Shown here: piece by piece, positions 1 through 64,000 of the stretch
Numbering within the stretch: position 1 is the first letter of the stretch
Layout of the letters: every line of letters begins with the position of its first letter
Origin: Flavobacterium sp.
GTDB lineage: Bacteria; Bacteroidota; Bacteroidia; Flavobacteriales; Flavobacteriaceae
Length of the DNA stretch: 64,000 nucleotides
Direction: 5' to 3'
NCBI RefSeq assembly: GCF_965262375.1
Contig: NZ_OZ253527.1
Location: 1,644,706-1,708,705, forward strand
Position numbers and translations under genes: made by a program
Notes under the pieces: model-generated
Seen by the model: only the letters and a program-made list of their open reading frames with translations
Databases searched by the model: none
What the model was told of the DNA's origin: nothing

Positions 1-1389
1 TTAACGGCTTCGGCTACTCCAGAAGTACAACAAGATATTTTAACGAGTTTAGGGTTAGAAAATCCTCAAGTTTTTACCAAATCCTTTGCACGTGCTAATT
101 TAGGGTATCATGTATTAAAATCGGAAGATAAGTTATTTAAAATAAAACAAATTCTTTCTAAAAATCCAGAGCCTTCCATTATTTATGTACGCAATCGAAA
201 GTCTTGTGTCGAATATGCTTCACAGCTTAACGATTTGGGATTTAAGGCGACCTATTATCATGGTGGTTTGCCTCCAAAAGAAAAAGAGGCTAATATGCAA
301 GCTTGGATGAATGAAAGTCGCCCGATAATGATTGCCACCAGTGCTTTTGGGATGGGAATTGATAAACCGAATGTGAAAACGGTTATTCATGTGCAATTGC
401 CTGAAAATCTCGAAAGTTATTATCAAGAGGCGGGGCGAGCAGGACGTAATGGCGAAAAAGCTTTTGCACTTTTACTATCGTCTTCGAATGATGTCTTGCA
501 AGCGGAAGGACAATTTTTGTCGGTATTGCCTGAGGTAGCTTTTTTAAAAGAAATGTATAAAAAGTTGTGTTCTTATTTTCAAGTGCCTTATGGAGAGGGA
601 CTTAATGATGAATTTCCGTTTAGCTTGAATAAATTTTGTGCACATTATAATTTTCCTATTTTAAAAACCTTTAATGCGTTGCAGTTTTTAGACCGTCAAT
701 CGATTATTTCGTTAACTAACGAGCAATCGGAAAAAGTACAATTGCAATTTGTGATTGAGACGCGAGAAGTGATTCGATACATCAGTTTGAATCCAGACGA
801 CGAGGAAATTATTACGACAATATTACGTAGTTATCCTGGAATTTTTGAAGTGGTGACCAATGTGAATACTGTTTTTGTAGCAAAAAGCACTAAAGTTACC
901 GAAGAAAAGGTGATTCAGGTGCTTGAAAAATTACGAGACCGAGGAATCGTGGATATGTTTATCATGCAAAACGAATCGAAACTTACTTTTTTAGAAGTTC
1001 GAGAAGATGAACGTACGATTAATCGAGTAGCAAAGTATTTAGAGAAGCAAAATTTAACCAAGAAAAGTCAATTGGCATCGGTTATCACTTATGTAGCGGA
1101 TGAGGTACAGTGTAAAAGTCGTTTGTTGTTGACTTATTTTGGCGAAAAAGTAGAAAAAGATTGTGGTGCATGCTCGCATTGTTTGAATAAAAATAAAAAT
1201 AAAGAGAATAGCGAAGCGAATCATTTGCATGTGGAACTTTTAAATGTTCTGAAAAAAGCTCCAATGACGTCTCGTGAAATAGCAGCTATTTTTGGAGCAG
1301 ATGAGCATCAATTGTTAGCGGTGTTAAAAAAAATGTTGGAGTACCAAATGGTAACTCTTAATGATAAAAATCAATTTACGATTATATAA
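1..1389 (+). CDS. recQ: RecQ-family ATP-dependent DNA helicase (5'-truncated by window)
   Basis: Frame open from base 1 (LTASAT motif III). ATSAFGMGIDKPNV and YYQEAGRAGR helicase motifs; C-terminal Zn-binding Cys cluster. The ORF-track start at 235 is internal. Confidence 0.93.
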   Translation, partial: LTASATPEVQQDILTSLGLENPQVFTKSFARANLGYHVLKSEDKLFKIKQILSKNPEPSIIYVRNRKSCVEYASQLNDLGFKATYYHGGLPPKEKEANMQAWMNESRPIMIATSAFGMGIDKPNVKTVIHVQLPENLESYYQEAGRAGRNGEKAFALLLSSSNDVLQAEGQFLSVLPEVAFLKEMYKKLCSYFQVPYGEGLNDEFPFSLNKFCAHYNFPILKTFNALQFLDRQSIISLTNEQSEKVQLQFVIETREVIRYISLNPDDEEIITTILRSYPGIFEVVTNVNTVFVAKSTKVTEEKVIQVLEKLRDRGIVDMFIMQNESKLTFLEVREDERTINRVAKYLEKQNLTKKSQLASVITYVADEVQCKSRLLLTYFGEKVEKDCGACSHCLNKNKNKENSEANHLHVELLNVLKKAPMTSREIAAIFGADEHQLLAVLKKMLEYQMVTLNDKNQFTII

Positions 1390-2339
1390 TGAAACCATTA
1401 CGAATAGTTTTTATGGGAACCCCAGAATTTGCAGTGGGGATTTTAGACGCGATTGTTAAAGAAAATAAATATGAAGTAGTAGGGGTGATTACTGCACCTG
1501 ACAAGCCTGCTGGGAGAGGGCAGAAGATTAAGTATTCTGCTGTTAAAGAATATGCTTTAGAAAAAGGTTTGCATTTATTGCAACCTACCAATTTAAAAAA
1601 TGAAGAATTCTTAACGGAGTTGCGTGCTTTACAAGCCAATTTACAAGTGGTGGTTGCCTTTCGTATGTTGCCAGCAGTAGTATGGCAAATGCCTGAATTG
1701 GGGACTTTTAATCTTCATGCTTCTTTATTGCCAGAATATCGCGGGGCTGCGCCTATCAATTGGGCGATTATCAATGGGGAAACTCAGACGGGAGTAACTA
1801 CCTTCTTTATTGATGATAAAATTGATACGGGAGCTATGATTATGAGTAAGTCGATTGCGATTACATCTGATGAAAATGCAGGGGAGTTGCATGATAAATT
1901 AATGCATCTGGGCTGTGAAACTGTCGTAGAAACTTTAGGTTTGATTGCCAATGATAAGGTAGTAACGCAAATACAACAAGATTCTCCAGAAATTAAAACG
2001 GCGTATAAATTAGATAGAGAGAATTGTAAAATTGATTTTACCAAAGGACTTGAGGTTTGTTATAATCTCATTCGAGGCTTGTCACCTTATCCTGCGGCCT
2101 ATTGTTTTTTTAAAGATGGGGAGCAAGAGTGGAATGTGAAAATTTATGAAGCTTTAAAAGTAGAAGAAAGTCACACCTATAAGGTTGGGCAAGTCCTAGC
2201 TACAAAAAAAGAAATTAAAATTGCAGTGGCAGGAGGTTTTCTGAATTTGAAGTCTTTACAGTTCCCAGGTAAGAAAAGGATGACGGCTCAGGAGTTGTTA
2301 AATGGGATGTCTTTTACCACTGAGGCTATTGTTTTTTAA
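1389..2339 (+). CDS. fmt: Methionyl-tRNA formyltransferase
   Basis: RIVFMGTPEFA and NLHASLLPEYRGAAPINWAIING motifs. Confidence 0.97.
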   Translation: MKPLRIVFMGTPEFAVGILDAIVKENKYEVVGVITAPDKPAGRGQKIKYSAVKEYALEKGLHLLQPTNLKNEEFLTELRALQANLQVVVAFRMLPAVVWQMPELGTFNLHASLLPEYRGAAPINWAIINGETQTGVTTFFIDDKIDTGAMIMSKSIAITSDENAGELHDKLMHLGCETVVETLGLIANDKVVTQIQQDSPEIKTAYKLDRENCKIDFTKGLEVCYNLIRGLSPYPAAYCFFKDGEQEWNVKIYEALKVEESHTYKVGQVLATKKEIKIAVAGGFLNLKSLQFPGKKRMTAQELLNGMSFTTEAIVF

Positions 2340-2453
2340 TGGAATAAAATGCTTTTTGTAGAATAAATTCGATATTTTGTCGATATTTTATGAAAAATTA
2401 TGCAAATTTTTATAAAAAAAAGTCTAAACCCTTGTGGAATAAGGAAATCCTTT

Positions 2454-2461
2454 TATATTTG
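2454..2461 (+). promoter_or_regulatory. Bacteroidota -7 promoter box (TATATTTG) upstream of HU gene
   Basis: Matches TAnnTTTG about 45 bp before the ATG. Confidence 0.6.
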
Positions 2462-2506
2462 TGGCACTTAGAATAATATTAACCTATCAATTAATAACTA
2501 ATTATT

Positions 2507-2782
2507 ATGAACAAATCAGATTTAATCGATGCTATGGCTGCTGATGCAGGGATTACAAAAGCTGCTGCTAAGGCTGCGTTAGAGTCATTTTTAAGTAATG
2601 TAGAAGGGACTTTAGCAAAAGGTGGTAAGGTAGCTTTAGTAGGTTTTGGTTCTTGGTCAGTTTCTGAAAGAGCGGCTAGAGAAGGAAGAAACCCACAAAC
2701 TGGTAAAACAATCACTATTGAAGCTAAAAAAGTAGTGAAATTCAAAGCTGGTGCTGAATTAGAAGGTTCTGTTAATAAATAA
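2507..2782 (+). CDS. hup: DNA-binding protein HU
   Basis: MNKSDLI and VALVGFGSWSVSERAAREGRNPQTG signature. Confidence 0.97.
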   Translation: MNKSDLIDAMAADAGITKAAAKAALESFLSNVEGTLAKGGKVALVGFGSWSVSERAAREGRNPQTGKTITIEAKKVVKFKAGAELEGSVNK

Positions 2783-2802
2783 TAGTTCTTCCATATAAAA
2801 AG

Positions 2803-2830
2803 AAAACCGTGTTTAGCACGGTTTTTTTTA
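2803..2830 (+). terminator. Intrinsic terminator after HU
   Basis: AAAACCGTG-loop-CACGGTTTT followed by a T run. Confidence 0.8.
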
Positions 2831-2898
2831 TGTCTTTCAACGATTAAATTTTGAAGTTACTTATATTTTTTGTTAAATTTAGTTAAAAATCAAATATT

Positions 2899-3459
2899 AT
2901 GGTAGCTGTTAAACCTCAAAAAGGGCATTTGTTAATTGCAGAACCCTCTATTATAGGCGATTTGTCTTTTAATCGTTCCGTTGTTTTATTGGCTGACCAT
3001 AATGAAGAAGGTTCAGTAGGTTTTATTTTGAATAAACCCTTGCATTATACCATTCATGATTTGATACCTGAAATATCAGCTTCGTTCAAAATTTATAATG
3101 GAGGCCCTATCGAACAGGATAATCTTTATTTTATTCACAATATTCCGCATTTGATTTCAGGAAGTATTGAAATAGCTTCTGGAATTTATTGGGGAGGTGA
3201 TTTCGAGAAAACAAAAGATTTGATTAATGATGGGAAAATCAATCGTGATAATATTCGTTTCTTTTTAGGGTATTCAGGTTGGGATGCAGAACAGCTACAA
3301 GGTGAGCTCGATTCGCATTCTTGGATTATCTCGGAAAATGACCTGCAATATAAAATTATAGGCAAATCATCTTCCGATTTTTGGAGGCAGAAAATTTTAG
3401 AACAAGGAGGTGATTATCTCATTTGGTCTAATGCTCCTGAAAATCCCATATATAACTAA
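2899..3459 (+). CDS. YqgE/AlgH family protein
   Basis: LLIAEP, FNRSVV, GFILNKP, GGP and FLGYSGW motifs. Confidence 0.92.
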   Translation: MVAVKPQKGHLLIAEPSIIGDLSFNRSVVLLADHNEEGSVGFILNKPLHYTIHDLIPEISASFKIYNGGPIEQDNLYFIHNIPHLISGSIEIASGIYWGGDFEKTKDLINDGKINRDNIRFFLGYSGWDAEQLQGELDSHSWIISENDLQYKIIGKSSSDFWRQKILEQGGDYLIWSNAPENPIYN

Positions 3460-4265
3460 CCGAGTCTAATTTGAGTATTCAGTTTAGTGGTTAGGGTTTT
3501 TGATAAATCTGTTGTAAAGTCCTTTTTACGGTATTTGGTTATGGGTTGTATGCCTGTAATTACATTGGTGATAAAGAGTTCATCCGCTTTTTGTAAATCA
3601 AAAGGGGATATAGAAGCTTCTTTAACTTCAAGGTTTTCAATTGTTTTAGCAATAGTAATTACTTGCTTTCTCATAATCCCATTTAAACAGCCATCACTTA
3701 TTGGAGGAGTAGATAGTACAGCGTCTTTAAGCATGAATAGGTTGCCATTTAAAGCTTCTATTATGTTTTTTTCGTGGTTTAAAAGTAAGCAATTGTTTAG
3801 GTTGTTTTCTTTTGCAAAAATGTTTCCTATTACATTGATTGCTCTATTGGTGCTTTTTAGCGTTGAAAGTAGTTGTTTTGTGATTACAAAATCTTTGTAA
3901 ATATCAACTTCATACGCGGTATCGGTTGTATGGTAAATTGGCGATTCTAATGGAGTAGCTGTTATAAAAAAATCAATTTCGTTGCTGTTAGGCAGATAAA
4001 GACCTCCATTTTTTCTGTAGATGTTAAAACGTACTCTAGCAGAATGGGTTAAATTGTTTTCTTTTACGGTTTCAAGTATTTTATTTTCAAAGTATTCCAA
4101 AGTGAAATCCATGGGGATTTCCATTCTTAGGATACGCATAGAAGCCATCAATCTAAAGTAATGATCTTCGCTAAATAAAACCTTTCCGTCTAAAATTTTA
4201 ATGGTTTCAAAAAGAGCATCTCCGTAAAGGAAGCCTCTGTTTTCTTGTAATATAGTATTTTGCAT
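3456..4265 (-). CDS. Class IV PLP-dependent aminotransferase (aminodeoxychorismate lyase-like)
   Basis: RGFLYGDALFET, HYFRL, LKS and CLNGIMR motifs. Start placed at ATG 4265 because the upstream extension runs through a terminator hairpin. Confidence 0.85.
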   Translation of the reverse strand: MQNTILQENRGFLYGDALFETIKILDGKVLFSEDHYFRLMASMRILRMEIPMDFTLEYFENKILETVKENNLTHSARVRFNIYRKNGGLYLPNSNEIDFFITATPLESPIYHTTDTAYEVDIYKDFVITKQLLSTLKSTNRAINVIGNIFAKENNLNNCLLLNHEKNIIEALNGNLFMLKDAVLSTPPISDGCLNGIMRKQVITIAKTIENLEVKEASISPFDLQKADELFITNVITGIQPITKYRKKDFTTDLSKTLTTKLNTQIRLG

Positions 4266-4311
4266 AAAAAAGTCCCGATAAAATCGGGACAAAGATAGGT
4301 TTTATTCTTTT

Positions 4312-4704
4312 TTAAACAGAGCCAATCACGTGTTTTAAGTCTGAAATTTGATTTTCCCAAAGCATTTTTGCTTCTGGTAAATCATCTTCTTCTGCGAAGT
4401 CAACTACCATTAATGAAACGTCTTTGGTGATGTCATCCTCTAATATGCGTAATTCGAAATAATAATCGGTGTCTTTGTTTTCTTCATCCACCCATTTGAA
4501 TTTTATTTTTTCACCTGTTTTTTTTGAAAAAATTCTTGCTTTTTCTTCAGAATCATCCCATTTGAAAGTAAAAAAATCACCTCTTGAATTTACATTGTTG
4601 GCAAACCATTCTTGTAATCCAGATGGAGTTGAAATGTATTGATATAATAATTGAGGAGAGGAGTGTATGGGGAATTCGAGTTCGTAGCGTATTTTGTTGT
4701 TCAT
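4312..4704 (-). CDS. START-like (SRPBCC) domain protein
   Basis: ELEFPIHSSPQLLYQYISTPSGLQEWFA; typical 130 aa Bacteroidota START-like protein. Confidence 0.8.
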   Translation of the reverse strand: MNNKIRYELEFPIHSSPQLLYQYISTPSGLQEWFANNVNSRGDFFTFKWDDSEEKARIFSKKTGEKIKFKWVDEENKDTDYYFELRILEDDITKDVSLMVVDFAEEDDLPEAKMLWENQISDLKHVIGSV

Positions 4705-4930
4705 GATTGCGATATTTTTTTGAAATATAGATATTTTGTTTAAATAAAAAAATTTTTTCAGGTTTTTTTTTGGCTGTTATTATTTTGTTTGAAAGTTGTA
4801 CCTAGCAGTTTTGTAAAACTGTTGGAGTTTTGTTTTTGTTAATTTATTGTGTGTTAGAGAATTGTGTTTATGTTGGTTTCGGGTTGTGTTTTTTTTTGAA
4901 AAAAAATCTTGTGAAAATAGAATTTAGTGT

Positions 4931-4938
4931 TATCTTTG
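4931..4938 (+). promoter_or_regulatory. -7 promoter box (TATCTTTG) of tRNA gene
   Basis: TAnnTTTG about 40 bp upstream of the tRNA. Confidence 0.65.
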
Positions 4939-4975
4939 CACTCGCAATCACAAAGGATAGCGACCAACATGAAAT

Positions 4976-5049
4976 GGCGAGGTAGCTCAGTTGGTTAGAG
5001 CGCAGGATTCATAACCCTGAGGTCACGGGTTCAACTCCCGTCTTCGCTA
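4976..5049 (+). tRNA. tRNA with CAT anticodon (probably elongator tRNA-Met)
   Basis: Cloverleaf: acceptor GGCGAGG/CTTCGCT, D arm GCTCAGTTGGTTAGAGC, loop TTCATAA, T arm ACGGG-TTCAACT-CCCGT; CCA not encoded. Followed by a terminator hairpin at about 5054-5088. Confidence 0.93.
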
Positions 5050-5174
5050 CAATAAAGCCCGTAACTATTAAGTTGCGGGTTTTTTTATGGCTTATTTAGA
5101 ATGGGTTTAAGTGTTTTAAGCCGTTTTTTTCTTTAATTTTTCTTATTATTGCAAGTGGTTCAATACGGTATAAA

Positions 5175-6686
5175 ATGATCTCCAAACATACGGATTCTGT
5201 TTATTTGAATAAGATTTTAACGAATATTTCAGCTGTTTTTTTTCAGTTTACCATTGATGTTAATCGACAATTAAAGTTTGATTACTTAAGTGGTGATGTG
5301 GAGGCATATTTTGGCGTGGCATTAAAAGAAGCTGAGCAGGATAGTAAGTCAGTTTTTGCGCGTATGATTCATGCTGAGGATCAATCTAAATTTATTGATT
5401 CTGTTGCTAAACTCATGCATGATCAAGGGAAATGGGAATTAGAATTTCGTGTTTTGTCTGAATCAGATGGAGTTAAATGGTATAAGATTGATGCAAATAC
5501 TGAGAAAAATGAACTAGACGGTGTTGCTTTTTTTGGTGTAATCTCTGATATAACGGTTCAAAAGAAATTCGAAGAAGATAGTAGGATTGCTGAATTGAGA
5601 AGCCAGTTTGCTAATCAAGCTTCGGGTATAGGGGTATGGGATTGGAATATGGTTACTAATGAAGTTTTTTATTCTTCTCAGTCTTTAAAAATACTTGAAA
5701 TTGAGAATAATGATCATGACTTGATTGCTAATCCAGAAAAATGGGATGAACTAGTACATCCTGAAGATCGTGAGGTTTATTTTGGAAATATAAAGGAACA
5801 TTTTGAGGGAAGTATTCCGTATTATGAAACGTATCATAGAGTTTTGTGTAATGGACGTTATAAATGGATTCTGGATAGAGGGAAAGTAATTGCTAGAGAT
5901 GCTTTGGGTAATCCTTTGCGAATTATTGGTACACATACCGATGTGACTTCTCAAAAAGAGAAAGAGCAAAAATTGCAAGAAACTTTTGATGTGGTGAATT
6001 GTCAAAAAGGGAAGTTGCTTAATTTTGCTCATATAGTTTCGCATAATTTAAAGAGTCATACTGGGAATTTTTGTATGTTATTATCCTTTCATAAAAATGG
6101 ATATATAACAACGGAAGAAGTGATTAAAAGTTTACAAATTGTATCAACTGAATTGAAAGATACCATTGATAATTTAGTTGAGCTGGTTAATGTCCAAGTT
6201 GATGTAGTTAATGAAAAGCAAGATTTGAATTTGAAGTCTTTTTTGGCAAAGGTGTTGTCTTTGTTAAACGAAGATTTAGTTCGAAATTTGATAGAAGTTG
6301 AGGTTGATGTAAGTGAGGATTTAGAAGTTTCTTTTATTCCGGCTTATTTAGAAAGTGTGGTTTTGAACTTGGCTAGTAATGCTATTAAGTATTCTGATGC
6401 AGATAAAGAAAGGAAGTTTGTTTCTTTTTATATGGAAGATGTTGAAGGGTATGATGTGTTTTGTGTAAAAGATAATGGTTTAGGGATTAATTTAGCTCGA
6501 TTTAAAGAAGCGGTTTTTGGATTGTATAAAACGTTTCATGGTAATAAGGATTCGACAGGTATTGGTTTGTATATTACAAAAAATCAAATAGAGGCTATGG
6601 AAGGAAGAATAGAAGTGGAAAGCGAAGTGGGGGTAGGGTCTGTTTTTAAGGTTTATTTTAAAAAGAAAAGTATTGATTTAGTATAG
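5175..6686 (+). CDS. PAS-domain sensor histidine kinase (orphan)
   Basis: Two PAS/PAC regions (GVWDWN, WDELVHPEDR, RIIGTHTDVT), HisKA SHNLK, HATPase NAIKY, DNGLG and GIGLY. Confidence 0.9.
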   Translation: MISKHTDSVYLNKILTNISAVFFQFTIDVNRQLKFDYLSGDVEAYFGVALKEAEQDSKSVFARMIHAEDQSKFIDSVAKLMHDQGKWELEFRVLSESDGVKWYKIDANTEKNELDGVAFFGVISDITVQKKFEEDSRIAELRSQFANQASGIGVWDWNMVTNEVFYSSQSLKILEIENNDHDLIANPEKWDELVHPEDREVYFGNIKEHFEGSIPYYETYHRVLCNGRYKWILDRGKVIARDALGNPLRIIGTHTDVTSQKEKEQKLQETFDVVNCQKGKLLNFAHIVSHNLKSHTGNFCMLLSFHKNGYITTEEVIKSLQIVSTELKDTIDNLVELVNVQVDVVNEKQDLNLKSFLAKVLSLLNEDLVRNLIEVEVDVSEDLEVSFIPAYLESVVLNLASNAIKYSDADKERKFVSFYMEDVEGYDVFCVKDNGLGINLARFKEAVFGLYKTFHGNKDSTGIGLYITKNQIEAMEGRIEVESEVGVGSVFKVYFKKKSIDLV

Positions 6687-6720
6687 GTTTGGTTTAGAAA
6701 TGATATAAAAAAAAAACACG

Positions 6721-8060
6721 GGTACTATAACAGAAACTGTGTAAGTATAAAAAATAATGGGGTTTTAAAACCCCATTATTTTTTTGTTTAACTTTAATTA
6801 TAACACAGTCTTATGAAAAAAGAAGATTTATTATCGGATGATTTTTTGAAGCAATTCAAAACAGGCGAGGATTTAAACGGATTTCTTGCTCAACTACAAA
6901 AACGTGGATTAGAAGCAATTTTAAATGGTGAATTGGATGCCCATTTGGGTTATGATAAACACGAAAAATCGGCAACATCTAATTCTAGGAACGGATATTC
7001 AACAAAAAAAGTTAAAACCTCTTTTGGAGAATCAGAAATTCAAATTCCTAGAGATCGAGATGCTTCATTCAATCCTATGATTGTTCCTAAAAGGCAAAAT
7101 ATGGTTGATGGTTTAGAAAATGTAATCGTATCATTATACGCCAAAGGGATGAGTGTTAGCGATATTGAAGAACAAATTAAAGAGGTGTATAATTTTGATA
7201 TTTCAACTTCCACCATTTCACGCATAACAGAATCTGTAACTAATGACATTATAGCTTGGCAAAATCGCCCATTAGAGCCTATTTATTTAATTGTTTGGAT
7301 GGATGGCATTGTCTTTAAAGTCCGAGAAAACTCCAAGGTTATCAATAAGACTATTTACTTAGCTGTAGGCTTGAATAGAGACGGCAAAAAAGAAGTTTTG
7401 GGAATGTGGTTAGGTAAGAATGAAAGCGCTAGCTTTTGGTTAGGAGTAATGACTGATTTGAAAGCTCGGGGTGTGGAAGACATTCTCATTACTGCGACTG
7501 ACAACCTCAATGGCTTTACACAAACAATTAAAAATGTGTTCCCTGAATCACAAACTCAAATTTGTGTAGTGCATCAAATTAGAAACTCGGCTCGTTATGT
7601 AGTCTGGAAAGATAAAAAGGAGTTTTCTAAAGATATGAAACAGATTTATGATGCTCCAACCAAACAAGCAGCCAAAGGAGCACTGGAAGATTTTGCAAGC
7701 AAATGGAACCATAAATATCCTTATGCTGTAAAATCTTGGGAAGAAAACTGGGAGGAACTTACTGTGTTTTTTGACTTTCCAATTGAAATTAGAAAAATTA
7801 TTTATACTACAAATCTAATCGAAAATCTCAATGGTAAAATTAGAAAATATACCAAAAATAAATTATCATTCCCAACAGATGAAGCTGTTTTAAAATCAGT
7901 ATATTTGGCACTTAGAGAAGCAACTAAAAAATGGTCAATGCCAATTCCTAATTGGGGATTAATACTAAATCAGTTCTTAACTATATTTGAAAAAAGGGTT
8001 CAACTTTAATAAAAAGTCAAACCCCATTATTATAACTTACACACTTTTTAGGATAGTGTC
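6721..8060 (+). mobile_element. IS256-family insertion sequence
   Basis: Imperfect terminal IRs GGTACTATAACAGAAACTGTGTAAGT and (rc) GACACTATCCTAAAAAGTGTGTAAGT. Flanked by direct repeats GATAT(A)10CACG and GATAT(A)9CACG. Confidence 0.9.
6813..8009 (+). CDS. IS256-family (Mutator-like) DDE transposase
   Basis: [43 protein letters not shown] and YTTNLIE motifs; 398 aa. Confidence 0.96.
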
Positions 8061-8065
8061 GATAT

Positions 8066-8096
8066 AAAAAAAAACACGCAAATTGCGTGTTTTTTT
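8066..8096. terminator. Bidirectional terminator downstream of rny (IS256 target site)
   Basis: A-run-CACGC-AAATT-GCGTG-T-run. Confidence 0.8.
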
Positions 8097-8111
8097 GTGG
8101 TTTATATTTTG

Positions 8112-9674
8112 TTATTTTGCAATATTAACGGCTCTGGTTTCACGAATTACCGTGATTTTTACCTGTCCTGGATACGTCATTTCTGTTTGAATTTTGTGTG
8201 AAATATCAAAAGATAACTTAGCGGCCATATCGTCGGTTACTTTTTCGCTTTCTACTATCACACGTAGTTCGCGACCAGCTTGGATAGCATAAGCACTCTT
8301 AACACCGCCAAAACCGTAAGCGATATCTTCAAGGTCTTTTAAACGTTGGATATAAGAATCTAATACTTGACGTCTAGCTCCTGGTCTTGCTCCTGAAATA
8401 GCATCGCAAACTTGAATAACTGGAGCGATTAATGATTTCATTTCAATTTCATCGTGGTGTGCCCCGATGGCGTTGCAAACTTCTTCTTTTTCACCATATT
8501 TTTCTGCCCACTGCATTCCTAATAAAGCGTGTGGTAAATCACTTTCAGTTTCAGGTACTTTACCTATATCGTGTAATAAACCAGCTCTCTTAGCTAATTT
8601 AACATTTAAGCCTAATTCTGCTGCCATTATACCACATAGCTTAGCAACTTCACGAGAGTGTTGTAATAAGTTTTGTCCATAAGAAGAACGGTATTTCATA
8701 CGTCCTATAATCTTGATTAACTCAGGGTGTAAACCGTGAATTCCTAAGTCAATTACGGTACGTTTGCCTACTTCAATAATTTCTTCCTCTATTTGTTTAG
8801 TGGTTTTAGCAACAACTTCTTCAATACGCGCTGGGTGAATACGTCCGTCGGTAACTAGTTTGTGTAATGACAAACGAGCAATTTCACGACGTACCGGGTC
8901 AAAACATGAAAGGATAATCGCTTCGGGAGTGTCATCAACAATGATTTCAACACCTGTAGCTGCTTCAATAGCACGGATATTACGTCCTTCACGACCAATA
9001 ATACGACCTTTTACATCGTCAGATTCAATGTTGAATACAGAAACACAGTTCTCTACTGCTTCTTCCGTACCCACTCTTTGAATGGTGTTGATGATGATTT
9101 TTTTAGCTTCTTGTTGTGCCGTTAGCTTAGCCTCTTCGATAGTTTCTTGGATGTGTGCCATAGCGTTAGTTTTAGCTTCAGCTTTTAAGCTTTCAACTAA
9201 TTGTTCCTTAGCTTCTTCGGCAGATAAACCAGAAATAGTTTCTAACTGCTCAACTTGAGCTTTGTGCATTTTTTCTATTTCAGCTGCTTTTTTATCAAGA
9301 GTCTCTACTTTGTTTTCGTATTCTTTGATTTTGTTTTCAGCTTCGTCGTTTAACTTTTTAGTCTTTGCTAATTCATTAGAAACCTGTGATTCTTTATCGC
9401 GAATTCGTTTTTCAACTTCGGCAACTTTGCGATCACGAGTCAAAATTACTTGTTCGTGTTCAGCTTTTAGTTCGATAAATTTTTCTTTAGCTTGAAGAAT
9501 TTTGTCTTTCTTAATATTTTCAGCTTCGGTGTTGGCGTCTTTTAAAATGGAAGAGGCTTCCTTTTTAGCATTTTTAATCAGCGTAGATACATTGGTTTTT
9601 TCAAGATATTTGGCTATCCCAAAACCTCCGGCTACACCTACAATTGCGGCAATAATTATTAATAAAATTTCCAT
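8112..9674 (-). CDS. rny: Ribonuclease Y
   Basis: N-terminal TM, coiled coil, KH ([13 protein letters not shown]) and HD (LLHDIGK) domains. Confidence 0.97.
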
Positions 9675-9704
9675 AGTTTGTGTTAATGGTTATATATAAA
9701 AAAA

Positions 9705-9854
9705 ACCTACATTAGGAGATTGCATAAACTCGAATATGCATGTTTTGGGTTAACTCGATGTTCAAGCTTCCTACTGAAAGGCCTGCTATAGTATCGACGA
9801 TTTGCCCGTTTTAAACGTTAGTGTTGAGTTTATCAAATGGGTACTAATGTAGGT
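9705..9854 (-). ncRNA. ssrS: 6S RNA (Flavobacterial type)
   Basis: Lies between zapA and rny, a known 6S position. Closing stem ACCTACATTAG/CTAATGTAGGT, inner stem ATAAACTC/GAGTTTAT, CTTGAAC motif. Confidence 0.8.
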
Positions 9855-9883
9855 AGTGTTTTAATCTATGTAATGAACGTGAT

Positions 9884-10180
9884 TTATTTTTTTTCGAGAT
9901 AACTGGCTAATAAATGGTCAAGTTTTTCTAGTTTTTTGACTACTTGTTCGTCAGCATTGTGTTTTTCAGACTGTTTGTGTTCCACTTGTGTGGCAAATTG
10001 TAAGGCACACATGGCAAGTAAATCTTGCTTGTCCTTAACCGCATAATTTTGCTCAAACTGCTTGATCATGGTCTCAATTTTTTGAGAAGCAGATCGTAAA
10101 CCTTCCTCTTGTTCGGGGTTTATCGTTAATGGATATTCCCTTTCAGCTATGGTTATATTTATTTTAAGTTTTTCGCTCAT
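9884..10180 (-). CDS. zapA: Cell division protein ZapA
   Basis: KINITIAEREYPLTI and YAVKDKQDLLAMCALQ. Confidence 0.92.
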   Translation of the reverse strand: MSEKLKINITIAEREYPLTINPEQEEGLRSASQKIETMIKQFEQNYAVKDKQDLLAMCALQFATQVEHKQSEKHNADEQVVKKLEKLDHLLASYLEKK

Positions 10181-10188
10181 TATGCTTT

Positions 10189-10479
10189 CTAGTCAGAAAG
10201 TTGTGCTATACAGTAATCAATTTCTTTGATTAAAGCATTTATTTTGAGTTTTGTATCTCTTTTGAATTCCTCACTACCTAAAAGTGAATTTGTAATTTTT
10301 ATTGCTTCTAAATCAGCTTTCAAATGCTTGATTTCGTCATTCTGTCTCTGAATAATTGATTCTGAATACTTAAGTCGTAATCGTAATTCCTGATTGTCCG
10401 CTCGAAGTTCTTCCATCTTTTGGAAAAGCTCCTGTAACTTAAGTTCAAGAGAATCAACTATTCCTCTTATTTCGCTCAT
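10189..10479 (-). CDS. Coiled-coil protein upstream of zapA (ZapB-like)
   Basis: Coiled coil ending KLKINALIKEIDYCIAQLS; typical position before zapA. Confidence 0.75.
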   Translation of the reverse strand: MSEIRGIVDSLELKLQELFQKMEELRADNQELRLRLKYSESIIQRQNDEIKHLKADLEAIKITNSLLGSEEFKRDTKLKINALIKEIDYCIAQLSD

Positions 10480-10685
10480 TGCAATAAAAATACATTACAT
10501 CACTTCACAAATTTAGATTTTAAAATGAATTTTAACAATAAGATTGCAAAAAAAAATTGACAATTATCATTTTTTTGATTTAATCGCTTTAAAATGAATT
10601 GTTTAAAAAACATTGTTTGTGAGTAAATTTTTATAAAACCAAATTCGTTATCTTAGCGCAAATATTTGTTTTATTGTAAAGATTT

Positions 10686-12380
10686 ATGAGAAATTGGTGG
10701 ATTCCTTTTTGTTTTTCGATGCTTGTTCAGGCTCAAGATAAATATCCAAAGGATTATTTTGGCTCGCCTTTAGATATTAATTTGAGTATTGCGGGGTCTT
10801 TTGGTGAATTACGCCCTAACCATTTTCATTCGGGTATTGATTTTAGAACCCAACAAAAAGAAGGTTTTCCTGTTTATGCCACTGCTGATGGATTTATCAG
10901 TCGAATCAATGTTTCTAATTTTGGTTATGGGAAATGTTTGTACATTGATCATCCTAACGGATTTACCTCGGTTTATGCTCATTTACAACGCTTTTCACCC
11001 ACAGTTGATAAAGTGGCGAGAAATCATCAGTATATGACAAAGAGTTATACAATCGAATTACGTCCAGATGCCACGGTAATTCCTGTTAAAAAAGGAGATT
11101 TAATAGGTTATACTGGTAATACTGGTGGTTCAAGTGGACCTCATTTGCATTTTGAAATTCGCAATACTATCTCAGAGTTTGCTATCAATCCATATCTTTT
11201 CGGGTATGATAAACAGGTAAAGGATACTAAAAAACCAATTATTAATGGCTTAATGGTTTATCCATTTTCTGAAAATGGTGTTGTTAACGGGTCTCAAAAT
11301 CCAATGTATGTACCTCTTACTTTAGAAGAAGATGGTACTTATTTAGCCTCAAAAATTGAAGCCAAAGGTAAAATAGGTTTTGCGATAAATGCTCATGATA
11401 TATCTGATTATAACTTTGGTAAAAATGGGATTTATAAATTAGAAGCCAGTCTAAATGGTGTGCCTCATTTTGCATACGATTTTGAAACCTTTTCTTTTGA
11501 TGAATCAAAACATATTAATTGTTTTATCGATTTCCCAAGATATAAAAAGACGCATCAACGCTATCAAAAACTTTTTGTGGGTTATGTTTTTCCAGAAAGT
11601 ATCATCAAACTTAAAAAAGATGATGGTTTGATAGAAGGAGCTAATAATTTGAGTTTTACTTATAAATTAGAAATTCAGGATTTTCATGGAAATAAAAATA
11701 TAGTAAATATTCCTATTAGTTTTACGGAATTGCCTATAAAAGAGCCGAAGACTGTTGCTAAAACGCCTTATTTTTTGAAATCTCAAAATGAGCAACTTTA
11801 TGAAAAAGATAGAATTTCAGTGTTTATACCTGAACAAACGTTTTATGAAGATTTTTATCTCAATTTTGGGGTAAAAAACAATCAGTTGACTTTGCATGAT
11901 GAAAGTGTTGCGGTAAGTAAGCCAATGACCATTACTTTTAATGTGAAAGCTATTGCTGAAAAAGACCGTGAGAAAATGTTTATAGGGAATCTTGATGATG
12001 GTAAAACTGAATATAACGCAACCACAAAGAAAGATTCTACGTTTGTTATTAAGACTAAAAAGTTAGGGAAATTCCTGTTAGCAAAAGATACAATTGCACC
12101 TAAAATTTTTGCTCCAAATTTTAAAGAAGGAGAAAATCTTGATAAAAGGGATTCGTTAAAAATTTTCATTTCAGACAATTTATCAGGGATTCGAGAGTTT
12201 AATGCTTATTTAAACGGAGCATGGATTTTGATGGAGTATGAAAATAAATTGAATCGGTTAATTCATTATTTTTCGGATAATAAGTATCAGGATGGGAAAA
12301 ATGATTTTAAGTTAGTAGTGACTGATAATTTAGGAAATACAACTACATTTGAGTCGAATTTTTATAAAACAAAACTATAA
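10686..12380 (+). CDS. M23-family metallopeptidase, secreted
   Basis: HFHSGID (HxxxD), YAHL and GPHLHFE (HxH) motifs; signal peptide. Confidence 0.92.
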   Translation: MRNWWIPFCFSMLVQAQDKYPKDYFGSPLDINLSIAGSFGELRPNHFHSGIDFRTQQKEGFPVYATADGFISRINVSNFGYGKCLYIDHPNGFTSVYAHLQRFSPTVDKVARNHQYMTKSYTIELRPDATVIPVKKGDLIGYTGNTGGSSGPHLHFEIRNTISEFAINPYLFGYDKQVKDTKKPIINGLMVYPFSENGVVNGSQNPMYVPLTLEEDGTYLASKIEAKGKIGFAINAHDISDYNFGKNGIYKLEASLNGVPHFAYDFETFSFDESKHINCFIDFPRYKKTHQRYQKLFVGYVFPESIIKLKKDDGLIEGANNLSFTYKLEIQDFHGNKNIVNIPISFTELPIKEPKTVAKTPYFLKSQNEQLYEKDRISVFIPEQTFYEDFYLNFGVKNNQLTLHDESVAVSKPMTITFNVKAIAEKDREKMFIGNLDDGKTEYNATTKKDSTFVIKTKKLGKFLLAKDTIAPKIFAPNFKEGENLDKRDSLKIFISDNLSGIREFNAYLNGAWILMEYENKLNRLIHYFSDNKYQDGKNDFKLVVTDNLGNTTTFESNFYKTKL

Positions 12381-12383
12381 ATT

Positions 12384-14840
12384 TTGAAAGCAAGATTAGC
12401 GCTGTTATTAGTATTGATGGTACACTCGGTTTGGTCTCAAACCGCAAGAGTAAAAGGGATTGTGTTAGATGAGCAGGATAAACCCGTAGAAGGAGTTAAT
12501 GTTTCTTTTCAAGACAAGCATACTAAAACCAATGAAAACGGGTATTATTTATTAACTATTCCATCAAAAGTCAAATCAAATCTTCGTTTTACGCATTTGT
12601 CTTTGAAAACGGCAGTGATAGGTTTAGAGCTAAAGCCTAATGAAGACTATGAATTCAATTTAATTTTAAAAAGCAATGCGGAACAATTGGGTGAAGTTGT
12701 GGTTTCAAATAACAATAAGAAAAGGGTAGAAGGTATAACAACCATTTCTCCTAAAGCTATTCGTTTGATACCTGGTGCTAATCCTGGGGTTGAAAATATC
12801 TTAAAATCACTGCCAGGGGTGAATGCTAACAATGAATTAAGTACGCAATATGCGGTACGTGGCGGGAATTATGATGAAAATCTTGTTTATGTGAATGAAA
12901 TTGAGGTGTATCGTCCTTTTTTAATTCGTTCTGGACAGCAAGAAGGGTTGAGTTTTACCAATACTGATTTGGTGCAGAATGTCGATTTTTCTTCGGGTGG
13001 TTTTCAAGCTAAATATGGCGATAAATTGTCTTCGGTTTTAGATATTTCGTATCGTAAACCTACCAAATTTGGAGCAACCCTTGAAGCTTCATTTTTAGGA
13101 GCTAACTTGTCAATGGACAATGTGTCTAAAAATCAAAAATGGAGTGCAATCACAGGTGTGCGCTATCGTGATAATAGTTTGTTAGTGAAAAGTCAAGAAA
13201 CTCAAACTAATTTCAAACCTCGTTTTGCAGATGTTCAAATGTATGTAACATTTACCCCAAATGCGAAATGGCAATTTGGTATTTTAGGAAACATTTCTCA
13301 AAATAAATACGATTATACACCGGTAAGCAGACAAACAAATTTTGGTACATTACAAGAGCCTATTGCGTTGTTAGTGCAATATGAAGGACAAGAAAAAGAT
13401 AGATATACGACTGTTTTTGGTGCCCTAAAATCAATGTATAAAATTAATGAAGATCATAATTTAAAACTCATCACTTCTGTGTATCATACCATAGAACAAG
13501 AGTATTTTGATATTGAAGGGTTTTATCGTTTGGGTGAGGTTAATTCTAACTTAGGAGATGCAAATTTTGGGAATGTAGATTTTTCTAGAGGAATAGGTTC
13601 GCAACTTACCCACGCAAGAAATGATCTAGATGCTTTAATAGCAAATGTGGAAATAAAAGGAAATCACCGAAAAAAAGAAAATCAAATAGATTGGGGTTTC
13701 AAATATACAAGAGAAAGCATTCGCGATCGAATTCGTGAATATGAGGTAATTGATTCAGCTGGTTTTTCCTTAAATCCTCCTAAAATTGTTCCTGAAAATG
13801 ATCAACCCTATACTTCATACACAGGACCATTAGTACCTTATACAAGTGTAAGAGCTTTTAATTATACTAATATCAATCGTTTTTCAGCTTATGTGCAATG
13901 GAATAGACGATTTGTATGGAAAGGAATGGATGTGTTTACTAATGCCGGTGTTCGTGCGCAGCAATGGAGTGTGCAAGATGCGAATATCTCGGGAGTCAAT
14001 CAGCTTACAGTTAGTCCAAGAGCGCAATTAGCAATCAAACCAAACTGGAAAAAAGACATGTTATTTCGAATTTCAGGAGGGTGGTACCATCAACCTCCCT
14101 TTTATCGTGAGCTGAGAGATTCATTGGGAATAGTGCAGCCTAATGTTAAAGCGCAACAGTCTGTACATTTTGTTTTGGGACATGATTTTAGCTTTAAAAT
14201 GTGGAATAGACCATTCAAGTTGGTTTCAGAGCTTTATTATAAAGATATGACTCAAGTAAATCCATATACTATTGACAATGTGCGTATACGCTATCAAGCA
14301 AAAAATAATGCGGAAGCTTTTGCCGAAGGTATAGATATGCGTTTAAATGGTGAGTTTGTGCCTGGAACAGAGTCGTGGTTGAGTTTTGGGTATATGAAAA
14401 CCGAAGAAAATATTGATCATAAAGGATTTATCGCAAGACCTACAGATCAACGCCTTAAATTTGGTGTGCTTTTTCAAGATTATGTGCCTAATATTCCTGC
14501 TCTTAAAATGTATTTGAATTTAGTGTATAATACGGGCTTACCTGGAGGTTCTCCTTCTTATGCTAATCCGTATGAATACCAATCAAGATTAAGGGATTAT
14601 AGAAGGGCAGATGTTGGGTTTTCTTATGTGTTTACAGATAGAGCTCGTGCTAAAGAAAAAGATAATTGGTTGCGCCATTTTAGAGAATTAGCATTAGGTT
14701 TCGAAATTTTTAATATGTTTAACAATCAAAATAGTATTACAAATACTTGGGTGCGCGATGTATATAGCAAAACGCAGTATGGAATTCCGAATTATTTGAC
14801 TACACGTGTATTTAGTGCAAAGCTGACTATAAAATTGTAA
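12384..14840 (+). CDS. TonB-dependent receptor with carboxypeptidase-regulatory-like N-domain
   Basis: Signal peptide, VKGIVLD N-domain, plug (LPGV, VRGG, NLVYVN), barrel-like C-terminus. Confidence 0.85.
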   Translation: MKARLALLLVLMVHSVWSQTARVKGIVLDEQDKPVEGVNVSFQDKHTKTNENGYYLLTIPSKVKSNLRFTHLSLKTAVIGLELKPNEDYEFNLILKSNAEQLGEVVVSNNNKKRVEGITTISPKAIRLIPGANPGVENILKSLPGVNANNELSTQYAVRGGNYDENLVYVNEIEVYRPFLIRSGQQEGLSFTNTDLVQNVDFSSGGFQAKYGDKLSSVLDISYRKPTKFGATLEASFLGANLSMDNVSKNQKWSAITGVRYRDNSLLVKSQETQTNFKPRFADVQMYVTFTPNAKWQFGILGNISQNKYDYTPVSRQTNFGTLQEPIALLVQYEGQEKDRYTTVFGALKSMYKINEDHNLKLITSVYHTIEQEYFDIEGFYRLGEVNSNLGDANFGNVDFSRGIGSQLTHARNDLDALIANVEIKGNHRKKENQIDWGFKYTRESIRDRIREYEVIDSAGFSLNPPKIVPENDQPYTSYTGPLVPYTSVRAFNYTNINRFSAYVQWNRRFVWKGMDVFTNAGVRAQQWSVQDANISGVNQLTVSPRAQLAIKPNWKKDMLFRISGGWYHQPPFYRELRDSLGIVQPNVKAQQSVHFVLGHDFSFKMWNRPFKLVSELYYKDMTQVNPYTIDNVRIRYQAKNNAEAFAEGIDMRLNGEFVPGTESWLSFGYMKTEENIDHKGFIARPTDQRLKFGVLFQDYVPNIPALKMYLNLVYNTGLPGGSPSYANPYEYQSRLRDYRRADVGFSYVFTDRARAKEKDNWLRHFRELALGFEIFNMFNNQNSITNTWVRDVYSKTQYGIPNYLTTRVFSAKLTIKL

Positions 14841-14876
14841 GTTAGATTTGTTAACTTTGAAAGAAATGAATGACCT

Positions 14877-15563
14877 ATGAGAAAATCAATTTTATATATA
14901 CTCCCTTTTTTGTGTCTTTTGTTTAGTTGCAAAGAACAACCTAAGCCTAAAGTAAAGTATGATAAACCTGTAACAAAAATAGCGATTAAGCAAGATACAA
15001 CTCGTTTAGAAGTGGCTGATTTGCCAGTGCAAATGGGGAGTGTTTTAGTGTATCCTATAGGACAATTGCGAGTAAGCGATCTTAGAAAAGGCGAATTTGA
15101 ATCTGAAAAAACGGAAGGAGCTGTTTTTAATGTTTCTAATGTCATGGATGATGAATTGACAGGATATATGAAAAATATTAAATTTCAAGAGATAGGTAAA
15201 GATTCTTTGCATGTTTTGTCGGATAAAGAATTGCATATAGAGCGAATGACCTATTTAAAGCATAAAAAAATATTTGTTTACGTGTTAGCTGACAGTGATA
15301 CCAATCAAGACGGAAAAGTGGATGCAGATGATGTGAAATCGCTATATATCAGTTCTGAATTAGGTAAAGATTTTACCAAACTATCGGCAGATATGCAGGA
15401 GGTTTTAGACTGGAATTATATTGAAAATACTGGGAAAATTTTCTTTAGAACGTTAGACGATCGAAACAAGAATGGGGCTTTTGACAAACAAGATGGGATT
15501 CATTATTTTTATGTAAACCTAATGAAAGAATGGAAAGCACAAGAGGTTTCTGTTGTGAAATAA
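14877..15563 (+). CDS. Hypothetical lipoprotein
   Basis: Lipobox LLFSC; DTNQDGKVDADD and DRNKNGAFD EF-hand-like loops. Confidence 0.7.
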   Translation: MRKSILYILPFLCLLFSCKEQPKPKVKYDKPVTKIAIKQDTTRLEVADLPVQMGSVLVYPIGQLRVSDLRKGEFESEKTEGAVFNVSNVMDDELTGYMKNIKFQEIGKDSLHVLSDKELHIERMTYLKHKKIFVYVLADSDTNQDGKVDADDVKSLYISSELGKDFTKLSADMQEVLDWNYIENTGKIFFRTLDDRNKNGAFDKQDGIHYFYVNLMKEWKAQEVSVVK

Positions 15564-15682
15564 TTGTTCTTGTTTAAGAGAATAAATCAATTTGTGAAGA
15601 TTTATTAGGTGATAAGTATCCTTAAGAGCTTTTTGATTTGTTCTCTTTATCTATCACTCAATCATCCATCACCCCACATCTT

Positions 15683-16384
15683 CTAAATCAAAATATCACT
15701 TTCCAGATCTGATTTTTCCACATCGAAATGAAAACCCAACCGATGGACCAGTTCAATAACTAATTTTTTATACCAGTTTTCGCTTTTAGGGTGAATGTAA
15801 ATTTTTTCAATTAGTGTATTGATGTCCACTTGTATTTTTAAGCCATCATTTATGGTTAGGTTTTTGTGACTCACATCGGTCAGTACACGTATTTCTTTTT
15901 CATATTGAAAACTTTTTCTTTTGAATAAAAATGGGAAAAAGGTGTCGTCAAAGGGAATGTGTTCTTTTTTGTAATCAATATAATTCACCTCACCTATAAA
16001 TTGTTCAAAATGACGTTCTGCACTTAAGGCTTCTTGTAATCTTCCTAAGGTTGACTGGATCGCTAAGCCTTCGTTGTTCTTGGTAAAAATTTGCCACATG
16101 GCAAAGCTTTCATATTCATTAGTATGCCAGCTACTAACTACTACATTTTCACGATGTGTTTTGTAATAATCAAGAAATTTAGGGTTGTTTGTCGCTATTT
16201 TTTTTATTTCTTCAAAAGTGGGTTCGCTAAAAGTTCCTTCGTATTGATCTTCAAACTTATCAGAACGAGACATAAACATGCGTTGTGAAAGGAGTAAATC
16301 CAAAAACTTTGACAAGTCTAAATATTTCCAAATAATGGTGTCAGAATTTCCATTTAAAATGATATTTGGATGTTGGTTGTACAT
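15683..16384 (-). CDS. Conserved hypothetical protein (DUF2971-like)
   Basis: IWKYLDLSKF, SSWH, MWQIF and KRKSFQYEKEIR resemble DUF2971. Confidence 0.6.
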   Translation of the reverse strand: MYNQHPNIILNGNSDTIIWKYLDLSKFLDLLLSQRMFMSRSDKFEDQYEGTFSEPTFEEIKKIATNNPKFLDYYKTHRENVVVSSWHTNEYESFAMWQIFTKNNEGLAIQSTLGRLQEALSAERHFEQFIGEVNYIDYKKEHIPFDDTFFPFLFKRKSFQYEKEIRVLTDVSHKNLTINDGLKIQVDINTLIEKIYIHPKSENWYKKLVIELVHRLGFHFDVEKSDLESDILI

Positions 16385-16456
16385 TGGTAGCTTTTTATCT
16401 TTAAAAATAACCTTTTTTAAGGATAAAAAAAAATCCCTAAAAAAGGGATTTTTAAA

Positions 16457-18286
16457 TTATTCAAAGCTTTGCATGGAAACTAATTTGGCATAAGTTCCAT
16501 TTTTGTTTAAGAGCTCATCATGTGTGCCTTGCTCAACTATTTCTCCTTTTTGCATGACTACAATGTTATCTGCTTTTTGAATGGTGGATAAACGATGGGC
16601 AATAACAATTGAGGTTCTATTTTGCATCATGTTTTCTAAGGCAACTTGAACGTGTTTTTCGCTTTCTGTATCAAGTGCAGAAGTAGCTTCATCTAAAATC
16701 ATGATTGGAGGGTTTTTCAGTACGGCACGTGCAATCGATAAACGTTGTTTTTGTCCGCCAGAAAGTCTTCCTCCAGCATCCCCGATATTGGTATGAATTC
16801 CTTCAGCTAAATCTTTGACAAACTCGTATGCATTAGCAATTTTTAGTGCATTTATAATTTCTTCATCGCTAGCATCAGGTTTACCTATCAATAAGTTATT
16901 TTTTATCGAATCATTAAAAAGTATAGAGTCTTGAGTTACAATTCCTAACAAACCGCGTAATGACTCTACAGTCATATCTTTAATATCTATGTCGTCAACT
17001 TTAATTGCTCCTGATTGTACATCATAAAAGCGAGTTAATAAATTCGCAATAGTACTTTTTCCAGAACCCGATTGACCAACTAAGGCTACAGTTTTTCCTT
17101 TGGGAACTTCGATACTGAAATTCTTTAGTACATTTTCTTCTTGGTATGCAAAGTTGATGTTTTCTAGAGTAATTTTTTCTTTGAAATCTTCTTTAGTAAT
17201 TGCATTTGGTTTATTAGCGATCGTGTTAGGCTCGTCAATAATTTCAAATACACGATCTGCAGCGGCTAAACCATTTTTTAGGGCATAACTAGCTTTGGTA
17301 ATCGCTTTTGCTGGTGTTAAAATATTGTATGCTAATCCCATATAAGTTATGAAAACAGAGCCGTCAATACTTTTGTCAATTAAGACCAAATGACCTCCGT
17401 ACCATAATAAGGTAGCTATTGTTACTATCCCCATGAACTCACTCATAGGAGAGGCTAAATTGTTTTTTGAACCAATGGAATTCGATAATTTAAGGATACG
17501 GTCTAAGATTCCTCCAAATTTAGCCTTGAATAATGGTTCTGCGTTATAAGCTTTAACTACTTTTAGCCCTGTTAGTGTTTCCTCTACAACTGAAATTAGA
17601 TTACCACTTTCGTTTTGTACTTGTAAGGATTTTGATTTTAAACTTTTACCTATTCTTGATATAATTAAACCTGAAATTGGTAAAAAAATAAATACAAAAA
17701 GGGTAAGTTTAGTACTTATGTAGAACATAGTTACAATTGAAAATATGATTGTTAAAGGTTCTTTAATAATCAAATCTAATATGGCAAAGAAAGAATTTTG
17801 AACTTCACCTATATCACCCAGCATGCGTGTCATAACATCCCCTTTTCTTCTTTCTGAAAAAAATGGAATAGGTAGCGAGATGATTTTATTGAACATCATT
17901 TTTCTAACATCATTACTTACTCCGTTTCTTAAATGCATCATATGATAGGAAGATAAATAGCCTACAATGTTTTTTAGGAAAAAGGTAGCAATGATTAGGA
18001 TGATTGTAAGTAAAAGTGCTTTCTCAGGCTGGTTACTATTAGTGTAAAGGGTGAGTTTGTAAGATAGTAGATCTGAAGCGTAATCTTTGATGTTTGTTAT
18101 ACCTGTATATTTAGGCTCAATTAGAACTCTACGGGTTTTATCAAATAATACACTTAGCATTGGGATTAATGTGACAAATGCAAGCGTGCCAAAAAAAGCA
18201 TACAAAAGGCTGTAGATAACATTCCATATTACATGTGTTTTATAGGGAAGTATATACGGATACATTTGTTTAAATATTCTTTTCAT
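16457..18286 (-). CDS. ABC exporter, fused TMD-NBD (MsbA-like)
   Basis: GQSGSGKST, LSGGQKQR and ILDEATSALD; six TM helices. Confidence 0.93.
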   Translation of the reverse strand: MKRIFKQMYPYILPYKTHVIWNVIYSLLYAFFGTLAFVTLIPMLSVLFDKTRRVLIEPKYTGITNIKDYASDLLSYKLTLYTNSNQPEKALLLTIILIIATFFLKNIVGYLSSYHMMHLRNGVSNDVRKMMFNKIISLPIPFFSERRKGDVMTRMLGDIGEVQNSFFAILDLIIKEPLTIIFSIVTMFYISTKLTLFVFIFLPISGLIISRIGKSLKSKSLQVQNESGNLISVVEETLTGLKVVKAYNAEPLFKAKFGGILDRILKLSNSIGSKNNLASPMSEFMGIVTIATLLWYGGHLVLIDKSIDGSVFITYMGLAYNILTPAKAITKASYALKNGLAAADRVFEIIDEPNTIANKPNAITKEDFKEKITLENINFAYQEENVLKNFSIEVPKGKTVALVGQSGSGKSTIANLLTRFYDVQSGAIKVDDIDIKDMTVESLRGLLGIVTQDSILFNDSIKNNLLIGKPDASDEEIINALKIANAYEFVKDLAEGIHTNIGDAGGRLSGGQKQRLSIARAVLKNPPIMILDEATSALDTESEKHVQVALENMMQNRTSIVIAHRLSTIQKADNIVVMQKGEIVEQGTHDELLNKNGTYAKLVSMQSFE

Positions 18287-18357
18287 GTGAAAAAAAAATT
18301 AGGTTTTAAATAAAAACACTTTTTTAATGCTTTTCAAAGCAAAATAGGTAAGTTTGG

Positions 18358-18390
18358 TTTCCGTGATTCTATTTAACGGAATCACGGAAA
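18358..18390 (-). terminator. Hairpin/terminator after phosphomutase gene
   Basis: TTTCCGTGATTC/GAATCACGGAAA inverted repeat. Confidence 0.65.
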
Positions 18391-18404
18391 TTAGTTTTAT
18401 GTAA

Positions 18405-20132
18405 TTAATTCAATTGCATATCGTTAATGATGTTCTTAATTTTCTCGTCCAATTGTAGCTCAGCGACAGCAATATCCTCAACAGATTCGATGGCACAGTT
18501 CACACTAAAATAAAATTTAATTTTAGGTTCTGTACCGCTTGGACGCGCACAGATTTTGCTTCCGTCTTCTAAATAATAAATCAATACATTCGATTTTGGA
18601 ATGTTAATACCAAATTCTTCATTGTTCATGAAATCTTTACCTTTAGAAGTTTGGTAGTCTTCTACACAAACCACGCGGTTTCCGTTGATTTCTTCCAATG
18701 GATTTTCACGTAAGTCCTTCATCATTTGTTGAATTTCGACAGCACCATCCATTCCTTTTTTGGTAATAGAAATTAAATGCTCTTTGTAAAAACCAAAGTC
18801 AACATATAATTGTTCTAATTTTTGATATAAAGTTTGTCCTTCAGCTTTGGCTTGTGCAGCAATTTCACAAACTAATAAAATAGCACCAACTGCATCTTTA
18901 TCACGCACGGCATCGCCTACCATAAAACCAAAACTTTCCTCACCACCACCAATAAAAGTTTGTTCAGGGAAGTCCTTAATGAATTTAGCAATCCACTTGA
19001 ATCCAGTTAAGCCTACTTTGCATTCTACGCCATAAGCTTCAGCTAAATCGAGCATCATTGGTGTAGAAACAATGGTTGAACCTATAAATTCATTTCCAGT
19101 AATTTTATCTGCTTTTAACCATTGTTCTAGTAAAAATGCAGTCATGATAACCATGGTTTGGTTGCCATTTAATAAAGTCATTTTGCCCTCATTGTTGCGT
19201 ACGGCTACCCCTAAACGGTCAGAATCAGGGTCGGTACCAACTACGATATCCGCTTGAATATTTTCTGCCAATTCCATAGCCATCGTTAAGGCTTCTGGTT
19301 CTTCAGGGTTTGGTGATTTTACCGTTGGGAAATTCCCATCAGGAATGGCTTGAGCTTCAACAATGTTTACATCGGTATAACCAGCAGCATCCAAGACAGC
19401 AGGAACCGCTTTGATGGAAGTCCCGTGTAACGAGGTATATACGATTTTTAAATTTTCTTTAGCGTAAGCGGGCGTATTGAAACTAGCATTTTCAATGGTG
19501 CTTTTTACAAAGGCTTCGTCAATATCTTTGTCAATATATTCAATCAAATCGTTATTTGCATTGAAATTAATATCCGTGTAAGCTAGTGCTTCAATCGCCT
19601 GAATAATTTCTTTGTCTTGTGGAGGAACAATTTGTCCGCCATCTTGCCAATACACTTTGTATCCATTGTACTCAGGTGGATTGTGTGAGGCTGTAAGTAC
19701 AATACCTACATGACAAGCTAAATGTCTAACCGCAAAAGATAATTCTGGCGTTGGACGTAATTCAGAAAATAAATAGACTTTAATTCCGTTAGCCGAAAAA
19801 ACATCGGCAACCACTTTTGCTAAAGTGTCGCTGTTATGACGGCAATCATAAGCAATAGCCACTTTAATTTCTTCGTTAGGGAAACACTGTTTTAAATAAT
19901 TAGATAAACCTTGAGTGTTTTGTCCCAAAGTATATTTGTTAATACGATTGGTGCCCACGCCCATTACGCCACGCATACCACCTGTGCCGAATTCTAAATT
20001 TTTATAAAAACTATCCTCTAATTCTTTTGGAGCAGAAGTCATCATTTCTTTGATAGCTTCTTGTGTTTCTTGGTCAAATGTTGGGGTTAACCAAATATTC
20101 ACTTGGTCTAAAATTGCCTTTTCGATGTGCAT
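18405..20132 (-). CDS. Phosphoglucomutase/phosphomannomutase family protein
   Basis: FGTGGMRG, TASHNP, DPDSDR, GEES and RPSGTEPKIK motifs. Confidence 0.95.
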   Translation of the reverse strand: MHIEKAILDQVNIWLTPTFDQETQEAIKEMMTSAPKELEDSFYKNLEFGTGGMRGVMGVGTNRINKYTLGQNTQGLSNYLKQCFPNEEIKVAIAYDCRHNSDTLAKVVADVFSANGIKVYLFSELRPTPELSFAVRHLACHVGIVLTASHNPPEYNGYKVYWQDGGQIVPPQDKEIIQAIEALAYTDINFNANNDLIEYIDKDIDEAFVKSTIENASFNTPAYAKENLKIVYTSLHGTSIKAVPAVLDAAGYTDVNIVEAQAIPDGNFPTVKSPNPEEPEALTMAMELAENIQADIVVGTDPDSDRLGVAVRNNEGKMTLLNGNQTMVIMTAFLLEQWLKADKITGNEFIGSTIVSTPMMLDLAEAYGVECKVGLTGFKWIAKFIKDFPEQTFIGGGEESFGFMVGDAVRDKDAVGAILLVCEIAAQAKAEGQTLYQKLEQLYVDFGFYKEHLISITKKGMDGAVEIQQMMKDLRENPLEEINGNRVVCVEDYQTSKGKDFMNNEEFGINIPKSNVLIYYLEDGSKICARPSGTEPKIKFYFSVNCAIESVEDIAVAELQLDEKIKNIINDMQLN

Positions 20133-20138
20133 AATTCC

Positions 20139-20580
20139 TTATTTTTTATAGCCAATTTTTAATCTTTCTTTTTGTGTCGTTTCTTCGTTATCTTTTTCTA
20201 TTAGGTAACTCAAAACTTTATAAATTTCAGGGAATTGAACTTCAATTTCATCAATTCCTTTTTTTAATTCTTTGTCATACAGGGTGAAATATCTCATTTT
20301 ACAAAAGCTCTGATGAATGAAATATTGATTTCAATTGCTTTTTTTTTTTCAATACAACCTAAAGTATGGTGATATTTTGTACTGTAAAAGCAAAAGCACT
20401 GAAACCTCCGAAGTGATTCTTTGAGGGAATCACACTTTGTGATATCAATATAGGTTTACTTCGTTTTCGTCTAATTGAAATATAAAATCAATAGGGAACA
20501 CGTTTCAGTATTTCTTCTTACAACTTCTTTTAGCCTTTTTGTCCACTTATTTTATTCGAAATGATTTTTATACTTCTCAT
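20139..20580 (-). pseudogene. ORF6N-domain DNA-binding protein, decayed
   Basis: Fragments read across frameshifts and a stop: IISNKI..GQK, KRLKEVVRRNTE, DFIFQLDENE, ISQSVIPSKNHFGG..FAFT, KKAIEINISFIRAFVKMR, KERLKIGYKK*. Not in the ORF track. Confidence 0.8.
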
Positions 20581-20603
20581 AATTAACGTGGGCTGGAAAA
20601 TTC

Positions 20604-21554
20604 TTAAATGGCTTCCTGAATTTTATAACGCTCTTCGTTGCTTTTAGTTCTCAAGATAATTTCACCTAAGAAACCAGCTAAAAACAATTGCGTTCCTATT
20701 ACCATGGTGGTTAAGGCAATGTAAAACCATGGATTGTCAGTAACTAGTATGGTTGGTTCATGAGTATACAACTTCCAAAGTTTCATAGCGCCAATATATC
20801 CAGCGGATAAAAGCCCAATAAGGAACATGAAAGTGCCAAGTAAACCGAATAGGTGCATAGGGCGTTTGCCAAATTTGCCTAAAAACCAAATGGTAATCAA
20901 ATCTAAAAAGCCATTAACGAAACGGTCGATGCCAAATTTAGACTCTCCATATTTTCGAGCTTGATGTTGGACAACTTTTTCGCCTATTTTCTTGAAGCCT
21001 GCATTTTTTGCCAATACAGGAATATAACGATGCATCTCCCCAAAAACTTCAATGTTTTTTATCACCACGTTTTTGTAAGCTTTTAAACCGCAATTAAAAT
21101 CATTCAATTGTACCCCCGATGTTTTACGTGCCGCCGCGTTGAACAATTTAGAAGGAAGGTTTTTAGTCAACGTATTGTCGTACCTTTTTTTCTTCCAACC
21201 AGAGACCAAATCGAAATTTTGTTGGGTAATCATTTCGTATAAACCAGGGATTTCATCTGGGCTATCCTGCAAATCGGCATCCATGGTAATGATAACATCT
21301 CCTTGTGCTTTTGCAAAACCAGCGTGTAAAGCTTGACTTTTACCATAATTACGCAAAAAACGGATACCTTTTAGGCTTCCGTTTTTTGAAGATAAATCTT
21401 GTATCGTTTGCCAAGAATTGTCCGTACTACCGTCGTCTATGAAAATAACTTCGTATGAAAAGTTATGTTGCGTCATCACACGCTCAATCCAAGACGTTAA
21501 TTCAGGTAATGATTCTTGTTCGTTTAATAAAGGTATTACAATTGATATATCCAC
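20604..21554 (-). CDS. Glycosyltransferase family 2 (ArnC/DPM-like)
   Basis: SIVIPLLNE, IDDGSTD, RNYGKSQAL and MDADLQD motifs; two C-terminal TM helices. Confidence 0.93.
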   Translation of the reverse strand: MDISIVIPLLNEQESLPELTSWIERVMTQHNFSYEVIFIDDGSTDNSWQTIQDLSSKNGSLKGIRFLRNYGKSQALHAGFAKAQGDVIITMDADLQDSPDEIPGLYEMITQQNFDLVSGWKKKRYDNTLTKNLPSKLFNAAARKTSGVQLNDFNCGLKAYKNVVIKNIEVFGEMHRYIPVLAKNAGFKKIGEKVVQHQARKYGESKFGIDRFVNGFLDLITIWFLGKFGKRPMHLFGLLGTFMFLIGLLSAGYIGAMKLWKLYTHEPTILVTDNPWFYIALTTMVIGTQLFLAGFLGEIILRTKSNEERYKIQEAI

Positions 21555-22072
21555 TAGAGTTGATTTGACGATTTTGATTTAAAAAATGCAGACAAAATTA
21601 AGTTAAAAATAGCACTTATTAAAATCGAGAACAAACAAGTCTTAAATAAACTTGAAAAAGAGAAATTTAATGTTTCACCAATTTCTTTTAATTCTGCTTT
21701 TGATTTCCCCATTATTTTGTAGGATTCAATCATTTTATTGTTCATGAATTCATTTATTTCATTGCCTAAATCGATAGCTACAAAATTAAAAAATACATAA
21801 TTAAAGAGGGAGGATATAACAATACCTAGTGTTGAAGCTATAAATAGTGTTGTGAATACTTCCTTGAAAGTGATAGAATTTTTGAAGTCTTTTTTTGTTT
21901 TATTAGCGAGAAAAATTCGGATTACCCAGTATATGAATATTAGAGTAAAACCCAATATCATGTTTTTATAAAATGGAATATTTGTGATATAGGTTAGGAT
22001 TTGAAAAAAAATCGCAATACTTGCAATTATTAATCCATACTGAATCCCGTTCTTTTTAATAATTTCGTTCAT
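21554..22072 (-). CDS. DUF4199-like membrane protein
   Basis: Four TM helices; usual neighbour of this GT2 in Flavobacteria. Confidence 0.7.
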   Translation of the reverse strand: MNEIIKKNGIQYGLIIASIAIFFQILTYITNIPFYKNMILGFTLIFIYWVIRIFLANKTKKDFKNSITFKEVFTTLFIASTLGIVISSLFNYVFFNFVAIDLGNEINEFMNNKMIESYKIMGKSKAELKEIGETLNFSFSSLFKTCLFSILISAIFNLILSAFFKSKSSNQL

Positions 22073-22184
22073 GTTTTGTTGTTTTGATAAGGTTGTACAA
22101 ATATATTAATTTATTGTTTTGTAGGAGTTAGTGTTCGAAAAACTAAAAATGTTACAGAATAATTTGATTATTAAAAAATAGTTG

Positions 22185-22192
22185 TAAATTTG
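22185..22192 (+). promoter_or_regulatory. -7 box (TAAATTTG) upstream of rpmE
   Basis: TAnnTTTG match. Confidence 0.55.
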
Positions 22193-22298
22193 CACTCTGA
22201 ATTAAAATAATTTAAGAATAAAAGTTGTTGTAAGTCGATACCTTTTTATTGTAAAAAAGCATCAAGACCCAAGGCAACAAAACATAAAAAGATTTATT

Positions 22299-22550
22299 AT
22301 GAAAAAAGGAATTCACCCAGAAAATTACAGATTAGTAGCATTCAAAGATATGTCAAACGAAGACGTATTCATTACTAAATCTACTGTTGAAACTAAAGAA
22401 ACTATCATGCACGAAGGTGTAGAATACCCAGTATTCAAAATGGAGATTTCTCGTACTTCTCACCCTTTTTACACAGGTAAATCTAAATTGGTTGATACTG
22501 CAGGACGTATCGATAAATTCAAAACAAAATACGCTAAATTCAGCAAATAA
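22299..22550 (+). CDS. rpmE: 50S ribosomal protein L31 type B (Zn-independent)
   Basis: [11 protein letters not shown] and SHPFYTGK; no CxxC. Confidence 0.97.
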
Positions 22551-22636
22551 TATTGTGAAAACAAAAATTAAAGCTTCGATTTTTTTCGAGGCTTTTTTTT
22601 TATACCTTTAGTTCCAAAATATAAAATTTCAATACA

Positions 22637-23137
22637 ATGGATTTAGGTTTTATTTTGGATGTAAGTAAGTCCGCTATCCCTTTGGTGTTAGCCACTTTGG
22701 CTTTATTTCAATACTTAAGTGCTAATTCTTTTAGAAAAACTCAATTTTTAAGCGAACTATGGAGAAGGTTTTATGATAATCCTAGTTTTGTAAAAATATT
22801 TGATGCTTTAGATAGAAAAGATATCAAATCATTTGAGAATATATCTTCAGAAGAAATTTATAAATATCTTGCCTTTCTTGAAGAAATCACTCTTTTTTCA
22901 AGAAATACACTTTTTGATTTTTATAAACTTAGAAACAAAGGATTGATTCATTTGTTTCAATACCATTTTTATAATATTTATTTTGACTCAGAAACTAAGA
23001 AAATGTTCTGGGCAAAAATTTTAAATTTAAATTTAGCGGAAGTTACTGATGCTAAAATTGAACAAGAAATCCAATCGCAATATTGGAGCAAGCAATACGA
23101 ATTTGCTTTGAAATGTAAAAAATCAATAGAAAAATAA
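22637..23137 (+). CDS. Hypothetical protein with N-terminal TM helix
   Basis: 166 aa open frame, very AT-rich; no family recognised with confidence. Confidence 0.6.
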   Translation: MDLGFILDVSKSAIPLVLATLALFQYLSANSFRKTQFLSELWRRFYDNPSFVKIFDALDRKDIKSFENISSEEIYKYLAFLEEITLFSRNTLFDFYKLRNKGLIHLFQYHFYNIYFDSETKKMFWAKILNLNLAEVTDAKIEQEIQSQYWSKQYEFALKCKKSIEK

Positions 23138-23139
23138 AA

Positions 23140-24312
23140 ATGAACTACATACTTTTTGACGGAAACGTTCGAAACGCTTTACTCCCTTTTACTTTTACAC
23201 GTCCAGTGGCTGATATTCGTGTTGGGATTTTAACCATTCGTGAAAAATGGGAAAAATATTTGGGGTATACCACCACCACCATCACAGAAGAATATCTTTC
23301 TGAAAAATATCCTATGGTGGAAATGGAAGAAAATGTAATGATTAACGCTTCTTTTTTGCCTAATGATGTCTTAGTCGAAATGATAAAATCTTTAGAAGAA
23401 AATCAAGCGATTTTCTATAAAGATGAAGTGGTGGCTTTTTACAGTACTGAAAATCAAGAAGTAGATTTTGATACTTTTGAAATTATTGAATGTCATGTAG
23501 ACTGTATTTGTATTGAGAATACTTGGGATATTTTTTCTAAAAATGACGTGGCCTTGCGTGAAGATTTTGAATTGATAACCGAAGGTAGAACGTCGCAACC
23601 TATTCCAAAATCAGTGAATGTGATTGCGCCCGAAAATATTTTTATTGAAGAAGGTGCTAGTTTGGAATTTGTAACGCTTAATGCTTCTACGGGGCCAATA
23701 TATATAGGTAAAAATGCCGAAATCATGGAAGGTTCTGTAATTCGTGGGCCTTTTGCGCTTTGTGAGAGTGGTCGTGTAAAGTTAGCTACTAAAGTTTATG
23801 GCGCAACTACCGTAGGACCGCATGCCGTAATTGGTGGAGAAGTGAATAACTCTGTTTTGTTTGGGTATTCAAACAAAGGGCACGATGGTTTCTTAGGGAA
23901 TTCAGTTTTAGGTGAATGGTGTAATATAGGTGCCGATAGTAATAATTCTAATTTGAAAAATAACTATGAAGAAGTAAAGCTTTGGAGTTACGAAACGGAA
24001 GGTTTTGCAAAAACAGGCTTGCAATTTTGTGGCTTAATGATGGGTGACCATAGTAAATGCGGTATCAATACGATGTTCAATACAGGGACGGTAGTAGGGG
24101 TTTCGGCTAATATTTTTGGTAGTGGTTTTCCTCGTAATTTTGTGCCTAGTTTTTCATGGGGTGGAGCTTCAGGTTTTACCACCTACATGACTTCTAAGGC
24201 TTTTCAAACGGCTAAAATTGTAATGGCAAGACGAAATGTAGAGTTTTCAGAGCAAGATGCTAAAATTTTAGAGCATGTTTTTGAAGAAACTAAAAAATAT
24301 AGAAAAGAGTAA
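23140..24312 (+). CDS. GlmU-family putative sugar nucleotidyltransferase
   Basis: LLPFTFTRPVADIRVGILTIREKW N-domain plus hexapeptide repeats. Confidence 0.88.
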   Translation: MNYILFDGNVRNALLPFTFTRPVADIRVGILTIREKWEKYLGYTTTTITEEYLSEKYPMVEMEENVMINASFLPNDVLVEMIKSLEENQAIFYKDEVVAFYSTENQEVDFDTFEIIECHVDCICIENTWDIFSKNDVALREDFELITEGRTSQPIPKSVNVIAPENIFIEEGASLEFVTLNASTGPIYIGKNAEIMEGSVIRGPFALCESGRVKLATKVYGATTVGPHAVIGGEVNNSVLFGYSNKGHDGFLGNSVLGEWCNIGADSNNSNLKNNYEEVKLWSYETEGFAKTGLQFCGLMMGDHSKCGINTMFNTGTVVGVSANIFGSGFPRNFVPSFSWGGASGFTTYMTSKAFQTAKIVMARRNVEFSEQDAKILEHVFEETKKYRKE

Positions 24313-24384
24313 TTAAAAATAAAACGTATTTAAAAACCGCGATTCTTGTAAATCGTGGTTTTTTTGGCTTTAAAACAAAAAGAA

Positions 24385-25782
24385 ATGTACAGAATAGAAA
24401 ACGATTTATTAGGAGATTTGCAAGTGCCTGTTGAGGCTTATTATGGGGTTCAAACCCAGCGTGCTATCGAAAATTTTCATATTTCAGGCGTGCGTTTGTA
24501 TCAGTTTCCTGAATTTATAAAAGGCTTGGCGTATGTAAAATGGGCGGCTGTGGAAACCAATTTTGAGTTGGGTTTACTCGATGAATCCTTAAAAAATGCA
24601 ATAGTACAGGCAGCTAAGGAAGTTATTGAAGGAAAATTTGATAAGGAATTTCCAGTAGATATGATTCAAGGTGGAGCGGGAACTTCTACCAATATGAATA
24701 TCAATGAAGTATTGGCTAATCGCGCGTTGGAAATCATGGGGCATCAAAAAGGGGAGTACCAATATTGTTCGCCTAACGACCATGTAAATTTGTCTCAATC
24801 GACCAATGATGCGTATCCAACAGCAATAAAAGTGGGCGCAATACATTCCAACATACATTTGATAGGGCATTTAAAAGATTTAATTGCTTCATTTCGAAGA
24901 AAAGGGGAGGAGTTTAAACATGTTTTAAAAATGGGGCGTACCCAGTTGCAAGATGCGGTGCCTATGACTTTAGGGCAGGAGTTTGAAGCTTTTGCAGCGA
25001 CTCTTGAAGAAGAAATTGACCGTTTGACGCAAAATTCCAATCTTTTTCTTGAAATTAACATGGGGGCAACCGCTATTGGTACAGGTTTAAATGCGCCTAT
25101 AGGCTATGCGAAGCGTTGCGCGGAAAATTTAGCCAAAGTAACCGGTTTGCCTTTTGTGTCAGCGCCTAACTTAATTGAAGCTACGCCAGATACGGGCTCT
25201 TATGTGATTTATTCTTCAGCATTGAAGCGCATGGCAATCAAAATGTCAAAAATTTGTAACGATTTACGTTTGTTATCTTCAGGGCCTCGTTGTGGTTTAA
25301 ATGAAATTAATTTGCCTCCTATGCAACCAGGTTCGTCTATCATGCCTGGAAAAGTGAATCCTGTGATTCCAGAAGTGATGAATCAGGTGTGTTTTCGAGT
25401 TATTGGAAATGATTTGACGGTTACTATGGCGGCCGAAGCTGGACAATTGCAATTGAATGTGATGGAACCAGTGTTGATTTACGCTATTTTGGAATCGATG
25501 CAATTGATGACCAATGCCATGGATACATTACGTGAAAAATGTATCGATGGAATTACAGCTAATGAAGCCCATTGCCGTGACATGGTGTTGCATAGCATTG
25601 GAATTGTAACGGCACTAAATCCTTATATTGGTTATAAAAACAGCACTAAAATTGCTAAAGAAGCTTTAGAAACGGGCAAAAGTGTCTATAATTTAGTGTT
25701 GGAACATAATATTTTATCCAAAGAACAATTAGACGATATTTTGAACCCAGAAAACATGTTGGCTCCTAAGGATTTTAATTAG
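24385..25782 (+). CDS. aspA: Aspartate ammonia-lyase
   Basis: [19 protein letters not shown] and [11 protein letters not shown] signature; start set at MYRIEND. Confidence 0.95.
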
Positions 25783-26050
25783 ATTTTAGCTGTTTGCTAT
25801 TAAGGGATTATAAGTTTATAAGTTTATAAGTTTATTTGGGGCTTAATTCTCTTAATTTCTTAATGGTGAAATGATTTAAAAAGGATATTTTGATAATTAT
25901 CAAAGAATAGAAACTTTTTAAGTTGGTAAAATGGTCAATTTAAGATTTTGTGGTTTTAAAATAGGTGCAATTTGTTGTATTAAACCAAAAAATGTATCTA
26001 AATTTGCAACCTCAATTTTTGACAACGATTTCATTGATTGAGAATGACTT

Positions 26051-27379
26051 ATGGAAAACAAAAAGAAAGTAGCGTTTTATACGCTGGGATGTAAATTAAA
26101 CTTCTCTGAAACCTCTACTATTGCACGTAATTTTCAAGACGAAGGTTTTGAACGTGTTGATTTTGAAGAAGTAGCGGATATATATGTTATCAATACCTGT
26201 TCAGTTACGGATAATGCGGATAAACAATTCAAACAAATGGTGCGCAAAGCTTTGAAAGTAAATGATAAAGCTTTTGTGGCGGCAGTAGGTTGTTATGCGC
26301 AGTTGAAACCTGAAGAATTAGCTGCGGTGGACGGTGTCGATTTAGTACTTGGAGCTACCGAAAAATTTAAAATTACCGATTACATCAATGACTTGTCTAA
26401 AAATGAAATGGGCGAAGTGCATTCATGCGAAATTGAAGAAGCCGATTTTTATGTAGGAAGTTATTCTATAGGCGATCGTACTCGTGCTTTTTTGAAAGTA
26501 CAAGACGGTTGTGATTACAAATGTACCTATTGTACGATTCCTTTAGCACGAGGAATTTCTCGTAGTGACACGATGCAAAATGTAATGCAAAATGCCAAAG
26601 AAATTTCGCAAAAAGGCATCAAAGAAATCGTTTTGACTGGAGTCAATATTGGCGATTATGGAAAAGGGGAATTTGGTAACAAAAAACACGAACATACCTT
26701 TTTAGAATTAGTTCAAGCGTTAGATGAAGTTGAAGGAATAGAGCGTTTGCGTATTTCTTCCATTGAACCCAATCTGTTGAAAAACGAAACTATCGATTTC
26801 GTTTCACAAAGTAGAACTTTTGTGCCGCATTTTCATATTCCCCTACAATCAGGTTCAAATACGATATTGAAACGCATGAAACGTCGTTATTTGCGTGAGT
26901 TGTATGCGGATAGAGTGACTAAAATTCGCGAAGTAATGCCCCATGCCTGTATCGGTGTGGATGTAATTGTTGGTTTTCCAGGGGAAACGGATGAACTGTT
27001 TTTAGAAACCTATAATTTTTTAAGTGAATTAGATATCTCTTATTTACACGTATTCACGTATTCTGAAAGGGATAATACAGAAGCAGCTGCAATGGATGGC
27101 GTGGTTCCAGGTAATGTACGTGCAAAACGAAGCAAAATGTTACGTGGATTATCAGTTAAAAAACGCCGTGCTTTTTATGAAAGCCAGATAGGTACAGAAA
27201 GAACCGTACTTTTTGAAGGTGAAAACAAAGAAGGTTATATTCATGGATTTACAGAAAATTATGTAAAAGTAAAAACACCTTGGAATCCTGAATTAGTTAA
27301 TTCGTTGCATGAAGTAAGTTTGTCTAAAATTGATGAAGATGGTAGCGTGCGTGTGGAGTTTTTAGAAGTGACGAAATAA
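26051..27379 (+). CDS. mtaB: tRNA threonylcarbamoyladenosine methylthiotransferase
   Basis: TLGCKLNFSE, INTCSVT and radical SAM CDYKCTYC. Confidence 0.95.
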   Translation: MENKKKVAFYTLGCKLNFSETSTIARNFQDEGFERVDFEEVADIYVINTCSVTDNADKQFKQMVRKALKVNDKAFVAAVGCYAQLKPEELAAVDGVDLVLGATEKFKITDYINDLSKNEMGEVHSCEIEEADFYVGSYSIGDRTRAFLKVQDGCDYKCTYCTIPLARGISRSDTMQNVMQNAKEISQKGIKEIVLTGVNIGDYGKGEFGNKKHEHTFLELVQALDEVEGIERLRISSIEPNLLKNETIDFVSQSRTFVPHFHIPLQSGSNTILKRMKRRYLRELYADRVTKIREVMPHACIGVDVIVGFPGETDELFLETYNFLSELDISYLHVFTYSERDNTEAAAMDGVVPGNVRAKRSKMLRGLSVKKRRAFYESQIGTERTVLFEGENKEGYIHGFTENYVKVKTPWNPELVNSLHEVSLSKIDEDGSVRVEFLEVTK

Positions 27380-27455
27380 AATTTTTAAAATAAAATCATT
27401 AAAACTCAAATTCATTTTTTTGGATTTGAGTTTTTTTATTGAAAATTCTCCCACT

Positions 27456-27506
27456 CATCCATCACCCAACATCCATCACCCATCATCCATCACCCATCAT
27501 CCATCA
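27456..27506. repeat. 14-bp tandem repeat CATCCATCACCCAT x3.6
   Basis: Read directly; abuts the stop of ORF 27504-27839. Confidence 0.9.
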
Positions 27507-27839
27507 GTACTTATACAAAAAACGGATTTTGGTAATACGATAGACATTTGGTGCATATTGTTCAATAAATTCGAATTGGTGACGTCCTTTTTGTTCAAAA
27601 CCAATTAAATGGATGGCGCTAATTTCAAAATAGGTTTTCTTTCCTTCCAGCATAAATTTATTCCCCTCGTTTCTATACGCCGATTGGATTAATGTAAATT
27701 CTGATAAAAGCCAAGTGCTTTGTTGAGATACTGCATCTAAATGGGTGGTAATTCCAGAGGAGATTTCCGTTTTGGAACCATAATATTTAGCTATGGTTTC
27801 GAAGAATGCTAATGTCTCGTTTTTAAATGAAGCGTCCAT
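27504..27839 (-). CDS. Hypothetical protein
   Basis: 111 aa ORF filling the gap between mtaB and the hydrolase gene. Confidence 0.65.
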   Translation of the reverse strand: MDASFKNETLAFFETIAKYYGSKTEISSGITTHLDAVSQQSTWLLSEFTLIQSAYRNEGNKFMLEGKKTYFEISAIHLIGFEQKGRHQFEFIEQYAPNVYRITKIRFLYKY

Positions 27840-27994
27840 AAGGTTAAAGATAAGAAATACTTGCAGATAGGATGGTTGTTTAGTAAGTTTTTAAACGGGT
27901 TACGGTCTTAATAAATTGCTAAATTTAAGGGAGACTTTAGAGGTCCAATTATTTTTTTTTACTTTTATTGAAAATTTAATTTTTTACGAAAAGA

Positions 27995-28654
27995 ATGCCT
28001 AAATTACATGTTTATTTTATGCCAGGAATGGCAGCGAGTTCTACTATTTTTGAACGAATACAATTACCCGAGGATTTATTTGAGATGCATTTGTTGGAGT
28101 GGGTCATGCCATTACCTCAAGAGTCTTTAAAAGATTATGCTAAAAGAATGTCTGCAACTATAACCGAAGAAAATGTGGTGCTAGTAGGAGTATCTTTTGG
28201 TGGTGTTTTGGTACAAGAAATGGCGCAGTTTATTGCTCCCAAAAAAGTAATTATCATTTCCAGTATTAAGAGTAATGTGGAGTTGCCTACTCGAATGAAA
28301 ATTGCAAAAAAAACAAAGTTGTATAAGTTTTTGCCTACTGGCTTGGCTAAAAATGTAGAAACGTTAGCTAAGTATGTTTTCGGTAAAGGAATTGTGAAGC
28401 AGCGTATTGAATTATATAAAAAGTTCTTGACTCGTATCGAAAAAGAATATCTCGATTGGGCTATTGAGCAGATTGTGTGTTGGGATCGTGAAGAAGCAGA
28501 TGCAAGCGTAGTGCATATTCATGGCGATGCAGATGAGATGTTTCCTGTAAAGAATATTCAAAATTATATCAATATTAAAGGAGGAACACATATTATGATA
28601 TTGAGTAAGTATAAATGGTTAAATGAGAATTTGCCTCAAATAATTTTAGCTTAA
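27995..28654 (+). CDS. Alpha/beta hydrolase
   Basis: FMPGMAA, GVSFGG nucleophile elbow, HIHGDAD and GGTH. Confidence 0.88.
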   Translation: MPKLHVYFMPGMAASSTIFERIQLPEDLFEMHLLEWVMPLPQESLKDYAKRMSATITEENVVLVGVSFGGVLVQEMAQFIAPKKVIIISSIKSNVELPTRMKIAKKTKLYKFLPTGLAKNVETLAKYVFGKGIVKQRIELYKKFLTRIEKEYLDWAIEQIVCWDREEADASVVHIHGDADEMFPVKNIQNYINIKGGTHIMILSKYKWLNENLPQIILA

Positions 28655-28655
28655 A

Positions 28656-29498
28656 ATGAAATTTAAAATAGTTGCCGTAGTGCTTTTTGTTGTGGGTTTG
28701 ATGTTAATGAGTGTCAAACATCTCTGTGAGTTTCCTGAAAAAATGGATTTCTGTGGTGAGGAAGTGCCCTTGTATATAACTGATGTAAAAGAACGTTTGG
28801 ATAGAGAATTGGTGGTTAATCAAAACATGCATGGTTCTACAATTATGATATTGAAACGTGCTAATCGTTTCTTTCCAGTCATCGAGCCGATTTTGAAAGA
28901 AAAAAATGTTCCAGACGATTTTAAATATCTAGCAGTCATTGAAAGTTCATTGACTAATGCAACGTCATCGGCGGGGGCTAAAGGATTTTGGCAATTTATG
29001 CCACAAACGGCTCGTGAAAAAGGGATGGAAGTTAGTGAAATCGTTGATGAACGGTATCATTTAGAAAAAGCGACCTATGCAGCATGTGACTATTTGTTGA
29101 AAGCGAAAGAAAAATTTGGCTCTTGGACTTTGGCGGCTGCTTCTTATAATGGCGGTATGAATGGCATTCAGAAAGCCATTGACCAGCAATTAGTGACTAA
29201 TTATTACGATTTGTTGCTCACCGATGAAACCTTTCGCTATGTGTTTAGAATTTTAGCTTTGAAAGAAATCATGCAGAATACGGCGAAATATAATTTTAAT
29301 CTAAAAACGGAGGAGTTGTATCCAGTTGTAAAAACCCAAAAAATTGAGGTGGACAGTACGATTACTGATTTGGCACGATTTGCAAAAGCGCAAGGTGTGA
29401 ATTATAAAGAGTTGAAATTGTATAACCCTTGGTTGCGTGATACCAAATTGGATAATCCCTCAAAGAAAAAATATATTTTAGAGATACCCGTAAAATAA
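28656..29498 (+). CDS. Lytic transglycosylase (SLT domain)
   Basis: YLAVIESS, AKGFWQFM and AASYNGG motifs. Confidence 0.92.
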   Translation: MKFKIVAVVLFVVGLMLMSVKHLCEFPEKMDFCGEEVPLYITDVKERLDRELVVNQNMHGSTIMILKRANRFFPVIEPILKEKNVPDDFKYLAVIESSLTNATSSAGAKGFWQFMPQTAREKGMEVSEIVDERYHLEKATYAACDYLLKAKEKFGSWTLAAASYNGGMNGIQKAIDQQLVTNYYDLLLTDETFRYVFRILALKEIMQNTAKYNFNLKTEELYPVVKTQKIEVDSTITDLARFAKAQGVNYKELKLYNPWLRDTKLDNPSKKKYILEIPVK

Positions 29499-29504
29499 TA
29501 GAAA

Positions 29505-29873
29505 ATGAGTGTAGGAACAATTGTAGCTTTAATAATTACTGGTTTGTTGGCTGGTATGCTGAGTGGACTGGTAGGTGTAGGTGGTGGTATTATCATGGTA
29601 CCCATGATGGTGTTTGTGTTGGGGTTTTCGCAGCATCAGGCACAAGGAACAAGTTTAGCGGTATTGGTTGTTCCTGTTACTGCACTTGCTGTGATGAACT
29701 ATTATAAAGAAGGTTATATCAACTGGAAATATGCGGCGGTTATTGCGCTGTTTTTTGTTGTAGGTAGTTACTTTGGTAGTAAAATAGCAGTCAATATAGA
29801 TCAAAAAATGCTGAAAAAAGTTTTCAGCATTATATTGGTGGCTATTGGTACCAAAATGTTTTTTGATAAATAA
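29505..29873 (+). CDS. TauE/SafE-family membrane protein (half-size)
   Basis: GLVGVGGGIIMVP and AQGTSL motifs. Confidence 0.85.
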   Translation: MSVGTIVALIITGLLAGMLSGLVGVGGGIIMVPMMVFVLGFSQHQAQGTSLAVLVVPVTALAVMNYYKEGYINWKYAAVIALFFVVGSYFGSKIAVNIDQKMLKKVFSIILVAIGTKMFFDK

Positions 29874-29880
29874 TTACAAA

Positions 29881-30591
29881 TTAATTAGAATCAGATAGCT
29901 GATCGTTACCTAGGTTTTTGTTTATTAAAATAGTGTTTAATCCTTCTCTAAATGTGTTATAATTCATTGTTAAAGCTGTATTATAACTGCTGTTTAACTT
30001 TGGGTGTGCACCACCTCTTCTGATTTTAACGACATTTAAATTTTCATCCAGAAAGAATGAAGTAGGGAATCCTAACGAGTGTTTTAAATGCGCTACAATT
30101 GGAGCGTCATTTTGATACGATTCGTTAGCATAGCAAACTTCGATGTTGTGATTGAATTTGTTAGCGATTTTTTTGATATTCTTTCTTTTGTCCCAAAAAA
30201 GTAAGATGAATTGTACTTCTTTAGCGTGTTTTTGTGCTAACTTGTTTAAAGCTTGAAATTCTCCTTTGCTAGGAACACACCATGAAGCGTAAGTAAGAAT
30301 GAATATTGGCTTCTGAATAGCGCTCAGTTGAAGTTTTTTTCTTTCAAAAGTTTTAAGTGTATAATCTTCAAATTTAGTGCCTGCCAAATGGTAGTCAACC
30401 AAAGAATCAAATAATACTTGAGTTAGTTCAATATTATTTTTTTCAAAAGCTTGATTAACCTTAGTGTTGTATTTACCTAGATTGCTTCTTAAGGCATCGG
30501 CAAAAGAATTTGATTTTGGTTGTTCTTGATCTTGAGAAAAACCAGTCAATGCGATTAATAACGTAACAATGTATAGGTATATCTGTTTCAT
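29881..30591 (-). CDS. Secreted thioredoxin-fold (TlpA-like) protein
   Basis: Signal peptide, YASWCVPS (CxxS-like) and GFPTSFFLD. Confidence 0.75.
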   Translation of the reverse strand: MKQIYLYIVTLLIALTGFSQDQEQPKSNSFADALRSNLGKYNTKVNQAFEKNNIELTQVLFDSLVDYHLAGTKFEDYTLKTFERKKLQLSAIQKPIFILTYASWCVPSKGEFQALNKLAQKHAKEVQFILLFWDKRKNIKKIANKFNHNIEVCYANESYQNDAPIVAHLKHSLGFPTSFFLDENLNVVKIRRGGAHPKLNSSYNTALTMNYNTFREGLNTILINKNLGNDQLSDSN

Positions 30592-30741
30592 AATTAACTT
30601 TTATTTGTTGCGAAGTTAATATGCTCATTTTAAACCTTGTAAAAAAGTCGATAAAATGTTTTTTTACTCGATTATCTACATAAATATATTAAAAAAACCG
30701 CGCCAATGGTGCGGTTTTCGAGATTTTAACATTTACTGTAG

Positions 30742-31257
30742 TTAAATTCTTCTTAATTGCTCTTTCATCATCGCAATTTGATCTTTTAACATATTATGTT
30801 TGTCTAATTTCTTTGCTTCGTTTAAAAGGTTTGTTGCTTCTAGTTTTCTTCTTCTTGATAAGGCAATCCCTGCAAGGTTTAATTTAGCTAAAGCCAAATC
30901 CTGATCCATGGATAAGCCTAAGCTAATGGCTTTCTTGAAGAATTTCTCAGCTTGGTTTAAGTTAGTTTGTGAAACCATTAACCCATTTAAGTAGTTGTAA
31001 TACCCTTGTTGTTTTTGAATTAAAGCGGTTTCAGGGTTTTTGATTTTGTCTAACCACATTTTAGCGCCTGCAAAATCCTGATTTCTTAATTTTAAAAAGG
31101 CTAATAAAATATATTCGTTTTTGAAATAAAGTAAGATTGGAATAATCGTTAATAGTAACAAGAAGATTCCGTTTCCAATATTACTTTCTGTAAATTGCCA
31201 AATTGCAGTAACGAATAATAGACCTGCAAGAATTAATTTGATATTTCTGTGAAACAT
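30742..31257 (-). CDS. Membrane-anchored TPR-like protein (DUF2892-annotated family)
   Basis: Two TM helices then helical repeats; start set at MFHRNIK. Confidence 0.7.
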   Translation of the reverse strand: MFHRNIKLILAGLLFVTAIWQFTESNIGNGIFLLLLTIIPILLYFKNEYILLAFLKLRNQDFAGAKMWLDKIKNPETALIQKQQGYYNYLNGLMVSQTNLNQAEKFFKKAISLGLSMDQDLALAKLNLAGIALSRRRKLEATNLLNEAKKLDKHNMLKDQIAMMKEQLRRI

Positions 31258-31481
31258 AATTTTTTGTTTATTGCGTTGCAAATATAGAAAAGTTAAGCTA
31301 GATATAGAACATGTTTTATTTACTGATATATTTAATTTTTTGAGGAAGAAAAAAGAAATGAAAATTTGAAATTATTTTTACAAAGCTATTGCAGAAATAA
31401 AAAATGGTTGTATATTTGCACTCGGTTTTCAGAAAAGCCGAATAGTTAAGAAAAATATACAAGATTTAAAGATACCAAATT

Positions 31482-31643
31482 ATGAGTAAGAGAACATTTC
31501 AACCATCGAAAAGAAAAAGAAGAAATAAACACGGATTTATGGAAAGAATGGCTTCTGCAAACGGAAGAAAAGTTCTTGCTCGTCGTCGTGCTAAAGGAAG
31601 ACATAAATTAACTGTTTCTTGTGAACCAAGACATAAAAAATAA
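31482..31643 (+). CDS. rpmH: 50S ribosomal protein L34
   Basis: Translated by hand: [53 protein letters not shown]. Below the ORF-track cutoff; TATATTTG box at 31411-31418. Confidence 0.97.
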
Positions 31644-31796
31644 TGATTGGAAACAATCAGATACTAAGGCGTTACTTTTATTGGTAACGCCTTTTTTTTA
31701 AAGTCTCAAGTCTAAATTTTTAGTATTGAGCTGTATACATCGCCGAATGTTTACAAAGAATTACCAAAAATACAACAACACATACAACACAACACA

Positions 31797-34652
31797 ATGC
31801 CTAAAGACACTTCTATTAAATCGGTTTTAATTATTGGGTCAGGTCCCATTATTATTGGTCAAGCTTGCGAATTTGATTACTCTGGATCACAATCTGCTCG
31901 CTCCTTAAGAGAAGAAGGAATCGAAGTTATCTTAATCAATTCGAATCCAGCCACCATCATGACCGACCCTTCTATGGCGGATCATATTTATTTAAAACCA
32001 TTAACTACCAAATCAATTATTGAAATCCTTAAAGCGCATCCGCAAATTGATGCTGTGCTTCCTACTATGGGAGGACAAACAGCTTTGAATTTGTGTTTAG
32101 AAGCTGAAGATAAAGGGATATGGAAAGATTTTGGAGTTAAATTAATCGGGGTAGATGTTAATGCTATCAATATTACCGAAGATAGAGACCAATTTAAGGA
32201 TTTATTAAATAAAATTGGAATTCCACAAGCACCAGCTAAAACGGCTAACTCTTTCTTAAAAGGAAAAGAAATTGCTCAGGAGTTTGGTTTTCCATTAGTT
32301 ATCCGTCCCTCGTTTACTCTTGGAGGAACTGGAGCGGCTTTTGTGCATAAAAAAGAAGATTTCGATACCTTATTAACACGTGGTTTAGAGGCTTCGCCTA
32401 TTCATGAAGTACTTATTGATAAAGCACTTTTAGGTTGGAAAGAATATGAATTAGAATTATTGCGTGATAAAAATGATAATGTTGTTATTATTTGTACCAT
32501 CGAGAATATGGACCCAATGGGAATCCATACAGGAGATAGTATCACAGTGGCGCCAGCCATGACATTATCAGATACAATATTCCAAAAAATGCGTGACATG
32601 GCAATGCACATGATGCGTAGCATTGGAAACTTTGCAGGTGGATGTAACGTACAGTTTGCAGTTTCACCAGATGAAAATGAAGATATAGTTGCCATCGAAA
32701 TCAATCCACGTGTATCGCGTTCTTCTGCATTAGCATCAAAAGCAACTGGATATCCTATTGCTAAAATTGCAACAAAATTAGCACTAGGGTATACCTTAGA
32801 TGAATTGCAAAATCAAATTACAAAATCAACTTCGGCTTTATTTGAGCCTACCTTAGACTATGTGATTGTAAAAATTCCTCGTTGGAACTTTGATAAATTT
32901 GAAGGTTCAGATAGAACTTTAGGTTTGCAAATGAAATCCGTGGGGGAGGTAATGGGTATTGGTCGTTCGTTCCAAGAAGCTTTACACAAAGCAACGCAAT
33001 CGTTAGAAATTAAGCGTAACGGTTTAGGGGCTGATGGTAAAGGATACAAAAATTACGAGCAAATCATCGAAAAACTTACACATGCAAGTTGGGATAGAGT
33101 TTTCGTAATTTACGATGCTATTGCTATGGGGATTCCATTGTCAAGAATTCACGAAATCACTAAAATTGATATGTGGTTTTTGAAAGAATACGAGGCTTTA
33201 TATTTGTTAGAGAAAGAAATTTCAAAATTTACTTTAGATACGCTTCCTAAAGAATTATTATTAGAAGCCAAACAAAAAGGTTACGGTGACCGCCAGATTG
33301 CACACATGTTAGGCTGTTTAGAAAGTCAGGTTCACACACTTCGTGATACCATGAACATTCAACGTGTGTATAAGTTGGTAGATACGTGTGCGGCTGAGTT
33401 TAAAGCGCAAACACCTTATTACTATTCTACTTTTGAAGCTGAAATTGAAAAAGCAGATGGTACAAAGTATGTGCATAATGAAAGTGTAGTTTCTGATAAG
33501 AAAAAAATTGTAGTTCTAGGTTCAGGACCTAACCGAATTGGACAAGGGATTGAGTTTGACTACTCTTGTGTACACGGGGTTTTAGCCGCTAAAGAATCTG
33601 GTTATGAAACTATCATGATTAACTGTAATCCTGAAACGGTTTCAACTGATTTTGATACTGCTGATAAATTATACTTCGAACCAGTTTTCTGGGAACATAT
33701 TTACGACATTATCCGTCATGAAAAACCTGAAGGTGTAATTGTTCAGTTAGGTGGTCAAACCGCTTTAAAATTAGCTGAAAAATTAAGCAAATACGGAATT
33801 AAGATTATCGGAACTTCATTTGATGCCTTAGACTTGGCAGAAGACCGTGGTCGTTTTTCAGAATTATTAACGGAGTTGAATATCCCTTTCCCTAAGTTTG
33901 GAGTTGCTGAAAACGCAGAACAAGCGGTTAAGTTAGCGGATGAATTAGACTTCCCATTATTGGTACGTCCTTCGTATGTATTAGGTGGTCAAGGCATGAA
34001 GATTGTAATCAACAAGCAGGAGCTTGAAGAGCACGTAATCGAGATTTTAAAACACATACCTAATAATAAATTGTTGTTAGACCATTATTTAGATGGGGCT
34101 ATCGAGGCAGAAGCAGATGCAATTTGTGATGCGGATGGTAATGTGTACATTATCGGTATTATGGAGCATATCGAACCTTGTGGTGTACACTCAGGAGATA
34201 GTAACGCTACCTTGCCTCCATTTAACTTAGGGGAGTTTGTTATGCAGCAAATTAAAGACCATACTGAAAAAATTGCAAAAGCATTAAAAACGGTGGGTCT
34301 AATCAATATTCAGTTTGCAATTAAAGATGATATGGTGTACATTATTGAGGCTAATCCACGAGCTTCTCGTACCGTACCATTCATTGCAAAAGCGTATGGT
34401 GAACCGTATGTAAATTATGCTACTAAAGTGATGTTAGGGGAGAAGAAAGTCACTGATTTTGATTTCAATCCACAATTAAACGGATTTGCTATCAAACAAC
34501 CCGTGTTCTCTTTCAATAAATTTCCTGGGGTAAACAAAGCTTTAGGGCCTGAAATGAAATCTACAGGAGAAAGTATCTTGTTTATTGATGACTTAAAAGA
34601 TGACCAATTCTACGAATTGTATTCAAGAAGAAAGATGTATTTAACGAAGTAA
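31797..34652 (+). CDS. carB: Carbamoyl-phosphate synthase large subunit
   Basis: GSGPIIIGQACEFDYSG, two ATP-grasp halves and GPEMKSTGE; 951 aa. Confidence 0.98.
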   Translation: MPKDTSIKSVLIIGSGPIIIGQACEFDYSGSQSARSLREEGIEVILINSNPATIMTDPSMADHIYLKPLTTKSIIEILKAHPQIDAVLPTMGGQTALNLCLEAEDKGIWKDFGVKLIGVDVNAINITEDRDQFKDLLNKIGIPQAPAKTANSFLKGKEIAQEFGFPLVIRPSFTLGGTGAAFVHKKEDFDTLLTRGLEASPIHEVLIDKALLGWKEYELELLRDKNDNVVIICTIENMDPMGIHTGDSITVAPAMTLSDTIFQKMRDMAMHMMRSIGNFAGGCNVQFAVSPDENEDIVAIEINPRVSRSSALASKATGYPIAKIATKLALGYTLDELQNQITKSTSALFEPTLDYVIVKIPRWNFDKFEGSDRTLGLQMKSVGEVMGIGRSFQEALHKATQSLEIKRNGLGADGKGYKNYEQIIEKLTHASWDRVFVIYDAIAMGIPLSRIHEITKIDMWFLKEYEALYLLEKEISKFTLDTLPKELLLEAKQKGYGDRQIAHMLGCLESQVHTLRDTMNIQRVYKLVDTCAAEFKAQTPYYYSTFEAEIEKADGTKYVHNESVVSDKKKIVVLGSGPNRIGQGIEFDYSCVHGVLAAKESGYETIMINCNPETVSTDFDTADKLYFEPVFWEHIYDIIRHEKPEGVIVQLGGQTALKLAEKLSKYGIKIIGTSFDALDLAEDRGRFSELLTELNIPFPKFGVAENAEQAVKLADELDFPLLVRPSYVLGGQGMKIVINKQELEEHVIEILKHIPNNKLLLDHYLDGAIEAEADAICDADGNVYIIGIMEHIEPCGVHSGDSNATLPPFNLGEFVMQQIKDHTEKIAKALKTVGLINIQFAIKDDMVYIIEANPRASRTVPFIAKAYGEPYVNYATKVMLGEKKVTDFDFNPQLNGFAIKQPVFSFNKFPGVNKALGPEMKSTGESILFIDDLKDDQFYELYSRRKMYLTK

Positions 34653-34782
34653 GATTCGATATATGTAAAACGGCTGTTTAGAGAAACAGCCGTTTTTTTG
34701 TTTTATACATATTTTACATTGGATAAACTAAATTGAAATGGAGTTGCATTTGCGCCAAGTTCACTCCTTGTTATGACAATAT
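34396..34782 (+). repeat. Left copy of ~390 bp direct repeat (carB 3' end + terminator + 3' end of convergent gene)
   Basis: Aligns by eye with 42022-42409. Confidence 0.95.
34667..34699. terminator. Bidirectional terminator after carB
   Basis: AAAACGGCTGTTT-AGAG-AAACAGCCGTTTT. Confidence 0.88.
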
Positions 34783-34865
34783 AGTAGTTGTAATTCCTAA
34801 AAAACTGATTTTCTGTATTGATGTCTAGCTAGTAAAGTAGCAATAATAAAAGTATCTTCTTCTTA
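34703..34865 (-). pseudogene. Decayed 3' remnant of the gene intact at 42330-42953
   Basis: Minus strand reads DINTE/ISFLGITTT/IVITRSELGANATPFQFSLSNVKYV* versus intact NINTELSLLGIASADIVMTGGGPGANATPFQFSLTNVKYV*, with frameshifts. Confidence 0.8.
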
Positions 34866-35636
34866 AGAAATTAACTCTAATAAAATTAGCAAAATTAAAT
34901 CAAAATGGGTTTTTTATGTATGTGAAATGCCTATTCGTAAGATAAATGGAGGGAGTATTAGTTAGAAAATGTATTTTTGAAAATATTTTAGACTAATATG
35001 AAGATCAGGGTTATTATAGTAGATGATGAGATGCATGCTCGAAACTTTCTTGCAAAATTTTGTGAGCGTTATTACTCAGGCTTAATTGAAGTTGTGGATG
35101 CGTGTAATTCTGTAGAAACTGCCGTGCGTTCTATTAAAAAATATCAGCCGGATGTTGTTTTTTTGGATGTGCAAATGCCCGATGAAAATGGTTTTGAACT
35201 TATTAAGTATTTTGATAAAATAAATTTTGAAATAATTTTTACTACAGCATATAAAGAGTACGCAATTCAGGCTATTCGAAATAGCGCTTTAGATTATCTT
35301 GTAAAACCAATTAATGCTGACGATTTTAAGATAGCAATTTCTCGTTTTGAGACCAAGAAGGAAACAAAAATTTCATTTGATCGCTTTAAATTGCTAACTG
35401 AAAATATAAATAATCAATTTGTTGATAAACAAAGAATTGTATTTCCTACCAAAATTGGGTTTGAAGTAATACAAGGAAATTCTATTGTATACTGTAAATC
35501 AGATGGGTCTTATTCGAATGTGTGCACGATAGATAATGAATATTTTACTTCAAAATCGTTTAAAGAAGTTGAAGAAATGCTTGCAGATTCTAGTTTTATT
35601 CGTGTTCATAGAAGTTATTTGGTTAATAAAAATTTT

Positions 35637-36596
35637 TAGAGGTCATCAATTAACTACATACTAATTCCTTTTGATTAATTTTATCTGCCTTTACCATTTT
35701 ATTAATCAAATTGTGAAAGATTGATTCTTTATTTTGAGAACGATTTATTCTGTAACAAAACTCGTTAAAATAACGCTGAATATTTCCATCACTTACCCAA
35801 GAATGAGTCGTTCTAATCCAAGTTTTAACTTGATGAATCATTGTGTGTAAAGCTTTGAAGTTGGAACCATTTTTACTAAGAATTTGAGTGATATTATACT
35901 CTTCTGAAATAGGTGCGTATCCTTTCCACTTGTCAGTGGTTATTTTTGCTTCTTTTTCAATGTGTTTGTCAAAAATTTGACGAAGTGATTTTGAAGAAAA
36001 GTCCTTTATTTTAAGAATGTAAAATCGTTTAACTTTCCCGTCTTCTGTTAATTCTAGGGCGCAAACAGCCTTTTTCTTCTTGCTATCATAACTTCTTCCC
36101 TGTTTAGTTTCTTCATGACCTCCTACAACAAATTCGTCGACATGAACAATACCATCCATTGGATGATTTTCACTAGATTTCATGGATTCTCTAACTTTAT
36201 GCATAAACAAACGAGCGGTGTTTTCCTGAACTCCATAACGTACACTCATCTGCAGAGCAGAAAGGCTTTTAGTAGTGGTAGCCATTTCAAAACAGATAAA
36301 AAATGCTTTTCTCAAGCCAAATTTACATTTGTGAAAAAGGGTATTGGCACTACTAGATTCTGTATGACTACAAATATTACAAGTCCTAGAAAAATCTTTC
36401 CGAATTTGACTAGCTGTATGACCACATTTTCTACATAAAAAACCTTCTTTCCACTTCAAATCTGACAAATATTTTTTGCAATCTTCATCTGTTTTGAAGC
36501 ATTCAGCAAACTCTAAGAGGTTTTGTCCTTTAAAAATTTCCATTTTTCTCAGTATTTACAATACTTTAAAGATATGAAATTATCTAATGACCTCAA
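35637..36596 (-). mobile_element. IS1595-family insertion sequence
   Basis: IRs TAGAGGTCAT and (rc) TTGAGGTCAT; 8-bp target duplication AAAATTTT at 35629-35636 and 36597-36604. Confidence 0.92.
35650..36543 (-). CDS. IS1595-family transposase
   Basis: N-terminal Zn ribbon (CRKCGH..CNICSH), VDEFVVGG, TDKWKGY and YFNEFCYRINR. Confidence 0.95.
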   Translation of the reverse strand: MEIFKGQNLLEFAECFKTDEDCKKYLSDLKWKEGFLCRKCGHTASQIRKDFSRTCNICSHTESSSANTLFHKCKFGLRKAFFICFEMATTTKSLSALQMSVRYGVQENTARLFMHKVRESMKSSENHPMDGIVHVDEFVVGGHEETKQGRSYDSKKKKAVCALELTEDGKVKRFYILKIKDFSSKSLRQIFDKHIEKEAKITTDKWKGYAPISEEYNITQILSKNGSNFKALHTMIHQVKTWIRTTHSWVSDGNIQRYFNEFCYRINRSQNKESIFHNLINKMVKADKINQKELVCS

Positions 36597-36701
36597 AAAA
36601 TTTTATTAAAGGATTTAAATCGGATGAGTACAAGTTAGAGTTGATTACTGGGGAGACTATTCCTGTTTCGGATGCTTTATTTTCTAAAAAGAAACTAATA
36701 G

Positions 36702-39686
36702 ATGCGATTACGAATTAGTTTGTTTTTTCTTTTTTTCTACAGTTTTATTTTCTCCCAGCAGTATGTATCTACTAATTATACTACTGCAAATGGGTTGCCT
36801 AATAATGCCGTTCGATCCCTATTTATTGACAAAGAGAATGTATTATGGATTGGAACTGAAAATGGAGTTTCTCGTTTTTTAAATGGATCATTTTATACTA
36901 TTACACAAGATGATGGATTAGGTTATAATAGTTGTTGGGATATAGCTCAAGACAAAAACGGCAATATGTGGTTTGCCAGCTATGGCGGTGGAGTCAGTAA
37001 ATTTGATGGAAAGAAGTTTTATAGTTTTACCTCAAAAAACGGTTTACCTGCCGATAAAACGCGAAAAGTATTTCATTTTAAAAATAAAATTTACGTTGGT
37101 ACGGAACAAGGAATAGCTATAATTGACATCAATACCCATAAGATGATTATCCCAAAAGTACCAAAAACTAAGGAGGATTTCATTTGTATTGATTTTTTTG
37201 TATATAAGGATGAAGTTTATTTTGTAAGTGTTTTTGAAGGGCTTTATAAAATTGATTATAGTCAAAGAGTTCCTAAAGTAAATTTAGTTTTTAAAAACAA
37301 GAATAATTATAGTACGCATTTAGTAGGAGAAAATTTGTTTATTGGTAATGAAGGTTATCTTCAAAAAGCAAATATTCAAGCTTTACTTTCTGAAAAAAAG
37401 GAATTCGAAAAACTAAAAAGTTCTATATTCTGGGATTACGCACAACGTAACAAAGAAATTCTATATGCAGCAGCTGACGGAGTATATAATCCTGATGGAG
37501 GATTGTTTCAGATTAAAGGTTCATCTATTTGTAATGTTTCCAACTTATTCGGAATTGACTCCAAAATTTTATTGAATGTTGTTTATGATAAGCGTAACGA
37601 TATACTTTATGTAGGTTCGAATGATAAAGGAATTTATGAAGTTCGTTTGGACAAATCGATTCAATATTATCCTTTTCAAGAAAAAAATATCATTGATATA
37701 GAAAGTATCAATACGTCAAGATTTATACTTCATAATGAAGGTATTTCTGTTTTAAACAAGAATAATGAAAAGATATGCGAAGTTAATCAAAATAATTTCA
37801 AAGCATTTGAAATCGCAACTATAACAAAGGCAAAAAGGACTATAGCCACTAATTATAGGGAGTCAAGAGATTTTGAACTCAATTTTAATATACCCGCAAG
37901 AGGTATTGTTTTTTATGAGTTGGTAAAACATAATAATTCTATATGGATTGGAAGTAATTTAGGTATTTTTGAACTAAACGAAAGAGGGAATATTGTAAAT
38001 TATATCCCTAAACACAGCTTAAAAATTGGTTTCACTATTGATGATAAATTTATTGAAACGATTACTTACGGAGGGCTCTATTTGTACGATGATGTTTATA
38101 AACTCCAAGGAAAACACTTTTCAAAATTCGAAAATGCAACACCACAATTTATAGTTAAGATCTTGAATAACCGCAAGAAAACTTATTTGATTTCGGTGTT
38201 TAACGGTTTGTTTTCGTATTCTAATGGAAAATTTACCTCGTTTTTGTTTGAAAATATATGGAATGAGAAAAAATTCAAACATATCACTTCTGATGCTAAA
38301 GGCAATTTGATTTTAGCAGCCGAGTTTGGAACTGTTTTCGTTGTAAATGATCAAGACAAATTTAAAATAATTAAAACCATTCCTAAAAAAGACATTGTTG
38401 GGAATAGTATTAATTTTTTAGAGTCGTATAAAGATTACATATTAATTGGTACTGAAAAAGGAATTAATGTGTATCAAAATGGGGTTATTCGATTACTAGA
38501 CAAGGAACATGGTTTAAACGATTGTAATTTTAAAACTTCACAATTATTCCAAGACGAATTGTGGCTTGGAACCCTAAAGGGATACTATGTTTTAAACCTT
38601 GCTAAATTGTTGTCAGCACAGCAAACTGTAAAAGATATTGCTATAAATGGAATTGCTATTAATAACCAACCTATTGCTAAAAGCAAGTATGACTGGTTTA
38701 CATATGCTAATAATGAACTTATTTGTGATTACAAACACAATTCTTTTTCAATTGATTTTGTCCCTAAAGGGCATCTTTTTGCGGATAAATTAAAATTTCG
38801 TTATCGATTAAATAATGGGAATCGCTGGAGTCCATATAGCGATAAAACCAATGTTTTCTTGTCCTATTTACCTTATGGGGCTTACAATTTAGAGATTGAA
38901 GTATTTGACCAAAATACGGGTAAGATATCTTTGTTTAAGCTCTTGAAAATTGTAATTCAGCCACCATTTTGGTTGCGTTGGTGGTTTTTTGTTATTGTTT
39001 TATTGATAGTCATTTCAATAGTCATTTTCATAGTTTACAATTATAAACGACGCAGTAGAGAACGCATACTTATAGAGAAAAGGTTAGCTGAAACCAAGAT
39101 GGAAGCTTTACTTTCGCAAATGAATCCGCATTTTACTTTTAATGCTATGAATACCGTTCAGGATTTTATAATCAGTAATGATGTGGATAATTCGTTGTTG
39201 TTTATCAGTGAATTGGCTCGTTTGATGCGACTTACTTTAGATAATTCATCTCAAAAGTCCATTCCTTTGAACGAAGAAATAGATTTTTTAAAAACCTATA
39301 TTAAACTTGAAAATTTGCGTTTTGGCAATCGCATCCAAGTAACAATTACTATTGACGAGGCTATTGATGCTCATTTTATAGCGGTGCCTCCTATGCTTTT
39401 TCAACCCTTTATAGAAAATGTGTTTGTACATGCTTTTAATGAGGAACATCCAAATCCTACTTTAGATATCTCATTTAAACTAAAAGAAAAACATCTGTTG
39501 GTTTGTCAAATTAAAGATAACGGAAAAGGAAAAGCTTCTTTTGAAAAGGTGAAATTGCATAAATCGAAAGCATTACTTTTAGCCGAGGAAAGACTTCGTT
39601 TGATTCAACCACAGATTTTAAATCCAATTACTACAAATTTTACAGAATTTGACGGGACGTCTATTGTGATTTTACTGCAAATTTAA
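36702..39686 (+). CDS. LytS-type sensor histidine kinase with beta-propeller/Y_Y_Y sensor region
   Basis: Signal peptide, propeller repeats (LWIGTENG, MWFASYGGG), Y_Y_Y region, TM, SQMNPHFTFN and IKDNGKG. Confidence 0.92.
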   Translation: MRLRISLFFLFFYSFIFSQQYVSTNYTTANGLPNNAVRSLFIDKENVLWIGTENGVSRFLNGSFYTITQDDGLGYNSCWDIAQDKNGNMWFASYGGGVSKFDGKKFYSFTSKNGLPADKTRKVFHFKNKIYVGTEQGIAIIDINTHKMIIPKVPKTKEDFICIDFFVYKDEVYFVSVFEGLYKIDYSQRVPKVNLVFKNKNNYSTHLVGENLFIGNEGYLQKANIQALLSEKKEFEKLKSSIFWDYAQRNKEILYAAADGVYNPDGGLFQIKGSSICNVSNLFGIDSKILLNVVYDKRNDILYVGSNDKGIYEVRLDKSIQYYPFQEKNIIDIESINTSRFILHNEGISVLNKNNEKICEVNQNNFKAFEIATITKAKRTIATNYRESRDFELNFNIPARGIVFYELVKHNNSIWIGSNLGIFELNERGNIVNYIPKHSLKIGFTIDDKFIETITYGGLYLYDDVYKLQGKHFSKFENATPQFIVKILNNRKKTYLISVFNGLFSYSNGKFTSFLFENIWNEKKFKHITSDAKGNLILAAEFGTVFVVNDQDKFKIIKTIPKKDIVGNSINFLESYKDYILIGTEKGINVYQNGVIRLLDKEHGLNDCNFKTSQLFQDELWLGTLKGYYVLNLAKLLSAQQTVKDIAINGIAINNQPIAKSKYDWFTYANNELICDYKHNSFSIDFVPKGHLFADKLKFRYRLNNGNRWSPYSDKTNVFLSYLPYGAYNLEIEVFDQNTGKISLFKLLKIVIQPPFWLRWWFFVIVLLIVISIVIFIVYNYKRRSRERILIEKRLAETKMEALLSQMNPHFTFNAMNTVQDFIISNDVDNSLLFISELARLMRLTLDNSSQKSIPLNEEIDFLKTYIKLENLRFGNRIQVTITIDEAIDAHFIAVPPMLFQPFIENVFVHAFNEEHPNPTLDISFKLKEKHLLVCQIKDNGKGKASFEKVKLHKSKALLLAEERLRLIQPQILNPITTNFTEFDGTSIVILLQI

Positions 39687-39812
39687 CTTCATTTTTGTTT
39701 TTCGTAGGGTAAATAGTAGCTCCTGTATTTGTTTTTATCCAATTCATAAAGTTATTTATTAGTTTGATTTTTTGCGGATTATTTTCGTGATATAAATTTA
39801 TAAACTAATATT

Positions 39813-40226
39813 ATGTCAAAAGTTGAAAACAAACTCAATCAAATTGAGAAATCTTTTAAATCTTCTGAAAAAGAAGCTGAAATTTTAATAAAAGATAAAC
39901 AAAAAACAACTAATACAGTAAACGAAGCAATGGAAAAAGCTTCTAAGCATAAAAACCAATTAGAAAAAGTTTGGGATTATTTGCAATTGTTTTTTTCGAT
40001 AGTAAAAGATTATATAAATGGCAATTATAAACAAATTCCTTTAGCAACTATTATTTCAATTGTAGCATCACTAATATATTTAATTTCACCTATTGATTTT
40101 ATTCCTGATTTTATTCCTGGAATTGGTCTAATTGACGATGTTTTTGTAATCGGTTTGGTAATTAGTAGTGCAACTAGCGATTTAGATAAATATAAAGAAT
40201 GGAAAGAAAGCAAGAGTTTAATATAA
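39813..40226 (+). CDS. YkvA/DUF1232 family membrane protein
   Basis: YLISPIDFIPDFIPGIGLIDD motif. Confidence 0.9.
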   Translation: MSKVENKLNQIEKSFKSSEKEAEILIKDKQKTTNTVNEAMEKASKHKNQLEKVWDYLQLFFSIVKDYINGNYKQIPLATIISIVASLIYLISPIDFIPDFIPGIGLIDDVFVIGLVISSATSDLDKYKEWKESKSLI

Positions 40227-41341
40227 TGAGAATTTTATTTTTCATTTTATTTAGTTCATTCGCTTTTTCTCAAAGTTTTATAACGGAGTTAGCTGATAAA
40301 ACAGTTGGTAAGTTTCTTTATGATAAAAATATAAAAATCGTTAATGACAGTATTGATATATTTCTGAGAGTAAATTCTAAAGGATATTGTTATGCTCTAG
40401 ACTTTGTGTCAAATGACAAAACCAAATTTACTTTGAGTGATCAAGCAATAGCTCATAAAGTTAACAAAGATTTTGAATGGATATATAATGATTCTATTAC
40501 TGTGGAAAGTTTAAAGTATGATGAATATCAGTCTTGTGGCGATTACCTTTCTCATCGTGGTAGGAATCATCGTTATGATAACTATGTCAATCATGCTAAT
40601 TCAGAAAAACAGATTTACATAATTTTAAATTCTGACAAAGGTTATGCCGTACTCGTAGAACCTGATGATGTCGATTTTTTGACTCCAAATAATGAAGGAG
40701 AAAGTAATAGTTCTATAGATGATTGGATTGAATTTCAGACTTTACAAGAAGGTATTAGCTTTTTAAAAAGCGATGAAGTTATTTTTAAAGCTAATAAATT
40801 AAGACAGGTTCAAGAAGACATTCAAAGGAAAAATGAAGAAATGAGAAAATTTCCAATTTCATCACTCGAATTGCCTTATAAATTTAGATTTGGAATGTCG
40901 GAGCAAACTGTAGCAAATCATTTGAAAGAAATATTTAAAAGTTATACCAAACATGAAATAACTAGTTCTCGTTTTGCAAATGCTAAGAAAAAAAGAGTGT
41001 ATAAAGAGATGGAATATGTAATCACTGAAAATACCACTTATCTTAAAATAGAGTTGTGTTTTTTATATGATAAAATAATCAAAATTGGATACAGCCATTG
41101 GGATAAAAATCATTCAAGATTATACGATTTAGATTTAAAAATTCAAAGTAAACTAACAGCAATCAAAAATGAATACGGGTTATTGTTTGATATTTTATTT
41201 TCTAATAGTCAAATTGAAGGAGCGCACCAAATATGGAGTATAAGCGAAAATGAAAGATTAATTTTTGAAGAAAAATTTTTTGAAGAAGAAAAATTTCAAC
41301 GAAGTAAAGAAATTGAAAATAAAATAGGTAATAAAATGTAA
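40226..41341 (+). CDS. Hypothetical secreted protein
   Basis: Signal peptide MRILFFILFSSFAFSQ; TAATG coupling to the upstream gene. Confidence 0.7.
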   Translation: MRILFFILFSSFAFSQSFITELADKTVGKFLYDKNIKIVNDSIDIFLRVNSKGYCYALDFVSNDKTKFTLSDQAIAHKVNKDFEWIYNDSITVESLKYDEYQSCGDYLSHRGRNHRYDNYVNHANSEKQIYIILNSDKGYAVLVEPDDVDFLTPNNEGESNSSIDDWIEFQTLQEGISFLKSDEVIFKANKLRQVQEDIQRKNEEMRKFPISSLELPYKFRFGMSEQTVANHLKEIFKSYTKHEITSSRFANAKKKRVYKEMEYVITENTTYLKIELCFLYDKIIKIGYSHWDKNHSRLYDLDLKIQSKLTAIKNEYGLLFDILFSNSQIEGAHQIWSISENERLIFEEKFFEEEKFQRSKEIENKIGNKM

Positions 41342-41343
41342 CT

Positions 41344-41994
41344 ATGAAGGCAAAATTTTTAATCATATTAATATTAACCACAATAATTTCGTTTGGTCAA
41401 AAGAAAAAAACAGCAAATACCATAGACCAACAAGTAATAGCGTATTTAAATAAGTTTGAAAAGTTAGATAAATATCAACAACGAATTGAGGCTAACAAAT
41501 TAGTTGCTTTTTTAAATAATACGGATCCTAAAACTAAAGGACTCTGGTTGTTGGCTTTACAAAAATACGATAAAACATCTGTGAAAAAGAAAGCAGAAGC
41601 AAATGAAAGTTCAGAAACAAAGTCAGATTCTAATGCGATTATTGTTAGTACTTTTTCAAGTATTCCGTCAGATTTTGAAGGATGTAGCCATGTTTTTTCT
41701 ATTAATAAGGAAGCACTAAAAGCCGAAAAATTTGTTTATTTTGATGATATGGGGACAACTGCTATCATTGCGATAAATGGTGAAAGTATTATTTTAAAGA
41801 AGCACTCAAGTTTTATAGAAGGAGAAGATGAAATCATGATATATTCCAATGAGGTATTTTCTGCTTATGTACATTTAAAAAAGTATCTAGGAGATAGTTC
41901 AAACGAAAGCCAAATCTATACTGCAGAATTAGTGGTGAAGGATAAAAAAGGTAATGTTGTTAAAGCTAAAATATACGGAGAAGGCGGATGCTAA
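41344..41994 (+). CDS. Hypothetical secreted protein
   Basis: Signal peptide; two Cys, C-terminus IYGEGGC. Confidence 0.7.
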   Translation: MKAKFLIILILTTIISFGQKKKTANTIDQQVIAYLNKFEKLDKYQQRIEANKLVAFLNNTDPKTKGLWLLALQKYDKTSVKKKAEANESSETKSDSNAIIVSTFSSIPSDFEGCSHVFSINKEALKAEKFVYFDDMGTTAIIAINGESIILKKHSSFIEGEDEIMIYSNEVFSAYVHLKKYLGDSSNESQIYTAELVVKDKKGNVVKAKIYGEGGC

Positions 41995-42021
41995 GTGATT
42001 TTTACTGAAAAATTATTTCAG

Positions 42022-51103: not shown

Positions 51104-52477
51104 TTATTGAATTAAAGTTGGATTGTCATTGGTTTCGGCGCGATTAATTACCGCTTCGGGCAAAGATTTTTTAGCTTTGGCTCCCATTTTTTTAAGTTTT
51201 TCAACGCTAACTACCAAGTTTCCTTTGCCTTCGACTAACTTGTTCATGGCGCCGGCATACTCGGTTTTGGCCTCGTCCATTTTTTTGCCAATTTTGATTA
51301 AATCGGTTACAAAACCTTCAAATTTATCGTACAAAGCACCTGCTTGGCGCGCTATTTCGTAAGCGTTTTCTTGTTGTTTTTGGTTGGTCCACATACTATC
51401 AATAGTGCGTAAAGTAGCCAAAAGCGTTGAAGGAGTCACAATAACAATGTTGCGTTCAAAGGCTTTGTTGTACAAGGAGGTATCTTCCTGTAGGGCTAGA
51501 GCGAAAGCAGGCTCAATAGGGACAAAGAGTAATACAAAATCAGGGCTTTCCATTTTGTAAACATCCTGATAGTTTTTTTCGCTCAACTGGTCCACATGGC
51601 GTTTTAGGGCGGTTACGTGCTCTTTGAGGTATTGTTGTTTGAAGTTTTCGTCTTCTTCATTCACATAGCGCTCGTATGCCGTTAAGGTTACTTTAGAATC
51701 GACTATCATTTTCTTGCCATCGGGTAGGTTGATGACTACATCGGGTTGCACACGATTGCCTTCTTCGTTCGTAAAGCTTTGTTGTACTTCGTATTCACGA
51801 CCTTTTTCTAAGCCCGATTTTTCTAAAACACGTTCCAATACCAATTCGCCCCAGTTTCCTTGCATTTTGCTGTCGCCTTTTAGGGCTTTAGTCAAGTTGA
51901 GGGTTTCCTTGCTCATTTGGGTGTTGAGTTCTTGTAAACCAATGATTTGTTGGCGCAGGGAAGCATGGTAGTCGATGCTTTCTTTGTGGGTGTCTTCTAC
52001 TTTCTTTTCAAAATGTTGGATTTTGTCGTGTAGAGGTGACAGTATGGTTTTGAGATTTTCTTTGTTTTGTTCGGCAAATTTGGTCGATTTTTCCTCAAGG
52101 ATTTTATTGGCTAAATTTTCAAATTCTTTGGTGAATTTTTCTTGAAGTTGTTCTACTTCTTGTTTTTGTTCGCGGTTACGCTCTAAAAGGTTGTCAAAAT
52201 CGACTTCTTTTTTAGAAAGTTGAATGGCAAAAGCTTCTTTTTCGTTGCGAATGGTTTCTTTCTCGGATTGTAACTGCTGGATATTACGCAACAGGTTTTC
52301 TTTTTCGGACTGAAAGGCTTGTTTGAGTTGTTCGATTTGAGCGAATAATCCTTTGTTTTTTTCTTCGAGCTGAATTTTTTCAGTTTTGGAACCCGCCGAG
52401 AATAGAAGTTTGCCTAGGAAAAGACCTATGGCTAAAGCAATGAGGAATGTGGCTAGTACGATAAGTGTTTCTGACAT
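51104..52477 (-). CDS. rmuC: DNA recombination protein RmuC
   Basis: GNWGELVL, QPDVVINLP, VDSKV, FVPIE and PSTLLATL motifs. Confidence 0.96.
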   Translation of the reverse strand: MSETLIVLATFLIALAIGLFLGKLLFSAGSKTEKIQLEEKNKGLFAQIEQLKQAFQSEKENLLRNIQQLQSEKETIRNEKEAFAIQLSKKEVDFDNLLERNREQKQEVEQLQEKFTKEFENLANKILEEKSTKFAEQNKENLKTILSPLHDKIQHFEKKVEDTHKESIDYHASLRQQIIGLQELNTQMSKETLNLTKALKGDSKMQGNWGELVLERVLEKSGLEKGREYEVQQSFTNEEGNRVQPDVVINLPDGKKMIVDSKVTLTAYERYVNEEDENFKQQYLKEHVTALKRHVDQLSEKNYQDVYKMESPDFVLLFVPIEPAFALALQEDTSLYNKAFERNIVIVTPSTLLATLRTIDSMWTNQKQQENAYEIARQAGALYDKFEGFVTDLIKIGKKMDEAKTEYAGAMNKLVEGKGNLVVSVEKLKKMGAKAKKSLPEAVINRAETNDNPTLIQ

Positions 52478-52506
52478 GGAATTTTTTATTTGTAAAAATA
52501 ATAAAA

Positions 52507-52632
52507 GAAAATAGATGGAAGAAAATAGATGGAAGAAAATAGATGGGAGAAAATAGATGGGAGAGAATAGATGGGAGAGAATAGATGGGAGAGAATAGAT
52601 GAGAGAGAATAGATGAGAGAAAATAGATGAGA
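52507..52632. repeat. 14-bp tandem array GA(A/G)AATAGATG(G/A)(A/G)A x9
   Basis: Read directly. Confidence 0.95.
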
Positions 52633-52667
52633 GAGAATTTATTTTATGGCTTTTGTATTGAAATACC

Positions 52668-52709
52668 CAATTCTAAATTCTGATTTCTAAATTCTAAATT
52701 CTAAATTCT
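52668..52709. repeat. 7-bp tandem repeat TTCTAAA, about 6 units
   Basis: Read directly. Confidence 0.85.
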
Positions 52710-52729
52710 TTTTACTGTATTTTTGTGCC

Positions 52730-53305
52730 ATGAACAAGCACCGTCATTTCCTTCTTCACAAGCCCCACGGCTATATCAGCCAATTTATTTATGAGAAAAA
52801 GCGCAACAAGAAAAAGTTGGGAGAATTGTACGATTTTCCAGATGGAACTATGGCAATAGGTAGGTTGGATGAGGATTCTGAAGGTCTGTTATTACTCACT
52901 ACCGATGGGATGATGAGTGAAATAGTACGAAGTAAAACGGTTGAAAAAGAATACTATGCACAAGTGGATGGGGTGGTGACGCCTGAAGCTATTGAAAAAT
53001 TAAAAAGTGGCGTAGAAATTGGGGTAAAGGGAGTCCGTTATACCACTAAACCTTGTGATGCTAGAATTTTAGAAACGCTTCCCGATTATATAGGTGAAGG
53101 ACGACGCATACGTGACGAGCGTCATGGGCCGACGAGTTGGCTGTCCATAACACTCACGGAAGGGAAATTTCGTCAAGTGCGAAAAATGACCGCAGCGGTG
53201 GGATTTCCTACTTTACGCCTTGTACGTGTGCGTGTGGGAGCAATCGATTTGAAAGGGTTGCGGGCTGGGGAAGTGCGAGAGGTTAAAGATTTTAATATGA
53301 GTTAA
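52730..53305 (+). CDS. RsuA/RluE-family pseudouridine synthase
   Basis: GRLDEDSEGLLLLT and LTEGKFRQVRKM motifs. Confidence 0.92.
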   Translation: MNKHRHFLLHKPHGYISQFIYEKKRNKKKLGELYDFPDGTMAIGRLDEDSEGLLLLTTDGMMSEIVRSKTVEKEYYAQVDGVVTPEAIEKLKSGVEIGVKGVRYTTKPCDARILETLPDYIGEGRRIRDERHGPTSWLSITLTEGKFRQVRKMTAAVGFPTLRLVRVRVGAIDLKGLRAGEVREVKDFNMS

Positions 53306-53306
53306 G

Positions 53307-53780
53307 ATGCGAGTGTTTGATTTGAATGATTGTTATGTAAAAGATGAAGTTTATTTTTATAAATCTGTTTTAGAATCTTATTCTTATGTATTCTTTTCAA
53401 TAGTTACATTAATTGCTTCTATAGTTGCATTTTGGCTTGAAGCTGTGTTTTTAGGTTTTATGCTTACAGCATCTAGTATATTTATTTTTTATAAATTTAA
53501 AGTTTATTCGAAAGGTATAGATGAAATTCAATTGACTATCAATTTGGAGGGGGTAAGGTATAAAGACAGAGAAATAGTAAAATGGGAAAATATTGAAAAT
53601 GAAAGAGTAGTGGCGCAAGAGAAAAATGTGGGTTCAGAAGATTCTTACACCATCTATTCCTTTAGTTGTTATTGTAAAAGCACTGATTCTTATGTAGTTA
53701 TTAATTCAAGTGAAATAGAAATTGATATACATATTTTGGTAAGTGTTTTAAAAATATTTAGACATAGAAGTAAATCTTAG
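53307..53780 (+). CDS. Hypothetical membrane protein
   Basis: Two TM helices plus a PH-like soluble part; co-oriented with its neighbours. Confidence 0.6.
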   Translation: MRVFDLNDCYVKDEVYFYKSVLESYSYVFFSIVTLIASIVAFWLEAVFLGFMLTASSIFIFYKFKVYSKGIDEIQLTINLEGVRYKDREIVKWENIENERVVAQEKNVGSEDSYTIYSFSCYCKSTDSYVVINSSEIEIDIHILVSVLKIFRHRSKS

Positions 53781-53783
53781 TTA

Positions 53784-54746
53784 ATGCGCAACAACAATCT
53801 CGATATTCTTAAAATTAGCATGGCTTTTTTAGTCGTGGCTTTGCATATTTTTCCTGTTTCCAAAGTGGAAGGCGTGGTGGGTTTGATATCTTACGAAATC
53901 GCCAGTGGTATTACGCGTATTGCGGTGCCCACTTTCTTTTTGATTTCAGGATTTTTTCTGCGACATAAACTTGAAGATTCGGCTTATTTGGGAGCTTATA
54001 TGCAACGATTGTTGAGTATTTATCTAGTATGGCAATTGTTGTATTTGCCTGATGTGTTGCATTATTACCATTTAGGTTGGTTTAATAAAAAAGCCTTATT
54101 GCTAAAAATGCTGTATGGCTATTGGCATTTATGGTATTTGTTGGCGACAGTCATGGCGGTAGGCTTACTGTATTGGACAAGACATTGGGCAGTTAAGGCA
54201 AAATTCGGAATGAGTTTCTTGTTGCTGGCTGTGGGCTATGCTTTTCAAATAGTAGTTCAATCGGGCGTTTGTAATGCTTTTCCAAAGGTTTTGACTTTTT
54301 ATGAAAATATAGGGACGACACGTAATTTCCTTTTCTTCGGTTATCCCATGCTGTTGCTTGGAACGCTCTATGAACATTGGAATACAGTCGTTGAAAAAAT
54401 AAAGCATTTGTATTTTCCGTTATGGGTAATTTTATTGGTTGAGGTCGCTTGGTATTTCAAGCATCAGGTCAAGGCAATGGATTTTTTACTGGTATTGCCA
54501 TTATTGAGCATGATGACTTTTCATTGTGTGAAAACAGCGCCCAATATGTTTCAAGGCAAAATTAACGGCACTTTATCATTGGGCATTTACCTATGCCATC
54601 CGTATGCGATTCGGGTGGTGGATGCTTTTTTGCCAGAAAAAGGATTTTACGATTGGTTGCTGAAATATCCCCTGATATGTTTGTTGGCTATAGCCTTCTG
54701 GTGGTTGGTAGAACAATTGAATAAGCGTTTGCCTTATTTTTATTAA
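53784..54746 (+). CDS. Acyltransferase family 3 (OafA-like)
   Basis: NLDILK..LVVALH, AVPTFFLISG, HLWYL and SLGIYLCH motifs. Confidence 0.88.
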   Translation: MRNNNLDILKISMAFLVVALHIFPVSKVEGVVGLISYEIASGITRIAVPTFFLISGFFLRHKLEDSAYLGAYMQRLLSIYLVWQLLYLPDVLHYYHLGWFNKKALLLKMLYGYWHLWYLLATVMAVGLLYWTRHWAVKAKFGMSFLLLAVGYAFQIVVQSGVCNAFPKVLTFYENIGTTRNFLFFGYPMLLLGTLYEHWNTVVEKIKHLYFPLWVILLVEVAWYFKHQVKAMDFLLVLPLLSMMTFHCVKTAPNMFQGKINGTLSLGIYLCHPYAIRVVDAFLPEKGFYDWLLKYPLICLLAIAFWWLVEQLNKRLPYFY

Positions 54747-54752
54747 CAGTTA

Positions 54753-55514
54753 TTACTTCAAAATTTCATCAAAAAAAGCTTTCATGGCTTGCCAAGAGCG
54801 CTTGGCTGCTTTTTCATTGTAGGCAACCCCTTTGCTTTTGTCATTCCCAGCATCTTTGTGGGTGAAAGCGTGAACAGCATCTGCGTAATAAACCATTTGC
54901 CAGTCGGCATTTGCTTTACGCATTTCTTCTTGAAATGCTTTTATATCGGTTTCAGGAATAAAAAAGTCATCGGCTCCATGTAAAATGAGAACCTTTGGTT
55001 GGATAGGTGCAATAGTTCTTTCTTTATCACGACCTAATCCTCCATGAAAAGAAACGACTCCTTGTACGTTCAGATTGTTTCGGGCAGCTTCAATAGCGCC
55101 AGTACCTCCAAAACAATATCCAATGACAGCAATTTTATCTGGATTTGCTCCTGCTTTTACCAATTGGTCTAATGCTAGTTGAATTCTTTTTTGGTACTCT
55201 TTGTAATTTGTTTTGAAATATCCTGCTTGTTTTCCAGCTTCGTTGGTGTCTTTAGGTCTTTTGTCCTGACCATAAATATCCGCTACAAAAGCAATATAGC
55301 CTAGTTTGGCCAATTCGGTTGCGTTTTCTTTAGCATTGTAATCGACTCCCATCCAAGCAGGTAAAACTAAAACTCCAGCTTTATTTGGTAAACCGTTTTG
55401 AGGCAATGCCAAATGACCTTCTAATTTTTGATTTTCATCGGTATAGCTAATGGTTTTTAGTTGTGCTTGCATGGTAAAAGTTATAAAAAGGACTAAAGTA
55501 GTTATCGTTTTCAT
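54753..55514 (-). CDS. Dienelactone hydrolase family protein, secreted
   Basis: GYCFGG, SFHGGL, LHGADD and HAFT motifs. Confidence 0.92.
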   Translation of the reverse strand: MKTITTLVLFITFTMQAQLKTISYTDENQKLEGHLALPQNGLPNKAGVLVLPAWMGVDYNAKENATELAKLGYIAFVADIYGQDKRPKDTNEAGKQAGYFKTNYKEYQKRIQLALDQLVKAGANPDKIAVIGYCFGGTGAIEAARNNLNVQGVVSFHGGLGRDKERTIAPIQPKVLILHGADDFFIPETDIKAFQEEMRKANADWQMVYYADAVHAFTHKDAGNDKSKGVAYNEKAAKRSWQAMKAFFDEILK

Positions 55515-55547
55515 TGTTTTTGATTTGATTTTTAAAGATACATAAAA

Positions 55548-56318
55548 TTACTTAAACACAAATTTCCCTTTTTCTTTATCAAAACTAATATCTTCATCCT
55601 CAAACAAGGTGTCAAAAGTGCCATTTTCTATGAGCAGGCAGGGTTCTGATTGCTGAAGGGAATCTTTTTTCATCACGAGCATTTCATCACTCAGTTGAAT
55701 GGCTAAATCAATATCATGGGTTGAAAAAAGAATGCATTTTTGGGTTTCTTGGGCTAATTTTTTTAGCAATTTAAATAACGAAACTTTATGGTGTAAATCC
55801 AAATGCGTTGTAGGCTCGTCTAAAATAATGATGGGGGTGTCTTGGGCTAATGCACGCGCAACTAATGCTTTTTGCAATTGACCATCGCTTAATTCAAAGT
55901 GTTTTTTGTCTTTTAAATGACTGATTTCGGTGAGTTCCAGTGCCCAATTGATTTTTTCAATATCCTCCAGCGTTAATTTACCTACCCAATTGGTGTAGGG
56001 TTGACGACCTAAAGCAACCAATTCAAACACGGACAAGTTACTGGGGGGTAATTTTTCGGTTAAAACCACGCTGAGGTTTTGTGCTAATGTCAAAGCGGAA
56101 TAGCTTGCTAAATTCTTGTTATTTAGTAACACTTCGCCTTGTAAGGGATTTTGAATTCCTGTTAACGTACGTAAAAGCGTTGATTTTCCAATTCCATTAG
56201 CGCCTATTAGAGTGACTAATTTTCCCTTAGCTAACGATAAATTTATCTGTTTTTGAATAGAAAGCGAGACGCCATTTTTTATATACCCTATCTTTAGGTT
56301 TTGCGTTTGTAATACCAT
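55548..56318 (-). CDS. ABC ATPase, FecE/BtuD-like
   Basis: GANGIGKST, LSDGQLQK and LDEPTTHLD motifs. Confidence 0.92.
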   Translation of the reverse strand: MVLQTQNLKIGYIKNGVSLSIQKQINLSLAKGKLVTLIGANGIGKSTLLRTLTGIQNPLQGEVLLNNKNLASYSALTLAQNLSVVLTEKLPPSNLSVFELVALGRQPYTNWVGKLTLEDIEKINWALELTEISHLKDKKHFELSDGQLQKALVARALAQDTPIIILDEPTTHLDLHHKVSLFKLLKKLAQETQKCILFSTHDIDLAIQLSDEMLVMKKDSLQQSEPCLLIENGTFDTLFEDEDISFDKEKGKFVFK

Positions 56319-56330
56319 AGAACACCTAGA

Positions 56331-57338
56331 TTAGTAATTTCGTTTTTTGATTAATAACCAAATGATAATGGGGGCACCTACTAATGAAGTAACCGCATTA
56401 ATAGGAATAGCAACTTCAAATCCTTGGGATACAATATCACAAAATAACATCACACAGATACCAGTAAGTAGGGTCGTGGTAAACAAATACAAATGTTGGC
56501 TCCCTTGAAAAATAATTCTTGCCATGTGGGGAATAGCTAAACCAATAAAGGCAATAGGTCCCACAAAAGCCGTTATCGTTCCTGTTAGTATACTCGTAAT
56601 AATGATGCTGTAATTTTGAGTCTTTTGGTAAGGAACGCCCATGCTACGCGCATAATTTTCACCCAATAAAAGTGCGTCTAAATTTTTCAATAAACTTAAG
56701 GTTACCAATAATAAGCTTGCAACGATGACTAAAATTAACCAAAGGTTATGCCATGCCACACTTCCTAAATTGCCCATGGACCAAAAAGTGAATTTTTGCA
56801 ATTGGTCAGCGGTAGAGAAGTAACTTAAAATGGTAATCATCGATGCGGTGAAATTGCTAAACATCAAACCAATGACTAAAATGGACATGGTGTTTTTTAC
56901 CTTTTGAGCGGTAAGCATAATGGCTAAAAGAACCACAAAAGAACCCAAACTGGACGCAATGACTAGTCCATACGATGAGGTGAAAATGGGAATCAAAAAA
57001 CTAGGAAGGAAACTACTGCCCATAATTACTAATGCCACCATGAGGCTAGACCCTGAACTCAGTCCTAATACATAAGGACCTGCTAAGGGATTGCGAAATA
57101 GTGTTTGCATTAATAACCCACAAACAGGTAATGCCATACCAACTACTATTGCCATCAATGCTTTGGGTAATCGAAAATTGAGGATGATGTATTCCCAAGT
57201 CGATTTGGTAGCGCCATTTCCAGTTAATATAGAAATGCTTTCTTTAAAAGGGATGTGTACTGAACCCAAACATAAATCCATAAAAAATAGGATAATTCCT
57301 AAAAGGATAATGCCTGTTATGCGTGTTTTGTTTTTCAA
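56331..57338 (-). CDS. FecCD/BtuC-type ABC permease
   Basis: RLPKA, FRNPLAGP..LGLSSG and GPIAFIGLAIPH motifs. Confidence 0.92.
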   Translation of the reverse strand: MKNKTRITGIILLGIILFFMDLCLGSVHIPFKESISILTGNGATKSTWEYIILNFRLPKALMAIVVGMALPVCGLLMQTLFRNPLAGPYVLGLSSGSSLMVALVIMGSSFLPSFLIPIFTSSYGLVIASSLGSFVVLLAIMLTAQKVKNTMSILVIGLMFSNFTASMITILSYFSTADQLQKFTFWSMGNLGSVAWHNLWLILVIVASLLLVTLSLLKNLDALLLGENYARSMGVPYQKTQNYSIIITSILTGTITAFVGPIAFIGLAIPHMARIIFQGSQHLYLFTTTLLTGICVMLFCDIVSQGFEVAIPINAVTSLVGAPIIIWLLIKKRNY

Positions 57339-57586
57339 TTTTATTTCAATCGCTAATAATAGGCATCAAAAATAAGGAAAACAGAGCATTATAAGGTGCT
57401 TTGTTTGGATTTCTAAGAAGAGATATTGTTTAAGTAATACCACTTTAACTTTGGATTTTGTTTTTAAATGAGTTTTCCTATTCAATCGGTTAAATTTTTT
57501 TAGCTCTCGATACGCTTTGCACTCAAGCAAACGATACTCCCGATTTTGTAGTTACCGTCCGTTCGATTTTTGTAATGAAATAAAAA

Positions 57587-57622
57587 AAAACGTATCAAGC
57601 GTGTTTATTCTTGATACGTTTT
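57587..57622 (-). terminator. Hairpin/terminator after BtuF-like gene
   Basis: AAAACGTATCAAG/CTTGATACGTTTT with an A-run on the + strand; boundaries approximate. Confidence 0.7.
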
Positions 57623-57667
57623 GTGTTTTAATAATAGTTGATTTTTTTTTTTTTTTCTACAGTATAT

Positions 57668-58810
57668 CTATTGAATAGGGGTAGCGAAAGTAAAAGTGTA
57701 CTCTTTTAATACTTCGGGATGAAAAATCTTAATGTAATCTTTTAAGACCTTATCGGGTTGGCTTGGAGAACATTCAAAAAAGAGAGTGCCACCCGTTGCG
57801 CCTTTTTGACCTTCAAAGGTATATACTTTTTTATTTTTATAAGCTTTAAACTGTGTATAATGCGGGTTTGATTTGCCAAAATTCACCCAGTTGGTTTCTG
57901 TCCCTGTTGCAATCCAGATGGAAGCATTTTGTCCTTTGTCAAATACTTGCTCAAACGTCAAGGGGGCGCTTCCCACCCCTTTTAAATGTTTCCAAAGATA
58001 ATCCCCTTTCGCATCGGCTATAAAACGAGCTATCCAGCTTTCGCCTTTTGCCATATACCATTGGTCTTGATACATCGTTCCGTACATAACGGTAGGTTTT
58101 GTTTTTAGGTTTTGAACTAATTGAATCGCCTCTTGATAATTTTTTTTCACTTGGTCAAAATAGGATTTTGCTTCTTTTTCCTTGCCAAATAAAGCACCGA
58201 AGAATTTTATCCATTCGGCTTTTCCCAGCGGTGTTTGTTCCATCCAATCGGCTTGAATTAAAACAGGTATGCCCATTTTTTCAATTTGGGTTAAAGTAGG
58301 ATTGGTACCATCCACTCCAAATGAAATCAAAGCTTGAGGGGCTAAATCAATTAGTTTTTCTAAATCAATTTTTTCGTTTTCACCCAAATTTTTAATTTTT
58401 CCAGTATCTATGCGTTTTCTAGTTTTAGGAGACGAAATGTAATCTGTATGCGGAAAACCTGTGATTTTGTTTTCCACCCCTAGAATTTCCATAAAAGGAA
58501 TGTTGGTGGTTGATGTAACCACGACCTCTTTTAAAGGAACTTCAATTTTAGGGTAAGAAGCCAAACTATCAGCAATGGTCGCATGCGCCTTTGCTAATAC
58601 ATAGGTAAGCGGTTTTTGCGCATTAGGCCAAGGCGTAAGTACTTTTACCACGGTATAATTGTCGTATTCTTGAAGCGTAAACCCCGTGGCATCAGTTATG
58701 GTTGATGAAGTTTGACTTACATTGTCTGAGTTCGTATCATTTTTTTTGCATTGGATACTTAAGGTCAGTAGACTTATCCAAACTAGCGTGCGTATTATTT
58801 TTGGCATCAT
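57668..58810 (-). CDS. Substrate-binding lipoprotein, BtuF-like
   Basis: Lipobox, VVVTSTT, WMEQTPLGKAEWIKF and PDKVLKD; B12 gene context. Confidence 0.85.
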   Translation of the reverse strand: MMPKIIRTLVWISLLTLSIQCKKNDTNSDNVSQTSSTITDATGFTLQEYDNYTVVKVLTPWPNAQKPLTYVLAKAHATIADSLASYPKIEVPLKEVVVTSTTNIPFMEILGVENKITGFPHTDYISSPKTRKRIDTGKIKNLGENEKIDLEKLIDLAPQALISFGVDGTNPTLTQIEKMGIPVLIQADWMEQTPLGKAEWIKFFGALFGKEKEAKSYFDQVKKNYQEAIQLVQNLKTKPTVMYGTMYQDQWYMAKGESWIARFIADAKGDYLWKHLKGVGSAPLTFEQVFDKGQNASIWIATGTETNWVNFGKSNPHYTQFKAYKNKKVYTFEGQKGATGGTLFFECSPSQPDKVLKDYIKIFHPEVLKEYTFTFATPIQ

Positions 58811-58944
58811 GAGATATATGATTGTTTGTTTTGATTGAATGCAAAGATAAAAGGATTGGAAGATTATTAGAATTTTAGATTAAATGATTTGAAGATTTAA
58901 AAATTTGAAAATATACACCTTAAAGACTTAAATCCGGGGTTATA

Positions 58945-59067
58945 ACTATTTACTTTTTACTATTCACCATTCACCATTCACTATTTACTGACTACTGACC
59001 ACTGATTACTGATTACTGAATACTAATTACTGTTACTATTTACCATTCACTAATCACTTTTTACTTA
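58945..59067. repeat. Degenerate 7-bp array (ACTGATT/ACCATTC/ACTATTT), about 17 units
   Basis: Read directly; lies between the divergent btuF-like and cobU genes. Confidence 0.85.
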
Positions 59068-59100
59068 CAAATAAATATCTTTACACTCAAAAATAATCAA

Positions 59101-59610
59101 ATGTTATATCTTATTACAGGAGGGGAGCGTTCGGGTAAAAGTTCGTATGCGCAAGAATTAGCCATAAGTTTGAGTGACCAACCTATGTATGTGGCAACGG
59201 CACGCAAGTGGGATGGTGATTTTCAAAAGCGTATCGACCGGCATCAAAGCGAGCGTGATGAACGTTGGACGAATATTGAAGAAGAAAAGCAATTGAGTCG
59301 TATTGATTTTAGCGGTAAAGTTGCGATGATTGACTGTGTGACTCTTTGGTTAACTAACTATTTTGTAGATACTAAAAATGATATTGAATTATGTTTGCAA
59401 CAAGCCAAAGCTGAAATTGAACAGTTGGTATTACAAGAAAATGCAACTATAATCATAATCACTAACGAAATTGGGATGGGCGTTCATGCGCATACTGAAG
59501 TTGGTAGAAAATTTACCGAATTGCAAGGTTGGATGAATCAGTTTATAGCTAAAAAAGCAGATAAAGTGATTTTGATGGTTTCGGGGATTCCAGTAACGAT
59601 TAAAGGGTAA
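59101..59610 (+). CDS. cobU: Adenosylcobinamide kinase/guanylyltransferase
   Basis: ITGGERSGKS, RIDRHQ, IDCVTLWL and TNEIGMG motifs. Confidence 0.95.
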   Translation: MLYLITGGERSGKSSYAQELAISLSDQPMYVATARKWDGDFQKRIDRHQSERDERWTNIEEEKQLSRIDFSGKVAMIDCVTLWLTNYFVDTKNDIELCLQQAKAEIEQLVLQENATIIIITNEIGMGVHAHTEVGRKFTELQGWMNQFIAKKADKVILMVSGIPVTIKG

Positions 59611-59613
59611 TTC

Positions 59614-60261
59614 ATGAAAGCAGTTTTGTCCTGGAGTGGTGGTAAAGACAGTTGTTATGCAGCCATGCAAGCCCTCAAACAAGGAATTCAGCCCACAGTA
59701 TTGTTGAATATGATGAATGAAAATGGAAGGGTTTCGCGTTCGCATGGGTTAACAACGTCTATTTTAGCACAACAAGCCCAACAAATAGGCGTGCCTCTGG
59801 TGGGTATTCCAGCCACTTGGAATGCTTATGAATCAAAATACATTCAGGCGTTGCAGGATATCAAACAAACGTATGCGGTGGAAGCGGTTGTTTTTGGTGA
59901 TATTGATTTAGCTCCGCATCGTGAATGGGAGGAAAAAGTGTGTGAACAAGCACAATTGCAAGCTGTTTTACCACTTTGGCAACATAATCGATTGACGTTA
60001 GTTCATGCCATGCTGGGCGAAGGGATGCAGTGTGTTATCGTGTCTTGTAATACCTTGATGGGCGTTGATTTTTTAGGAAAAACACTTGATACATCGGTTA
60101 TAGAAGCTTTAGTGGCTCTAGGGGTAGACCCTTGTGGCGAAAATGGTGAGTTTCATACCGTTGTGGTCGATTGTCCTTTGTTTGCCCAGCCTATTCAATT
60201 GCCTAACTATCGAAAAGAAGTATATCAAGACTATTGCTTTTTGGTGTGGGAGGAGGATTAG
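59614..60261 (+). CDS. Dph6-like (diphthine-ammonia ligase family) PP-loop ATPase
   Basis: SWSGGKDS PP-loop, VFGDI, PLW and DPCGENGEFHT motifs. Confidence 0.88.
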   Translation: MKAVLSWSGGKDSCYAAMQALKQGIQPTVLLNMMNENGRVSRSHGLTTSILAQQAQQIGVPLVGIPATWNAYESKYIQALQDIKQTYAVEAVVFGDIDLAPHREWEEKVCEQAQLQAVLPLWQHNRLTLVHAMLGEGMQCVIVSCNTLMGVDFLGKTLDTSVIEALVALGVDPCGENGEFHTVVVDCPLFAQPIQLPNYRKEVYQDYCFLVWEED

Positions 60262-60355
60262 TGGTCAGAATCCAGTAATCAGTGGTCAGTAATCAGTGGT
60301 CAGTAATCAGTGGTCAGTAATCAGAAGTCAGAAATTAGAATTTAGAATTTAGAAA
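60260..60355. repeat. CAGTAATCAGTGGT x3.7 then TTAGAAT-type heptamers
   Basis: Read directly; starts at the stop codon. Confidence 0.9.
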
Positions 60356-60382
60356 AAGGTTCTTTACATTAAAAAAATAAAA

Positions 60383-61387
60383 ATGGATTTAGTTCAGCAA
60401 TTACAACATAAAATAGATACCAAAACAAAACCATTAGGCGCTTTGGGACAATTAGAAGAAATAGCGCTTCAAATTGGAAAAATGTTTACCACGTTAACGC
60501 CTGAAATCAAAATGCCGCACATGTTGGTTTTTGCGGGTGACCATGGAATAGCTAAGGAAGGCGTTAGCGCTTATCCAGCTGAGGTGACGCCACAAATGGT
60601 GTTGAATTTTGTGAATGGAGGTGCTGCTATTAACGTTTTTTCTCGTCAAAATGGATTGGCATTGAAAGTCATTGATGCGGGAGTGAATTTTGATTTCGAT
60701 TCTAATTTGCCTATTCTACATCAAAAAGAGGCGTATGGAACTCAGTCTTTTTTAAAAGGACCTGCGATGACACCCTCACAAATGAAATCGTGTTTTGAAA
60801 AAGGAGGAGCTGTGGTGCAACAAATTTTTGAGGAGGGGTCTAATTGTGTTGGTTTTGGTGAAATGGGAATAGGAAATACCGCTACTTCATCGGTATTGAT
60901 GAGTATTCTAACAGGAATTCCTATCGAAGCTTGTGTGGGGAGTGGTACTGGGGTAGTTCACGAAGCTTTGGAACGAAAAATAGCTATATTAAAAGAAGCC
61001 GTAAATAGTTACAAAGGTGAAGATACTATAGAAGCTAGGTTGGCTTATTTTGGAGGTTTTGAAATTTTTCAAATGGCTGGAGGGATGCTGAAAGCTTTTG
61101 AAAACAAAATGTTAATTTTAGTTGACGGTTTTATTAGCTCGGTAGCATTTTTAGTAGCGCAACATTACCAACCACAAATCAAACAGCAGGCTATTTTTTG
61201 TCATTGTTCGCAAGAAAAAGCACATAAAGCGATACTGAATCAATTGGAAGTAAAAGCTGTTTTAGATTTAGGTTTGCGTTTAGGTGAAGGAACAGGCGTA
61301 GCCTTAGCTTTTCCTCTTATTAAAAGTGCCGTGGCTTTCCTGAATGAAATGGCAAGCTTTGAAGAAGCTGGAGTGAGCGAGAAGTAG
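60383..61387 (+). CDS. cobT: Nicotinate-nucleotide:DMB phosphoribosyltransferase
   Basis: TKPLGALGQLE, FAGDHG, GEMGIGNT and LRLGEGTG motifs. Confidence 0.96.
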   Translation: MDLVQQLQHKIDTKTKPLGALGQLEEIALQIGKMFTTLTPEIKMPHMLVFAGDHGIAKEGVSAYPAEVTPQMVLNFVNGGAAINVFSRQNGLALKVIDAGVNFDFDSNLPILHQKEAYGTQSFLKGPAMTPSQMKSCFEKGGAVVQQIFEEGSNCVGFGEMGIGNTATSSVLMSILTGIPIEACVGSGTGVVHEALERKIAILKEAVNSYKGEDTIEARLAYFGGFEIFQMAGGMLKAFENKMLILVDGFISSVAFLVAQHYQPQIKQQAIFCHCSQEKAHKAILNQLEVKAVLDLGLRLGEGTGVALAFPLIKSAVAFLNEMASFEEAGVSEK

Positions 61388-61615
61388 AATTTAGAACTTA
61401 GAGAATAGATAAAAGAGAATAGATAAAAGAGAATAGATAAAAGAGAATAGATAAAAGAGAATAGAAAATAGAATTTTGACTGTATAATCTTCTCTAGGAA
61501 TTCAAAAGGCTCATAACTCCTAACTCCTAACTCATACCCGACAACTGATAACTGATAACTGATAACCGATAACTGATAACCGATAACTGATAACCGATAA
61601 CTGATAACCGATAAC
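61388..61615. repeat. Compound array: GAGAATAGATAAAA x4, TAACTCC-type x3, AAC(T/C)GAT x10
   Basis: Units at 61401-61456, 61510-61536 and 61543-61612; fills the cobT-cobS spacer. Confidence 0.95.
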
Positions 61616-61626
61616 GAATCACAAAA

Positions 61627-62430
61627 ATGATAAAAAAACAACTAGACATATTTTTTACGGCGATGATGTTTTATACCCGTATTCCGTGTCCAAAACACAT
61701 CAATCATGACCCTACATATTTGAATAAAGCAACGCGTTATTTTCCGTTGATAGGTTGGCTAGTAGGTGCAGTTTCTGGGCTTGTGTTTTTGGGAGCTAAT
61801 TATTTGTTTACGCCTTTCATAGCGGTTGTTTGTAGTTTGATTGCTGGAATTTTGACAACGGGAGCTTTTCATGAAGATGGTTTTGCAGATGTTTGTGATG
61901 GTTTTGGTGGCGGATGGACGAAAGAGAAAATTTTGAAAATCATGAAAGACAGCGCTATTGGAGCTTACGGAGCCATAGGTGTTGTTTTGTTGTTGCTGTG
62001 TAAGTTTTTAGTGATTTTTGAAATCATCAATCGTATTCCTTTTGCTTTTGAAAATAAAATTCTTTTTGTCATGCTGCTGTTTTTAGTCTATCACAGCGTG
62101 AGCCGATGCAATGCGATTTCCTTGTCTTTCACCTTGCCTTATGTACGCGAGGACGAATTGAGCAAAAGCAAACCCATTGCTAAAGCGTATAGTTGGGTGG
62201 AAGTAGCGGGCGCTTTGTTCTTTGGTTTAGTTCCTTTATTGTTATTTAGTTTTTTCTATACGCCATTTTTTCTATTGGTAGTACCTGTGTTGTTTGTGGT
62301 ACGTGCTTATATGGGACGTTTTTTTACCAAATGGATAGGCGGTTATACCGGTGATTGTTTAGGGGCTTTAGAACAAGTGAGCGAAGTAGCTACGTTATTA
62401 ACAATTTTGTCGGTATGCAAGTTTATTTAG
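61627..62430 (+). CDS. cobS: Cobalamin 5'-phosphate synthase
   Basis: FYTRIP, GAFHEDGFADVCDGFGGG, MKDSAIG and GYTGDCLGA motifs. Confidence 0.96.
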   Translation: MIKKQLDIFFTAMMFYTRIPCPKHINHDPTYLNKATRYFPLIGWLVGAVSGLVFLGANYLFTPFIAVVCSLIAGILTTGAFHEDGFADVCDGFGGGWTKEKILKIMKDSAIGAYGAIGVVLLLLCKFLVIFEIINRIPFAFENKILFVMLLFLVYHSVSRCNAISLSFTLPYVREDELSKSKPIAKAYSWVEVAGALFFGLVPLLLFSFFYTPFFLLVVPVLFVVRAYMGRFFTKWIGGYTGDCLGALEQVSEVATLLTILSVCKFI

Positions 62431-62942
62431 TACGTCATACCGAAACCGTTTGTGAAAAAGGAATTTGCTACGGACAAAGTGATGTGGCATTGATGTCAGA
62501 TTTTGAACCAAATTTTATAACTATAAAGAAGCAACTCCCTGAAAAAGCCATTGTTTTTAGTAGTCCATTAATTCGTTGTACACAATTAGCCACGTATTGT
62601 TATCCTGATGATACCCTGATTTTAGAACCTCGTTTGATGGAAATGAATTTTGGCTCATGGGAATTACAAGCATGGAGTAGCATTCCTGAAAATGAGTTAA
62701 ATCCATGGATGGAAGATTTTGTAAAAGTGCCAGTCCCGCAAGGAGAATCTTTTGAAATTTTATACGATAGAGTCGTGGCATTTTGGAATGAAATTCGTTT
62801 GCAGCATAGTGATATACCTATCGTTATCTTTACGCATGCGGGTGTGATTAGAAGTTTGAATTGTCATTTTACCCAACTTCCCCTTCAAGATGCCTTTACA
62901 CTTAAAGTTGATTTTGGAGAAGTAATAACGTATTCCTTTTAA
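62415..62942 (+). CDS. cobC: Alpha-ribazole phosphatase (histidine phosphatase)
   Basis: YLVRHT, SSPLIRC, EMNFGSWE and THAGVIR; follows cobS. Confidence 0.9.
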   Translation: MQVYLVRHTETVCEKGICYGQSDVALMSDFEPNFITIKKQLPEKAIVFSSPLIRCTQLATYCYPDDTLILEPRLMEMNFGSWELQAWSSIPENELNPWMEDFVKVPVPQGESFEILYDRVVAFWNEIRLQHSDIPIVIFTHAGVIRSLNCHFTQLPLQDAFTLKVDFGEVITYSF

Positions 62943-63074
62943 AAATATAGGATTTATTTACTTATATGAATTTTGTGACCGACTCAGTGTTGTGTGGGTT
63001 GTGTTGTTGATTTTTTGTTTTCGTTGTGAATTTAGTGTGTTTTATTGAGGGTATTTGTTAATAATGTGTATTTG

Positions 63075-63105
63075 TTTGCATTTTCTTTAATTCTGCTTAT
63101 TTTTG
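63075..63105 (+). promoter_or_regulatory. Bacteroidota promoter (-33 TTTG / -7 TATTTTTG)
   Basis: TTTG at 63075-63078, 19-bp spacer, TATTTTTG at 63098-63105; just before the riboswitch. Confidence 0.7.
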
Positions 63106-63114
63106 CACTCAAAT

Positions 63115-63400
63115 TTATGGTGTGTTGTTTCTTTTAAGGAACAATGCTTAAAAGGGAATCAGGGATTTTATTGGATTTAGAAATTAACGTTCTAATAGCT
63201 AAAGTCATCAAACTAAAATCATAAGCCTGAGCTGTACCCGCAACTGTAAGCTATCTAGCTTGTAATTATCTACTGCCACTGTTTTAGAAAATTAGAGTGT
63301 AGATTTTAGAATGTCGATTTCAAATCGAATATCAAAAATCAAAAGTCTAAAATTTAAATGGGAAGGCCAATTACAAGACGCAAGCCAGGAGACCTGCCAT
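63115..63400 (+). promoter_or_regulatory. Cobalamin riboswitch
   Basis: AAAGGGAA, CCCGCAACTGTAA, GCCACTG, GGGAAGGC and B12 box GCCAGGAGACCTGCC in the correct order. Confidence 0.93.
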
Positions 63401-63450
63401 TGTAGTATTAATTTAATTGGAATCTTCGGGAGCTAGGATTCACAACAGCT

Positions 63451-64000
63451 ATGCGTTTAAAAAGTTATCTATTTATCTGTTTTATTATTTTTTGTGGGCA
63501 AAGTTCATGGTCGCAAAAAAACACATCTATTTCTCTAAAAGAAGTTGTAATTGCAACGAATCATAATTCTAGTCTTAAAGTTAATCAACAGCAAAAGTTT
63601 AATGACTCAATAATTAATCAGCATCAACCTATATTGAGTGATTTGCTAAAAAACAACACTTTGCTATACTTTAAAGAATACGGACAAGGAATGCTTTCAA
63701 CCGTATCTTTTAGAGGTACAACAGCTTCGCAGACTGCTGTATTATGGAACGGAATTAATATTAATTCACAATTAAACGGAAGTACCGATTTTAATACTAT
63801 TTCTTTAAATGGTATTCAAAATGTTGAGGTAAAGGCTGGTGGAGGAAGTGTATTGTATGGGAGTGGAGCAATAGGAGGTACGGTGCATTTGAATAATCAG
63901 CTTGTTTATGGTGGAAAGAATCGATATGAAATTGGTTTATCTGCGGGATCTTTTGATACTTACAGTGGGAAATTTTCAGCATCGGTTCCGGGGGTAAAGA
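63451..64000 (+). CDS. btuB: TonB-dependent receptor, probable B12/cobinamide importer (3'-truncated by window)
   Basis: Hand translation gives a signal peptide and plug domain YFKEYGQGMLSTVSFRGTTASQTAVLWNGININSQLNG; downstream of the riboswitch. Confidence 0.85.
   Translation, partial: MRLKSYLFICFIIFCGQSSWSQKNTSISLKEVVIATNHNSSLKVNQQQKFNDSIINQHQPILSDLLKNNTLLYFKEYGQGMLSTVSFRGTTASQTAVLWNGININSQLNGSTDFNTISLNGIQNVEVKAGGGSVLYGSGAIGGTVHLNNQLVYGGKNRYEIGLSAGSFDTYSGKFSASVPGVK

Follow-up and report, generated by a model that had tools for sequence, protein, structure and literature searches.

Islands and prophages that carry an integrase and reside in the 3' end of a gene or tRNA bring a replacement 3' end with them, and gene-end duplications at islands are usually taken as integrase footprints, with the far copy regarded as the displaced end of the host gene. 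In Prochlorococcus islands and tycheposons, arrays of partial tRNA repeats bound the cargo, and dedicated recombinases act on tRNA targets. Replacement-type flexible genomic islands, as described by Rodriguez-Valera and colleagues, are said to be exchanged by double crossover in conserved flanking genes. The H47 genomic island of Escherichia coli (microcin H47) is 13 kb long, encodes no own recombinase and lies between extensive but imperfect direct repeats; hybrid repeats arise as recombination takes place in one or another of their identity segments. Its excision and integration were demonstrated by experiment and are RecA-independent (PMC3191183, PMC5426353).

The locus described here belongs to Flavobacterium sp. 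(GCF_965262375.1, contig NZ_OZ253527.1) and lies within a stretch of 64,000 nucleotides, hereafter the window, in which an island of 7.6 kb follows the essential gene carB. It resembles H47 in its small size, its extensive imperfect direct repeats, the lack of an own recombinase and the occurrence of hybrid repeats. It differs in that movement is read from sequence alone, and in that the repeats consist of the 3' end of an essential gene plus terminator, with allele patches apparently exchanged with the host. With integrase-borne islands it shares gene-end direct repeats, an intact target gene and a spare gene-end fragment at the far side, whereas it has no integrase, its repeats are approximately 360 bp long and 92-94% alike without a short identical core, and the spare fragment is probably island-borne. 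In the collections only three haplotypes were present at this locus: the window, relative A with an empty site, and relative B, which carries the island; the latter two are contigs of one metagenome assembly (ERZ26695388). The left and right repeats are referred to as W_L and W_R in the window and as B_L and B_R in B.

The intact working carB (31797-34652, forward strand) encodes the 951-aa large subunit of carbamoyl-phosphate synthase; its copies in the relatives give CPSase_L Pfam matches. It is followed by a spacer with a bidirectional terminator (34653-34702, forward; hairpin 34667-34696, loop AGAG), identical to A, by a 55-bp stub that represents the 3' end of a convergent gene for a 207-aa protein (p207; 34703-34757, reverse), and by a frameshifted, strongly diverged (~60%) remnant of a distant p207 homologue (34758-34860, reverse), which forms the left edge of the island and is identical in type to the left end in B. 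Since the transition at 34757/34758 is common to B, it is old. Effective homology ends in the 27-bp block 34731-34757. The cargo module (34938-41994, forward; Pfam matches, 98% identical to B) comprises five genes, for a LytTR response regulator (34998-35639), a sensor kinase with Reg_prop and His_kinase domains (36702-39686), a DUF1232 protein (39813-40226) and two secreted hypothetical proteins (40199-41341 and 41344-41994). A joint of 27 bp between cargo end and carB fragment (41995-42021, forward), identical in B, leads into the right repeat. This consists of the last 85 codons of carB (42022-42278, forward), carrying V>A (42157) and TAA (42177-42179), and of spacer, terminator (42293-42322, loop CTCT) and last p207 codons (42279-42357, forward), where the DNA that is foreign relative to A ends. 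The intact p207 gene (42330-42953, reverse), convergent with carB, has 1573 homologues and no Pfam family; an exact look-up of the window's own p207 gave no match.

A Pfam scan of all island ORFs returned a response regulator, an IS1595 transposase, a histidine kinase, DUF1232 and two hypotheticals, and no integrase or recombinase gene. The IS1595-family element (35637-36595, reverse; transposase 35650-36543) interrupts the response-regulator gene with a 9-bp target duplication, AAAAATTTT, and has six copies genome-wide, of which four are identical. IS-mediated mobilisation or a composite transposon was rejected, as there is a single internal IS, absent from B, and none at both ends. The same module (47-81% amino acid identity) is present in L062 in an unrelated context. 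With the last island protein, scans of the genome-contig and metagenome-contig collections turned up no relatives.

The bracketing carB-end copies span the last 257 bases of carB, and the repeat runs on through a 40-bp spacer, the terminator and the last 55 bp of the convergent gene, up to 34757 and 42384, respectively. Instead of a short identical att core with unrelated sequence beyond, identical blocks alternate over this length with 10%-diverged blocks. The first segment (34396-34522, forward) is identical to 42022-42148, 127 bp without any difference in the alignment and the codon-by-codon comparison, which at the rate of the next 130 bp has a probability of 5e-7. The second segment (34523-34652, forward), the working carB end of common allele type, differs from 42149-42278 at 14 of 130 bp. 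Twelve differences are synonymous third-position changes (34523, 34562, 34565, 34568, 34577, 34586, 34592, 34595, 34604, 34625, 34631 and 34634), one is missense (GTA>GCA, V>A, at 34531) and one nonsense (GAA>TAA at 34551), exactly reproducing the count of the initial annotation. Past carB, the terminator stems are identical in both copies, the 4-nt loop is flipped (AGAG at 34680-34683, CTCT at 42306-42309) and the right copy has one extra T.

The Nei-Gojobori method gave 24.0 synonymous and 105 non-synonymous sites in 34523-34652 against the right copy, with dS = 0.82, dN = 0.019 and dN/dS = 0.023. With neutral change, at least 12 synonymous differences among 14 have a probability of about 1e-7; with constraint on one copy and free decay of the other, the probability is 4e-5. 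Judged by this codon pattern, the two carB ends are diverged and once-working functional alleles, since 12 of 14 differences are synonymous and dN/dS is 0.02. The claim of the initial annotation that they are different functional alleles, neither being the decayed duplicate of the other, thereby holds, as does the synonymous enrichment on which it was based. Because Val and Glu occupy the two altered codons in 47 of 47 outgroup species, V>A and the stop are attributed to decay.

Compared to A, the flanks of the window are 99.4-99.7% identical (about 0.3% divergence), and in A carB is directly convergent with p207. The working carB of the window differs from A at 96 nt (86 synonymous and 6 non-synonymous codons). 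At 79 sites A and B agree and the window differs; these private variants form a block inside carB (31927-34451, forward; 3.7% vs A, against 0.3% upstream) that begins sharply and ceases at 34451, from where the working carB is of the common type. Over 34452-34757 the working end departs from A at only 2 positions, as compared with 3.7% across the carB body; within 34523-34652 it differs once from A, twice from the working end of B and 14 times from the right copy. Both window copies have five synonymous variants (34403, 34421, 34434, 34436 and 34451) that A, B_L and B_R lack. The right copy has 29 mismatches to A in 42022-42357, followed by 796 bp without mismatch (from 42358, 0 mismatches to 43153); foreign DNA relative to A spans 31927-42357. 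The left copy has A-type sites at 34723, 34726 and 34730, and the right copy has B-left-type sites at the counterparts 42350, 42353 and 42357; past the 27-bp block the types are swapped. In the tree, the working end groups with those of A and B on zero-length branches, and the right copy with the right fragment of B (support 89/80); the two ends thus fall with different alleles. Taking the match to A as proof that the left copy is resident is weakened by two points: A may be an excisant, and the transition at 34757/34758, being common to B, is old. Had A lost the island through a deletion between the repeats, it would agree with the left copy by construction and would not be independent evidence.

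The flanks of B are only 86-93% identical to the window (92.6% on the right side, ~86% upstream of carB), whereas the islands are 98.0% identical (2% divergence). The island is thus more alike between window and B than the core flanks, as expected for horizontal transfer. The right fragments of both share the junction between island and carB fragment, 34523C, V>A, TAA, 34562G and 34592T. Because junction, V>A and stop occur in the island of B, fragment and nonsense codon travel with the island and predate its acquisition here; the 2% island divergence against ~0.3% in the A flanks likewise places the duplication and the nonsense codon before this acquisition. Right fragments of window and B switch type at nearly the same place (34563-34591). 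B_L and B_R are identical over the first 127 bp, the distal part of B_R differs from the working end of B by synonymous changes only, and directly after the stop codon the fragment passes into B-specific DNA. The boundary in the window genome lies 200 bp further right than in B. Mosaic types, i.e. hybrid repeats, were found in W_L, W_R and B_R, with boundaries in 34452-34522, 34563-34591 and 34731-34757.

The carB of B is nearly identical to that of A from about 31477 onward, the DNA upstream being ~86% identical; overall, carB is 98.7% identical between A and B as opposed to only 86-93% in the neighbouring DNA, a comparison in which consensus mixing within carB is possible because both contigs come from one metagenome assembly. 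Between carB and the ClC channel gene, A has p207 and a DUF1963 gene, B has the five-gene module, and the window has both sets in tandem. The alternative gene sets of A and B between the same flanks, and the co-transferred carB allele, are features of replacement-type islands; the tandem arrangement in the window and the carB-end fragment, which would act as a portable right-hand homology arm, are not.

Altogether, this pattern suggests that such islands need no integrase and spread through a duplicated gene end by ordinary recombination. We consider it likely that the right fragment 42022-42357 belongs to the island and that this integrase-free island spreads by host homologous recombination through the bracketing homology; the structure, the common junction and mutations, the allele types and the boundaries are seen in the sequences, and from them we infer the recombination route and its catalyst. 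The ~360 bp of carB end, terminator and neighbour-gene end would provide the bracketing homology, with carB itself as the other arm, and each passage could exchange allele patches between the island-borne fragment and the working end of the host. The fragment would then be a mosaic, in which an old proximal piece, from the junction to 34562, bears the decay mutations V>A and stop, while the distal piece may once have been the working end of carB in an earlier host, which would account for its eight private differences, all of them synonymous. That the first 127 bp are identical would reflect homogenisation (gene conversion) within one genome, here or in the donor; repeats of this sort are homogenised within a genome also in B, where B_L and B_R coincide over the same length, and at zeta-toxin cassettes of other species.

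The boundary dated to this lineage is the recombination interval 42358-42384 (forward), with its partner at 34731-34757 or near 31927. Two routes are conceivable: a circle may have entered by one crossover within the 27-bp block, followed by conversion, or 31927-42357 may have been imported as one block from a donor in which both repeats were already present. In B, carB and island may have been imported together, with the fragment as right arm; an A-like carB body and a fragment joined to B-specific DNA are as expected of such a joint import. If the fragment is island-borne, naive strains should have a common-type end, the AGAG loop and ATAAACTAAA, and the working carB of some other lineage should end in the right-copy allele.

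The initial annotation had proposed a crossover inside 34396-34522, by which the working carB received a donor's 3' end and the resident end was displaced to the right. Applied to the window genome, this would mean that the incoming DNA bore the island and that the displaced end acquired V>A and the stop afterwards. Between 34451 and 34523 the working carB does change its allele type, private before and common after, the right copy carries on with private, purely synonymous variants, and the 127 identical bases would need no gene conversion. Since the private variants reach into the repeat, carB body and right fragment can be read as one diverged allele, at least for an earlier host. However, junction, V>A and stop are common to B, whose island would have to come from the window lineage; the islands differ by 2%, against 0.3% in the flanks to the empty-site relative; and as the right copy remains foreign to A as far as 42357 while the left matches A over 34452-34757, A would have to be both an excisant and carB-replaced. 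We therefore regard this displacement in the window genome as unlikely. The allele switch in the identical stretch stands, whereas the boundary dated to this lineage is 42358-42384 and not 34396-34522; the right copy as resident end is contradicted by the island of B. A displaced host end of this kind can be seen in the distal part of the B fragment, and not in the window genome. A crossover at 34562-34565 in the window genome, joining an island-borne proximal to a native distal fragment, was also tried and rejected: it explains the eight private synonymous sites but fails on the three post-terminator sites and on the 2% versus 0.3% divergence, unless the event took place in an earlier donor.

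A survey of 400 species of the genus detected a second carB-end match in 32, and all 12 examined of these 32 had downstream carB-end fragments around cargo. Such recurrent use of the carB 3' end is compatible with site-specific integration by a tyrosine or serine recombinase acting in trans on an att core in the carB end or terminator, island and small cassettes being non-autonomous. The nearly coincident type change at 34563-34591 in window and B would fit as well, and H47 sets a precedent for movement without an own recombinase and independently of RecA (PMC3191183, PMC5426353). We hold such integration to be quite improbable: neither in nor next to the cargo of the 12 other species, nor in any cargo examined, was a recombinase found, the repeats vary in length and left end among species (18 to >84 codons) with no conserved core identified, and the boundary in the window genome lies 200 bp to the right of that in B. 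In-situ duplication of the carB end in the window genome with neutral decay of the spare copy, to which the stop and the one missense change of the right copy would correspond, is refuted by the codon-position test, which gave 4e-5 even with only one copy decaying, by the presence of the same fragment in another lineage (B) and by the empty site in the conspecific A, and is hardly credible.

The cargos behind carB in the genus include two-component systems, zeta-toxin-like and PIN toxin genes, and lipoproteins. Fragments at zeta-toxin cassettes resemble the working end of their own genome, including the species-specific spacer. G378, G383 and G014 each have two downstream carB fragments, the second of G014 being only 76% similar; successive cassettes each bounded by a target-gene fragment recall tycheposons, which in contrast use dedicated recombinases and tRNA targets. 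Degenerate patterns of the right-copy allele (codons TCG ACT GGT ... ATT ... ATC ... TTG ... TCG AGA AGG) had no match in the genome-contig or metagenome-contig collections. No source allele of the eight private variants was found; in the carB end the nearest species representatives reach only 84-87% identity, and none is nearer to the right than to the left copy.

Here, then, the far copy would be an island passenger that records earlier hosts, in the absence of an integrase, and the essential gene carB itself would be shuffled between lineages. This is a caution against reading transfer direction from one genome only. For the genus, we tentatively suggest, as a possibility, that the duplicated carB 3' end with its terminator serves as a portable homology arm by which integrase-free cargo inserts behind carB in any recipient, whatever lies downstream. 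If so, each transfer would carry carB alleles along from one species to another, the fragment would keep a mosaic trace of its former hosts, and islands would have a general recombinase-independent way to spread that is tied to an essential gene. A mechanism that held generally would account for the spread of small defence and toxin cassettes without mobility genes in Bacteroidota.

The 3' end of carB occurs twice in direct orientation in the window: as the end of the working gene (W_L, 34396-34757) and as a right copy (W_R, 42022-42384) on the far side of a 7.6-kb island. Positions 34396-34522 and 42022-42148 do not differ, and codon comparison of the next 130 bp of carB reproduced the 14 differences counted in the initial annotation, namely 12 synonymous third-position changes, one missense change (GTA>GCA, V>A, at 34531) and one nonsense change (GAA>TAA, at 34551/42177). 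With S = 24 and N = 105 sites, dS is 0.82, dN 0.019 and dN/dS 0.023, and the synonymous excess has P ~1e-7 under neutrality and P 4e-5 if one copy was constrained while the other decayed. The proposal that these are distinct functional alleles holds, with the two decay mutations as the exception. Given the divergence of the 130 bases that follow, an identical run of 127 bases has P ~5e-7. The repeat reaches past carB through a 40-bp identical spacer, a terminator and the last 55 bp of a convergent 207-aa gene (p207), and W_L/W_R similarity falls to ~60% beyond 34757/42384. The terminator stems are identical and the loop is flipped (AGAG, 34680-34683, versus CTCT, 42306-42309), with one T more in the right terminator region. 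p207 itself (42330-42953, minus strand) has 1573 homologues of ~205 aa in Flavobacterium, Fluviicola and also Acidovorax, and matched no Pfam family. The conserved 27-bp block that ends the repeat homology derives from its C-terminal GANATPFQF motif.

Two informative relatives emerged from cluster look-ups, both as contigs of one ENA metagenome assembly, ERZ26695388; the collections contain only three haplotypes of the locus, two of them from this assembly. Contig A (158 kb; identity to the window 99.4% on the right and ~99.7% on the left outside carB) is an empty site, in which carB is directly convergent with p207, followed by DUF1963 and a ClC channel gene; its terminator loop has the AGAG form. 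Contig B (2.04 Mb) bears the island, with a module 98% identical to that of the window in flanks of only 86-93% identity. To the right of its last cargo gene lie a 257-bp carB fragment (B_R), B-specific sequence and the ClC gene, while p207 and DUF1963 are absent. Behind the working end of B (B_L; locus L051, 4182-4310), ~100 bp of other sequence, which includes a separate hairpin (GGCTGTCC...GGACAGCC), replaces the window's terminator; the window's island therefore came from a donor other than B itself. Identity in the carB end is only 84-87% even to the nearest species representatives, so W_L and W_R resemble each other much more than either resembles any sampled species; no source of the right-copy allele was found in the sampled species or collections.

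We compared W_L, W_R, A, B_L and B_R. On a tree they group in a single clade (97/97); inside it W_R pairs with B_R (89/80), and the branches of the three working ends have zero length. Over 34523-34652 the working end of the window is one base off A, two off B_L and 14 off W_R. B_R and W_R share 34523C, the V>A change, the stop codon, 34562G and 34592T, and the window and B have the same 27-bp joint between cargo and fragment. The two altered codons encode Val and Glu in 47 of 47 outgroup loci, so V>A and the stop represent decay that arose a single time, when the fragment was already joined to the island. The differences between W_R and B_R form a single block distal to 34562, comprising eight private changes in the window, all synonymous, and in B three synonymous changes followed by B-specific DNA right after the stop codon. 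On the simplest reading of this pattern, the distal part of each fragment would stem from a former recipient's native carB end, and the proximal part would be older island-borne DNA. In the first 127 bp, five synonymous variants are common to W_L and W_R and absent from A, B_L and B_R, and B_L likewise equals B_R, which implies that the two copies were homogenised within each genome.

The initial annotation had proposed that the working carB took up a donor's 3' end by a crossover in the identical stretch, displacing the resident end to the right. For this genome the comparison contradicts that order of events: the working end is of the type of A and B_L, and W_R, foreign as far as 42357 when compared with the conspecific A, is not the displaced end of this lineage. 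Sites 34723, 34726 and 34730, past the terminator, are A-type in W_L and B_L-type in W_R. The assignment flips past the 27-bp block AATTGAAATGGAGTTGCATTTGCGCCA: there the left copy turns into the diverged remnant common to B, and the right copy into A-type sequence, with zero mismatches to A over 42358-43153. The boundary assignable to this lineage lies in 42358-42384. Moreover, the W_R junction and stop also occur in B, whose island is 2% diverged in a core diverged by 7-14%. Flank divergence between the window and A is only ~0.3%, so both the duplication and the nonsense codon predate the island's arrival in this genome. In B, displacement of the proposed kind is directly visible: the carB body there is of the A type, and the distal part of the fragment continues into B's own downstream sequence. 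It probably also took place in an earlier host, as suggested by the older switch of allele type that the working gene shows at 34452-34522 and by the coherence of the private carB body with the right fragment.

Mismatches between the window and A amount to 0.30% over 28201-31926, 3.7% over 31927-34451 (with a patch of ~10-16% at 32400-32650), 0.65% over 34452-34757 and 0.25% to the right of 42358; 86 of the 92 differing carB codons are synonymous. Identity between A and B is 98.7% across carB (100% over 31777-32600) and 86-93% elsewhere, with 10-40% divergence just upstream of ~31450. This near-identity amid diverged DNA indicates that carB alleles cross lineages with or beside the island. Two routes into the window genome are possible, and both the route and the responsible enzyme we infer from sequence. 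An island circle could have entered by a single crossover in the 27-bp block (34731-34757/42358-42384), the first 127 bp being homogenised later. Alternatively, 31927-42357 could have been imported at once from a donor already holding both repeats, which accounts for the private carB variants abutting the island; however, the A-like stretch 34452-34757 then still needs explaining by the donor's history or patchy repair. An integrase-borne island, a composite transposon, and local duplication followed by decay all failed the tests at this locus. Among described systems the closest is the H47 genomic island of E. coli, which is flanked by long imperfect direct repeats, lacks a recombinase and shows exchange in several identity segments (PMC3191183, PMC5426353).

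The cargo between the repeats is a five-gene module consisting of a LytTR response regulator, a Reg_prop/His_kinase sensor kinase, a DUF1232 protein and two secreted hypothetical proteins, with no integrase among the genes. A distant version in another context lacks carB and p207 pieces, which delimits the module proper to 34938-41994. In the window an IS1595-family element (35637-36595, 959 bp, 9-bp target duplication AAAAATTTT) interrupts the response-regulator gene, leaving 213 of 250 codons, and probably disables the island's two-component system; in B the regulator is intact (250 aa) and the IS absent. The genome (3.14 Mb, single contig) holds six IS1595 copies, four of them identical, so the element was recently active. 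The genome belongs to a very large genus (>400 species sampled), and homologues of the neighbouring gene carry the name Flavobacterium.

A second carB-end match was detected in 32 of 400 sampled species of the genus. In all 12 of these that were examined, one or two carB 3' fragments lie 0.8-4 kb downstream in the same orientation and bracket cargo, which includes a zeta-toxin-like gene (five species), a PIN toxin pair, lipoproteins, an ATP-grasp enzyme with a 528-aa secreted protein, and an AAA_14/DUF4143 ATPase; recombinases are absent from all of these cargos. The G219 fragment (at least 84 codons) has 18 synonymous and 2 non-synonymous differences, and that of G014 has 6 and 1. A third fragment in G014 (L014, 4735-4789 of the reverse complement; 76% similar) lies downstream of the PIN toxin cassette, and the arrangement suggests successive insertions at one site. 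In G355, contig C24 (9219-36901) has a second carB-end match (77% similar) apart from the carB locus on contig C11, and three more short fragments, one inverted. The zeta-toxin-like gene (194 aa; Pfam Zeta_toxin, E 4e-8) is convergent with carB at L052, L054, L056, L057 and L060 (G191, G227, G355, G378 and G407), and is split into two ORFs in G355. Its insert of ~820-870 bp is flanked in the five species by repeats of carB end plus terminator. The fragments of these cassettes resemble the working end of their own genome, including the species-specific spacer and terminator, which indicates concerted evolution.

What the first reader, a model, noticed from the sequence alone, without database searches (positions are those of the whole stretch)
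59614..60261. Dph6-like ATP-dependent amidase-family gene inside the cob operon
It lies 3 bp after cobU and before cobT. Dph6 amidates a carboxylate of diphthine on EF-2, a substrate bacteria lack. Corrinoids carry amide side chains, so this enzyme may re-amidate or repair salvaged, deamidated corrinoids, or activate a carboxylate in place of the missing CbiP/CbiB step. That would be an undescribed B12 repair activity.
Basis: inference. Interest (0 to 1): 0.65.

Follow-up and report, generated by a model that had tools for sequence, protein, structure and literature searches.

The report
Known B12-linked Dph6 paralogue (DUF71-B12)
The gene is real and sits in a vitamin-B12 salvage operon of a Flavobacterium, but it belongs to a bacterial branch of the diphthamide-synthetase family that was already tied to B12 salvage in 2012, and its chemical reaction is still untested.

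Summary
Observation confirmed. ORF 59614-60261 (+, 215 aa) is a PF01902 PP-loop ATP pyrophosphatase. It starts 3 nt after cobU and is followed by cobT-cobS-cobC.

It is not Dph6. It scores below the Dph6 equivalog cut-off, has H181 where Dph6 has its catalytic Glu, and the genome has no Dph2. It carries the ENGEFH signature of the "DUF71-B12" subgroup, which de Crecy-Lagard et al. 2012 (PMC3541065) linked to B12 salvage. The B12 link is therefore published, and this scan has met the same gene in at least 8 other genomes. I found no experimental follow-up.

- This complete genome lacks CbiB, CbiZ, CbiP, BluB and MetE.
- 25 of 26 Bacteroidota genomes with a btu/cob-linked orthologue lack CbiB, and 8 also lack CobS.
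- A cobalamin riboswitch lies at 27 of 50 orthologue loci.
- A second paralogue is also B12-uptake-linked elsewhere.
- Many loci pair the enzyme with a BtuM-like membrane protein (DUF6580) and a signal-less BtuF-like protein.

This argues against the published CbiZ-substitute idea and against a CbiB substitute. It leaves ATP-dependent re-amidation of an imported corrinoid carboxylate as the best-fitting guess (about 0.4), but it is unproven.

The parts
55548..56318 (-). btuD-like ABC ATPase of the divergent corrinoid importer
   Evidence: PF00005 match. NCBIfam hits to the corrinoid/FecE ATPase families are all below their cut-offs. The same gene order recurs in 8 Flavobacterium loci.
56331..57338 (-). 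btuC-like permease
   Evidence: PF01032 FecCD, 1.7e-72. The best NCBIfam hit is BtuC, at 193 bits, below its cut-off.
57668..58810 (-). btuF-like substrate-binding lipoprotein
   Evidence: PF01497 match. The N-terminus has a lipoprotein-type signal ending in ...LSIQC.
58945..59043 (.). Period-7/14 tandem arrays in the btuF-cobU intergenic region
   Evidence: TRF rows. They are the reverse complement of the array at 60273-60354: 52 nt, 81% complementary. This is a genome-wide intergenic feature.
59101..59610 (+). cobU (adenosylcobinamide kinase / guanylyltransferase)
   Evidence: PF02283 2e-53. NF004469 scores 161.6 bits against a cut-off of 161.
59614..60261 (+). DUF71-B12 PP-loop ATP pyrophosphatase (the finding); paralogue 'A' of this genome
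   Evidence: PF01902 1.6e-43. PP-loop S8-G-G-K-D-S13, H44, and G175-E-N-G-E-F-H181-T. Fold TM 0.87 to PH1257/PF0828.
60273..60354 (.). 14-nt tandem array (CAGTAATCAGTGGT x4.5) filling the DUF71-cobT gap
   Evidence: In relatives this position holds the BluB half of a BluB-CobT fusion.
60383..61387 (+). cobT (NaMN:DMB phosphoribosyltransferase), without the BluB domain seen in relatives
   Evidence: TIGR03160 419.5 bits. L006 CobT is 561 aa with BluB at residues 4-197. No BluB anywhere in the genome.
61627..62430 (+). cobS (cobalamin-5'-phosphate synthase)
   Evidence: NF001277 297 bits, above its cut-off.
62355..62942 (+). cobC (alpha-ribazole phosphatase); true start probably later than 62355
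   Evidence: TIGR03162 166 bits against a cut-off of 162.9, with the match beginning at residue 23. A terminator-like site follows at 62980-63001.
63101..63415 (+). Cobalamin riboswitch, the only one in the genome
   Evidence: RF00174 65.4 bits, E=1.5e-14. It is the single match in the whole genome.
63451..64000 (+). 5' part of a btuB-like TonB-dependent receptor (runs off the window)
   Evidence: The best NCBIfam hit of the extended ORF (L005 1851-3314) is the TonB-dependent vitamin B12 receptor, below its cut-off. The homologous receptor is present at 30 of 80 related loci.

Best explanation
The ORF encodes a cytoplasmic PP-loop ATP pyrophosphatase of the bacterial DUF71-B12 branch of the Dph6/MJ0570 family. 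It is expressed as the second gene of a cobU-DUF71-cobT-cobS-cobC unit, beside a divergent btuFCD importer and upstream of a riboswitch-controlled btuB.

Most likely mechanism (inferred, not shown): like Dph6, it uses ATP to adenylate a carboxylate, releasing PPi, and resolves the acyl-adenylate with ammonia or another amine. The carboxylate would belong to an imported corrinoid, for example a cobalamin or cobinamide whose acetamide or propionamide side chain has been hydrolysed. The damaged corrinoid would thereby become usable by this B12-auxotrophic salvager.

Shown here: family and fold membership, an intact ATP site, loss of the Dph6 catalytic Glu, absence of diphthamide genes, membership of corrinoid uptake/salvage loci and B12-riboswitch regulons across phyla, and independence from CbiB, CbiZ and, in several genomes, CobS.

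Inferred: the substrate and the direction of the reaction.

I put about 0.9 on 'acts in uptake or processing of exogenous corrinoids' and about 0.4 on the specific amidoligase reaction. The confidence given is for the latter.
For: Family and ATP site:
- PF01902 at 1.6e-43.
- The PP-loop SGGKDS, H44 and T182 are conserved. W7, S8-K11, H44, D96, E176, G178 and H181 are invariant in 23 orthologues.
- GExGE[FY]H[TS] and SGGKD[SC] dominate in 128 cluster representatives.
- Fold TM 0.87 to ATP-bound PF0828.

B12 context:
- The same cobU-DUF71-(bluB)cobT-cobS-cobC order next to btuDCF occurs in 8 other Flavobacterium species and in Breznakibacter. Aquimarina, Tamlana and Flavivirga have btuDCF<|DUF71> facing cobCSTU.
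- A BtuB-like receptor lies at 30 of 80 loci, and CobA lies next to the gene in 4 loci of other phyla.
- A cobalamin riboswitch lies at 27 of 50 loci, against about 0.4 expected by chance (75 riboswitches in 50 genomes of about 4 Mb).

Independence from remodelling enzymes:
- G000 has no CbiB, CbiZ or CobA.
- 25 of 26 Bacteroidota genomes with a btu/cob-linked orthologue lack CbiB.
- 8 of them, including Roseivirga isolates, also lack CobS, although there the gene sits in a riboswitch-btuFCD-btuB operon.
- In organisms that can only import finished cobamides, the corrin side chains are among the few positions left for an amide-forming ligase to act on.

The organism needs exogenous corrinoid: MetH, MCM and IcmF are present, and MetE, BluB and CbiP are absent.
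Against: - There is no biochemical or genetic test of any DUF71-B12 protein in the searchable literature.
- I found nothing in the library on the abundance of deamidated corrinoids in nature.
- The replacement of the Dph6 catalytic Glu by His may mean a different chemistry rather than only a different substrate.
- 32 of the 80 nearest species-level homologues show no corrinoid gene within 6 kb. These are mostly Proteobacteria, Deinococcus and Firmicutes, and my Flavobacterium-derived seeds are weak there. 13 more rest only on the DUF6580 neighbour.
- Many B12 importers, such as E. coli, do without this enzyme, and 6 of 9 sampled Flavobacterium genomes with cobU lack paralogue A.
Confidence: 0.4

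Rival explanations
1. Published model (de Crecy-Lagard et al. 2012): DUF71-B12 does the job of bacterial CbiZ. It cleaves adenosyl-pseudo-B12 or cobinamide to adenosylcobyric acid, or opens another pseudo-B12 salvage route, and the product is rebuilt through CbiB.
For: - The paper reports strict anti-correlation with bacterial CbiZ and 18 of 102 genes adjacent to cbiB.
- CbiZ is also rare here: 0 in G000 and 2 of 50 orthologue genomes.
- cbiB lies in the same riboswitch-headed gene string in L058 and L060.
Against: - Cobyric acid would be a dead end in G000 and in 25 of 26 Bacteroidota genomes with linked orthologues, because CbiB is not found there.
- 8 of those genomes also lack CobS.
- In a 201-genome phylum sample, 50 genomes have DUF71 and 38 have CbiB, with no overlap. 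28 of the 38 CbiB genomes have neither CbiZ nor DUF71, so the 'CbiB implies CbiZ or DUF71' rule is not seen.
- A hydrolase has no need for the strictly conserved ATP pyrophosphatase loop.
Confidence: 0.08
2. CbiB substitute. The enzyme adenylates the f-propionate of imported cobyric acid and joins aminopropanol or its phosphate, giving cobinamide(-P) for CobU, CobS and CobT in genomes without CbiB.
For: - The chemistry fits: ATP-dependent amide-bond formation on a corrin carboxylate.
- The gene sits between cobU and cobT.
- DUF71 and CbiB do not overlap in the Bacteroidota sample.
- G000 lacks CbiB.
Against: - Orthologues at 45-47% identity sit in riboswitch-btuFCD-btuB operons of genomes without CobS, where cobinamide could not be used.
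- Orthologues co-occur with cbiB and lie next to it in other phyla, and in 18 of 102 cases in the 2012 paper.
- G000 has no threonine-phosphate decarboxylase above the cut-off. The best hit lies directly upstream of hisH, so I read it as the histidine-operon aminotransferase, though it was not annotated here.
- An earlier agent in this scan reached the same view on other DNA. That is a lead only.
Confidence: 0.12
3. Uptake-coupling or trafficking factor. The enzyme spends ATP to trap, release or hand over the corrinoid after membrane passage. It would work with a cytoplasmic BtuF-like binding protein and a BtuM-like facilitator, or it modifies a non-carboxylate position.
For: - The module btuB - DUF6580 - signal-less BtuF-like protein - DUF71 recurs, often behind a B12 riboswitch (L041, L091, L094, L101).
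- The best fold match of the DUF6580 model is BtuM with hydroxocobalamin, TM 0.62/0.67.
- The BtuM paper itself invokes metabolic trapping by a cytoplasmic enzyme for this kind of ATP-independent transporter.
Against: - In the window the importer is an ATP-driven BtuFCD that needs no trapping, and there is no cytoplasmic BtuF-like gene.
- No known PP-loop enzyme acts as a release factor.
- Any covalent trapping product would still have to be a usable cofactor.
Confidence: 0.2
4. Hitch-hiker. The gene is unrelated to B12 and was inserted by chance into the cob operon.
For: - It is patchy within the genus: cobU-adjacent in 3 of 9 sampled Flavobacterium genomes.
- cobU plus the gene are bracketed by inverted heptamer arrays.
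Against: - Linkage recurs across Flavobacteriales, Cytophagales, Kiritimatiellae, Halanaerobiales and Syntrophaceae, in different gene orders and with different transporters.
- The heptamer arrays are a genome-wide intergenic feature: 145 arrays, 124 outside long ORFs.
- The 3-nt gap after cobU indicates co-translation.
Confidence: 0.03

Closest known systems
DUF71-B12 subgroup of DUF71/COG2102/PF01902 (de Crecy-Lagard, Forouhar, Brochier-Armanet, Tong, Hunt 2012, Biol Direct 7:32; e.g. P. furiosus PF0295, C. perfringens YP_695745)
   Same: ENGE[F/Y]H motif with His in place of the Dph6 Glu188, conserved PP-loop, clustering with btuCDF and other B12 salvage genes, and no CbiZ in the genome.
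   Different: This genome and nearly all linked Bacteroidota genomes lack CbiB, which the paper's CbiZ-substitute model needs. There are two B12-linked paralogues here rather than one.
Dph6, diphthine-ammonia ligase EC 6.3.1.14 (structures PF0828 3RJZ/3RK0/3RK1, PH1257 2D13)
   Same: Same fold (TM 0.86-0.87), the same ATP-binding PP-loop, and about 25% identity.
   Different: It scores below the NCBIfam equivalog cut-off (111.6 vs 197.3 bits). Glu188 is replaced by His181. The genome has no Dph2, and bacteria have no EF-2 diphthine.
CbiZ (adenosylcobinamide / pseudo-B12 amidohydrolase, PF01955)
   Same: It was proposed in 2012 to fill the same niche in corrinoid salvage.
   Different: There is no sequence relationship. 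CbiZ needs no ATP and needs CbiB downstream, and both are missing here.
CbiA/CobB and CbiP/CobQ corrin amidotransferases
   Same: They are the known ATP-dependent enzymes that amidate corrin carboxylates, which is the reaction type proposed here (established pathway knowledge).
   Different: They have an unrelated fold (MinD/CobQ-type ATPase plus a glutaminase domain) and belong to de novo synthesis. The only GATase_3 hit in this genome is HisH.
BtuM (solitary S-component B12 transporter, PDB 8OVV/6FFV) as a model for the DUF6580 partner
   Same: The DUF6580 model has the S-component fold with BtuM as its best match. The genes lie between btuB and DUF71 behind B12 riboswitches.
   Different: There is no detectable sequence similarity, the Foldseek E-value is only 0.12, and no transport data exist. 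DUF6580 is not present in the window.

Membership tests
Dph6 (diphthine-ammonia ligase) | PF01902 domain and N-type ATP pyrophosphatase fold with an SGGKDS PP-loop | tested here: met
   Pfam 1.6e-43. S8GGKDS13 is present. TM 0.87 to 2D13/3RK1.
Dph6 (diphthine-ammonia ligase) | EGGE/DxE motif with the catalytic Glu188 (PF0828 numbering) | tested here: not met
   The window has GENGEFHT, and H181 aligns with E188 of PF0828.
Dph6 (diphthine-ammonia ligase) | Score above the curated equivalog cut-off (TIGR03679) | tested here: not met
   111.6 bits against a cut-off of 197.3.
Dph6 (diphthine-ammonia ligase) | Substrate pathway present (Dph2 making the diphthine precursor on EF-2) | tested here: not met
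   No PF01866 match in the complete genome, while the archaeal controls are positive.
DUF71-B12 subgroup | ENGE[F/Y]H signature replacing EGGE/DxE | tested here: met
   E176-N-G-E-F-H181. The motif is defined in PMC3541065.
DUF71-B12 subgroup | Physical clustering with B12 transport or salvage genes | tested here: met
   In the window it lies between cobU and cobT, next to btuFCD and a riboswitch-btuB. 35 of 80 related loci carry classical B12 genes or a riboswitch.
DUF71-B12 subgroup | Anti-correlation with bacterial CbiZ | tested here: met
   No CbiZ in G000, and CbiZ in 2 of 50 orthologue genomes.
DUF71-B12 subgroup | Co-occurrence with CbiB, as implied by the proposed CbiZ-like role | tested here: not met
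   No CbiB in G000. CbiB in 9 of 50 orthologue genomes. No overlap in the 201-genome phylum sample.
DUF71-B12 subgroup | Defined biochemical activity | not testable with these tools
   No activity has been published.
CbiZ | PF01955 domain | tested here: not met
   The protein matches only PF01902.
CbiP/CobQ, CbiA/CobB amidotransferases | CobQ/CbiA-type ATPase plus GATase_3 glutaminase domain | tested here: not met
   The protein has no such domains. The genome's only GATase_3 hit is HisH.

The most novel reading that the evidence does not exclude
The two DUF71 paralogues of this genome would be corrinoid side-chain amidoligases. After import, they would use ATP and ammonia to restore hydrolysed acetamide or propionamide groups on cobalamin or cobinamide. 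This would be a B12 repair step that works without CbiB, CbiZ or the nucleotide-loop enzymes, and in many bacteria it would be teamed with a BtuM-like transporter and a cytoplasmic BtuF-like corrinoid carrier.
Probability: 0.35. Interest if true: 0.7.

Novelty: already known. Interest (0 to 1): 0.3.

Why it matters
DUF71-B12 is a long-standing "known unknown" of B12 salvage. Most bacteria depend on corrinoids made by a few producers, so an enzyme that widens the range of usable or damaged corrinoids would matter for cofactor exchange in aquatic, soil and gut communities.

This gene itself is an ordinary member of the published subgroup.
- The enzyme works in genomes with no CbiB, CbiZ or CobS.
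- It comes in two B12-linked paralogues.
- It often travels with a BtuM-like membrane protein and a signal-less BtuF-like protein.
- It keeps an intact ATP pyrophosphatase site.

Together these point away from the published amidohydrolase idea and towards a ligase acting on finished, imported corrinoids.

Tried and rejected
- **Later experimental work on DUF71-B12:** four literature searches found none. A search for natural deamidated cobalamins found nothing relevant.
- **Bona fide Dph6:** rejected.
- **Mobile cassette marked by the inverted heptamer arrays around cobU-DUF71:** rejected, because 145 such arrays occur genome-wide, mostly between genes.
- **GATase_3 hit as a hidden CbiP:** it is HisH.
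- **Best TIGR01140 hit as CobD:** it is below the cut-off and lies directly upstream of hisH.
- **Sequence searches of DUF6580 against the PDB:** nothing useful. Only the fold search linked it to BtuM.
- **Careful maximum-likelihood tree of 128 representatives:** it did not finish. The quick tree has weak deep support, so I use it only to say that paralogues A and B fall in different groups.
- **Domain fusions among distant homologues** (GNAT, methyltransferase, zf-like, Cys-rich CWC): too heterogeneous to assign a function.

Full report
**1. The observation**

The window holds an ATG-started ORF at 59614-60261 on the + strand, 215 aa long. The cobU stop codon ends at 59610 and only TTC separates it from the ATG. 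cobT starts at 60383.

The gene order around it is:
- btuD (55548-56318), btuC (56331-57338) and btuF (57668-58810), all on the minus strand
- then cobU (59101-59610), the ORF, cobT (60383-61387), cobS (61627-62430) and cobC (to 62942) on the plus strand
- then a cobalamin riboswitch at 63101-63415 (65.4 bits), followed by a btuB-like TonB-dependent receptor

The ORF matches PF01902 (Diphthami_syn_2) at E=1.6e-43 over its whole length. No terminator-like site lies inside the cobU-cobC string, and one lies just after cobC at 62980-63001. The only wording change is that the family are ATP-dependent amide-forming ligases, not amidases.

**2. What it is not**

It is not diphthine-ammonia ligase.
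- The Dph6 equivalog model scores 111.6 bits against a cut-off of 197.3.
- In the alignment to the solved archaeal enzyme PF0828, the motif GEGGEFE(188)T reads GENGEFH(181)T.
- The complete genome (3.14 Mb, one contig, 99.99% complete) has no Dph2.
- The fold itself is unchanged. An AlphaFold2 model with pLDDT 96.6 superposes on PH1257 and on ATP-bound PF0828 at TM 0.86-0.87.

**3. What is already known**

De Crecy-Lagard et al. 2012 (Biol Direct 7:32, PMC3541065) split DUF71/COG2102 into Dph6 and a "DUF71-B12" subgroup.
- The subgroup is defined by the ENGEF/YH motif and by clustering with B12 genes. They found 75 of 102 genes next to btuCDF-type transporters and 18 of 102 next to cbiB.
- From an anti-correlation with bacterial CbiZ, they cautiously proposed a pseudo-B12 amidohydrolase or another pseudo-B12 salvage role.
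- I found no later experimental paper.

The window protein has the signature motif and the context, so it is a member of that subgroup. Public annotations of its relatives still read "diphthine--ammonia ligase", "Dph6-related ATP pyrophosphatase" or "adenosine nucleotide hydrolase". The closest named relatives are Flavobacterium species, with F. columnare at 67% identity. Notes from this scan show the same gene was flagged and resolved the same way in at least eight other genomes. I treat those as leads only.

**4. The genome**

G000 uses corrinoids but does not make them.
- Present: MetH, methylmalonyl-CoA mutase and IcmF, and a PduO-type adenosyltransferase.
- Absent: MetE, CbiB, CbiZ, CobA/BtuR and BluB.
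- No CbiP: the only GATase_3 hit is HisH.
- No threonine-phosphate decarboxylase above the cut-off.
- The window's riboswitch is the only one in the genome.
- A second PF01902 gene, paralogue B, lies at G000:C1:2253465-2254061. It also carries GENGEFHT and sits in a non-B12 neighbourhood.

**5. Relatives and context**

The family is large. There are 3932 cluster representatives at E<=0.001, and the PP-loop and the GExGE[FY]H[TS] motif are kept in the 128 closest.

I fetched 80 species-level loci and annotated neighbours with seeds from the window, clustering and Pfam/NCBIfam.
- Eight Flavobacterium loci and Breznakibacter repeat the window's gene order. Seven of those Flavobacterium loci also carry the full btuDCF set, and the eighth is cut within btuF.
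- Aquimarina, Tamlana and Flavivirga have btuDCF divergent from the gene, with cobCSTU convergent.
- Roseivirga and Reichenbachiella have riboswitch-btuFCD-btuB followed by paralogue A and then paralogue B.
- Kiritimatiellae, Halanaerobiales and Syntrophaceae place it beside CobA. In Kiritimatiellae and Syntrophaceae cobT and cobS lie in the same locus as well.
- A BtuB-like receptor lies within 6 kb in 30 of 80 loci.

Cobalamin riboswitches fall at 27 of 50 loci checked. Twenty-six are inside the fetched 10-kb flanks and one is 0.8 kb beyond (with the ranges). These 50 genomes hold 75 riboswitches in about 4 Mb each, so chance would give about 0.4.

In all, 48 of 80 loci have at least one corrinoid-linked neighbour, or 35 of 80 if DUF6580-only loci are left out. 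The remaining 32 are mostly Proteobacteria, Deinococcus and Firmicutes. My seeds are weak there, so I cannot say whether they are unlinked.

**6.

Among the 50 orthologue genomes:
- CbiB is found in 9, CobS in 29 and CbiZ in 2.
- Of the 26 Bacteroidota genomes whose orthologue is btu/cob-linked, 25 lack CbiB.
- Eight of those also lack CobS, including the Roseivirga thermotolerans isolate and a complete Roseivirga chromosome.

In an evenly drawn sample of 201 high-quality genomes of the phylum:
- 50 genomes have PF01902 above the cut-off.
- 38 genomes have CbiB.
- 10 genomes have CbiZ, all of them CbiB-positive.
- No genome has both DUF71 and CbiB.
- 28 of the 38 CbiB genomes have neither CbiZ nor DUF71.

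These genomes are related to one another, so this is a pattern and not a statistic.

Consequences:
- A CbiZ-like cleavage to cobyric acid would be a dead end in most of these organisms, and the rule "CbiB implies CbiZ or DUF71" is not seen in this phylum.
- A CbiB substitute fits the anti-correlation. However, it does not fit the CobS-less genomes, the cbiB-adjacent cases in other phyla, or the missing aminopropanol-phosphate supply.
- What stays constant is corrinoid uptake plus this enzyme.
- In organisms that can only import finished cobamides, few positions remain for an ATP-dependent, amide-forming enzyme. The corrin side chains are the obvious ones.
It remains an inference.

**7. Partners**

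Paralogue B has orthologues at 41-57% identity.
- They sit directly after paralogue A in Roseivirga and Cyclobacteriaceae, and after cobC in Reichenbachiella.
- They lie within 8 kb in Flavivirga and Tamlana.
- A Pirellulaceae contig reads B-DUF6580-A.

Of 14 B-type loci taken from the phylum sample, 6 are in corrinoid context:
- riboswitch-btuB-DUF71B
- riboswitch-DUF71B-btuFCD
- riboswitch-btuB-DUF6580-X-DUF71B
- btuB-DUF6580-X-cobUTSC-DUF71B

X is a 311-314 aa PF01497 (BtuF-like) protein that starts straight with MK.CSFLPAAT and has no signal peptide. The window's own BtuF, by contrast, has a lipoprotein signal.

DUF6580 (PF20221) is the immediate neighbour of paralogue A in 15 loci, mostly Chitinophagaceae. 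Its AlphaFold2 model (pLDDT 82) has the S-component fold. BtuM bound to hydroxocobalamin is its best PDB match (TM 0.62/0.67, E=0.12), followed by RibU, ThiT and PanT. Sequence searches find nothing. The BtuM paper proposes metabolic trapping by a cytoplasmic enzyme for such ATP-independent transporters. That keeps a trafficking or trapping role alive as a rival.

**8. Local peculiarities**

In relatives, CobT is a 561-aa BluB-CobT fusion that starts right after the DUF71 gene. In the window, cobT is 334 aa, BluB is absent from the genome, and the gap is filled by a 14-nt tandem array.

Period-7/14 arrays also fill the btuF-cobU gap and the cobT-cobS gap. The arrays on either side of cobU-DUF71 are reverse complements of each other. 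Genome-wide there are 145 such arrays, and 124 of them lie outside long ORFs. I therefore read them as a general intergenic feature and not as a mark of mobility.

**9. Verdict**

The B12 link is real but published. The CbiB/CbiP-replacement idea is unlikely. The repair-amidation idea is the most economical reading of the new distribution data, at about 0.4, but it is untested.
- Novelty: already known as a kind. Interest is low to moderate.

Noticed in passing
window 27450-27506, 52506-52709, 58945-59043, 60273-60354, 61400-61615; genome-wide in G000: Tandem arrays with period 7, 14 or 21 and varied sequence fill many intergenic gaps, including every gap of the cob operon. Genome-wide there are 145 merged arrays (11.6 kb in total), and 124 lie outside long ORFs. 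The arrays flanking cobU-DUF71 are reverse complements of each other (52 nt, 81%). Their function is unknown.
   Followed up: partly
window 60262-60382 versus L006 10657-12342: Relatives encode a BluB-CobT fusion (561 aa) directly after the DUF71 gene. This genome has a plain 334-aa CobT, a tandem array in place of the BluB half, and no BluB anywhere. It must therefore obtain its lower ligand base from outside.
   Followed up: partly
G000:C1:2253465-2254061 (L002 1366-2211, minus strand): This is a second DUF71 paralogue (B) with a GENGEFHT motif and an SSGKDS loop. It lies next to an Asp/Asn beta-hydroxylase-like gene and a 168-aa protein with no family match. Its orthologues elsewhere sit in B12-riboswitch uptake operons, often right after paralogue A.
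   Followed up: partly
L091 1-5711, L094 4878-9413, L101 1247-5723, L041 4945-10639, L063 2-1689: A recurrent module is btuB - DUF6580 (BtuM-like fold) - signal-less BtuF-like protein (about 312 aa) - DUF71, often behind a cobalamin riboswitch. It is a candidate BtuCD-independent corrinoid uptake and processing system in Bacteroidota, and a Pirellulaceae contig carries the B-DUF6580-A core. L041 also carries a DUF5074 protein between btuB and DUF6580.
   Followed up: partly
L086 (G000:C1:1432811-1436086), residues 374-485 of the MetH reading frame: The methionine synthase ORF matches a DUF559 (endonuclease-like) family model in frame, between the pterin-binding part and the B12-binding part. 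This may be an inserted domain or a selfish element.
   Followed up: no
L059 5264-5385; L040 6768-6837: A molybdenum-cofactor riboswitch lies 3 kb from the DUF71 gene of a Halanaerobiales MAG. A Flavo-1 sRNA lies next to btuD in a Flavobacteriaceae MAG.
   Followed up: no
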